Origin: Candidatus Hydrogenedentales bacterium
GTDB lineage: Bacteria; Hydrogenedentota; Hydrogenedentia; Hydrogenedentales; JAEUWI01
Reading direction: 5' to 3'
NCBI GenBank assembly: GCA_044344195.1
Contig: JBIJDL010000003.1
Location: forward strand, 1 to 43,386
DNA: 43,386 nucleotides
Each line of letters opens with the position of its first letter. Positions within the stretch are counted from its first letter, which is position 1. Positions 1 to 43,386 of the stretch are shown here, one piece after another. Under the pieces are notes generated by a model. It had not been told where the DNA came from and did not search any database. It saw only the letters and a list, made by a program, of their open reading frames with translations. A program made the translations under genes and the position numbers.

Positions 1-27
1 ATCAAGTCTTTGAATTGGAGATGTCAC

Positions 28-1383
28 ATGATGCGTCGTATCGTCTTGTTCGCGTTTGTACTTGGACTTCTCGTTCAGTCCGAAGGACAGCAGCTCGCGT
101 TCTCCGGCGCGGAGGGCTATGGCCGCTTTGCGAAGGGCGGACGCGGGGGCGATGTGTACCACGTGACCCAACTCGGCGATTCCGGCCCTGGCTCGTTGCG
201 CGAGGGTGTGGAGACGGCAAGCGGGCCGCGCACGATCGTGTTTGAGGTATCCGGCACCATCGCGCTGAAGTCCATACTCCGCTTTGAGGGAAAAGGGCTT
301 ACCATCGCGGGCCAGACCGCGCCCGGGGAGGGCATCACCCTTCGCGATTACAACCTCCACCTGCGCGACGCTTCCGACTTCATCATTCGATACATCCGCC
401 TGCGCCTTGGCGATCAGAACAAGAAGGGCGACGAAGCGCCGGACGCCTTGACGGTGGATCGCTGCGAGAACTTCATCCTCGATCATCTCTCGGTGGGGTG
501 GGGCGTGGATGGCAACTGCGACACGCGCGGGTGCAAGGACTACACGATCCAGTGGTCCATTTTCAGCGAGGCCCTCCACGAGAGCATCCACCCCGAGGGA
601 CCCCACGCCATGTGCGCCTCCTTCCGCGGCCCGCTGGGCAACGGTACAATCCACCACAACCTCTTTGCCTCCAGTCGCGACCGCCACCCCACCATCGGCG
701 GCTCGGTGAAAGACCCCCAATGGCTCATCGACTTCCGGAACAACGTCATCTTCAACTGGAGCGGCGCGGCCAACGTCTGCGACAACCAGGTGAACCTGGT
801 GAACAACTACTTCAAGCCGGGCCCCGAAACCAATCGCGAGCGCCAGCCCGTGGCCATGAAGGCCAGCCTGCCCGACAAGGCGAAAGGCTGGATGGGCGGT
901 AACGTCTTCGAGGGGAACGACGACTGGACGAAGGACAACTACAGCGCCATGGATATGAAAACCTGGATCAAGCCCGACTCAGGTTACAAATACGCCGGTA
1001 CGTTGGAAGACTGGAGCGTGGACAAACCCTATGAACTCGGTGAGAACACCCCGGAGACGCAGCCCGCTGAGGACGCGTACGAGAAGGTGCTGGAGAAGTC
1101 GGGAACTTCAATCCAGCGAGACGCCGTGGACACGCGCTTCATCGCCGATCTGCGCCAGGGAAAAGGAAAACTGATCAACTCGCAGGAAGAAGTCGGCGGC
1201 TGGCCGGAATTGAAGGGCGGAGAAGCCCCTGAAGACAAGGATCGCGACGGCATGGCCGACGCCTGGGAGCGCGAGCATTGATTGGACCCGACAGATCCGG
1301 GAGATCGGAACGAAGTGGGCGAGGGCGGATATACGCGACTGGAGGAGTATTTGAGTGGGCTGTGTGCGGGCTTGTCTCAATAG
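28..1383 (+). CDS. Secreted pectate lyase (PL1-like) family protein; in-frame TGA at 1279-1281, homologous reading continues to TAG at 1381-1383
   Basis: Signal peptide; AFSGAEGYGRFAKGGRGGDVYHVT, DSGPGSLR, GPRTIVFEVSGTI, TIAGQTAPGEGITL, DFRNNVIFNW and DRDGMADAWE motifs; GGAG before ATG 28. After the TGA the frame reads LDPTDPGDRNEVGEGGYTRLEEYL, the usual family C-terminus. Confidence 0.85.
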
Positions 1384-1408
1384 TTTCCCGAATCGTGCGA
1401 AAAAGATT

Positions 1409-2254
1409 CTATTCGTGAGATTCCAAGCTGACGATGCTCAGGTTGCGCACCTCCAGCGTTTCGTAACCCCGGCTCGTGTTCGTAATACCGACGACAATCG
1501 CAGAAAGTTGCTTGAAGCGGATTTCATCAGGAACTACAGAAAACCGTTTCCCCTTGGCCTCGATGTAAACTTCCGATCTGGAAATTGAGATGCGCACGTT
1601 GACGGTTTCGTTGTCAGCGAGACCAAACCCACCGGGGAAGATGGTATGTCTATCCCAACCGCAATTGTGCGTTCCATTGAGTTTGTTCCGATTCTGAGAT
1701 GCATCGCTTTGCAGCCCAGTGTGACGTTGTCCGGCATCCCCCGTCAGACGCTTCGGATCCGTGTAGCGGACCCAGATTGAGGTTGCCGTATGTGACTCGT
1801 TGCCGGGTTGCGTATATCGCCGCTCCGGCGAGTCGCCCAAATGCGGGAAGATTCGAAACTGGACACCCTCCCACAGGCCCAGATTTTCCTCCGTCAGCGC
1901 TTCCGGCTCCTTGCCCGTGGGTATACCGACTAGAGAGATTCTATAGTCACCTGTCCCCCAAAGTTCGGTCGCTACTTCATCCACCGATTCATCAAACGAC
2001 GAGCACAAGTCAAACGTGATCAAAGCGGGAAGATCGACTGGGAGGAAGTTGTGTGCGACATGTCCACGGCGTTTCGACACATTTAACAGCAGATCCTGGT
2101 TGCCGCTGTTCAATATCTCTACCGCCTTGCCCGGTTCCTCTTCCGGTCCTCCGAGCAACTTCCATTGCGCGCTGTCTGCCGACTCCAGGGGAACACCGGC
2201 AAATGACGATCCTAGGGTTAACAGAAAAACTCCAATCACTATGCAATGGCGCAT
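1409..2254 (-). CDS. Hypothetical secreted protein (281 aa)
   Basis: Long ORF with N-terminal signal peptide (MRHCIVIGVFLLTLGSSFA) and AGAGG upstream; no family recognised. Confidence 0.6.
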   Translation of the reverse strand: MRHCIVIGVFLLTLGSSFAGVPLESADSAQWKLLGGPEEEPGKAVEILNSGNQDLLLNVSKRRGHVAHNFLPVDLPALITFDLCSSFDESVDEVATELWGTGDYRISLVGIPTGKEPEALTEENLGLWEGVQFRIFPHLGDSPERRYTQPGNESHTATSIWVRYTDPKRLTGDAGQRHTGLQSDASQNRNKLNGTHNCGWDRHTIFPGGFGLADNETVNVRISISRSEVYIEAKGKRFSVVPDEIRFKQLSAIVVGITNTSRGYETLEVRNLSIVSLESHE

Positions 2255-2358
2255 GGCGTATCCTCTGTTTTCTACCTCGGACGACCCTCACTGAAGTTGA
2301 TACATGACCCAGAATCTCAGCACGCCCTGCGCATGGAGGCCGCGTGTGTTTTTATGGC

Positions 2359-2433
2359 TTATTTTCGCGGTATCCCTCTTCGATGTGTTTGATTCAAGAG
2401 TCGGATACACACACTCGAATCGAGGATAAACAT
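2359..2433 (-). pseudogene. vapC: Truncated vapC (PIN toxin) 5' remnant, 24 codons
   Basis: Reads MFILDSSVCIRLLNQTHRRGIPRK*, versus MYLLDSNVCVRYLRNAHAGI in the intact vapC at 3333. It has the same TGATG overlap with the upstream antitoxin. Confidence 0.8.
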
Positions 2434-2837
2434 CAATTGAAGGGCTCGCGCTGCTCAAACTCGCCCTGCTCAGGCCGTAATAGTGGGTCCCCTTGCCATC
2501 CGCCGAAAACGGTTTCGAAATAGCCATCAGGCCACTGATTGCTGGCCTTCTCCTTTTCAATCCCTTCCGTACCCCGACGCGAAATATCGCGACCGAGTGC
2601 CTGGATATCCTCCCGGCTATTCAACTCGATATAGTCGCCCGCTTTGATGGCGTCAACGCCCTTTTGCACTTCCGCCCGCAGTTCTACGAGGTTTTCGCGG
2701 TATTCCACTTCTTCGCGTTCCAGAAGGTGCAACGCCGCCCGGACGACTTCGTTCTCGTCGGGGTAACGGCCCGCCGCCACGCTATCGTGAATGAAGCGCG
2801 CCAGTTCTTCGGGAATGTCTATGGTTCGCGTTGTCAT
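2433..2837 (-). CDS. parD: ParD-family (ribbon-helix-helix) antitoxin with a VapB-like C-terminal extension
   Basis: IDIPEELARFIHDSVAAGRYPDENEVVRAALHLLE...LRAEVQKGVD is ParD/CC2985-like; GGAGGTG SD before ATG 2837; the last ~35 aa match the C-terminus of the 3333-3554 antitoxin. Confidence 0.75.
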   Translation of the reverse strand: MTTRTIDIPEELARFIHDSVAAGRYPDENEVVRAALHLLEREEVEYRENLVELRAEVQKGVDAIKAGDYIELNSREDIQALGRDISRRGTEGIEKEKASNQWPDGYFETVFGGWQGDPLLRPEQGEFEQREPFN

Positions 2838-2876
2838 GGGAAACACCTCCGTGATGCCTTGTCAGCAGAATTGCAG

Positions 2877-2891
2877 ATTTGCGCCGCAAAT
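2877..2891. promoter_or_regulatory. Palindrome ATTTGCG-N-CGCAAAT, candidate autoregulatory operator of the parD-like gene
   Basis: Perfect 7-1-7 inverted repeat about 40 nt upstream of the start, overlapping a TTGCAT -35-like hexamer on the minus strand. Confidence 0.4.
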
Positions 2892-2934
2892 GCAAGGGAG
2901 CAAAAAAGCACCCGACGCAACCGATCCCTACCCC

Positions 2935-3333
2935 CTAAACTTCCCAATCCTCCAGGCGCAGCCCTGTGATACGGGCATACTCGCCGGTGTTGTGCGTCAC
3001 CAGCACGGCATCATGCGCGCGGGCCGTCGCGGCGATGAGGATATCGTGTGGCCCGATGGGCTTGCCTTGCGCCGCAAGATTGGCGCGGATCTGGGCCGCT
3101 TCCTCCGCGCAACGGTCGTCGAAGGGGAGGGATTGAAACGGGCGGAAGAATTTTTTGAGCGTGGTTAAGTTGGATTGCACAGACTGACTGTGGCGTGCGC
3201 CGTAGAGCAGCTCTGCCTTGACGACGCTGCAAAGAACGATTTCACGCGGATCCAGCGCGTGGATCCGCGATACGATACCCGCGTGGGCATTTCGCAAGTA
3301 CCGGACACAGACATTCGAATCGAGCAAGTACAT
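2935..3333 (-). CDS. vapC: VapC PIN-domain toxin
   Basis: MYLLDSNVC, SVVKAELLYGA, IGPHDILIAATA, LVTHNTGEYARITGLRLEDW are conserved PIN motifs. Confidence 0.93.
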   Translation of the reverse strand: MYLLDSNVCVRYLRNAHAGIVSRIHALDPREIVLCSVVKAELLYGARHSQSVQSNLTTLKKFFRPFQSLPFDDRCAEEAAQIRANLAAQGKPIGPHDILIAATARAHDAVLVTHNTGEYARITGLRLEDWEV

Positions 3334-3554
3334 CAGTCGAAACTTTCGCGGACTTCAAACTCGCCCTCATCAGGCAATTCGAAGTCTCCCTGCCAGGCCC
3401 CGGCCAAGTCGAAAAAACCCTCCGGCCACTGGTTGCCGACATCTTTCTCGATGAGGCTCGCGATGTACTTCGAGACCGAAATGTGCTGATGTTGCGCTTT
3501 TTCCTGGAGGCGTTTCGCCATTGTTTCGTTCAGGTAGCAATGAACTTGCGGCAT
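3333..3554 (-). CDS. vapB: VapB-type antitoxin (RHH/CopG-like)
   Basis: Small ORF with TGATG overlap to vapC; RHH-like N-terminus (VHCYLNETMAKRLQEKA...SVSKYIASLI); acidic tail; GGAG before ATG 3554. Confidence 0.85.
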   Translation of the reverse strand: MPQVHCYLNETMAKRLQEKAQHQHISVSKYIASLIEKDVGNQWPEGFFDLAGAWQGDFELPDEGEFEVRESFD

Positions 3555-3570
3555 GGGTCTAATCTCCAAA

Positions 3571-3622
3571 TATATGTGCTATATGTGGATTGAATTATAG
3601 CGCGAATGTTCCGAATTTACAA
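3571..3622 (-). promoter_or_regulatory. Sigma70 promoter of vapBC with downstream direct-repeat operator
   Basis: TTGTAA (3622-3617), 17 nt, TATAAT (3599-3594); TATATGTG direct repeat at 3571-3578 and 3580-3587. Confidence 0.75.
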
Positions 3623-3951
3623 GGGGGAGGCGAGGCGTCGAAAGTGTGAAGGCGTCGAGTGGCACCAGAGTTCTCGGACGTGATGTCGGGACTTGAAAGT
3701 GTTGGAATAGGTTGTCTGGGAACAGGCGCTACTCCTATCAACCCCGCAACGTAGGATCAACCGGGTGACTATGCGCTATGGTACCATAGCGAAAAAGATC
3801 TCTCGGATGCGGTTCCGGCGTATTCAGATGACTCCCATTTCCGTTGAACAGATTGCAGGATTGCTGGACTCCGCTTGGGAGCCGACCGCGGCGCAACGTT
3901 TGGATTGGGGATTCTGATGAAAGTAAAAGACTGTCTGGGATTTTTCTGGTG

Positions 3952-4429
3952 GATGGGAGATGGCCATCGAGAAGTAGCAGGGATTGTTTTTTATGGATAT
4001 AGTCGCTCAATCGATCCATCTATAGATGTTGATTCGTTGAGATTGTTATGGACTTCGCTTCGGGGCGAGATCCAGACGATTATCGAATCGATCCCTGAGC
4101 GCGATACATTTGAAAGTGTGGAAAGTGGCAGCATTATCACTTGCAAAGTGCGTCTCGACTGTTGGCCCAACGACAAGGAGTGGCGCGAAGCTGTAGAAGA
4201 AACCCTTCGAACAATCGCAAACTCGGAAGGTTCAGTTGCTTGGTGTGGGGGAGAGCTCTGCGGTTGGTCACCCGATGAACTGGATCCAAATTTGGGGGGC
4301 GCGTGTGTTTATGCAGGATTCGCTGAAGGCGTAGGATTCTTGTGCGAATCTCCCAACTCGTCGGATGAGTACAAAGACCTTTCCGACGAAAGTCGACTTG
4401 CGCTGCACCGTGTTCTTTGCTCCCGTTGA
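3952..4429 (+). CDS. Hypothetical acidic protein, lower GC; start uncertain (ORF open from 3875)
   Basis: Open frame with protein-like composition (W/C/E/D rich); codon usage differs from the core genes. Confidence 0.5.
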
Positions 4430-4618
4430 AGGTTCTGCTATTCCTCTACGTTGAAAATAGAGTACAGCTTTGAAGAACGGAACAGCCGTTCACGATGCTT
4501 CACGTCACCCATAGCGGATGAAAATAGGGTTACTACGCAACCAGTCACATCCGAGATCCGCCTGCGGCGGAGGCCACATTCTTTGCGAACGCTACTATTG
4601 AGATCGCAGGCAACTGCG

Positions 4619-4804
4619 CAAGGCTGGGAGCGCAGGCGTCTCGCCTGCAATGCGCCGAAGGCGCATGCCACGACTTCACGAACGTGAAGGTTTTCGAACC
4701 CAAGCCATCTTGCTACCTGTAATGGCCAACGTGAGCTTCTCGCGAGCGGTTCCATACACCTGCGGTGCATGGTGCAGGCGGGGACGCCTGCGCTCCCAGC
4801 CTTG
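4619..4804. repeat. REP/REPIN-like inverted repeat pair
   Basis: caaggctgggagcgcaggcgtctcgcctgca (4619-4649) is inverted as tgcaggcggggacgcctgcgctcccagccttg (4773-4804). Each arm has an internal GCAGGCG/CGCCTGC hairpin. Confidence 0.8.
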
Positions 4805-4872
4805 TACGACTCGTTTGTAGTGTCAAATCGTGATGAGAATACGGGTGTCAGCGCAATTCAGTTGAATGCAGA

Positions 4873-5946
4873 CTACCGAATTTCCAGCATCCGGTCGATG
4901 GGCTTCCGGGCCGCCTGGATGATGGCCTCGTCGAGCTCGACTTTGTACTGGATCTTCTGCAGCGCTTCCAGCGTGTCTTCGAGGCTGATCTGGTTCATGT
5001 GTTTGCAGCGGAGGTTGCAGCTTCGGATCATCTCGCGGTGGGGGAATTGGCCGGCCAGGTTGTCGCCCATGCTGCACTCGGTGAGGAGGGCGTATTGGGG
5101 GGCGTCGACCGTTTCCACATAGTCCACCATAACCTTGGTGCTGCCGGCGATGTCGGACATCGCGATGACTTCGGGGCTGCACTCCGGGTGGGCTAGGATG
5201 ACCGCCTGGGGGAACTGGCGGCGGATGTTTTCCACGTCCTGGGGAGTGAAGAGCTCGTGAACTTCGCAGCGCACGTCCCAGCCGAGGACGGCGGGCGTGT
5301 TCGCGTCAATCTGGGCGACCAGTTCGTCGTTGAGGGCGGGGGCATAGGCCATGCCGACTTCGGCGGCGGAGTTGCGGGCGAGGTATTCGTCGGGCAGGAA
5401 GATGACGCGCTTGTGGCCCAGGGCCAGCAGGTGCTTCAGCACCTGGCCGGCGTTGCCGGAGGTGCAGCAGTAGTCGGACTCGGCTTTCACATCGGCGTAA
5501 GTGTTGACATAGCTGACGACGGGCGCGCCGGGGTACTTGAGCTTGAGCGCGCGGACGTCGCTGGCTTTGATGCCGGAAGCGAGGGAGCAGCCGGCCTTGT
5601 TGGAGGGCACGAGGACGGTCTTGCCGGGGTTGAGTACTTTGGCGGTCTCGCCCATGAACCACACGCCGCAGAATACGATTATGTCGGCGTCGGTCTTGGC
5701 GGAGATGGCCGAAAGCTGGAGTGAATCACCCACGAAGTCGGGCACGGAGTGGTAGAGGGCGGGTTCCATGTAGTTGTGCCCGAGGATGACCGCGTTCATC
5801 TCTTTCTTGAGGAGATTGATCTGGTGGGCGATTTCGGCCTTGAGGTCGATCTCGAATTCGGGCATGACCATGTGCAGCTTTTCATGAAGCTGCTGGCGGA
5901 GCTCGTCGAGCGATGTGCTGTAATCAAGGGCGTTCGCGTTGGTCAT
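4873..5946 (-). CDS. nadA: Quinolinate synthase
   Basis: ILGHNYM, DFVGDSLQL, IVFCGVWFMGETAK, AGCSLA, YVNT, CEVH, AHPEC, CKHMNQISL motifs; GAGG SD before ATG 5946. Confidence 0.96.
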   Translation of the reverse strand: MTNANALDYSTSLDELRQQLHEKLHMVMPEFEIDLKAEIAHQINLLKKEMNAVILGHNYMEPALYHSVPDFVGDSLQLSAISAKTDADIIVFCGVWFMGETAKVLNPGKTVLVPSNKAGCSLASGIKASDVRALKLKYPGAPVVSYVNTYADVKAESDYCCTSGNAGQVLKHLLALGHKRVIFLPDEYLARNSAAEVGMAYAPALNDELVAQIDANTPAVLGWDVRCEVHELFTPQDVENIRRQFPQAVILAHPECSPEVIAMSDIAGSTKVMVDYVETVDAPQYALLTECSMGDNLAGQFPHREMIRSCNLRCKHMNQISLEDTLEALQKIQYKVELDEAIIQAARKPIDRMLEIR

Positions 5947-6081
5947 GGTGGCGTTAATTCCTCGCCTCGGGCGTTCAACCTGGGTAGGCCCCTTCGGGCC
6001 TTGGCTCCACTTCAATTTTACCACTTCGGCTGTTACACTTCCCCTCTCGAAGGGAGAGGGAGCGGGCCAAGAGGCATCGGG

Positions 6082-6128
6082 GTGATAATTAACTCAAAAT
6101 GGTATCACAGGGTCTGATTACACTACAA
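6082..6128 (-). promoter_or_regulatory. Candidate nadA promoter overlapped by an inverted repeat
   Basis: TTGTAG (6128-6123), 18 nt, TACCAT (6104-6099) preceded by TGn; GTGATA-N15-TATCAC at 6082-6108. Confidence 0.45.
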
Positions 6129-6212
6129 ACGGGGCGCGATTCTATTCCGAATCGGGAGACTTTTCTCGGGAAGGTTCCGGCGGCAACTTCACGGGCTGGG
6201 CCCATGCCGGGT

Positions 6213-6671
6213 TCAGGTTTCTTCCGTGGTCACTGGGGCGGTATCGCCTTCGATTGCGGAATGGACCGCGTGCCACGCGAGGGTGGCGCACTTGATGCGC
6301 ACGGGGAACTCACGCACCCCCGCAAAGACCTGGAGTTTACCGAGAGTTTCTTCGTCCAGTGGAGCGTCGGGCCGGCTGGTGATCATGGTGTGGAAACGGT
6401 GGAAGAGCTCTTCCGCTTCGGCGCGGGTTTTACCCTTGAGCACGGTGGTCATGACCGAGGCGGAGGACTTGGAAATGGCGCAACCGGAGCCTTCAAAGGC
6501 GATTTCCTGGATTACTTCGCCGTCCAGCTTGATATGGACGGTGAAATGGTCGCCGCACAGGGGATTGAAGCCCTCGACGCTCTTGTCGGCGTCGGCCAGC
6601 TTCTTAAAATTGCGGGGGTTCCTGTTGTGATCCAGGATAACCTGCTCATACAGGGCGCGGGACTCGGACAT
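6213..6671 (-). CDS. sufU: SUF system sulfur-transfer/scaffold protein SufU
   Basis: LYEQVILDH, NPLCGD, GSGCAISKSSAS, FPVRIKCATLAWH. Confidence 0.96.
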   Translation of the reverse strand: MSESRALYEQVILDHNRNPRNFKKLADADKSVEGFNPLCGDHFTVHIKLDGEVIQEIAFEGSGCAISKSSASVMTTVLKGKTRAEAEELFHRFHTMITSRPDAPLDEETLGKLQVFAGVREFPVRIKCATLAWHAVHSAIEGDTAPVTTEET

Positions 6672-7942
6672 CAGCCAAATACTTTCTTCACTTCGTTGAG
6701 CGCGTTCACGAGGGCGTCGATTTCATCCCGCGTGTTGTAGACAGCCAGTGAGGCGCGGGCGGTGGCGGCCACGCCGAAGCGCTGCATCACCGGCTGGGCG
6801 CAATGATGTCCGGCGCGGATGGCCACGGCGTTGTCGTCCAGAATCTGGCCGATGTCGTGGGGGTGGGCGCAGTCCATGGTGAAGGAGAGCACGCCCGCTT
6901 TTCGCGCCGCGGTGCCCACGAGGTGGACGCCTTCGACCTGTTCCAGGGCCTGGGTGCCATAGTCGAGGAGCGCGGCTTCATACTCGGCGATTTTATCGAT
7001 GCCGATGCTATTGATATAGTCCACCGCCGCGCCCATGGCGATGACACCTTCGATGTGGGGCGTGCCCGCTTCGAACTTGTAGGGCAGGTGGTTGTAGGTC
7101 GTTTTTTCAAAAGTGACGGAAAGGATCATATCGCCGCCGCCCTGCCAGGGGGGCATGGACTCCAGATGCTTCGCCTTGGCATAGAGCACGCCCATGCCCG
7201 TCGGGCCGTACATCTTGTGGGCGGAGCAGGCGAAGAAATCCACATCGAGTTTGGACACATCGACGGCCATGTGGGGCACGCTCTGCGCGCCGTCCAGCAT
7301 TACGGGGACGCCCATGGCATGGGCCTTGGCGATGATTTCCTCGATGGGGTTGATGGTGCCGAGGGCGTTGGAGACGTGGACTACGGAAACGATCTTCGTG
7401 CGCTCGTTCAAAAGCGCATCGAACTCTTCCATGATCAGTTCGCCCGCATCATTGATGGGGACGACCTTGAGCACGGCACCCGTCTCCTGGCAGAGCATCT
7501 GCCAGGGTACGATGTTGGAGTGGTGCTCCATGTGGGTGATGAGGATCTCGTCGCCCTTGCCGATGTGCTTGCGGCCATAAGTCTGGGCCACGATATTGAT
7601 GGCCTCGGTCGTGCCTCGGGTAAAGACGATCTCGCAAGAGACGTGACTACCGATGAACTTCGCAATCTTCTTGCGCGCCTGCTCGTAGGCGTCCGTGGCG
7701 ACCTGGCTGAGGTGGTGCACGCCGCGATGTACGTTGGCATTTTTCGTGTAGTAGTAGTCCGAAATCGACTCGACCACCTGACGCGGTGTCTGGGACGTGG
7801 CCGCGTTGTCCAGATAGACGAGGGGCTTTCCCCGCTGGACCAGCCCGAGGATGGGAAAGTCAGCGCGGATCCGCTCGACGTCGATGGCGCGCGCCAGTTC
7901 GTCGAGGCGGTCGGTGGTGATGCTAGCTGCGGGGGAAGCCAT
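6671..7942 (-). CDS. sufS: Cysteine desulfurase SufS
   Basis: YLDNAATSQ, NVHRGVH, HKMYGPTG, RAGHHCAQP. Confidence 0.97.
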   Translation of the reverse strand: MASPAASITTDRLDELARAIDVERIRADFPILGLVQRGKPLVYLDNAATSQTPRQVVESISDYYYTKNANVHRGVHHLSQVATDAYEQARKKIAKFIGSHVSCEIVFTRGTTEAINIVAQTYGRKHIGKGDEILITHMEHHSNIVPWQMLCQETGAVLKVVPINDAGELIMEEFDALLNERTKIVSVVHVSNALGTINPIEEIIAKAHAMGVPVMLDGAQSVPHMAVDVSKLDVDFFACSAHKMYGPTGMGVLYAKAKHLESMPPWQGGGDMILSVTFEKTTYNHLPYKFEAGTPHIEGVIAMGAAVDYINSIGIDKIAEYEAALLDYGTQALEQVEGVHLVGTAARKAGVLSFTMDCAHPHDIGQILDDNAVAIRAGHHCAQPVMQRFGVAATARASLAVYNTRDEIDALVNALNEVKKVFG

Positions 7943-7950
7943 GGTACTAC

Positions 7951-9255
7951 CTATTGTTGGGGGCTGTACTTCTTGAAGATGTAATGTTGCAGACGGTCGC
8001 GGAAGGCGTCCGGGCCGATCTCGGCGATGATCTCATCGGCGAAACCGTAGGTCAGCATGCCCCGCGCCGTAGCTTCATCGATCCCGCGGCTGCGGAAGTA
8101 AAAGATGATGGGCTCTGGGTGGGCGCCCACGGTCGCGCCGTGGGTACACTTCACGTCATCGGCATAAATTTCGAGCTGGGGCTTCGTATCGACCGTGGCG
8201 CTGTCCGAAAGGAGCAGGTTGTTGCTCAACTGGTCGGAATCGGTTTTCTGCGCGGCCTGGTCCACGTTCACCTTGCCGGTGAAGACCGATTTGCTGTTGC
8301 CGTCGAGAATGCCCTTGTAGGCGATGCGGCTGTTGCAGTTCGGCACCGTGTGGTGGATGTGGAGCGCGTTGTCGATGAGGCGATCACCGTCGTTCATATA
8401 TAAGCCGTGCAATGCGCACTCCGCGCCGGGTCCGGCGAGGCGGATGCACTGCTGGTTTCGCGTGATCTTGCCCTCCTGGCTCACCACGAGGGAGAAGAGG
8501 CGGCTGTCGCGGTCCTGGTGAAATTCGGTGGTGGACAGGTGATTGCCCGCCACACCTTCCTGGACCGCTTTGTAATATTTCAGGCTCGAATTCGGACCGA
8601 GGGCGATTTCCTCGACGATATTGTTGAGGTAGCTCGATGTCCCGAGGCTGGCATACGTCGCGATGACCGTGGCTTCGCTGCTTTCGTCCAGAACGATTAA
8701 GTTGCGCAATTGGATGGAGCGCTGATCCGCCGCCGTGCTGATGAAGAGCAGGTGAACCGGCGCGTCGAGCACCGTCTTACGGGGCAGGTAGACCAGAGCG
8801 CCATCTTTCAGACTTGCGGTGTTGAGCGCGGTATAGGCGCTGCGGTTCTGCGCGTGCTGGTTGACATGGGCGCGGGCGATCTCGGAGCCGAGGTTGGCGT
8901 AGAGGCCGCCGAGTATCGCACCTTCGGGCAAGTCCCCGATGGTGGAGAGGGCGCTTGAAAACTGCCCGTCCACAAAGACCGCTTCGTGATAGCCATCACC
9001 GGCAAGGGAGAGTGCGCTCAGTTGCGCCGCATCCACACTGCCGGGCTCGGCCACCGGAGGGAAGTGGTTGTTCGAAATGGCGGCGATATTCGTGTGGCGC
9101 CATTCCTCCAATTTGACATGGGGAAAGTCGCTCGCTTCGAAGGCGGCGCGTCCAGTCTTGCGGATGAGTCCGACCCATTCGGGCTGTCCGTTGACCGGTT
9201 CCCGGGCCAGATCGGCGAGGTACTGATCGTGAATATTGAGGGTAGCTTCAGACAT
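7951..9255 (-). CDS. sufD: Fe-S cluster assembly protein SufD
   Basis: EEWRHT, KPQLEIYADDVKCTHGATVG; operon position. Confidence 0.95.
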   Translation of the reverse strand: MSEATLNIHDQYLADLAREPVNGQPEWVGLIRKTGRAAFEASDFPHVKLEEWRHTNIAAISNNHFPPVAEPGSVDAAQLSALSLAGDGYHEAVFVDGQFSSALSTIGDLPEGAILGGLYANLGSEIARAHVNQHAQNRSAYTALNTASLKDGALVYLPRKTVLDAPVHLLFISTAADQRSIQLRNLIVLDESSEATVIATYASLGTSSYLNNIVEEIALGPNSSLKYYKAVQEGVAGNHLSTTEFHQDRDSRLFSLVVSQEGKITRNQQCIRLAGPGAECALHGLYMNDGDRLIDNALHIHHTVPNCNSRIAYKGILDGNSKSVFTGKVNVDQAAQKTDSDQLSNNLLLSDSATVDTKPQLEIYADDVKCTHGATVGAHPEPIIFYFRSRGIDEATARGMLTYGFADEIIAEIGPDAFRDRLQHYIFKKYSPQQ

Positions 9256-9276
9256 CGTGTGCTCCGTGGGATCCGC

Positions 9277-10038
9277 TTAGACCGCGGCCTCTTCTTCTTC
9301 GCGAAGCCAGTCGTAGCCCTTTTCTTCCAGCTCCAGCGCGAGTTCCTTGCCGCCGGATTTCACAATGCGGCCCTTGTAGAGCACGTGCACGAAGTCGGGA
9401 ACGATGTGATCCAGCAGGCGCTGGTAGTGGGTGACCACGATGAAGGAGCGCGTGGGGGTGCGGAGCTTGTTCACACCCTCGGAGACGATGCGCAGGGCGT
9501 CGATGTCCAGACCGGAGTCGGTCTCGTCGAGGATAGCAAGGCGCGGCTCCATGATGGCGAGTTGGAGGATTTCATTGCGCTTCTTTTCGCCGCCGGAGAA
9601 TCCGAAGTTCACAAAGCGCTCGGCGAAGCTGGGGTCGACGTTGATCAACTCCATCTTCTCCTTGAGTAGCGAGGCGAAGTCCATGGCGTCGAGCTCTTCG
9701 AGGCCACGGCTGACGCGGATCTCGTTCACGGCCGCCCGAAGGAAGTAGCTGTTGGTGATGCCGGGAATTTCAACGGGATACTGGAAGGCCAGGAACATGC
9801 CCAGACGCGCGCGCTCTTCGGCGGGCATCTCCAGCAGGTCATTGCCGAGAAAGGTTACGCTGCTTTCTTCGTCCACTTCGTAGGCCTGATGACCGGCGAG
9901 GATCTGCGCGAAGGTACTCTTCCCGGAGCCGTTGGGCCCCATGATGGCGTGCACTTCGCCCGGATTGACCGTGATGTCGATTCCCTTGAGAATCTGGTTT
10001 CCGTCAACGGAGGCTTTCAGGTTTCTTACTTCCAGCAT
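9277..10038 (-). CDS. sufC: Fe-S cluster assembly ATPase SufC
   Basis: GPNGSGKST Walker A, FLAFQYPVEIPG, FSGGEKKRNE, LDETDSGLDIDAL. Confidence 0.97.
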   Translation of the reverse strand: MLEVRNLKASVDGNQILKGIDITVNPGEVHAIMGPNGSGKSTFAQILAGHQAYEVDEESSVTFLGNDLLEMPAEERARLGMFLAFQYPVEIPGITNSYFLRAAVNEIRVSRGLEELDAMDFASLLKEKMELINVDPSFAERFVNFGFSGGEKKRNEILQLAIMEPRLAILDETDSGLDIDALRIVSEGVNKLRTPTRSFIVVTHYQRLLDHIVPDFVHVLYKGRIVKSGGKELALELEEKGYDWLREEEEAAV

Positions 10039-10039
10039 G

Positions 10040-11536
10040 TTATCCAACACTCCCTTCGAGGCTCAGGCTCAGCAGGTTCGACGCCTCCACGGCAAATTCC
10101 ATGGGCAGGTGGTCGAAGACCTCCTTGCAGAATCCATTGATCACCATGGAGATCGCGTCTTCCGGGCCGATGCCTCGCGACTGACAATAGAACAATTGAT
10201 CTTCGCTGATTTTAGACGTGGACGCTTCGTGCTCCACGGAGGCGGACTTGTTCCGCACGCTGATGTAGGGAAAGGTGTGGGCGCCGCACTCGTTGCCGAT
10301 GAGCAGCGAGTCGCACTGGGTGTAGCTTCGGCTGTTGATGGCCTTCGGCATCACCTGCACCAGCCCGCGGTAGCTGTTGTCGCTCTTGCCCGCGGAAATG
10401 GTCTTGGAGATGATCGTGCTCTTCGTGTTCTTGCCGAGGTGGATCATCTTCGTGCCCGTGTCGGCCTGCTGGTGGTTGTTCGTCAGCGCCACGGAGTAAA
10501 ACTCGCCCACCGAGTTGTCGCCCTTGAGGATGCAACTCGGATACTTCCACGTGACGGCGGAGCCCGTCTCCACCTGGGTCCAGGAGATGCGCGCGTTGTC
10601 TTCGCAGCGTCCGCGCTTCGTAACAAAGTTGTAAATGCCGCCCTTGCCCTCGGCGTCGCCGGCGTACCAGTTTTGCACGGTCGAATAGCGGACCGTCGCG
10701 CCCGGCAGGGCCACGATTTCCACCACGGCGGCGTGAAGCTGGTTTTCATCGCGCTGGGGGGCCGTGCAGCCTTCGAGGTAATTCACCGTGCTGCCTTCGT
10801 CCGCGATGATGAGCGTGCGCTCGAACTGGCCCGTGTTTTCCTGGTTGATCCGGAAATAGGTGGACAGGTCCATGGGGCACTTGGTGTTCTTCGGAATATA
10901 GACGAAAGAGCCATCGGTAAACACGGCGGAATTGAGCGCCGCATAGAAATTGTCGCTCTGGGGCACCACGGAGCCGATGTATTTCTTCACCAGCTCGGGG
11001 TGGTCGCGCAAGGCCTCGGAAATGCTGCAAAAGATGACGCCGCGTTTCGCCAGGATGTCCTTGTGGGTCGTGACGACGGACACGCTGTCGAAAACCGCGT
11101 CCACGGCGACGTTACTGAGGCGCTTCTGTTCTTGGAGGGGGATGCCCAGCTTGTCGAAGGTGGCGAGGATATCGGGATCGACTTCGTCGAGGCTGTTGAG
11201 CTTCTTCTTTTCCTTGGGCGCGGAATAATAACTGATGGCCTGGAAATCGGGCTTGGTGTATTTTACCTTAGCCCAAGAGGGCTCTTCGTCAAAGCGAAGC
11301 CACGCCTGGTAGGACTTCAAGCGCCATTCCAGCATCCATTCGGGCTCGTCCTTCTTGGCGGAGATGAGGCGGATCACGTCTTCATTCAGGCCGACCGGGA
11401 TCGTTTCGGATTCAATATCGGAGGTCCAGCCATACTTGTACTCGCGCTGCGCAGCCTCGGCCGCGCGCTTGTTGCTCTGCTCAACGCGCGTGCCGGTATA
11501 TTCGGCTGTTTCTAGCTTTCCGGTAGGGGAAGCCAT
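10040..11536 (-). CDS. sufB: Fe-S cluster assembly protein SufB
   Basis: YFRIN...[41 protein letters not shown]; AGGAG SD before ATG 11536. Confidence 0.97.
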
Positions 11537-11857
11537 ATAGAAAGTCTCCTGTTCTGCAATCGAAGGGTGCGTCGACCGGATGATCGGATGCGCGCACGAG
11601 GCACTCTGTTGCCCCGCCGACTTCACGACGAAAGGGACGTGATTGCGTGTGTGGTGCGGATACGGTGATGAGGGCGGGCTTCATGCCGGACACGGTTGCC
11701 GACCTGTTGCTCCGCAGGCTCACAACACTATAAACAGCATGGACTTACGTTTTATTCCCACCTGGACTCGGGCCCTTGGCCTCCCTGTGCGATCGAGGGG
11801 GCCTGATCGGGTACTTTACCCATTTTAACATAGAACGGCGGTCGAAGGGAAAGATTG

Positions 11858-11929
11858 GACAGTTGACAGTTGACAGTTGAAAACGCACGAACTGTCGGCC
11901 GTCAACTCCATACGACCCATAAGACCCAT
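11858..11929. repeat. Short tandem repeats: (GACAGTT)x3 and a CCCATA(C/A)GA 9-mer array
   Basis: Seen at 11858-11880 and 11908-11929, just downstream of dprA. Confidence 0.75.
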
Positions 11930-11940
11930 CGGGCCAGTGG

Positions 11941-12888
11941 CTAGTCGAAAAGTCCTATTTGCTCGGGGGGACGGGATTCCTCGTGCTGTGCGGCATGGAG
12001 CAGCGCGGACTTCTGGAGCTTGCCTCGGGCATCGGTCAGACGGCAGGCACCCTTCCGGCCGCGGAGCGCGCCATCCCGGCAGGCACCACCCCAATAGAAG
12101 ACCGTCTTCCCACCGTCCAGGGCCTGCTCCGCCGTGAACATGCTTCCCCCTTTCACCCGGGGCTCGATCACGCAGACGAGTGAGGAGCACGCGGCGATCG
12201 TTCGATTGCGGGTCATGGCCCGGTGGGTCTGCCAGCCGTCGGTCGGCAGAAACTCGCTGATCAGGAGCACCTGCCCGCCCTCAAGGCCCGCGCGCAGCAC
12301 GGACGGGGGCTCATAGACATGCAGACCCTCGGGCAGAACAAGCACTGTAGAACCGTCGGCCTTCAATGCGGCTTGGTGGGCGGCCAGGTCGATGCCCGCC
12401 GCGCCGCCGCTCACCACCGGTATGCCTTCGCGGGCGAAGACTCCCGCACATGCCGCAGCCAGCCGGCTGGCTTCACGGGTGGGCTTTCGCGTGCCCACAA
12501 TGCCCGCGCCGGGCGAATCGAGCAAGGCCTCGTTGCCCTGATAGAACAGGATGGGCGGGGCCTGATCGCCGAGGACCCGGCTCAGGAATCCAGGGTAGCC
12601 CATGGTGCCCGACACCACGAACCGCATGCCGCCATTCCTCGCCACGTTCAGGAGCCACGTAGCCTGCTTCTGCTCTTGTTCACCGCAACGGGACAGGGCG
12701 GCGGCGGCGCTTGTCTCGCCCGACGCGGTCTGGGGGAGTAAATCAGGGACGGGTACGCCGAAGAACTCGGCCAGGGGACGTCGGAGTCGTGCGGCCAGAC
12801 GCAGGCTGTTGTGAATCGTCTTCCGGCCCGCACCGGGGACGAGTGAAAGCGCGACAATATCTTCGGGGGCTGTAGGGTGGTCAGGCAT
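11941..12888 (-). CDS. dprA: DNA-processing protein DprA/Smf
   Basis: YPGFL...PPILFYQGN, GIVGTRKP, VVSGGAAGIDLAAHQAAL, LLISEF, RNRTIAA, GGSMFTA. Confidence 0.88.
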   Translation of the reverse strand: MPDHPTAPEDIVALSLVPGAGRKTIHNSLRLAARLRRPLAEFFGVPVPDLLPQTASGETSAAAALSRCGEQEQKQATWLLNVARNGGMRFVVSGTMGYPGFLSRVLGDQAPPILFYQGNEALLDSPGAGIVGTRKPTREASRLAAACAGVFAREGIPVVSGGAAGIDLAAHQAALKADGSTVLVLPEGLHVYEPPSVLRAGLEGGQVLLISEFLPTDGWQTHRAMTRNRTIAACSSLVCVIEPRVKGGSMFTAEQALDGGKTVFYWGGACRDGALRGRKGACRLTDARGKLQKSALLHAAQHEESRPPEQIGLFD

Positions 12889-13163
12889 GGGGGCGATCCG
12901 CTGTGTGTGCAGGGAGAGTATACGTTGAACACGGGCGGACGCCGCAAGCGCGGCCCGGTGCCCCATCCTGCCCACCTTTGTGGCGCAGTTGTGTCAGGAG
13001 GTCGTGGCGGACGGAACGAATAGAACTCCGGTGGGTAGTTTTCAAGGAGCAGTGAATGGATAACTCGTGGTACGAACGATATACTGCATCGGTAGTGTCA
13101 GATGCGGACGGTATGGCGGTTTGAACGGGTTCCAGGGGACCCGCAGTGAAAGAGAGGCAGCGC

Positions 13164-14798
13164 ATGAGTACAGTGTTTCCAGATCAACCAATACGGACCG
13201 GGCACCCACCCCTCCGGTGTTTTTTCGCCATCGCGAGAGCGGCGTGCGTCATGGCGGTCGGCGTGGCGGCATTCGCGGCGCACGGCGCGGACGTCTCGTG
13301 GACGGGACCCGAAAACGGGCAGTGGCACGTGGGCGACAACTGGAGTGGTGGCACGGTGCCGGAGCCGGGCGACAACGTAAGCATCAGCAGCGCAAACGTC
13401 ACGGTAACCGACGTGCGCCAGATCGATGGGAGCTTCACCTTGAGCAGCGGGGTGCTGTTTACGGTGGCCGGTGATGGGGCCAGCTTCACGGCAACGGGTG
13501 CGACCACCATCGACAATGGCCGCCTCAGCGTCGGCGGTGGCGCACTCCTGGACCTGTCGCAGGCCACTTCGTATTCCTGGACGGAGTGCGAAGCGGGCCA
13601 GATCATTTTCGTGAGCGGCGCGAACTCGGTGCTGGATCTTTCCGGTGTCGTGGCCTTGTCCGTTGACGTGCCCTCCTGCGAGGATGTGACCGAATCCATT
13701 TTTGTTAGCACGGGGGGAATGGTGGACTTCGCATCGCTGGAGACCATCTCCGCGCCGGGCGAGCAGAAGTTCTTTTTCAATCTGGTGCTGGGCGGTTCCA
13801 TATCGGCCCCCAACCTCTCGTCCATCGCGGGTGGCGACGATGGCTCCCTGCTGGCGGCATCCTTTGTCATCGGGCTGGATGTCGACCTGGTTCTGCCTTC
13901 CCTGGAGAGCCTGTCCAATACAACCATCACCGTGGCGGGAGGGCTCTTCACAGCCGACGCCGTGACCCGGGCCAATTCCTGTCTCTTTTCCCCCGCGGGT
14001 GACAATACGCTGTCCCTCGACGGCTTGGAAACCATGACGGGAGGCGGACTGACCGTGCCCACGACGGGGCGCCTGACGCTGCCTGAATTGAATCTCCTGC
14101 GCGATACCTTCGTGTTGCTGGCTGCGGACTCTGCCCTGAGTGTGCCGAAGCTGGCGGTGGTTGAGGGGACGGAAGATCCTACCTCCTTCGCGGGCGCGGG
14201 TGCGATCTCGCTGGACGCGCCGCTGCTGACCTCGGCGCGCAACGTGACGTTTATCGTCACCAGCGTGCTCGGCGAGGAGTCCGTGCTGGATCTGTCCGCA
14301 CTCCGGACCTACACCTGGGACATTTGCGAGGGAGGCGCGCCCTTTACCGCCGGCGGTTCCGGGGCCCTGCTTGATGTATCTGGATTGCAGACCTTTTCCG
14401 TGACCAATGCCGGATGTCTGGGGCTGGGCTATGTAACAGGGGCCACCGGCGGATCGGAGATCGATCTCTCGGGTTTGACGACTATTACGGCGCCGTTGGG
14501 CCAGTTCGTAAGTTTCCTTGCCGGTGGGACCGGGACGGTCATCGACCTTTCCTCACTGGTCAATTTCAACGTGGCCACGGTGACTTTTTTTGAAAATGAC
14601 AATGGGCAGATCATTCGGAACGCCGGTGGCGAAGGTGAGGGCGAAGGCGAGGGAAAGACTCCGGCTTGCGGTGTGGCCAGCGGAGACAGCGATTTCGGAT
14701 CTTGGGGGGCCGGCGATACGCTGCTGGTATTGGGCCTGCTGGGTGTTATTGGTTTGGGTGGGCGGCGTCGGTCCGTTGCGGTGCGCCGCGAAAGATAG
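13164..14798 (+). CDS. Cell-surface beta-solenoid repeat protein with GEGEGEGE linker and C-terminal membrane anchor
   Basis: Signal-like segment ending AHG|A; WTG...W...NWSGGTVP N-terminal motif; about 14 LxLxxL repeats; ACG...GDTLLVLGLLGVIGLGGRRR C-terminus. Confidence 0.8.
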   Translation: MSTVFPDQPIRTGHPPLRCFFAIARAACVMAVGVAAFAAHGADVSWTGPENGQWHVGDNWSGGTVPEPGDNVSISSANVTVTDVRQIDGSFTLSSGVLFTVAGDGASFTATGATTIDNGRLSVGGGALLDLSQATSYSWTECEAGQIIFVSGANSVLDLSGVVALSVDVPSCEDVTESIFVSTGGMVDFASLETISAPGEQKFFFNLVLGGSISAPNLSSIAGGDDGSLLAASFVIGLDVDLVLPSLESLSNTTITVAGGLFTADAVTRANSCLFSPAGDNTLSLDGLETMTGGGLTVPTTGRLTLPELNLLRDTFVLLAADSALSVPKLAVVEGTEDPTSFAGAGAISLDAPLLTSARNVTFIVTSVLGEESVLDLSALRTYTWDICEGGAPFTAGGSGALLDVSGLQTFSVTNAGCLGLGYVTGATGGSEIDLSGLTTITAPLGQFVSFLAGGTGTVIDLSSLVNFNVATVTFFENDNGQIIRNAGGEGEGEGEGKTPACGVASGDSDFGSWGAGDTLLVLGLLGVIGLGGRRRSVAVRRER

Positions 14799-14830
14799 TC
14801 TTGGACGGCAGTAGCCGCTGAATTTTAATG

Positions 14831-14870
14831 AAGCCCCCGCGCGGAGCGAGAACTCGCGCGGGGGCTTTCT
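14831..14870. terminator. Rho-independent terminator-like hairpin between convergent genes
   Basis: aagcccccgcgcg / cgcgcgggggctt stem followed by tct. Confidence 0.7.
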
Positions 14871-14884
14871 AGCATCTCGGGGAT

Positions 14885-15002
14885 CTTATGGGTCTCATGG
14901 GTCGTATGGGCTACTGTTTTCATAATGACCCATCCGACTCATGGGACACATAGGACCCATAGGACCCATTTTCATCCTTCATCCTTCAACCTTCATCCTT
15001 CA
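14885..15002. repeat. Inverted ATGGGTC/GACCCAT 9-mer arrays plus (TTCATCC)x4 heptamer array
   Basis: tcttatgggtctcatgggtcgtatggg faces cccatccgactcatgggacacataggacccataggacccat; the heptamers at 14971-15002 include the tolC stop codon. Confidence 0.8.
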
Positions 15003-16415
15003 CCACGGCGCGCCGATCAGATATTCCAGGATGGCTGCGGCCTGGTGCTTGTCTTTCGTGGCGCGCAGGTGTTCGAGTTTGAATTCCATGACATTGCGCA
15101 TGCTATCCAGCATCTCCAATATTGAGATCGCCTCGCTACCGGAAGCGTACTCCGCCTGGAGCCCTTCCAGGATGGTTTCTTCGCGCTTGAGCAGATCTTC
15201 GCCATAGAGCGCCATGCGCCGGGTTGCGTCATTCCATTGAAATGAGTTCTCCCTTGCCTCGGTGGCGAGCATGCGCTGTTCGTCCTCCTGGTGCCAGCGG
15301 GTGGCGTTGGCCATGTGCTCCTTTTCGGCGATGCCCGCCCTGATCTTCTTCTTCCATATGGGCAGGTTGATTCCGATCGAGACGGTCAACTCATCCGTCA
15401 CGCCCCGCTCGGTTTCTTTGTAGTCGAAGGTTTCATAGACATCGAGCAAGGTGCCACCCGTGATCATTTCGCGTCCGGCGGCAATGCGCCCCAGATCCCG
15501 GTAGGTCTGGAGCCGCCCCGGCTCGAAGGGGTCGGTGCGCCCGGCGCGCATATTGCGATCGAGCGCGTAGTCGACGCCGATCGTGATGTCGGGGTACTTC
15601 ATCCGCCGCGCCAGCTCCACGTCCTTTTCTTCCGCATCGAGGGTATGATCGAACATGCGCAGGGATGGATTGTTGTTTTTGACGGCGGCTTCGAGGGGTT
15701 CCTCGGTGGGCGGCTCCGGGGGGAACTCGGCGGCTTGCGGCGCTTCGATTGGCGCGTCCTGGGGACGGTTCAACGCCGCGTTCAGCGCGGCACGGCTCGC
15801 GGGCTCCATCTGTTCCAGCTCACTGCGCATATTGTTCATCTTCGCCAGCTCCTGCTCCATCCGGAGTACTTCCGCCTCGGATGACCAGCCGGACTCATAC
15901 TGTGCGCGGGCCACTTCGACGGACTCCGCCATGATTCCCGTCTGGTGCCCCACCAACTTAAGCTCTTCCATCAGAAAAGCGTAGTCAAAGTAGGCCATCT
16001 TCACCTCGCGAAAGACCGCGTTGCGCTGTTCGTGGAGGTGGGCGAGCCAATACTCGGCTTCTGCGGCGGCCTTTTCTTTCCGCACGGCGCGGGTACCGAA
16101 CCAGGGAAATTTCTGCTCCAGATCCACCATGAAATAGCTCTCGTCGGTGACGATGAACTGGGTGTAGGTGAACATGGGATCTTCCAGCGCGCCCGCCTGG
16201 GGGATGCGCTCCAGGGCCGCGCGCCAGTCTTCGTAGTGGGCCTTGAGGAGTGGGTGGTTCTCCGCGGCTTCCAGAAGATAACCCCGCAGTTCTTCATTGC
16301 CCGCGAAGAATGCGGGGGCGGTATCCGGCAGCGTCTCGTCGGCGCGCGCTCCGGTATACCAGCCCGTCACCAGCGCGGCAATCATGATCAGTGGAATGAG
16401 TCGTCTGTTGTTCAT
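15000..16415 (-). CDS. TolC/CusC-family outer membrane efflux channel
   Basis: Signal peptide; A..HP.LKA, LEDPMF, LEQKFPWFG, YPDITIG, IGINLPIW motifs; coupled to cusA (ATGA overlap). Confidence 0.88.
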   Translation of the reverse strand: MNNRRLIPLIMIAALVTGWYTGARADETLPDTAPAFFAGNEELRGYLLEAAENHPLLKAHYEDWRAALERIPQAGALEDPMFTYTQFIVTDESYFMVDLEQKFPWFGTRAVRKEKAAAEAEYWLAHLHEQRNAVFREVKMAYFDYAFLMEELKLVGHQTGIMAESVEVARAQYESGWSSEAEVLRMEQELAKMNNMRSELEQMEPASRAALNAALNRPQDAPIEAPQAAEFPPEPPTEEPLEAAVKNNNPSLRMFDHTLDAEEKDVELARRMKYPDITIGVDYALDRNMRAGRTDPFEPGRLQTYRDLGRIAAGREMITGGTLLDVYETFDYKETERGVTDELTVSIGINLPIWKKKIRAGIAEKEHMANATRWHQEDEQRMLATEARENSFQWNDATRRMALYGEDLLKREETILEGLQAEYASGSEAISILEMLDSMRNVMEFKLEHLRATKDKHQAAAILEYLIGAPW

Positions 16416-19400
16416 GGGTTCTCACTCCTTTCTTCGGTCCAGTGATGGCGCTGGCTGATGGACATGTAGATGTAGTAAATGACGGGGTAAAAGACGAGTT
16501 CGATGAGAAAGCCCACGAGGAGCCCGCCGATCATGGGGGCGGCAATGCGCCGCATGACATCAGCCCCGGTACCTTCGGCCCAGAGGAGGGGAACCAGGCC
16601 GATGAAGGCCGAGGCCACGGTCATGGCCTTCGGGCGGATGCGCATGACCGCGCCATCGTAGACGGCGGCCCAGAGATCTTCGCTGTTCCGCATGCGTCCC
16701 TCCAGTTTGAATCGGTCGTAGCTGGTATCGAGATAGAGCAGCATGACCATACCCGTTTCGGCGTCGAGGCCGGCAAGGGCGATGATGCCGATCACGACGG
16801 CGAGGGACAGGTTGTAGTCCAGCATATACAGGAACCAGAAGACACCAATCATGCTGAAAGGGCAGGCCAGAATGATGACGGCCACGCGGAACCAGCTCCG
16901 AGAACTGACGTAAAGCAGGAGCGTGATGATGACGAAGGTCGCCACGGTGGCCGCGAGCAGCCGGGGGATGGCTTTCTCCCAGAACTCGAACTGGCCGGAG
17001 AACACGAGGGTGTAGCCCGGGGGGAGCTTCACTTCTCTGGCGACGGTGGCGCGGGCTTCGGCGATGTAGCCGCCCAGGTCACGCCCGGCCACATCCACAT
17101 AGATCCAGGCCGTGCGCTGGGCGTTCTCGCTCCGGATCATGGGGGCTCCGGGGTTGATCTGCATTTTTGCAAGCTGCCCGAGGGGAATCTGGGCGCCCGT
17201 GGGGGCGGGCACAAGCAGCCGCTCCAGGGCGGGCAGATCGTCGCGCAGTTCGCGGGCATAGCGCATGTTGAGGGGATAGCGCTCCAGGCCCTCCACGGTG
17301 GTGGTGATGTTCATTCCGCCGATGGCGGTCTGGATCACATCCTGCACGTCGCCCACGGTCAGGCCGTAGCGCGCGACCACTTCACGATCGATGTCGAAGT
17401 CCAGGTAATAGCCGCCGAGGGTGCGCTCCGCATAGGCGCTTGTCGTGCCCGGCAAGTTGCGGACCGCGTTGGCGGCTTGCTCCGCGAGATCGCCGAGAAC
17501 CTGGAGATCGGGGCCCATGATCTTGATGCCGACGGGCGTCTTGATGCCGGTCGCGAGCATGTTGATCCGGTTCTCGATGGGGTAGGGCCACGCATTGGCT
17601 ACGCCGGGCAGCGTACACGCCGAATTCAGTCCGGCGTGCTGCGTGCCATCCGCGTCAATCCAGCCATACTTGAGTTCCTCCATACTGATGGGGCGCTCGC
17701 TGGGCCAGAATCGGTAGAAGGGCTTGCGGAGGAACTCGGGCCAGCCGTCGTGGAACTGGGCCAGGGTACGCTTACGCCAGGCTTCCCGGTCGGGATTCAA
17801 CTGGACCACCGTTTCGATCATGGAAAGGGGGGCGGGGTCCGTGGCGGAATCGGCGCGACCGATCTTGCCGTGGACCGATACGACCTCGGGGAAGGTCATG
17901 ATCATTTTGTCGGTCTGCTGGAGCAATTCGCGGCTCTTCATGACGCTGATGCTCGGATCGGTGGTGGGCATGTAGAGCAGATCGCCCTCGTCCAGCGAGG
18001 GCATGAACTCCGATCCGAGTCGGGTCATGGGGTACCACGTGGAGGCGAGGGCGATGAAGGCGATGATTACCACACTCCACCGATAGCGGACCGAGAAGTG
18101 GAAGAGGGGACTGTACATGCGTTGGAGTATGTTGCTGATGGGGCTGTGCTGCTCGTGGATGATGCGCTGGGGAACCAGCAGCATCCCGGCGAGCACGGCC
18201 CAACCCGCAGCGATGTGGAGACGCCAGGGAGCGAATTCTTCGGAGTAGCCCGCGGCGAGCCACAGTATTGCGCCGGGCACGAACATGGCCGCGAGGGTAA
18301 TGGCGAGGTTGCGGCGCCAGCCCCATTCCTTGGGCAGGACGCGTGCGGAAATGAAGTAATACATGAGCACGGGAATGATGGTGATGCTCAGGATGGATGC
18401 GGCGGCCATGGCCGCAGTCTTGGTGAAGGCCAGGGGATGGAAAAGCCGCCCCGCCTCTCCTCCGAGGGCGAAGACGGGGATAAAACTCACCGTGATGATG
18501 AGGAGGGAGAAGAAGAGCTGGGGCCCGACCTCCTGCGCGGCTTCGAGAATAATGTCGAAGCGCGGCCTCGGGGCCTCGCCGCGCTTGACGGCGTCTTCCT
18601 CCCGGTCAAGGTGCTTGTGGCCGTTCTCCACCATGACCACGGCCGAATCCACCACCACGCCGATGGCGATGGCGATGCCGCCGAGGGACATGATGTTGGC
18701 GTTGATGCCGAAGAGGTGCATAAGCAGCAAGGCGACGAGCACGCTGGAAGGCACAACGAACACGGCCACGAGTTCGCTGCGGGCATGGAGCAGGAAGAGA
18801 ATGCAAACCAGTCCCACCACGATGATTTCCTCAATCAGCGTGCGTTGCAGGGTCTGTATGGAGCGGTTGATCAGCGAGGAGCGATCATAGGTGGGAATCA
18901 CCTTGACGCCGGGTGGCAGGCCGTCTTCCAGCTCGAAGAGGCGCTGCTTTACGTCCTTGATCACCTGGTAGGCGTTCTCGCCGAAGCGTGCCACGATGAC
19001 CGCGCCGGCGGCCTCACCGATGCCGTTGAACTCGCCCACGCCGCGTCGGGCTTCGCCGCCGATCTGTAGCGTGGCCACATCGCCCAGGAGCACGGGAACG
19101 CCGCCCTCGCCCAGGCCTACGGGCACTTTGGCGAGATCGTCGAGGCCTTTTAAGTAGCCACGGCTGCGCACCATGTACTCGTTTTCGCTCAGCTCGACCA
19201 CGGAGCCGCCCACGTCGTTGTTAGACCTCTCGATGGCCTCGCTGATGTCGCCGAGGGGGATGTTGTAGGCTTGGAGTTTTTGCGGATCGAGCACGACCTG
19301 GTACTGGCGCACATAGCCGCCGATAGGGGCCACTTCGGAGACGCCGTCCACGGCGGTCAGCGGGTAGCGGAGGTACCAGTCTTGCAGGCTGCGGAGCTGC

Positions 19401-20023
19401 GCGAGGTCCTGATTGGCCGGAAGCAGTTCCTTGCCGGTGAGCGGGCATTTTCCGGGCTCCTCAAAGGCGCGAACGCGTTCCAGTAGTTTCTTCCGGTCCG
19501 CGGGCGCATTTTCCGGGTCGGCGTACCAGGTGTTTTTCTCCTTGTCGTGCCAGAGGCCGCCGGGATGATCGGGAGAGTAGTAGCCGGGATAGAGCACATA
19601 TTGGTAGACCCAGCCCACGCCCGTGGCATCGGGCCCGAGCTTGGGCTCCACGCCCTCCGGGAGACGATCCCGCGCGAAATTCAGGTATTCGAGTACACGA
19701 CTCCGGGCCCAGTAGATGTCGGTGCCGTCCTCGAAGAGAACGTACACGAATGACTGTTCGAACATGCTGAAGCCGCGGACGGCGGTGGAGCCGGGCACGG
19801 ACAGCATGGCGCTGGCGAGGGGATAGGTAACCTGATCGTCCACGACTTGGGGGTTCTGACCGGGGAATTCGGTCGTGACGATGACCTGCACGTCGGAGAG
19901 ATCGGGAATGGCGTCCAGACTGAGGCTGAACACGCTCCAGATACTCATGGCGACCAGCGCGGCGGTCAGCATGACCACCAGGAGCCGGTTTTCCATGGAG
20001 AGACGGATGATGTGGGCGATCAT
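16412..20023 (-). CDS. cusA: CusA/SilA heavy-metal (Cu+/Ag+) efflux RND permease
   Basis: LDAIPDLSDVQVIV, LGPDATGVGWVYQY, LRSLQDW, NIMSLGGIAIAIG, EGDLLYMP, TDPAPLSMIET, RIRPKAMT, RIAAPMIGG. Confidence 0.95.
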   Translation of the reverse strand: MIAHIIRLSMENRLLVVMLTAALVAMSIWSVFSLSLDAIPDLSDVQVIVTTEFPGQNPQVVDDQVTYPLASAMLSVPGSTAVRGFSMFEQSFVYVLFEDGTDIYWARSRVLEYLNFARDRLPEGVEPKLGPDATGVGWVYQYVLYPGYYSPDHPGGLWHDKEKNTWYADPENAPADRKKLLERVRAFEEPGKCPLTGKELLPANQDLAQLRSLQDWYLRYPLTAVDGVSEVAPIGGYVRQYQVVLDPQKLQAYNIPLGDISEAIERSNNDVGGSVVELSENEYMVRSRGYLKGLDDLAKVPVGLGEGGVPVLLGDVATLQIGGEARRGVGEFNGIGEAAGAVIVARFGENAYQVIKDVKQRLFELEDGLPPGVKVIPTYDRSSLINRSIQTLQRTLIEEIIVVGLVCILFLLHARSELVAVFVVPSSVLVALLLMHLFGINANIMSLGGIAIAIGVVVDSAVVMVENGHKHLDREEDAVKRGEAPRPRFDIILEAAQEVGPQLFFSLLIITVSFIPVFALGGEAGRLFHPLAFTKTAAMAAASILSITIIPVLMYYFISARVLPKEWGWRRNLAITLAAMFVPGAILWLAAGYSEEFAPWRLHIAAGWAVLAGMLLVPQRIIHEQHSPISNILQRMYSPLFHFSVRYRWSVVIIAFIALASTWYPMTRLGSEFMPSLDEGDLLYMPTTDPSISVMKSRELLQQTDKMIMTFPEVVSVHGKIGRADSATDPAPLSMIETVVQLNPDREAWRKRTLAQFHDGWPEFLRKPFYRFWPSERPISMEELKYGWIDADGTQHAGLNSACTLPGVANAWPYPIENRINMLATGIKTPVGIKIMGPDLQVLGDLAEQAANAVRNLPGTTSAYAERTLGGYYLDFDIDREVVARYGLTVGDVQDVIQTAIGGMNITTTVEGLERYPLNMRYARELRDDLPALERLLVPAPTGAQIPLGQLAKMQINPGAPMIRSENAQRTAWIYVDVAGRDLGGYIAEARATVAREVKLPPGYTLVFSGQFEFWEKAIPRLLAATVATFVIITLLLYVSSRSWFRVAVIILACPFSMIGVFWFLYMLDYNLSLAVVIGIIALAGLDAETGMVMLLYLDTSYDRFKLEGRMRNSEDLWAAVYDGAVMRIRPKAMTVASAFIGLVPLLWAEGTGADVMRRIAAPMIGGLLVGFLIELVFYPVIYYIYMSISQRHHWTEERSENP

Positions 20024-21807
20024 GGCGCGGCCTCCGCCATGGCCGGGACGGCGCGCTCGACGGTGCCGCATTGTTTCATTTCATCACGATAGTAGGGGTT
20101 GGCGATCTCCTCGCCGGGCTGAATCCATGAGCCGGGGGCCATGGGGCAGTGGATGATGAACAGGTTAGGGGTGACGGCACCGGACGGCGCGAACTGGCCT
20201 GCGATAGCAATCATGGCATCGCTCAGGGGGCCGAACTTCTCGCGCTGCGACTCCAGGGGAAGATCCACCATGGCCTTCGCGGCTTCAAGCAGCGGGGCGG
20301 CTGAGGCCTTCGCGGGATGGGCCTCGTTTGCCGAGAGGGTCTCGACCGCGGCGATAAGGGGTTTGAGATCGAGGGCGGTGTCGCCCGCGGGCAAGGTGCC
20401 GAGCGCGGCGTTCAACTTGAGGTACTCGCTGTAGAGCGCGTCGGTCTCGGCGGAGGTTTCCGTGGCGGCGTCTGCCGGTGCCGATTCGCCCGCCTCGGGT
20501 TGACCGGATTCATTCGTGAGGAACTTCTGCACCGCTTCGCGCAGCCGGCTTTCGGTGTCGAGCAGGAACTGGCCGCTGGTCACGACCCGTTCTCCTTCGT
20601 CGAGCCCCCCGAGGATCGCTACAAGGCCGTCGCTTCCCTGGTGTCCGAGCTGGAGTTCCTTCAACTGGAAGAGCCCGCCACCTTTGTCCGCAAAAGCGAT
20701 CTGTCGGGCGCCCGTGTTGATGACGGCCTCGCGGGGGGCCAGCAGCACATCCTCGCCCAGAATGATATCGAGGCTCGCTGTGGCGTACATGCCAGGACGG
20801 AGCCGCATGCCGGGATTATGAATGGCGAGGCGCGCCGACGTGGTCCGCACTTCCATATCCACATGGGGATAGATGAAGTCGATTACTCCGGTGATGGGTT
20901 CGCCGGGCGCGGCCTCGACCGTGGCGCTCACGGACTGGCCGAGCGCGATGAAGGGCAGGTCCATTTCAAAGAGGGCGATATCCATCCATAGAAGGTCATG
21001 GTCGACGATCTTGAACAGCGTCATGCCCGCTTCCACGCCCGAGCCCTCGGAGATTTCCTTGTCCAACACGTGACCTTCTGCTGTGCTGAGGATGGTCACC
21101 GTGCGCGGCGCTTCGCTCCGGGAGGCGTAGTCGGCGATCTGCTCGCGGGTGAGTCCCCATAGTTCGAGTCGCTTCGCGCTGGTGTTGGCCAGTGCCTGGC
21201 CATGGCCTTCGCGGTTTTTGAGGGAGATCAGCTCGCTGATGGCCTGGTAGATCTCGGGGCTGTACAGTTCGAAGAGGGGATCCTCCGGTTTGATAAACAT
21301 TCCCTCGGTGTTGGCGTGGAGTTTCTCGATCCAGCCCATGACGCGCAGACTCACGTTGTGGACATTGGGCTCGGCCTCGCGGAAGAAGCCAGCGGCCCGG
21401 ATTTCCCGATAGAGTGGGCCACGCTGAACCATGGCGGTGCGCACGCCCATGCTCTGGACCACAGCAGGGTCGATCTGGACCGCGCCGCTGGTGTGGGTCG
21501 TTCCCGCGCCCTGTTTCAGGGGCTCCAGGGCCATGTGGCAGATGGGGCAGACCCCGGGCTCCTTTTGAATGACCTGGGGGTGCATACTGCAGGTCCAGAG
21601 CTGGCCGGTGGTGTCGCTGCCGGGCTGGGCGGCCGGTGGTGAGGTGTTTTCGGTGTGCAGGCCCAGTAGGTGGGCCAGGGAATCGCGCCAGCGCGCGCCC
21701 ACCGCAATACCGACCGCGAGGGCGACCAAAATCAGAAGGAGGGTGATACACCCGGAACGTTGACCGGTGGCCGGGGGAAGGCCGCTGCGGCTTTTTACTT
21801 GACTCAT
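20020..21807 (-). CDS. cusB: CusB-type efflux periplasmic adaptor with N-terminal heavy-metal-binding domain and C-terminal DUF3347-like domain
   Basis: WTCSMHPQV...PGVCPICHMAL; GWIEKL, LYSPE, LRPGMYA, VVTSGQFLLDTESRL; C-terminal HCPMA...W...IANPYY...M..CG. Confidence 0.9.
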   Translation of the reverse strand: MSQVKSRSGLPPATGQRSGCITLLLILVALAVGIAVGARWRDSLAHLLGLHTENTSPPAAQPGSDTTGQLWTCSMHPQVIQKEPGVCPICHMALEPLKQGAGTTHTSGAVQIDPAVVQSMGVRTAMVQRGPLYREIRAAGFFREAEPNVHNVSLRVMGWIEKLHANTEGMFIKPEDPLFELYSPEIYQAISELISLKNREGHGQALANTSAKRLELWGLTREQIADYASRSEAPRTVTILSTAEGHVLDKEISEGSGVEAGMTLFKIVDHDLLWMDIALFEMDLPFIALGQSVSATVEAAPGEPITGVIDFIYPHVDMEVRTTSARLAIHNPGMRLRPGMYATASLDIILGEDVLLAPREAVINTGARQIAFADKGGGLFQLKELQLGHQGSDGLVAILGGLDEGERVVTSGQFLLDTESRLREAVQKFLTNESGQPEAGESAPADAATETSAETDALYSEYLKLNAALGTLPAGDTALDLKPLIAAVETLSANEAHPAKASAAPLLEAAKAMVDLPLESQREKFGPLSDAMIAIAGQFAPSGAVTPNLFIIHCPMAPGSWIQPGEEIANPYYRDEMKQCGTVERAVPAMAEAAP

Positions 21808-21987
21808 AATCCAAGCTCCAGATCGATGGGGATGATCGGGAGAGGGGCCCTGAAAACTCGCTGCCCTTGCAATACCGACTCACGGGTAGCAAGTACTTAA
21901 GCGTAAACGGGGGAACCCTCTCGGGAACGGGCATCGTTGCATGCCATGTACAGGCTCAGCCTGCGGCGGACACGCAGAGAGGAGGGA

Positions 21988-22374
21988 TCAGCAGCGGATA
22001 GACTGAATGAGCAGGATCAACGGCGGGGGAGAGGCCGAATCCTGACGGGCCAGGGCGATTCCATAGCCTTCGGGCATTCTGGGGAGCAACAGCACGCCCA
22101 GGGATGCCGATGCGGTCCAGGCCGGGTGATGATTGTCTTCCGGTCCGGGATTGGCGGGGCGAGAGGCGGCAGGATTGGTTGCGGCTTGATTAACGGTAAT
22201 ATCGCAGCACATCCGCGTGGCGTCCATGATGTCGCACGCAGGCTGGGTTGCACTGGCGCAACAGCACATGCTCGAGACCTCGCCCGACATTCGGCAGGCA
22301 AAGGAAACCGCACCAGCAGCCCAACCGTGGGCCGCGAGAGCAAGAATTAGAGCGATGTGGATAAACTGCTTCAT
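21988..22374 (-). CDS. Small exported Cys-rich protein with C-terminal PPP motif upstream of the metal efflux operon
   Basis: Signal peptide, ACRM...MCCC...C...MCC clusters, HH, and a SASPPPLILLIQSIRC end. Confidence 0.75.
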   Translation of the reverse strand: MKQFIHIALILALAAHGWAAGAVSFACRMSGEVSSMCCCASATQPACDIMDATRMCCDITVNQAATNPAASRPANPGPEDNHHPAWTASASLGVLLLPRMPEGYGIALARQDSASPPPLILLIQSIRC

Positions 22375-22380
22375 GACGCT

Positions 22381-22409
22381 ATTGTAGCAGAGGGTTTGCC
22401 CGGAAGCAA
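22381..22409 (-). promoter_or_regulatory. Sigma70 promoter, probably giving a leaderless mRNA
   Basis: TTGCTT (22409-22404), 17 nt, TACAAT (22386-22381) preceded by TGn; ATG follows 6 nt later with no SD. Confidence 0.7.
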
Positions 22410-22466
22410 TGGGAAGTCACCCATTCGGTCTCCCATTCCCGTTATCCATAGTGAAATAAAGGTTGA

Positions 22467-22786
22467 CCACGGATTGCACGGATAAGCACGGATGAAGTCG
22501 GTGTTTTTTGGCGTCTTGATAGTTGAAGTGACGATACCCACGGCCTCATCTTGATTAGGTGATACAACAGGGCGGCCAGCGTGTCCTTCGTTGAGTTTCC
22601 GTAGCCCTACAGCCCGAGAAGAAAGATTTTTCCACAGATTCTCACGGATCTGCACAGATTAGAGGACGAGATACCAGAGCAGCCCGTTGTGAAGTACGGG
22701 TAGCTGGAAGAAGCTTTTCAAGGTGAGAGCTTGCCAGAGAGAGCAATAATTCTGTCTTATCTGTGCGGATCTGTGAGAATCTGTGG
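22467..22786. repeat. CAC(A/G)GAT repeat family; 155-bp element with 28-bp terminal inverted repeats (22632-22786)
   Basis: ccacagattctcacggatctgcacagat (22632-22659) versus atctgtgcggatctgtgagaatctgtgg (22759-22786), 2 mismatches; a related half-array sits at 22467-22493. Confidence 0.8.
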
Positions 22787-22807
22787 GGGACTCTACTATT
22801 TCAGCCA

Positions 22808-23230
22808 CTAGTCGCTCCCTCCATGTCTGTCGCCACCGCTCTCTGGTGTGTCCTCCGTCTGGTCAGGTGCATCCGCGCGGTAACGATTGCGCTTGTCCGA
22901 ATCATCCGCACACAGCGGCGCGAAACTTCGGTGGTATCGCTTTCCGGGTCGGGGTTTCTCGCGCAACGCCCATCGAACGAGGAAGAAGGCCGCGACTGCG
23001 AAAATTACGATCGATATACTCCCCTCCGCCGAGATCCGGGATTCAAATTGGACTTGGGGCGGGGCTTCGGAGGAATCTGTCGTGGACTGGGCGGCGGCGA
23101 GATGAAACAGGGCACTGTCGCATTCACATACAAGGAGCGTCATCCCAAACAAGGCGGTGGCCATAAAGAAGCGTAGTACCGGACGTCGGAAGCGTCGTTC
23201 TACCGTTGCAAGCGATGTGATACATAGCAT
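22808..23230 (-). CDS. Hypothetical membrane protein (two hydrophobic segments)
   Basis: GGGGAG SD before ATG; hydrophobic stretches FFMATALFGMTLLV and ISIVIFAVAAFFLVRW; acidic tail. Confidence 0.55.
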   Translation of the reverse strand: MLCITSLATVERRFRRPVLRFFMATALFGMTLLVCECDSALFHLAAAQSTTDSSEAPPQVQFESRISAEGSISIVIFAVAAFFLVRWALREKPRPGKRYHRSFAPLCADDSDKRNRYRADAPDQTEDTPESGGDRHGGSD

Positions 23231-23319
23231 GGTATTCTATCTCCCCTGAACAAATCAGATCGGCGGGTATCTCATGGTTGGTGCTCAATACTGGGTTGCA
23301 TTTCTGGGCCCTATTCCCA

Positions 23320-23682
23320 TCACCATCCGCTTCTGTCATCGTCGCCGCCACCATACCATTCATCCCGCGTGCGTTGCTCTTCTTCGGATGCGAAGATGTT
23401 GCCGTGAACGCGATGAGCGACAACGAGCAGTATTGCGATGACCAGTAGAACGACCGAGTAGACGACGAGTGCCCGTCCGAATTGCTCCCATCCGGCGCCC
23501 AATTCGCGGTGTGGTTGGTGCTCATGCTCAGTTGACTGTGCGATTACCTCACCGAGATTTTCGGAAACCATTGGCGTTGCGGTAATTGCGGCCCAGATCG
23601 CCGAAAAGCATACAACTACTGCACGACATACCAAGGCTTTCTTATCGCGTGCACGGGTTTTGTCGGTGTAGCACGTTTTCAT
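23320..23682 (-). CDS. Hypothetical membrane protein (two hydrophobic segments)
   Basis: AVVVCFSAIWAAITA and ALVVYSVVLLVIAILLVVA segments; acidic tail. Confidence 0.55.
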   Translation of the reverse strand: MKTCYTDKTRARDKKALVCRAVVVCFSAIWAAITATPMVSENLGEVIAQSTEHEHQPHRELGAGWEQFGRALVVYSVVLLVIAILLVVAHRVHGNIFASEEEQRTRDEWYGGGDDDRSGW

Positions 23683-23865
23683 CTTGTGCCGCTCGCTTCA
23701 ACTGCCACGCTCGCCCTGGCGATAAGTTCCTGCATGGCGGGTGGTTGGGGGCGAGCGTTCGCTTCGTGAATCATGAGGTTTTCTCCTCCTCGAATGCTCC
23801 CATACTTAGTTGTCGCAGTATACCCGATGGAGAGGAGAAATATTCGAGGGGGCGTGGCGCAATTG

Positions 23866-23936
23866 CAGGGACAGCAGGGACGGTAGGTAATCAGGTGCTT
23901 CATTACCTGTTGTCCCTGCCGTCTCTGTCGTCCCTG
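23866..23936. repeat. Imperfect hairpin built from CAGGGACAG 9-mers, downstream of the symporter
   Basis: cagggacagcagggacggtaggtaat, 10-nt loop, attacctgttgtccctgccgtctctgtcgtccctg. Confidence 0.7.
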
Positions 23937-23951
23937 TAAACTCGCAGGCGT

Positions 23952-25772
23952 CTAAAACAACTTCTCCACATAGACCCGGTCCCCGTCCTTGAGGTGGGCG
24001 GAGGCCATAAACTCGGGGGCCATGCGGGCGGTGGTACCACTACCGGACTCCGCCGCCTTGAGGTGAATGCTGTGGAGACCGCCGAGCCACCAGCGCTGGT
24101 CGCAGACATAGAGCAAATCGCCGGGATCGGCGGCGAGGGTGCTGAGGTGTTCGCTCGAGAGCTGGACCACCTCGTGTCCTTCGAGGGCGGGATCGGATTC
24201 GACCGTGAGGTAAACGAGCTTGCCCTCGCGGCGATTTATCTTGCCGCCCTTGAACTGCTCCATCGCATAGAGCTGGGTGCCGTTGACGAGACCGGCAATG
24301 GCCTCGATGGGCTGGGGACGTGTCGCGAGCGCGACCACTACGCCGAGGGTGCCGCTGGCAACCAGGCCAAAAATGGCACGGGTGAAGCCATAGCTGTCGG
24401 GGCCCATGCCGAAGGAGAAGTGGCGCAAGATCAGGGCATCGAAAGGTGCCACGCTTGAGATGAAAACCAATGCGCTGCCGCCGATTAAGGTGGCCAACAC
24501 GGCGGGGGCGTTGTAGCGCTTCCAGAGGATGCCCAGGAGGATCGCCATGACGATGGGGGGCGTGATGGCGGCGGTGAATTTCGCGTGGGCCTGATAGACC
24601 GTGTCGCCCTGAAAAACGGGCACGAGGGCGAGGCCGATGGCCGCCACGGAGAGGCTGGAAATCCGCGCCACGTGGAGGTAGTGCCGGTCCGGCGCGATCT
24701 TGCGGATGTAGGGCTTGTAGATGTCGTTCACAAACACGGCGCTGGAGGCATTGATCAGCGTGTCCGCCGTGCTCATGAGGGCCGCCATGAGTGCCGCAAG
24801 GACAAAACCGAAGACGCCGGGGCCGCAGAGAAAGTGGGAGGCGAGGATGAAGGCGTCGTTCGCTTTCGCTTCGAGTTCGCCATTCTCCACCAGCGCCCGG
24901 GCCACCCAGCCGCCGCCGCTCACGGTGATGGCGGCGAGGGGCGACAGGATAAGAATCCAGCATATGGCCATTTTCTGGCCGTCCTTCACGCTGCGCATGG
25001 CCAGGAAGCGCATGATGATGCCCTGGTTCATGAGCACGAAGGCACCCGAGTTTGCGAGGCCATCCTGGCCGTAGATCCCGATGAAGCTGAACTTGTCGGG
25101 CCTGTTGAATTCGGAGAAAATATAGCGGTGCGACTCGGGCAGCAGGGCCCAGAAATCCACGAAGCCGCCAACATGGGCCACGCCGGCGAGGAAGATGCCC
25201 ACGCCGACGATCAGGAGCGTGATGCCCTGGACGAGGTCGGTCATGATGACCGAAGTCTGGCCACCGGCGAAAACATAAAAGGTTACGGCAACACACGCGA
25301 GGGCGGCCCCGGCGAGGATGTTCCAGCCGACCATGGTGTTGAGGGCGACGCCCAACGTGAGGAGGTTGATGCCCACATACCCCACGAGATAGATGAGAAT
25401 GATGGTCGTCGCCACGGCCCGGGGGATGCGTCCGAAGCGCCGCTCGAAGTATTCCGGCACCGAATAGACCCGCTGGTAGTAGATAATGGGCAGCCATATC
25501 AGCAGAAGAATGGGCATCCAGAACCAGTCATTCAAATAGGACTGGCTGCTGCTAATGCCGTAGGTGAATCCGGCTTCACTGTATTTTACGAAGCTGTAAC
25601 TGCCAACCGTCGTCGCGGTGGCGGAAAACGCAATGACCCACCAGGCGAAGCGCTGGCCGCCGAGGTAGAAATCTTTGGTGGTGGTGCTGTACTTACCGAA
25701 GAAGACGCCGAAGCCAACGACGGCGACGAAGTAGATCAGCAGAACCGCGACATCGAGGGGACTCCCTATCAT
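23952..25772 (-). CDS. Sodium:solute symporter (SSS/SLC5) family protein with extra C-terminal soluble domain
   Basis: DFYLGGQRFAWW, SVPEYFERRFG, YVFAGGQTSVIMTDLVQG, LAALMAALMSTADTLINASSAVFVNDIY; multiple TM helices. Confidence 0.92.
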   Translation of the reverse strand: MIGSPLDVAVLLIYFVAVVGFGVFFGKYSTTTKDFYLGGQRFAWWVIAFSATATTVGSYSFVKYSEAGFTYGISSSQSYLNDWFWMPILLLIWLPIIYYQRVYSVPEYFERRFGRIPRAVATTIILIYLVGYVGINLLTLGVALNTMVGWNILAGAALACVAVTFYVFAGGQTSVIMTDLVQGITLLIVGVGIFLAGVAHVGGFVDFWALLPESHRYIFSEFNRPDKFSFIGIYGQDGLANSGAFVLMNQGIIMRFLAMRSVKDGQKMAICWILILSPLAAITVSGGGWVARALVENGELEAKANDAFILASHFLCGPGVFGFVLAALMAALMSTADTLINASSAVFVNDIYKPYIRKIAPDRHYLHVARISSLSVAAIGLALVPVFQGDTVYQAHAKFTAAITPPIVMAILLGILWKRYNAPAVLATLIGGSALVFISSVAPFDALILRHFSFGMGPDSYGFTRAIFGLVASGTLGVVVALATRPQPIEAIAGLVNGTQLYAMEQFKGGKINRREGKLVYLTVESDPALEGHEVVQLSSEHLSTLAADPGDLLYVCDQRWWLGGLHSIHLKAAESGSGTTARMAPEFMASAHLKDGDRVYVEKLF

Positions 25773-25996
25773 GGGGTGGCCTCCCCGCCGACGAAGGGCA
25801 GCCAGAAGGTAAAAGCGCACGAGAAGAGGAGGAGGAGGGCGTAGCCGCCGAGCAGGACGCCCAGTAGCTTGCGATGGTCGCCCAACTTCAGGTCCAGGTA
25901 GCCGCTGGAAAGACCGGCCCACAGCCCCACGAGCCCCAGTATCCCGCCAATGCCAAACTGGCACACAATGGGCCAGACCCGCGCCATATCGACCAT
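25769..25996 (-). CDS. Small 2-TM protein translationally coupled to the symporter
   Basis: GGAGAGG SD; 75 aa, two hydrophobic helices; ATGA overlap with the symporter start. Confidence 0.75.
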   Translation of the reverse strand: MVDMARVWPIVCQFGIGGILGLVGLWAGLSSGYLDLKLGDHRKLLGVLLGGYALLLLFSCAFTFWLPFVGGEATP

Positions 25997-26129
25997 AGTG
26001 AAAGTTCCTCTCCGCGTCACTCGGTGGTAGTGGGATTCGTCGCAGGGGGGAAGGGGCTCTCTCCCTGTTTCCACGACCCGGCTCGGGCGATGGTAGCAGA
26101 TGGAGGCGCGGCATCGTCAACCCGCGCCA

Positions 26130-26158
26130 TTGCGCGCTCCGAGTCGCTTCCCTATAAT
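26130..26158 (+). promoter_or_regulatory. Sigma70 promoter, probably leaderless
   Basis: TTGCGC (26130-26135), 17 nt, TATAAT (26153-26158); ATG at 26166 with no SD. Confidence 0.65.
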
Positions 26159-26165
26159 CACCGCC

Positions 26166-28361
26166 ATGACGGAATCGGACTTGGATGAACATCAGCCCGT
26201 ACAGGTGGTGCCTGCGCGGTGGCTTACGGCGCTCGCCAGTTTATTGGGAATCCTGTTTGCTGCGGCACTTTTCTATCCCCTCCTCCGAGGCAACGTTTAT
26301 CTTGGGAGCGATCTCGGTGCCTACCATCTGCCGGTCCGCACCTTCTACAGTCACTGCCTGAAAGAGGGCTTGCGATTCTGGTGGTGGCCCGATCAGTTCT
26401 GCGGCTACTACATCCATGGCGAAGGCCAGGGCGGTATGCTCCATCCCTTTCATCTGCTGATTTATCGGGCCCTGCCGCTGGACTGGGCATTCAATCTGGA
26501 GTTTGTCAGCGGCTATGCCATCGCCTACGGCGGCATGGTCGAGTTGCTGCGCCGCTGGTCACTCCCGTGGTACGCCGCCCTCTTCGGCGCGAACTGTTTC
26601 GCCTTCTCCGGCTTCACGCTGATCCATTTCATGCACATGCAAGCCATCGCCATCATCGGGCATCTGCCCTGGATGCTGCTGGCGGCGGATGTCCTGTTGA
26701 AATCGGAGCACCGCCGAGCGATCCAACTTGCCTGGGTGGCTCTCGCGTTGCTGGCAGCGTCTCAACTACTGTTGGGCTATCCCCAGTACGTCCTCTTCAC
26801 GCTCCTGGCACTGGGCCTGTATTCCATTGGGGCGTTGCGGTTGCGCGGCACCCGGGGTCGGATTCTCATGCTCGCTTTCGCGCTGCTGACCGGCCTTCTG
26901 CTCGCGGGCGTGCAGGTCGTTCCCACCTTTGATGTGCTGCAGACGGCGTTGCGCCACGATAACGCCGAAAGCTGGCGCAGCGCTTCGCTTCATCCGCTGA
27001 ACCTGCTGCAATGGTCTGGCCCCTACTGGTTCAAGAATAATCTCGCATTCGGCGAGCCCGCTCATGAGTTTGGCCTCTATGCCGGTGTGGTGCCCATGCT
27101 GCTTAGTTTCTGGCTGCTGGCCCAGTGGTCGGCGCTGGGGGCGCGTCGGGCACCGGCCTTGTTTTGCGGCGCACTCGCGGCACTTTCGCTGGTGTTGTCC
27201 CTCGGGGAATACGGCGGGCTCTACGGGTTACTGGCGAAGCTTCCCGTCGTCGGCTCCTTTCGCTGCGCAGCGCGCCATATCGTGCTCATTCACTTTGCAC
27301 TCGCGATGCTGGCGGCCCTGGGCGCTCAGCGGCTTCAGTGCGGCCCGTCCCTGGGATCGCGACGTCCATTGTACCTGGTGGTGGCCTTGGCCTGGGGCAT
27401 GGCGGTGTTCGTCCCGGCCTTGTGCAGTCTGGCTCCCGTATCGATTCGAGATGCCTTTACGGATAGCCCCCTGCTGCTTGTGGCGGGGCCGATGCTGGTG
27501 ACGCTGGCCGCAACCGGGATACTGCTTGCAAGGCGATCTCCGAGGGTGGGCCTTGCGGCCCTCATGATCCTGGCCGCCGTGGATATGGGCGTCTATGCCC
27601 TGCCCCATGTGTGGAATCACGCGCCTCAATCTTCGCCGTTGATTGCGCTCGAGAACGCATTGCGCGATGAACTACCCGCAGACATGGCCGCCACCGGAAG
27701 CCGGGAATATAGGGCCCACGGCAATTGGCGCGTTGCGCGACTTACCCAGGTGCGTCTTCCGAATTACATGGGCTATGTGGGCCTGCCGCCCGCGTGGACG
27801 TTGGACCCGAATGCCGATGTCATCAAGCGACTGGCGGGGGTGCGCTGGGAGAAGCGCCCGCTTCATGCATCCCATTGGACCGAGCACGAAGGCGCCCTGT
27901 CCCGCGCGCGCTTCGTGAGTGAGTCCATAGTCGGCGAACCTGCGGCGGTGTTGGGCGGGCAGTTCGATATCGCGAGGGTCGCCATCACAGATCGGCCGCT
28001 CGCGCTGGAGGCCGGGGAGCCCGGCACCGTGACCTGGACGCGGGATGAACCCGGCGATGTAGCCTTCGCAACGCACACCGCGACCAGCCAGCTTCTGGTC
28101 TTCGCGGAACGACATCACCCCGGCTGGCGCGTCGCCGTCGATGGCGCGGACGTACCACTGGAGCGTGTCTATGGCGATTTCATGGGCTGTGTTGTGCCTG
28201 CGGGTGAGCACGACGTGACGTTTTACTTTTCGCCAAGCAGCCTGCAGGTTGGGGGCGCGTTGAGCGCGGCGGGGCTGCTTGCCCTGGCTGTGGGCTGGCT
28301 CGCCATAGGACGAACACGACGGTTTGGACTGGCAAGACAAAATCACTCCTCTCGCTCGTAG
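26166..28361 (+). CDS. YfhO-like polytopic membrane protein (GT-C-type glycosyltransferase candidate)
   Basis: DLGAYHLP, WWWPDQFCGY, HPF, FAFSGF; many TMs; C-terminal LVFAERHHPGWRVAVDG...FMGCVVPAGEHDVTFYFSP. Confidence 0.8.
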   Translation: MTESDLDEHQPVQVVPARWLTALASLLGILFAAALFYPLLRGNVYLGSDLGAYHLPVRTFYSHCLKEGLRFWWWPDQFCGYYIHGEGQGGMLHPFHLLIYRALPLDWAFNLEFVSGYAIAYGGMVELLRRWSLPWYAALFGANCFAFSGFTLIHFMHMQAIAIIGHLPWMLLAADVLLKSEHRRAIQLAWVALALLAASQLLLGYPQYVLFTLLALGLYSIGALRLRGTRGRILMLAFALLTGLLLAGVQVVPTFDVLQTALRHDNAESWRSASLHPLNLLQWSGPYWFKNNLAFGEPAHEFGLYAGVVPMLLSFWLLAQWSALGARRAPALFCGALAALSLVLSLGEYGGLYGLLAKLPVVGSFRCAARHIVLIHFALAMLAALGAQRLQCGPSLGSRRPLYLVVALAWGMAVFVPALCSLAPVSIRDAFTDSPLLLVAGPMLVTLAATGILLARRSPRVGLAALMILAAVDMGVYALPHVWNHAPQSSPLIALENALRDELPADMAATGSREYRAHGNWRVARLTQVRLPNYMGYVGLPPAWTLDPNADVIKRLAGVRWEKRPLHASHWTEHEGALSRARFVSESIVGEPAAVLGGQFDIARVAITDRPLALEAGEPGTVTWTRDEPGDVAFATHTATSQLLVFAERHHPGWRVAVDGADVPLERVYGDFMGCVVPAGEHDVTFYFSPSSLQVGGALSAAGLLALAVGWLAIGRTRRFGLARQNHSSRS

Positions 28362-28406
28362 CTCCAGACTCCAGACTCCAGACTCCAGACTCCAGACTCC
28401 AGACTC
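28362..28406 (+). repeat. Perfect heptamer tandem repeat (CTCCAGA)x6 plus CTC
   Basis: Begins immediately after the TAG at 28359-28361. Confidence 0.95.
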
Positions 28407-28500
28407 GCTCCCCCCTTCACAAAGGTGCATCGGCCCTGCGGGCTGCTTTACAATGCTCCTTTCCTCGAATCCTCCAGTTATCTCCCCATAAAGGCACATC

Positions 28501-31218
28501 ATGCGCGTTTTTCTCTGCTTTTTGCTCCTGATCGCTCCCCTGGCCGTTCCGGCGGAAGTCATAGACGATGAAATCGAGATAAAAGGCCATCTCGTCGAGC
28601 TGGGAATGAGCCCGGATGGGGGCGGCGCGCTGCACACCTTTGGCCTGGTGGCGACGCCCTCCAATCTGGCCGGGGGGGATGGTCTGCTGCAGGAGGGCTT
28701 CGGCGTTGGCAGCTTCTATGTGCCCAACCGCCGACTGAACGAGCGCATGGAGGCCCTGGACTCTGTATCCGACCGTCCCGTCTTGCAATATACCTATGAT
28801 TGCGACGGCCCGAACATTCAGGGGCTTCAGTCGATCCGCAAGATGGAGCTGATCCCGGACGAGGCTTCGGTGCGCGTCACGTGGACCGTGAAGAACAACG
28901 GCAAGGAACGGCAGTGGGTGGCGCCCTGGGTGCGCAATGATGTCACGCCGGGCGGCACGGTGAGCGAACTCGATCGATTTGACGTTCCCTCGCGCGGCGG
29001 GATCGTGCAACCGGCCCACACGGCCTATCTCCCGGCCTCGCGCAACTGGTTCGCTATGACCGATCCGGTGGAGGACGAGACTCTTTATGTGGTCTTCAAT
29101 GCGAACCACACCCATTCATTTCTCGTCCAGCCCTATGTGAAAGACGAGGCTGGCGAATTCCCGAAAGCCATGAGCGTTCAGACCGCCTTCGTGCCCTTCC
29201 TGCTCGGGCCTGGAGAGTCGTGGAGCACCCAATACCGGTTGAACATGGTGCGCGGCTTAAAGCATGTGGACTTCGCCACGGAAGAGTTCGCCATGCAGAT
29301 CGACTATGTCAACGGGAAGCTGACCATGCTCGTGTCGGCCATTAAGCCCATGCCGGGACTTCAGGTCGATACGCGTATCAAGGCCACGGACGGCGAAGTG
29401 TGGACCTTGCCGCGCAAGCAGTTTGATTTGGCGCCCAGCCAGCTCGCGCGCTGCAGCTACGAGTGGAAAGCGCCCGCCAACGGCGCCTACGAAGTGCTCG
29501 CCCAGATCTTCCAGAAGGGCAAGGCGCTCAAGCTCGGGCAGGAAACGGGTTCGCCCCACGGCGGGATCGACACGCGCTTTGATGTAGGCAACGCTTCCGC
29601 CACCCCTTTCCGCGCCTGGACCGATGCGCCCCATGCCCTGGACCAGCAGCCGCGCAGCATGGCCCGCACACTCGCGGTGAAAGGCCCGGTGACCATCTGG
29701 GCGGAGCCTTCTCTGCGCAAGATTCTGCCGCAGGACGTTGCGAAGCCCGATGGTCCTGTGGACCCCGTGGTCCGCGTGGCCCTGGCACAGGGCGAGTCCG
29801 AAAGTTTCCAGATCGCAATCCGCCCGAAAGAGAAGACGAACGTGAAGGGCGTGAATGTTACCCTTCAGGATCTGGTCGCCAGTGACTCGGACGCCCGGAT
29901 AGAAGCGAGCACCGTCAAGATTTTTACCCAGCAGTATCAGCACATCGCTGTGCCCAGCCACTTCGAAGGGCCCACGGGCTACTGGCCGGATGCCCTGGTG
30001 CCGTACAAGCCCTTCGATGCGCGCGGCGGCATCACGACGCCCCTGTGGTTCACCCTGAGCGTGGACGAGAATACCGTGCCCGGGACCTATACGGGTTTGA
30101 TGGAGATCGAGGGAGACGGGCTCTCGCCTGTGGAGCTGTTCGTTGAAGTGGAGGTCTTCGGCTTCAAGCTTCCGTCGCGCCCGATGCTGAAGACCGACTT
30201 CGCCTTCGACTCCGATCAGGCCTATGGCGACCACAAGAACTATGGAGGCAAGCTGTCCCAGGTGCAACTGGAAGCGCTCTTCTTCGAGAACGCCGCAAAG
30301 CACCGCGTCACGCTCCGTTCGGCCATTCCCTTTCCGTCGGAACAGCCCGACTACAGCAAGGCACTGGCGGCCTACAAGGCGCGACTGGCCAAGGCGAATC
30401 CGGCGGGCGTTTCAACGATCAGCGTTCCCCAGACCCTCCTGAATCACGTCGATCAGCTCGCCATGGCCAATGCGTTCGTGGTGGAGAATGGTCTTCAGGA
30501 TCGGGCCTTTGTCCATCTGGCCAACGAGCCGCCCCGGCCCGCCTGGCCTCGGGTGATGGAAGGTATCCAGGCTTGGAAAGAGGCCGCGCCGGATATTCCC
30601 GTCATGATTACGACCTACGGCCTCGAGCCCTTCCTCCCGGATGGACTGGAGCGGTGGGCGGTGCATGCGCCCGTCTTCGATACCGTGAACAACGCCCGCG
30701 TGCTCGAGCGCATCGGCGCGGGCGAAGAAGTGTGGTGGTACGTAGACCAGACCCCGCCCCGGCCCTATGGCAATTTCTTCGTCGACTTCGATTCCATCGA
30801 TCACCGGATTCTTTTCTGGCAGGCCTGGGCCCTTGGTGTCCGGGGTATGCACTATCGCAGCATCAACGATCACCGCGGCGGGGGCGACCCGTGGAAGGAG
30901 CTGGTGGATGTGACGCCCGTGAACGGAGATGGATTCCTGGTTTACACCGACAAGAACGGCCCGATTAATTCTATTCGCTGGGAGAATATTCGCGACGGGA
31001 TCGATGACTATGATTATCTCGCCGTGTTCAACGACCGCCGGCGCAAACTGCTCGCCCAGCCGGGCCACGAGGCGCTACTCCAGCGCGCTGCTGAGGTATA
31101 CAACCTGAAGGATGTTATACCCAGCCTCGTCAGTTTTACCCGCGACCCCGAGGTGCTCGAAAAAAAGCGTCGCGCCATCGCGGAGATGATCGTAGAGATG
31201 AACGCGGCGTTGCGCTAG
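28501..31218 (+). CDS. Secreted DUF4091 / GH123-like glycoside hydrolase domain protein
   Basis: Signal peptide; AQGESESFQIAI, WPDALVP, PLWFTL...PGTYTG, VWWY, GDGFLVY, SIRWENIRDGIDDYDYL. Confidence 0.75.
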   Translation: MRVFLCFLLLIAPLAVPAEVIDDEIEIKGHLVELGMSPDGGGALHTFGLVATPSNLAGGDGLLQEGFGVGSFYVPNRRLNERMEALDSVSDRPVLQYTYDCDGPNIQGLQSIRKMELIPDEASVRVTWTVKNNGKERQWVAPWVRNDVTPGGTVSELDRFDVPSRGGIVQPAHTAYLPASRNWFAMTDPVEDETLYVVFNANHTHSFLVQPYVKDEAGEFPKAMSVQTAFVPFLLGPGESWSTQYRLNMVRGLKHVDFATEEFAMQIDYVNGKLTMLVSAIKPMPGLQVDTRIKATDGEVWTLPRKQFDLAPSQLARCSYEWKAPANGAYEVLAQIFQKGKALKLGQETGSPHGGIDTRFDVGNASATPFRAWTDAPHALDQQPRSMARTLAVKGPVTIWAEPSLRKILPQDVAKPDGPVDPVVRVALAQGESESFQIAIRPKEKTNVKGVNVTLQDLVASDSDARIEASTVKIFTQQYQHIAVPSHFEGPTGYWPDALVPYKPFDARGGITTPLWFTLSVDENTVPGTYTGLMEIEGDGLSPVELFVEVEVFGFKLPSRPMLKTDFAFDSDQAYGDHKNYGGKLSQVQLEALFFENAAKHRVTLRSAIPFPSEQPDYSKALAAYKARLAKANPAGVSTISVPQTLLNHVDQLAMANAFVVENGLQDRAFVHLANEPPRPAWPRVMEGIQAWKEAAPDIPVMITTYGLEPFLPDGLERWAVHAPVFDTVNNARVLERIGAGEEVWWYVDQTPPRPYGNFFVDFDSIDHRILFWQAWALGVRGMHYRSINDHRGGGDPWKELVDVTPVNGDGFLVYTDKNGPINSIRWENIRDGIDDYDYLAVFNDRRRKLLAQPGHEALLQRAAEVYNLKDVIPSLVSFTRDPEVLEKKRRAIAEMIVEMNAALR

Positions 31219-31238
31219 GTTGTCTTCCAATATACATG

Positions 31239-31267
31239 TTGCATTTGCTCTCCGGTTTTCTTAGTCT
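31239..31267 (+). promoter_or_regulatory. Candidate sigma70 promoter for the Clp ATPase
   Basis: TTGCAT (31239-31244), 17 nt, TAGTCT (31262-31267). Confidence 0.45.
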
Positions 31268-31356
31268 ATGGACTCGTGCTGCGAAAACTGAGGAAGTTGG
31301 TCGCTTGCCGAAGGGTTGGGAACCGTACTACGTAACCGCACAGGGAGTTCTAATTC

Positions 31357-33939
31357 ATGCCCACATTGGACGAAGATCGTTTTGACAGGTTTACCCGCGA
31401 GCAGCGTTTCGACAAGGCCCGGGCGCTGGGGCTGGGCCCCATCGATTTTCAACACCTGCTCTGGGTCGACGCCATGGATCGGGAGAAAAGCTCTCTACGG
31501 AAGTTATTCGATGGCGATGACGGCAAGGAACGGCGCACCTTTGGCGAGTTTCGCGTCGCGCTGAACCACCAGTTCATCAGCAACCTTCCCAAGCAGAAGG
31601 TGGCCAAGGGCCAGTACTCCGAAGAGTTGAACCAGCTTTGCACGCTGCTCGTGAACCGTCCCGCCAAGGCGGGCCACGGCTTGGAGCGTGTCATTGAAGG
31701 CTTGAACGCCAAGATGAAGACGCGGGACCAGATCGAGTGGGAAGATCTGCTTGCGGGTATCATCGATTACCGCACCCACGCTATTGACTCCTTCATCGCC
31801 ACCGATTTCGGCTTGACCAGTTCTATTCTCGATGGCGAGCGCCAGGTGCCCGCAGGGGCCGTGAGCCGCGAGACGGCCGCCGCCGCCTCCATCGAAGCCC
31901 TGAAGACTTATGGCTACGACCTGACGGCGAAAGCAGCTGCGGGCGGGCTGGAAGAGGTCATCGGCCGCGCGGATGAAGTGCGTCGCCTCTCCAGCATCCT
32001 TCTGAAGAAGGAGGCGAACAACCCCATCCTCCTCGGCGAACCCGGCGTAGGCAAGACCAAGATCGTCGAAGGTCTGGCCCTCGACATCGTGAAGGATCGC
32101 GTTCCCGAGCGCCTGAAGGGCAAGAAAATCATCAGCCTTGATCTGGGCCTCATCATGGCCGGCTCCAAGTATCGCGGCGAATTCGAACAGCGCCTCACGG
32201 CGGTCCTGCGCGAACTTCAGAATGCGAAGGGCTCCGTCATTCTGTTTATCGACGAGATCCATCAATTAGTGGGCCTCGGCGAGACAGGGGAGAGTGGCGG
32301 TATGGACGCGGCCAACCTCATGAAGCCGGCACTCGCAAGGGGTGAACTCTGGTGCATCGGCGCGACGACCTTCTCCGAGTTCCGCGCGATCGAAAAAGAT
32401 GGCGCGCTGCGGCGCCGTTTCAGCCCGGTTATCGTGCCCGAGCAGAGCCCGGCGGATGTGGCGGAGATCCTGCGGCGGGTGAAACCAGTTTATGGCAAAC
32501 ACCACACCGTGGACTACACAGAGGAAGCCCTGAACCGGGTGAATACCCTCGCGCGGCGTTACATCGGTGAAGTGCGCTCACCCGCCCGCGAACTGGGCAT
32601 CCTCGACGAAGCGGGCGCCATGGTGATTCTCAATCACGTTACGGCGGACCACGAGCCCGGCTATCAGCCCCCGGTTACCGGGGCGCACGTGGCCCAGGCC
32701 GTTTCTGAGCGCACGAATATTCCTGTGGAAAACATGTCGGAAGATCAGCGACAGAAGCTGCTGAAGCTCAATGAAAATCTTTCTCGGCGCGTCTTCGGCC
32801 AGCCCGAGCCCATTAAGGCTGTGGTAAAGACCATGAAGCGCGCCTTCGTTGGCCTGACGCCTCCCAAGCAGCCCCAGGCTGTCTTTCTGTTTGCCGGGCC
32901 CTCCGGCGTGGGCAAGACCGAGCTGGCCAAAGCCATCGCTGCCGAGTGGTACGGCAGCGAAGACGCGCTGATTCGAATCGACCTGTCCGAGTATGGCACC
33001 GAGACGGCCCGCAACCGCCTCATTGGTTCCGACCGTGGTTACCAGGGCGCGGAAGAGGGCGGCATGCTTACGGAGGCCGTGCGGCGCAAGCCCTATTCAC
33101 TGGTGCTCCTTGACGAGTTTGAGAAGGCGCACCCGAATATCTGGCGCATATTCCTCCAGCTCTTTGACGAAGCGCGACTCACCGATTCCATGGGCCGCAA
33201 TATCGATTTCCAGAACACGGTGATCATCATCACGACGAATGTGGGTGCCGCGATCCTGGCGCAGCTCGGCGAACTACGCCACCGCATCAAGGGCTGGCTT
33301 GCGGCCAATCCGGAGGCCACGGCGGAAGTCCAGAATCAGGTGGTGAAAATAATTCTGCAGGAAATCGCCTCCACCACGCCGAACCTGACGCCCCAGACTC
33401 TGGCCATTCTCCAGAGTGAGGCCAATCGCCTCCTCGACGAGGCGGAAGGAGATGCGGACGAGGCACCTTCGGCGGAAGAGATCGTGAAGCAGGCCATGCT
33501 GGCCGTTCCCGGACTCCCGCCGGAACTTTTCGGCCGCATGGGACGCCCGCTCGTCTTCGGCGCGCTAGGCATGGCGGAACAGTCGAACATCCTGAACAAG
33601 CTGATGCGCGATTTATGCGAGCGCGTGGCCCTGGCGCGGAAGCTCATCCTGCCGCCGGAGCGGAGCGAGTGCAACAAGTGGTTTGAAGTGAAGATGAACG
33701 ACGACGGCGTCCGCACGGTGACCTGCAAAGATCCCGAGGGCTCGACCGTGGAAGTCTCCATCACCCTGGCGAAGGACGTTTGCGATTACCTCGTGGAGAA
33801 CGGCTTCGACACCCTCCTTGGCGCGCGCCCCCTGCGCACCCTGTTTGTGGAAAACATCGAAGACGCGGTATCAGAGCAATTGCTCAATACGGACAAGGAC
33901 GGCCCGGCGATTATCAAGGTAGATTCCATCGAGGAATAG
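31357..33939 (+). CDS. Divergent ClpA/B/C-family (Hsp100) AAA+ ATPase with two NBDs
   Basis: NPILLGEPGVGKT, GSKYRGEFEQRL, LFIDEIH, DAANLMKPALARG, FAGPSGVGKTELAK, LLDEFEKAHP, GARPLR; GGGAG SD. Confidence 0.9.
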   Translation: MPTLDEDRFDRFTREQRFDKARALGLGPIDFQHLLWVDAMDREKSSLRKLFDGDDGKERRTFGEFRVALNHQFISNLPKQKVAKGQYSEELNQLCTLLVNRPAKAGHGLERVIEGLNAKMKTRDQIEWEDLLAGIIDYRTHAIDSFIATDFGLTSSILDGERQVPAGAVSRETAAAASIEALKTYGYDLTAKAAAGGLEEVIGRADEVRRLSSILLKKEANNPILLGEPGVGKTKIVEGLALDIVKDRVPERLKGKKIISLDLGLIMAGSKYRGEFEQRLTAVLRELQNAKGSVILFIDEIHQLVGLGETGESGGMDAANLMKPALARGELWCIGATTFSEFRAIEKDGALRRRFSPVIVPEQSPADVAEILRRVKPVYGKHHTVDYTEEALNRVNTLARRYIGEVRSPARELGILDEAGAMVILNHVTADHEPGYQPPVTGAHVAQAVSERTNIPVENMSEDQRQKLLKLNENLSRRVFGQPEPIKAVVKTMKRAFVGLTPPKQPQAVFLFAGPSGVGKTELAKAIAAEWYGSEDALIRIDLSEYGTETARNRLIGSDRGYQGAEEGGMLTEAVRRKPYSLVLLDEFEKAHPNIWRIFLQLFDEARLTDSMGRNIDFQNTVIIITTNVGAAILAQLGELRHRIKGWLAANPEATAEVQNQVVKIILQEIASTTPNLTPQTLAILQSEANRLLDEAEGDADEAPSAEEIVKQAMLAVPGLPPELFGRMGRPLVFGALGMAEQSNILNKLMRDLCERVALARKLILPPERSECNKWFEVKMNDDGVRTVTCKDPEGSTVEVSITLAKDVCDYLVENGFDTLLGARPLRTLFVENIEDAVSEQLLNTDKDGPAIIKVDSIEE

Positions 33940-33960
33940 GGCCGGAACAGACAGAAAAGT

Positions 33961-33999
33961 CGCGGGAGTTCAGCGTACCTGATGGGCTGAACTCCCGCG
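33961..33999. terminator. Perfect 14-bp stem hairpin between convergent genes
   Basis: cgcgggagttcagc, 11-nt loop, gctgaactcccgcg. Confidence 0.75.
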
Positions 34000-34024
34000 T
34001 TGTTCATAATGGTGCGGACTCACC

Positions 34025-35155
34025 TTAAACGCGCAGGAAAATCTTTCGCACGTAGAGGAATCGGGCGAAGGCGAAGACGAGGACGATGGCGACCGCATTG
34101 ACGAAGAGCGGGCCGTAGTCCCCGAACAGAGCGGCGACCGGGCCACCGGCGATACGGGGGGCGATCTTCTCAAACTCAATGAACTCAGAGCACATGTAGA
34201 TCATCAGGGGGTTGGCGCCGATCCAGATCAGGGGTACACACCAGCGCTGCGCTTTCCAGACGTCGACGATGGCGTAGAAAATGCCCAGCAGGATGCAACT
34301 GTAGCCGCCCGCAACCAGCACGAAGCTTGATGTCCACATCTTCTTGATTACCGGGAACTGTAGGCCCCACAGGTATCCCAGCGCCACCATCAACACGCCC
34401 GACCCGATGTAGACGCCAACGCGCTGCCAGTCGGTCAGGCGTTTTTCGCGGAGCAGGAGCGCGGCGAAAATACCCAGCAGGGCGGTGGCGATCGCCGGGA
34501 AAGTGCTTAGCAATCCCTCGGATTCGGCGTATTGCCCTTCTTCCTTCATGGGCAGGAACTTGTAGTCCACCCAGTCCACGATATTTTCTTTCCGGTTGAA
34601 GGTGGTGCCCTCGGCGCCAAGATCAGGATGGGGCACGAAGGTGAGCAAGGCCCAGTACGCAATCAGGATGAACACGAAAATGGCCGCGATGCCCTTGGTG
34701 CGAACATTGAGGAAGATGAGCGAAGCGCCCAGATAACACCAGGCCATGCGCTGGAGCACGCCGCTGAAGGGGCTCTCACCCGCGAGGTCCGCGATACCCC
34801 CGTCTCGAAAGGCGCCGAGGAGAAAGAGCAGGACGAAGCGGCGCAGGATGTGGAAGTAAGCGGCGCGTTTACCGTTCTGCTCGACATATTTGGGCAGGGA
34901 AAAGACGGTGGACATTCCCAGGAGAAAAACGAAGAGAGGGAAAATGAGATCGTAGAAGACGAAACCATCCCAGCCGACGTGTTTGAGCTGATTCGCGAAG
35001 CCCTGGGCGAGGGGGTGTTCGCTCGTTTTTCCAATGGAGCGGGCGAGGTGATCCGCGCCGATAATCCAGAACATGTCGAAGCCGCGCAGGGCATCGACCG
35101 AAAGGACGCGGGCGGTGGCGGGGGCTTGCGGGGTGGGGTACTTTTTCTTTCCCAT
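34025..35155 (-). CDS. HGSNAT/NagX-like (DUF5009/DUF1624) membrane acyltransferase
   Basis: RVLSVDALRGFDMFWI, HVGWDG..FYDLIFPLFVF, GVLQR, EGLLSTFPAI, PVIKKMWTSSFVL. Confidence 0.88.
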   Translation of the reverse strand: MGKKKYPTPQAPATARVLSVDALRGFDMFWIIGADHLARSIGKTSEHPLAQGFANQLKHVGWDGFVFYDLIFPLFVFLLGMSTVFSLPKYVEQNGKRAAYFHILRRFVLLFLLGAFRDGGIADLAGESPFSGVLQRMAWCYLGASLIFLNVRTKGIAAIFVFILIAYWALLTFVPHPDLGAEGTTFNRKENIVDWVDYKFLPMKEEGQYAESEGLLSTFPAIATALLGIFAALLLREKRLTDWQRVGVYIGSGVLMVALGYLWGLQFPVIKKMWTSSFVLVAGGYSCILLGIFYAIVDVWKAQRWCVPLIWIGANPLMIYMCSEFIEFEKIAPRIAGGPVAALFGDYGPLFVNAVAIVLVFAFARFLYVRKIFLRV

Positions 35156-35228
35156 GGCGAGGGTCTCCTGAGTGGGGCCGCCAAATGATACGCCGCGGGA
35201 TTGGGGAACTCAAGCTGCGGGAGGGGGA

Positions 35229-35253
35229 GATCGGACGGATCGGTCGGATCGGA
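35229..35253. repeat. GATCGG(A/T)CG 9-mer tandem repeat (about 3 copies)
   Basis: gatcggacggatcggtcggatcgga in the intergenic region. Confidence 0.65.
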
Positions 35254-35360
35254 GTTGGGGGGATGGGGCGGGCGGCTCTCGGGGGTGCAGCCACCCTCGC
35301 CAAACGACTCGATTTCACGCTTGCGCGGCGGAGCAATCCGGGCTCGGGAGGCAGTCCCCC

Positions 35361-36518
35361 TTATGCCGGTGTGATCTTCCCGAGCACCACCCGCTTTTCC
35401 GCGCCGGTGGCATGGGGCACGTTGGCGGGGGTTCCCATGATGCACTCGTTGCCCAGGATGGCGAAGGCGATGGCCTCGCGTGCATCGGTCGGGATGCCGT
35501 ACTGATCGCTGGTGAAGACCTGGCAGTCGCGGAAGCCGTCTCTCAGTTTCTTAAGCAGCGATTTGTTGTGGGCGCCGCCACCACCGACGATGATATGCTC
35601 GGCGGGATTCTCGGGCTTGATGAAGCGGTCATAGGCTTGGATAATGCTCCGCGACACGGCCTCGGTAATCGTGGCGACTAGATCTTCCGGCGTGTGCTCC
35701 GAGCGGCTGGCCAGGGCATCCCGCAGGTAGACGTTCACCCCGAATTCCTCCCTGCCCGTGCTCTTGGGCGGTACCTTGGCAAAGAACGGGTGATCCAGCA
35801 GGTAGTTCAGAAATTCATCGATGATCATGCCCTTCGACGCCATCTCCCCGTCTTCGTCCATTTCCTGTAGACCGCGGGTAAGAATGCGCACGGCACCATC
35901 GATGGCCATGTTACCTGGGCCCGAGTCGAAGGCGAGGACATTGCGGAAATCAGGCGTTACGCAGGTGAAATTGGCGATGCCGCCGATGTTGAGGCAGGAA
36001 ACCGGACGATTGAGCTTGTGGAAAAGGAGCCAATCGGCGTAAGGGACCAGCGGGGCGCCCTGGCCGCCGGCCGCCATGTCGCGGGGGCGAAAATCGGATA
36101 TGACGGGGAGGCCGCATCGCTCCGCAATGATGGCGGACTGGCCAATCTGCAGGGTGCCGCACTTTTCGTTGGTGCGGGGAGGGATGTGGGCCACGGTGTG
36201 CCCGTGGGAGGCTATGAAGTCGACGGTCACTTCGTCTTCAGGCGCTTCGGCGATGAGTTCCTGGGCCGCCTCGGCGAGGCGCTCGCCCAGCTCAAAATCG
36301 AGCACGCAGAGATCCCGTGCGGACAGGTGCTCGTCCAGAAGACGGTTCTTGAAGGAGCCGGGGTAGGGAAAGGTCTTGTGCGCAATGAGCTTCATCACCA
36401 GGCTCTTGCCGGTGCCCTTGATGCGCACCAGCGCGGCATCGACACCATCGCACGAACTGCCCGACATAAGCCCGATTCCGAAGCGGGCGGGCTTCTTCTG
36501 GATGACGCGTAAGTCCAT
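35361..36518 (-). CDS. anmK: Anhydro-N-acetylmuramic acid kinase
   Basis: IGLMSGSSCDGVD, SHGHT, DFRPRDMAAGGQGAPLVP, LNIGGIAN, FDSGPGN, PPKSTGREEF, GGGAHN, EAIAFA. Confidence 0.95.
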   Translation of the reverse strand: MDLRVIQKKPARFGIGLMSGSSCDGVDAALVRIKGTGKSLVMKLIAHKTFPYPGSFKNRLLDEHLSARDLCVLDFELGERLAEAAQELIAEAPEDEVTVDFIASHGHTVAHIPPRTNEKCGTLQIGQSAIIAERCGLPVISDFRPRDMAAGGQGAPLVPYADWLLFHKLNRPVSCLNIGGIANFTCVTPDFRNVLAFDSGPGNMAIDGAVRILTRGLQEMDEDGEMASKGMIIDEFLNYLLDHPFFAKVPPKSTGREEFGVNVYLRDALASRSEHTPEDLVATITEAVSRSIIQAYDRFIKPENPAEHIIVGGGGAHNKSLLKKLRDGFRDCQVFTSDQYGIPTDAREAIAFAILGNECIMGTPANVPHATGAEKRVVLGKITPA

Positions 36519-36754
36519 TGCCGAGTCCTTCATAGTCAGATTGGGGGCCCGAACAAACGACCCGAGGTCGCCGGACACCGCGCACCACACTCTCCCTAAC
36601 CGCCCGATGCGCCCTTCATGGCGCACCCGGCCCGCCCGTCGGCGCACACCGTCCAACACGGGCATAATCTTCTGAGCGACTCTATCATACTATTGTGCGC
36701 GGCGCAAACCGATCTCGCGGGACTTGAATTCAACACGCTGGACCCCTGTTCCAC

Positions 36755-39700
36755 CTACCCGAGGTGTCTCGCGCGCCGGCGCTGCCCGAGCAGCAAGCCG
36801 GTGAAGGTCAGGGCCACCACGAGTGCATTCCCCCACGGCCATTCGCCGGGGCGATCCACCGGGCCGCAACCCAGCCCCTTGGCGGGCGCACCTGTACCCG
36901 ACAGCGCCGCCGTCAGGAGGCCGCCGGGGTCTCCTGAAAATGTAATGGCCGCGGCGTAGGGCGTATCGTCCCGGGGCGAAAAGCGAATGAGAAACTGGTG
37001 GGTCTCGCCGTGGCCGAGGTTGTAGCTTGCCTCGCCGACCAGGGCGAACACGCCCGTGGCATCGCGGAGTTCCGCCGTGCCAATCAGGCGCTCGCCACCG
37101 TCGTTGGTAATCGTGATAAGTTCTTCGACCGACTCATTGACCCGGACCTCGCCCAGGCTTATGGTTTCGTCGATGTCGGGCGTGCTCGAGAAGATTGGGG
37201 GCTTCAGCGACTCCAGCGCGACCAGGGTGCCCAGCCGTGAGACGGTGGCGGTGAGGGTGCCGGAGTCCGATACCGCATCGTCCGTATTGGCCGAGGACCA
37301 GGATCCACCACCGGGCACGACCGTGAGGCCGGTCACGTCGTCCGAGAGAACCGACACCCCGTTGAGGAAGAAGGTCGCCTGATCTTCAGGAGAGAAGTCG
37401 AGCTGGTTGAGTGAAACGGTCAAGGGCCGCGCATCCAGCCTCGCCACGCTTACCGGGGCAAACTCGGCAGCGCCGACCTCGCGGACGATCACCTCCAGGG
37501 CGATCCACGGCGTGCCACTGACCTCGTCCTCCGGTAACGCCTCGATTTCGTCGGCCTGCTGCCGGGTGAACAGTGCCTCAGGACTGCACGCGATGGCGGC
37601 AATGAGAATGGCTTCTTCGCCGTCCGCCGCCAGGCCGTGGGGAATGGTCACATTCACGCTTTGCTGCGGATTGGCCGGATTCACCAGTGCGGCCTCGATA
37701 TTGCGGCCGGGTACATTGGTGCCGCGCCATGCATGCAGCAGCACGGTGCGCTCGCAACCCACACTGGTGACGGTGCGCTCCCAGCGCGATCCATCATTGA
37801 CGAGATCTTCGAAGGGGAAGTCGAGGTAACCGTTGTCGTCCCCGTCCGAGCCATTGCGAAGCTCGAAGGTGACGTCGTCGGACTGGACCGTCTGGCCAGT
37901 GCTCGTGAGGGTGGCCGTCACGCGGACACGGTAGGCAGTGTCCACCGGAAGCGTGAAGACCGCCGGCGTGTCGCCGCGAACCTGCTTGTTGAGTTCCGCG
38001 GTTTGCCCTTTCCGGTTGGCAGGTGCCGAAGCCCGTCCAAAGTCATCGGCAACCTGTAGCTCTTCCGGTGCGACGCCGCCGTTGCGATCACCGTCGAGGT
38101 TGTCGAAACGAACATCGGAAAGGCCCGGCAATAGCGTGCGAATCTCGGTAAGGCCCAGCGTCGTGTCGCTGTCCGCATCCAGGGACTGGAAGTTTTCCAG
38201 CAGGAAACCGGGGAGGTCTTCTTCCGCCGAAAGCTCCTCGCGGGTGAGCACCCCGTTACGGTTGAGGTCGAGCAAGTTGTAGCGGAGCTGATCGATGTCG
38301 AGCGCTGTAGCCTGAGTCTCCGCGATGGAAAGGCCGGTGCTGTTGTCGGTATTGAGTGCCGCAAAGTCGACCAGAAGGGCGGAGGCGATATCCGATAGGA
38401 TGACTGCGGCTTCCAGTTCCTCCACGGAAAGCTGGCTGTTGCCATCGAAATCGAGCGTGTCGAAGCGGGCGCTGGTGAGGCCGATGCGGCTGGAAGCTAC
38501 TTCAGACTCCGCCAGGACACCGTTGAAGTCGGCGTCCAGAGCATCGAAGTTTTGCAGTAAGTACTCGGCCAGATCCGTGATCAGAATACTTTCCGCACCA
38601 ATATCAAAGCTGAACTCGATATCGTCGGCGCTGCAGGCACCCTGAATGTTAACGTCCGCTTCGGCATTAAAGGTCACATCGAGCGCCTGCGCACCGGGCG
38701 GGGCCAGGAGGTCGCCGGTGGGCTGGATCAAGCGAACGCCGTCTTCGCGGATAACGCATACGACCTGGGACTCCAGTTCCCGGGGTGATAGACCGGGGTT
38801 CAAGTCCAGCGCTTCGAAGGTCGCCCTGGTCAGTGCCGAGAGCGAATCGGGCAGTTCATCCAGGGTCAGGCTCCCGCTTCCATCCGCGTCGAGCATCTCG
38901 AAGTTCTCGCGGATAAAATCCAGATCGCCGAAAATCAGAATTGCCGTCTGGAGCTCCGACGGCGTCAGGGGCATGGCCGAATCGAGGTCCATGTAGTCGA
39001 ACGCCTCTTCGGTAAGTCCGGGCACGCGGGTCCGGGCTTCGGCCAGCGTGAGCAGACCGTCGCCATCGTCATCGGCCAAGTCGAAATTGTCGAAGAGGGT
39101 CTGCGCCGAGGCGGTGTACCCGATGCCCCCCTGAATCTCGGCGAGAGAAATCTCAACCTCCAGGTTAAGCGAATCGAAGCGCTCGCGCGTGAAGCCGGGG
39201 AGAAGGATCAGGGCTTCGTCGAACTCGAGTATGCCATCCTGATTCGCGTCAATGCTGTCAAAGTTGTCGAGGAGCACCTCGGCGGCCACCGCATTGTCCT
39301 CGTCGTCGGGCTGATCCACGATCGTGACCCCGAAGGCCCGCTCAAAGGTCTGGCCCTGGGGATCGCGGCTTCGAATCAGGATGGTGTATTCGCTTCGCGT
39401 CTCGAAGTCGAACACGACGCGGCTCACGAGCTGATTGGCCACGATGCCGAAGAACTCGTTGTCCACGAAATCATCGTCGTCCGTGGACGGATCGTCGGGA
39501 ACGAGGCTGTAGAGGTGCAGGTCACCCAGATCGGGGTCCGCCGTGGAGAAGCGACCAATCACGGTATCCAGCACCTGATTCTCCAGGATCGTGTTGGCGT
39601 TCAGAGAAATTCCCGTTGGGGGATCGTTCACTCTGGCTACGTCGACTCGAACGTTCCACACATTGCTGTCGATATTTCCATCGCGCACCGTTACCGGCAC

Positions 39701-42700
39701 GAAGAGGACCCCGTTGAAGTCCTTGTTGGGAATAATCGAAGTGCCTTCGCGGGTGTAGTTGGCATCGGCCGGGAGGGGCTGGAACGCCAGCGTAATCTCC
39801 TCAGGGAAGTCCAGGAGCGGCGCGTCAACCACCAGATTATCCAGAATAATCGTCACGGGCGTGTCTTCGGCCGTGGCGACGGGATTCTGCCCCACGATCC
39901 TCGGCGTGCGATTGCCGATACCGAAAAGGCTGACCTTGGACACGATGGGCGTACCTTGTCCCTGCTGGTTGGCCTCGACCCGCAGCGTGCCGACTTTCGC
40001 GCCCTCCGTGGAGGGGTCGAACACAATGCGGACCAGGCGGGATTGGGCCGTTTCCAGCGTTTCTTCACCGGAATCGGAAAGGATCTCGAAAGCGCAGGTC
40101 GCGTTGATTTCGTCTGAAGTCAATCCATCGCTTCCATCCGTGTCCAGGGTCGCGAACTGGGTGAGTAGGGATTCGGCGAGTACGGATTTCACGGCGCCGA
40201 GTTCCTGTTCCGAAAGCTCTTCGTCCCCATCTTCATCAATAGCGGCGAAGCGGCCGGGAGTAAGGAGCGGCACGAAAGCGTTGATCTCGCTCATGGTGAG
40301 CGCCTCGTCACGATCGGCGTCAAGTCCGGTGAAATCCACCTGGAGTTGCGTAGCCAGAAGGGCGAGCTTCAGGCGCTCGTCGAGCTCGGCCCGGCTGAGG
40401 ACGCCGTCACCGTCGCCATCGAGATCGAGGAACTCAAGCTCGGTGAGATCGGGAAGTATGCTCTGCGCCTCGGTGAAATCGAGCCCTTCCGGGGCGCTGG
40501 TATCGAAGTCGTCGAAGCTGTTGAGGAGGCTCTGAGCGAACTCGGCCAGCAATACGGCGGTATTGAGTTCGGCAGACTCCAATTCACCGGAGGAGTCGCC
40601 GTCCAGGGCCTCAAAGCGCGGGTCGGTCAGGAAGGGGAACTGAAGATCCATCTCCTCGGGGCTGATGTCGAGGGAAGAATCGAGGTCAAGCGCAGTGAAG
40701 CGGCTGATGATCTCCTCGGCAAGGTCGAAGAGGTCGATGGCGTCTTCCAGTTCTCTTCGGAGTCCCACGCCCCGGCTCAACGCGCCGTCGCCATTGATAT
40801 CGAGCTCGTCGAAGCGAGCCTGGGTCATGACGGGGAAGATATCGGGGCCGCAGGCCAGGCTCACGCTGTCCAGCGTCAGGTCGCCGAGGCCGTCGTTGAT
40901 AATGCTGACGGACTGTGGACTACTTGGCCCCGCGAGGAGGTTGCGTTTCCCGAAATCGAGGGTGCTCGGGGTCACGCGGATGTCGCTGTCCAGCGCGCGC
41001 CCGGAGAGGTTCACGTCGACGGCGGCATCATCGGGATCGTCCGATTCCACGCGCAGGCTCGCCCGCTTGTTGCCGATCGAACGCGGGTCAAACGCCAGGG
41101 CGATCAACCGGGTCTGTGCTGGAGCGAGCGTGTCCTCGTCGGTGTCGCTTACGATAGTGAAGTCGCTCAGGGAGGCGCCCTCCAGGCCCACAAAGCCCAG
41201 GGTCAGGTTGGCAGTTGCCGTAGCGGTGTTGGTGATTTCTACGGTGCGGGTGGCGGTGGGGCCATCGTCAATGTCCTGATCGCCGAAGTCGATGGTGAGA
41301 ATCTCGGGCACGACGGCGAGTGCCGGAACAGCCCGAACGCTGGTCTGGGTCGCATCGGCGGCGGTGTTAATGGTCTCCGGATCGTCGGAGACGACGGGCG
41401 CGTGATTGTCTCCGCTCGCTATGCCCTGATATCGAATCACGTTGGTGCCGGCGCGCAGAACGGGATTGATTTCCACAGCAAAGGTGATGGTGATGGTTGG
41501 GCCATTGGTGAACACCGGATTGCGCCCGTTCAGCGAACCAAGATTCAGGAGCAGATCCGATTGCCCGCCTTCGTTTACACGGGCCGTTCCATTGACCAGG
41601 ATGGAGTCTTCATCGAGAGTGACCCGCGCGTCGCCCGTGTCGAGTTCATTGAACTGCGTCTCGGTCAATGCAAAGAGGGAGCCGTTCAGCTCCGCGGTGG
41701 AAAGGCCGGCACTCTCGTCCACATCCAGGACGGCAAAATTGCCCAGAAGCGCGGCGGCCACATCGCTGAGGGAATTGCCGCCATCGACCTGCTCAAGTTC
41801 CAGTTCGGAGATCTCATTGTCGCGGAAGGGCACCCGATAGGACAGATTGAGGGCGCCAAGATCTCCACGATTTTCAATGGATACGGAATACTGGATGACA
41901 TCGCCGGGCTGCTTCTCTTCGTTGCGCGTGATGTCGTCACCCTGCCGCACCACAAGGGCGGGTGCCGCAAAAATCGGAGTTACGGTCGGTGCCGGTCGCA
42001 CGATGTTGCCGTCGCCATCCACCTGGATGATGTCCGAGTCTTCGATCACCACGGCGCCCGGGTCATCCGTAAGCACTGGCGCGGTCTCAGTCGGGCGTTC
42101 TTCAAAGTCCAGAGAGCCCTGATTCACGAGAAACGCTGTTCCTGGCGGAAGTGGGTTCGCTACAGCGAGGTCAAAGGTGATCCGGGCGGTACTTCCGGGG
42201 CTCCCGTCACCCTGGATGCTTCCAAGATTGACCGTGAGCGCGCCCGCGTCGATAACCACGACGGACCCCGGTGTCGAAGCCGTGACGGAGTCCTCGATAA
42301 GGCTTCCATTCGCGATGGCTGGCTGCGTATAGGTGACATTGTTCGCACCGCCGTTCCCGAGGTTGGAAATGTCAACGGTATACCGGATCGTGTCGCCGGG
42401 ATTGGCCACGCCGTCCGTGTTCGCATCGAATGTCAGTGTGTCGGTGTTGCTTGCACCCAGTTCAATCACCGCGGTAACGGCGGTGCAGATATCCTGGTCA
42501 GGCGTCGTATCGGAGAAGTTCACATCGGGGTTGTTGGGCTCACCGAAGAAAAGACCGCGGGTGCAGATCTGCTCGCGGCCCTCCGCCGGGAATGGGGCAT
42601 TCACGGACACGGCGTACCGTATGGTTACGGAGTCGCCCAGTGGCAACGTGCCCACATTGACGACAACGCCGCCGATTCCGCTGCTTACCACGGAGCCCAC

Positions 42701-43386
42701 CGTCGTGGTGGCGCTTCCCGCGATAAGCGAGGAGTTGGGATCAGGCGCATCGCTGAAGTAGACGCCGCGCGCGTCCGAGGGGCCGCCGTTCGTGGCTGTG
42801 ACGGTATACGACACAACATCACCGGGCTGTGCCGTCTCGCGATCTGCCACCATGGTTACATTGAGTGTTGCCTCCGGCACCAGGGTAGCGCTGTTGGTGC
42901 GGCTGTTGCTCGAATCGTCCGTTTCGAAGACTAGCGGGGGGGCGAGCACCGAGCCGGACACGACCAGTGCGCCTGTGGCGGCGGGATCGATGTCGGCCGA
43001 GAGCCGGTACTCGACCGTTTCGCCGGAAGCGAGGTCTACCGTCTCATTGATAGGGCCGGTACCGCTGGTGCCGCATGCGTCGCAGGTCCAGGTCACGCTC
43101 TGCAGTGCCGCGGGAAGCACGGTGGAGACTTCGGCTGCGGCCACCGGGCTCGGGCCCAGGTTGCGCACCTGGAAGGTGTAGGCCACGCCCTCGCCGGGGA
43201 CCACGACATTGGGATCGCGTGTGATGAAAAGTTGGAGGTCCGCCACGGGACGGATCGTGTCGCTGTTCGACTCCACGACGGCACCCGCTGTGATGCCGTC
43301 GCCCGGCGTCACCTGGAAATACCAGACTTCTCCCTCGATCGTGGAGGCACCGGGAACTTCAGTAAGATTGTTGAATGCGGGTTGGA
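36755..43386 (-). CDS. Giant cell-surface protein, 5' end outside the window: DUF11 repeats, ASH/choice-of-anchor-D-like Ig domains, cadherin-like domains, about 11 EF-hand-pair repeats, C-terminal anchor
   Basis: Frame is open to the window edge; PGDVVSYTVTATNGGPSDA-type DUF11 motifs; IDFG...FDP Ig domains; VNDPPT...DPD...FDFET cadherin; many DxDxDGxLxxxE loops; GCG...GNALVVALTFTGLLLGQRRR end. Confidence 0.88.
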   Translation of the reverse strand, partial: QPAFNNLTEVPGASTIEGEVWYFQVTPGDGITAGAVVESNSDTIRPVADLQLFITRDPNVVVPGEGVAYTFQVRNLGPSPVAAAEVSTVLPAALQSVTWTCDACGTSGTGPINETVDLASGETVEYRLSADIDPAATGALVVSGSVLAPPLVFETDDSSNSRTNSATLVPEATLNVTMVADRETAQPGDVVSYTVTATNGGPSDARGVYFSDAPDPNSSLIAGSATTTVGSVVSSGIGGVVVNVGTLPLGDSVTIRYAVSVNAPFPAEGREQICTRGLFFGEPNNPDVNFSDTTPDQDICTAVTAVIELGASNTDTLTFDANTDGVANPGDTIRYTVDISNLGNGGANNVTYTQPAIANGSLIEDSVTASTPGSVVVIDAGALTVNLGSIQGDGSPGSTARITFDLAVANPLPPGTAFLVNQGSLDFEERPTETAPVLTDDPGAVVIEDSDIIQVDGDGNIVRPAPTVTPIFAAPALVVRQGDDITRNEEKQPGDVIQYSVSIENRGDLGALNLSYRVPFRDNEISELELEQVDGGNSLSDVAAALLGNFAVLDVDESAGLSTAELNGSLFALTETQFNELDTGDARVTLDEDSILVNGTARVNEGGQSDLLLNLGSLNGRNPVFTNGPTITITFAVEINPVLRAGTNVIRYQGIASGDNHAPVVSDDPETINTAADATQTSVRAVPALAVVPEILTIDFGDQDIDDGPTATRTVEITNTATATANLTLGFVGLEGASLSDFTIVSDTDEDTLAPAQTRLIALAFDPRSIGNKRASLRVESDDPDDAAVDVNLSGRALDSDIRVTPSTLDFGKRNLLAGPSSPQSVSIINDGLGDLTLDSVSLACGPDIFPVMTQARFDELDINGDGALSRGVGLRRELEDAIDLFDLAEEIISRFTALDLDSSLDISPEEMDLQFPFLTDPRFEALDGDSSGELESAELNTAVLLAEFAQSLLNSFDDFDTSAPEGLDFTEAQSILPDLTELEFLDLDGDGDGVLSRAELDERLKLALLATQLQVDFTGLDADRDEALTMSEINAFVPLLTPGRFAAIDEDGDEELSEQELGAVKSVLAESLLTQFATLDTDGSDGLTSDEINATCAFEILSDSGEETLETAQSRLVRIVFDPSTEGAKVGTLRVEANQQGQGTPIVSKVSLFGIGNRTPRIVGQNPVATAEDTPVTIILDNLVVDAPLLDFPEEITLAFQPLPADANYTREGTSIIPNKDFNGVLFVPVTVRDGNIDSNVWNVRVDVARVNDPPTGISLNANTILENQVLDTVIGRFSTADPDLGDLHLYSLVPDDPSTDDDDFVDNEFFGIVANQLVSRVVFDFETRSEYTILIRSRDPQGQTFERAFGVTIVDQPDDEDNAVAAEVLLDNFDSIDANQDGILEFDEALILLPGFTRERFDSLNLEVEISLAEIQGGIGYTASAQTLFDNFDLADDDGDGLLTLAEARTRVPGLTEEAFDYMDLDSAMPLTPSELQTAILIFGDLDFIRENFEMLDADGSGSLTLDELPDSLSALTRATFEALDLNPGLSPRELESQVVCVIREDGVRLIQPTGDLLAPPGAQALDVTFNAEADVNIQGACSADDIEFSFDIGAESILITDLAEYLLQNFDALDADFNGVLAESEVASSRIGLTSARFDTLDFDGNSQLSVEELEAAVILSDIASALLVDFAALNTDNSTGLSIAETQATALDIDQLRYNLLDLNRNGVLTREELSAEEDLPGFLLENFQSLDADSDTTLGLTEIRTLLPGLSDVRFDNLDGDRNGGVAPEELQVADDFGRASAPANRKGQTAELNKQVRGDTPAVFTLPVDTAYRVRVTATLTSTGQTVQSDDVTFELRNGSDGDDNGYLDFPFEDLVNDGSRWERTVTSVGCERTVLLHAWRGTNVPGRNIEAALVNPANPQQSVNVTIPHGLAADGEEAILIAAIACSPEALFTRQQADEIEALPEDEVSGTPWIALEVIVREVGAAEFAPVSVARLDARPLTVSLNQLDFSPEDQATFFLNGVSVLSDDVTGLTVVPGGGSWSSANTDDAVSDSGTLTATVSRLGTLVALESLKPPIFSSTPDIDETISLGEVRVNESVEELITITNDGGERLIGTAELRDATGVFALVGEASYNLGHGETHQFLIRFSPRDDTPYAAAITFSGDPGGLLTAALSGTGAPAKGLGCGPVDRPGEWPWGNALVVALTFTGLLLGQRRRARHLG

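Follow-up and report, generated by a model that had tools for sequence, protein, structure and literature searches.

In RTX adhesins such as MpIBP, FrhA of Vibrio cholerae and AhLap of Aeromonas hydrophila, guest domains are described as being projected by split Ig-like domains (PMC12077191, PMC10865825). The split units in these accounts, like the one considered here, have a stalk Ig domain that is interrupted by a guest with adjoining termini, which buds sideways from the fibre, and in AhLap one of the guests is a Ca2+-binding repeat domain, an RTX beta-roll. Ca2+ binding has also been engineered into an Ig fold, since the de novo Ig domain EF61_dIG8-CC is reported to carry a Ca2+/Tb3+-binding EF-hand motif in a beta-hairpin of its Ig-like sandwich (bioRxiv 10.1101/2021.12.20.472081). 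The EF-hand pairs of calbindin D9k, for their part, are described as tolerating long linker extensions and even disconnection of the two halves, in which case Ca2+ binding becomes coupled to assembly (PMC7674454).

The locus described here, from an uncultured Candidatus Hydrogenedentales bacterium, encodes a giant surface protein in which an EF-hand array is nested within an Ig-like domain. This nesting is a real, genus-restricted variation on the split-domain layout of other bacterial adhesins. A literature search of limited coverage found no account of EF-hand arrays that occur naturally within an Ig-like domain. The first-pass annotation of this DNA set the branched, nested layout apart from the usual beads-on-a-string arrangement of adhesins, which overstates its novelty, as split Ig domains with projected guests are already described in RTX adhesins (PMC12077191, PMC10865825). 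The differences from those systems are more specific. The host here is an Ig domain of the choice-of-anchor-D/ASH type, and its guest consists of EF-hand pairs in an all-helical array; in the RTX adhesins the guest is a compact fold with adjacent termini, whereas here closure would depend on a circularly permuted module and a pair of cysteines. Moreover, the protein belongs to the Hydrogenedentota and ends in a putative hydrophobic anchor, and the 16 Pfam families that it matches at E ≤ 0.1 include no RTX/HemolysinCabind family, no type I secretion signal and no Dockerin. Whereas EF61_dIG8-CC carries one minimal 12-residue loop, the natural insert has eight hands in 251 residues.

The giant protein and its interrupted Ig domain

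The window analysed (43,386 nucleotides) is an entire contig, and the reading frame of the giant protein at 36755..43384 is hence open at its 5′ end. All features named below lie, like this reading frame, on the minus strand. What is present is the 3′ part of the gene, 2209 codons and a stop, cut by the contig end; its 2209-aa translation is referred to as P0001, and full-length orthologues have 4199–4417 aa, with a signal-peptide-like N terminus in an orthologue. The Pfam matches comprise DUF11, EF-hand, Cep192_D4/HYDIN-type Ig, ASH and cadherin-like families, among them EF-hand_7 at 55.4 bits (cut-off 30) and EF-hand_6 at 75.1 bits (cut-off 25), and the NCBIfam choice-of-anchor-D model (NF012200) reaches 75.8 bits (cut-off 45) over four stretches. 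At the C-terminus, residues 2170–2209 (36758..36877) combine a G-C-G motif, a hydrophobic segment and a cluster of arginines, and form a putative sorting signal or membrane anchor. Similar tails occur in other reading frames of the genome, and no NCBIfam model matches the last 50 residues of the protein.

The first-pass annotation had proposed that an EF-hand array at 40094..40852 lies inside an Ig-like domain, and comparison with the uninterrupted neighbouring domain upholds both the nesting and its limits. The neighbour, an intact choice-of-anchor-D/ASH-type Ig domain (aa 690–800; 40985..41317), scores 52.6 bits against NF012200 (cut-off 45) and matches PF22073/PF22544. In the domain that follows, BLASTP to the intact domain delimits an N-terminal half (aa 801–845, strands A–C; 40850..40984) that ends in C845 and a C-terminal half (aa 1097–1160, strands C′–G; 39905..40096) that starts with C1097 and covers positions 49–107 of the NF012200 profile. 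The proposed interval runs exactly from the codon of C1097 (40094–40096) to that of C845 (40850–40852). When aa 686–800 of the neighbour are compared with aa 801–1160 by BLASTP there are two collinear matches, one on each side of the insert, with E 1e-3 for the N part and 49% identity (E 1e-10) for the C part. The intact domain carries LTLGFVGLEG (aa 727–736) and LIALAFDP (aa 760–767), and the split one LTLDSVSLAC (aa 836–845) and CAFEILSDSG (aa 1097–1106). Taken alone, aa 801–1160 match NF012200 in two complementary stretches at 32.8 bits, below the cut-off of 45, and all 49 intact domains examined align to both halves.

An AlphaFold2 model of the region was calculated from an alignment of 55 rows that contained orthologues and intact Ig rows only, with 6 informative rows for the EF part. 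Further EF-array rows were left out because they displaced the intact Ig rows; in MAFFT trials with 20–30 such rows none of the 48 intact Ig rows was placed correctly, the rows being pushed into the insert. With two reading frames that carry the Ig domain, the source genome does not offer enough paralogues for a deeper alignment, and an earlier run with three orthologues only was unusable (mean pLDDT 41.4). In the final model the flanks fold into one beta-sandwich, as the annotation had anticipated, with pLDDT 85–96 for the Ig halves and a mean of 78.1 for the model, an outcome favoured by the inclusion of intact Ig rows. The N-terminal half (pLDDT 92–95) forms strands at model residues 7–10, 13–20, 29–35 and 41–50. 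Solved ASH/PapD-like domains superpose on model residues 5..363 in VIA-align, namely 7ptb (Z 13.2, rmsd 1.9 Å, 106 residues aligned), 6fvi (Z 12.9, 114 aligned) and 4lk4 (Z 12.6, 102 aligned). A Foldseek search of the PDB returned nothing at E ≤ 1e-3; since Foldseek cannot bridge the insert, its matches are confined to the C-terminal half of the Ig or to calmodulin-like pieces. The model supports a choice-of-anchor-D (ASH/PapD-like; NF012200, PF22544, PF22073, PF15780) Ig as the host domain, with flanks that are predicted to re-form one fold around the EF array.

Phase of the EF-hand array and the junction cysteines

The insert comprises the 251 residues between C845 and C1097 and contains eight EF-hand loops. 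Its repeats were located with a 69-position HMM that was derived from 11 solitary EF-pair modules in other reading frames of the same genome. The module, a type-1 hand followed by a type-2 hand, can be regarded as an autonomous unit because single copies of it occur in those 11 reading frames. The same unit of about 60 residues, with a P-x-L-T linker between the two hands, makes up stand-alone and tandem bacterial EF-pair modules (EF-hand_7; P0046, P0078, P0120). The annotation had read the insert as beginning with the second half of a repeat and ending with a first half, and this is what the HMM finds. The first half-module (aa 846–884; 40733..40849) consists of the linker GPDIF, a P-x-M-T cap and a type-2 hand, with HMM positions 34–56 at aa 850–872. 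Three complete modules follow (aa 885–1065; 40190..40732), each with a type-1 and a type-2 hand and each matching the HMM from position 3 to 61/63 (aa 885–943, 946–1006 and 1007–1065). The last half-module (aa 1066–1096; 40097..40189) is a type-1 hand with the canonical loop DTDGSDGLTSDE, HMM positions 5–35 falling at aa 1068–1098. The insert is exactly four modules, broken at HMM position 34/35 and ordered as a second half, three wholes and a first half. For the helix-loop-helix of an EF-hand pair (PF13499 and related), a canonical loop was defined as 12 residues with D at position 1, D/N/S at positions 3 and 5, a hydrophobic residue at position 8 and E at position 12. Six of the eight loops conform and, judged by these residues, look Ca2+-competent. 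The exceptions are the first loop, DINGDGALSRGV, in which position 12 is not acidic in 6/6 orthologues, and the fourth, where position 5 is occupied by Pro. In 6/6 orthologues both terminal loops have Leu at the hydrophobic position 8. In the AlphaFold2 model the internal EF pairs mostly reach pLDDT 80–94 and show beta-bridges between paired loops. A second structural comparison with the PDB gave no further information on how the EF part is arranged.

Elsewhere in the protein the modules are in the usual phase. Two arrays of three modules (aa 1364–1543, 38756..39295; aa 1600–1784, 38033..38587) and a single module (aa 537–592, 41609..41776; HMM 2–48) account for seven HMM matches, all of which begin at positions 2–12. 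These three, like the stand-alone and tandem arrays, run from a type-1 to a type-2 hand and are placed between domains; only the insert is both phase-shifted and nested. The single module appears inside a DUF11-like domain (aa 475–665) and is probably a second, smaller nested insert. In Smith–Waterman comparisons of its DUF11-like flanks with DUF11 paralogues, the score of the N part was reached by none of 500 shuffles, and that of the C part, a weak match, by 8 and 11 of 500; BLASTP did not detect the C-terminal part of this presumed split domain. A further nested unit is suspected within aa 1540–1870.

The annotation had also noted a cysteine at each edge of the insert, and both are conserved. 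In the alignment with 49 intact domains C845 directly follows strand C, and the conserved Phe of strand C′ comes two residues after C1097; as the two cysteines flank the 3-residue turn of the C–C′ hairpin, they are expected on this alignment to be neighbours. Cysteine is rare in P0001 (11 of 2209 residues), occurring as five sequence-neighbour pairs plus the single Cys of the C-terminal motif. P0003 retains all 11, P0002 has 7/7 of those within its span, and the junction pair is invariant in all six aligned orthologues. Given this rarity and invariance, bracketing of the insert by cysteines is unlikely to be due to chance.

The nested gene is confined to one genus. A search of 135 genomes of the phylum gave matches in eight, all of them over query residues 1–367: the source genome and 7 of the 8 other genomes of the same genus. 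Both cysteines and the insert are kept in 8/8 genomes with the gene, the five related loci retain both cysteines and an insert of 250–251 aa, and neither the phylum search nor the related loci yielded an orthologue without the insert. Among 21 proteins with Ig matches and at least two EF loops, the order N-half, EF array, C-half was found only in P0001, P0002 and P0003. Two wider surveys were set aside, a regular-expression census of array phase and edge cysteines in 165 proteins, which was too noisy and split the query's own array, and a gap census of Ig half-matches, which was dominated by missed half-matches in tandem Ig arrays.

Proposed closure of the array

The fragmentation of the source genome (746 contigs, with the gene itself cut by a contig end) raises the question of an assembly chimera or sequencing artefact. 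This is refuted by the independent assemblies of seven other genomes, including a single-contig 7.9-Mb chromosome, which show the same junctions, five of them with an uninterrupted reading frame of 4199–4417 aa, so that its probability is practically nil. Also highly improbable is a reading of the array not as a structural Ca2+ module but as a lanthanide binder akin to lanmodulin or an effector module of the XopAW kind. The NCBIfam models for LanM (NF053806) and XopAW (NF041410) give weak matches of 44 and 62.4 bits, and the LanM structure 8dq2 is among the Foldseek matches (E 6.5e-3), but the curated cut-offs, 135 and 120 bits respectively, lie far above both scores, the matches reflect generic EF-hand similarity, and the protein is a surface fibre of some 4200 aa with a signal-peptide-like N terminus in an orthologue.

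Two other alternatives accept the nesting and concern the neck of the insert. The array could be an open loop, its terminal half-hands unpaired and either packed on the Ig domain or disordered, in which case it would be no closed ring but a flexible loop or spring that responds to Ca2+. The model is indeed least confident at the terminal half-hands (pLDDT 42–47 for the first and 47–58 for the last, probably explained by the six informative EF rows), no beta-bridge joins their loops, and the first loop is non-canonical. A complex prediction for the two half-hand peptides (model residues 50–97 and 267–302) with two Ca, run without controls, scored 0.18 (mark 0.32) and counts neither for nor against their pairing. 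Complementary breaks within exactly four modules would, however, be hard to explain if the ends never paired; among the EF units the first half-module shows the strongest conservation (pairwise identity 77%, against 53–70% for the others), and both ends leave from a 3-residue turn and are necessarily close. On balance an open loop is somewhat unlikely. A distinct possibility, by comparison, is that the junction cysteines form no disulfide, being reduced, metal-binding or kept for packing, with closure left to the Ig fold and the EF hands alone. DsbA (PF01323, PF13462), DsbB (PF02600) and VKOR (PF07884) were not found in the source genome, which is 91.9% complete, and three of these four families (PF01323, PF02600, PF07884) were likewise not found in the 7.9-Mb chromosome of the close relative. 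Against this, the few cysteines of the protein are all conserved at 67% sequence identity, and conserved, neighbour-paired cysteines are typical of extracytoplasmic disulfides. Both junction residues flank a tight turn, and the presence of heme-copper oxidase genes makes an oxic setting plausible, the terminal oxidases indicating life with oxygen. We infer that C845 and C1097 may be joined by a disulfide.

The reading that we consider probable is a nested Ig/EF unit with a closing fourth EF pair and a disulfide-locked neck, forming a Ca2+-stabilised side branch. The host would be a choice-of-anchor-D Ig domain in a Sec-exported, C-terminally anchored surface protein of about 4200 residues, its 3-residue C–C′ turn replaced by 251 residues of EF-pair modules cut in the linker of one module. 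The chain would pass from the Ig strand into the second half-hand, through three whole pairs that long continuous helices connect, and back by way of the first half-hand. With Ca2+ bound, the terminal half-hands would combine as a fourth EF pair from non-contiguous segments, which would draw both array ends to the neck of the hairpin, and C845 and C1097 would lock the neck through a disulfide formed outside the cell. A helical side branch stabilised by Ca2+ would in this way stand out from the stalk close to where the next domain joins and, by analogy with the guest-presenting split units of RTX adhesins, would most likely serve as a rigid binding or spacing platform. The closing pair would resemble calbindin D9k with a lengthened or severed linker, which is described as still assembling and binding Ca2+ (PMC7674454), except that here the linker would be a whole Ig domain. 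The calbindin constructs are engineered, with linkers of 1–16 Gly, whereas in the natural case the linker would contain a folded domain and the outer ends would be separated by three further pairs.

A bolder version, which we regard as unlikely, treats the unit as a natural Ca2+-gated clasp. The fourth pair would form only with Ca2+ and the Ig domain would serve as the inter-hand linker, so that a mechanical coupling would exist between Ca2+ occupancy and an intact C–C′ hairpin in a load-bearing stalk domain, with the cysteine pair as a redox-dependent second lock. Were this true, the stiffness or extensibility of the giant protein would report Ca2+ and redox state outside the cell, and the unit would be a natural case of a split EF-hand pair that reassembles with a folded domain at its centre.

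Meaning for branched surface proteins

The reach of the finding is limited to one genus, and domain insertion as such is common. Within that compass, the split-domain way of branching extends beyond the RTX adhesins of Proteobacteria to another Ig family, another type of secretion and anchoring and a little-studied phylum. It also offers a different solution for seating an elongated repeat array in a tight hairpin, namely to permute the repeat such that the two ends belong to one module. Insertions into Ig scaffolds that switch with Ca2+ have until now been engineered, and solely with single loops; should the closing pair and the disulfide be real, the unit would provide a compact natural template for them.

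An EF-hand array within a split Ig-like domain

The giant surface protein is encoded on the reverse strand at 36755..43384, the last 6.6 kb of a window that is the entire contig C462 (43,386 bp) of the Hydrogenedentales genome G000 (6.55 Mb, 746 contigs, 60.7% G+C); the contig stops within the gene, so that the 5′ part is missing and the C-terminal 2209 residues are left (P0001, used for numbering). Pfam matches in P0001 comprise DUF11, DUF7927/DUF7507, Cep192_D4/HYDIN-VesB-type Ig, ASH, cadherin-like and many EF-hand families, and NCBIfam recognises choice-of-anchor D in four stretches (75.8 bits, cut-off 45) along with the DUF11 repeat. The first-pass annotation had described a Cys-bracketed, circularly permuted EF-hand array inside an Ig-like domain at 40094..40852. 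These coordinates run exactly from the C1097 codon to the C845 codon, with 251 residues between, every sequence string quoted there occurs in P0001, and the observation as a whole is confirmed.

That the flanks belong to one Ig domain is supported by several comparisons. BLASTP aligns the intact neighbour (aa 686-800) with aa 801-1160 as two collinear segments, one on each side of the insert (aa 808-830, E 1e-3; aa 1099-1139, 49% identity, E 1e-10). NF012200 likewise hits this region twice, its second hit spanning profile positions 49-107 of 108. In an alignment (A2) that combined the query and five orthologues with the intact domain of the window and 48 more from other proteins, all 49 intact rows align to both Ig halves. 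At the hairpin the consensus S-L-A-G-x-D-x-x-E-F becomes S-L-A-C-(251 aa)-C-A-F in the query, with C845 at the position after strand C and C1097 two positions ahead of the Phe that is conserved in strand C'; the insert takes the place of no more than a three-residue turn.

AlphaFold2 modelling of the 367-residue query gave a pLDDT of 41.4 from three sequences and a mean of 78.1 from A2. In blocks of ten residues the latter reaches 85-96 in the two Ig halves and mostly 80-94 in the three internal EF modules, falling to 42-47 in the first half-module and 47-58 in the last. When superposed by VIA-align on 48,161 PDB representatives, with the same result in a second run, model range 5..363 accommodates whole ASH/PapD-like domains, namely CEP192 SPD-2 (7ptb; Z 13.2, rmsd 1.9 Å, 106 aligned residues), CEP192 (6fvi; Z 12.9, 2.4 Å, 114) and the Vibrio VesB Ig (4lk4; Z 12.6, 2.1 Å, 102). 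As the flanks together hold only ~116 residues, both contribute to a single sandwich, with the caveat that the intact Ig rows in A2 bias the model towards a re-formed Ig.

Phase shift, proposed closure and cysteines

The loops of the array are of two alternating types, a type-1 hand being followed 28 residues on by a type-2 hand with a P-x-L-T cap before it, and 31-38 residues separating this from the next type-1 hand. Together, a type-1 and a type-2 hand form an autonomous module: it occurs singly in many other G000 ORFs, between a (GE)n spacer and a G-C motif with hydrophobic tail, and tandem arrays of unrelated proteins are composed of the same kind of unit. In the model, beta-bridges connect the two loops inside each internal module, and long continuous helices connect each type-2 hand to the following type-1 hand.

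A 69-position module HMM, built from 11 single modules of G000, none from the giant gene, matches the insert as a second half (aa 850-872, HMM 34-56), three whole modules (aa 885-943, 946-1006 and 1007-1065, HMM 3-61/63) and a first half (aa 1068-1098, HMM 5-35). The insert thus amounts to exactly four modules, with the cut lying in the inter-hand linker, at HMM position 34/35; this bears out the proposed circular permutation. Where internal modules continue as E-I-N-A-F-V-P-L-L-T, the chain beyond the last loop runs E-I-N-A-T-C, and it resumes after C845 as G-P-D-I-F-P-V-M-T. Because all seven module matches elsewhere in P0001 (aa 538-584, 1366-1540, 1602-1779) start at HMM 2-12, only the nested array is permuted. 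Six of its eight calcium-type loops are canonical. In every one of the six orthologues the first loop, DINGDGALSRGV, has no acid at position 12, and an invariant G-x-G...E-L-E comes after it; in the fourth loop, DTSAPEGLDFTE, position 5 is Pro. Membership of the lanmodulin (44 bits, cut-off 135) and XopAW (62.4 bits, cut-off 120) families was rejected.

A straight array could not come back to a three-residue turn. Permutation would offer a route, in which the two end halves could pair as a fourth EF pair, model confidence being low at both ends. Such closure by the terminal half-hands would fit four observations: their break points are complementary; Leu at loop position 8 is invariant in both terminal hands; among the EF units, the first half-module is conserved best across four lineages (77% pairwise identity, against 53-70% for other EF units and 87-88% for the Ig halves); and calbindin D9k withstands lengthening or severing of the linker between its hands (PMC7674454).

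The 11 Cys of P0001 fall at 101/104, 274/300, 845/1097, 1543/1584 and 1877/1933, with the last, 2173, belonging to the C-terminal motif. The orthologue P0003 (67% identical over this region) keeps all 11, and a second orthologue, P0002, keeps each of the seven that its span covers. On the alignment only, C845 and C1097 would be neighbours in space, and the pairing pattern and hairpin-neck positions argue for a disulfide between them. In contrast to these conserved pairs, searches of G000 (91.9% complete) detected no family of DsbA (PF01323, PF13462), DsbB or VKOR, and PF01323, PF02600 and PF07884 were likewise not detected in G001, a related 7.9-Mb single-contig chromosome; the controls for these searches were positive in 3-9 of 14 reference genomes. 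This argues against an enzymatic route; as heme-copper oxidases are encoded in both genomes, a disulfide could plausibly form by spontaneous oxidation outside the cell. The initial interpretation is thus partly supported, in its nesting and permutation, while we infer the closure and the disulfide.

Distribution and genomic setting

In homologue searches that included 1.84 billion representatives, the full 367-residue query was covered only by P0002 and P0003, the remaining matches being to either the Ig halves or the EF part; among 21 proteins with Ig matches and at least two EF loops, only P0001, P0002 and P0003 have the nested order. A contig search returned five loci (66-94% identical) from Hydrogenedentota/Hydrogenedentales MAGs or untitled metagenome assemblies, all with both Cys and an insert of 250-251 aa. 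Across 135 genomes of the phylum the unit occurs in eight at E<=1e-20, always over query 1-367 and always in one genus (G000 and seven of the genus's eight other genomes), with none in six genomes of other genera of the family or 120 of other families. None of the homologue, contig and phylum searches found an orthologue lacking the insert.

In five of the eight genomes the gene forms a single open frame of 4199-4417 aa. The orthologue in G001 (~4200 aa), as seen at L006:13672-18501 (+), has a signal-peptide-like start containing a Cys (…LLGFGSCLGALPAWA…), followed by long ~120-residue tandem repeats and cadherin/VCBS-like repeats; this N-terminal third is absent from the window. The C terminus of P0001 (aa 2170-2209; 36758-36877, -) consists of G-L-G-C-G-P, ~12 residues, a hydrophobic helix and RRRAR, akin to Cys-containing tails of other G000 ORFs; no NCBIfam sorting-signal model matched it. 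The module HMM matched 23 ORFs in G000, of which ~14 share one C-terminal cassette (contigs C12, C157, C297, C445, C533, C536, C562, C609, C612, C641, C656, C672, C722): in most a low-complexity (GE)n spacer, then an EF-hand pair, G-C motif, ~12 residues, a hydrophobic segment often beginning LGDLFLLG, and basic residues. The cassette looks like a lineage-specific C-terminal sorting or anchor domain preceded by a predicted Ca2+-binding module.

On its downstream side the giant gene is immediately followed, in the same orientation (34025-36665, -), by AnmK (anhydro-N-acetylmuramic acid kinase, 423.8 bits) and a NagX-like glucosamine N-acetyltransferase whose 265 bits fall short of the 480-bit cut-off. 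Both are genes of cell-wall recycling and show no evident connection with the surface protein; together with a Clp-type ATPase these housekeeping neighbours give no functional hint. A 905-aa ORF at 28501-31218 (+) matched no NCBIfam family at E<=1.

Precedents and possible further nesting

The nested, branched layout had been presented as a departure from the usual beads-on-a-string adhesin. It is not new, because RTX adhesins already have split Ig-like domains that project a guest sideways from the fibre and serve as a criterion for finding ligand-binding domains, the guests described including PA14, CBM, peptide-binding, RTX beta-roll and vWFA domains (PMC12077191; PMC10865825). Unlike these, the present protein is non-RTX and C-terminally anchored, and its guest is an array of EF-hand pairs. 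Domain insertion is reported for 20% of multidomain proteins (PMC13114784), the text of that source covered by a term search mentioning neither EF-hand nor Ig, and one designed Ig domain carries a single EF-hand loop grafted into one of its hairpins (bioRxiv 10.1101/2021.12.20.472081). Within the limited literature searched, no description was found of a natural EF-hand array nested in an Ig-like domain. What is new here is the EF-hand-pair array as guest, its fitting by circular permutation of the repeat with junction Cys, the family to which the host Ig belongs, a type of protein that is not RTX and is anchored C-terminally, and the phylum.

Elsewhere in P0001, the third EF array (aa 1600-1784) lies between two strand-like stretches, aa 1543-1600, which C1543 and C1584 bracket, and aa 1805-1860. 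The whole (aa 1543-1860; window ~37805-38758, -), which has a weak Pfam Ig hint (E 0.16), may represent a further split beta-domain, whose array is unpermuted and whose return linker is ~25 residues long. A DUF11-like domain at aa 475-670 (41375-41960, -) apparently has a single unpermuted EF-pair module nested in it (41609-41776; HMM 2-48). Its N part strongly resembles DUF11 paralogues, with a score reached by none of 500 shuffles; its C part, missed by BLASTP, resembles them weakly in the expected register (8 and 11 of 500 shuffles). If this nesting is real, placing EF modules in beta-sandwich domains would be a recurring habit of the giant protein.
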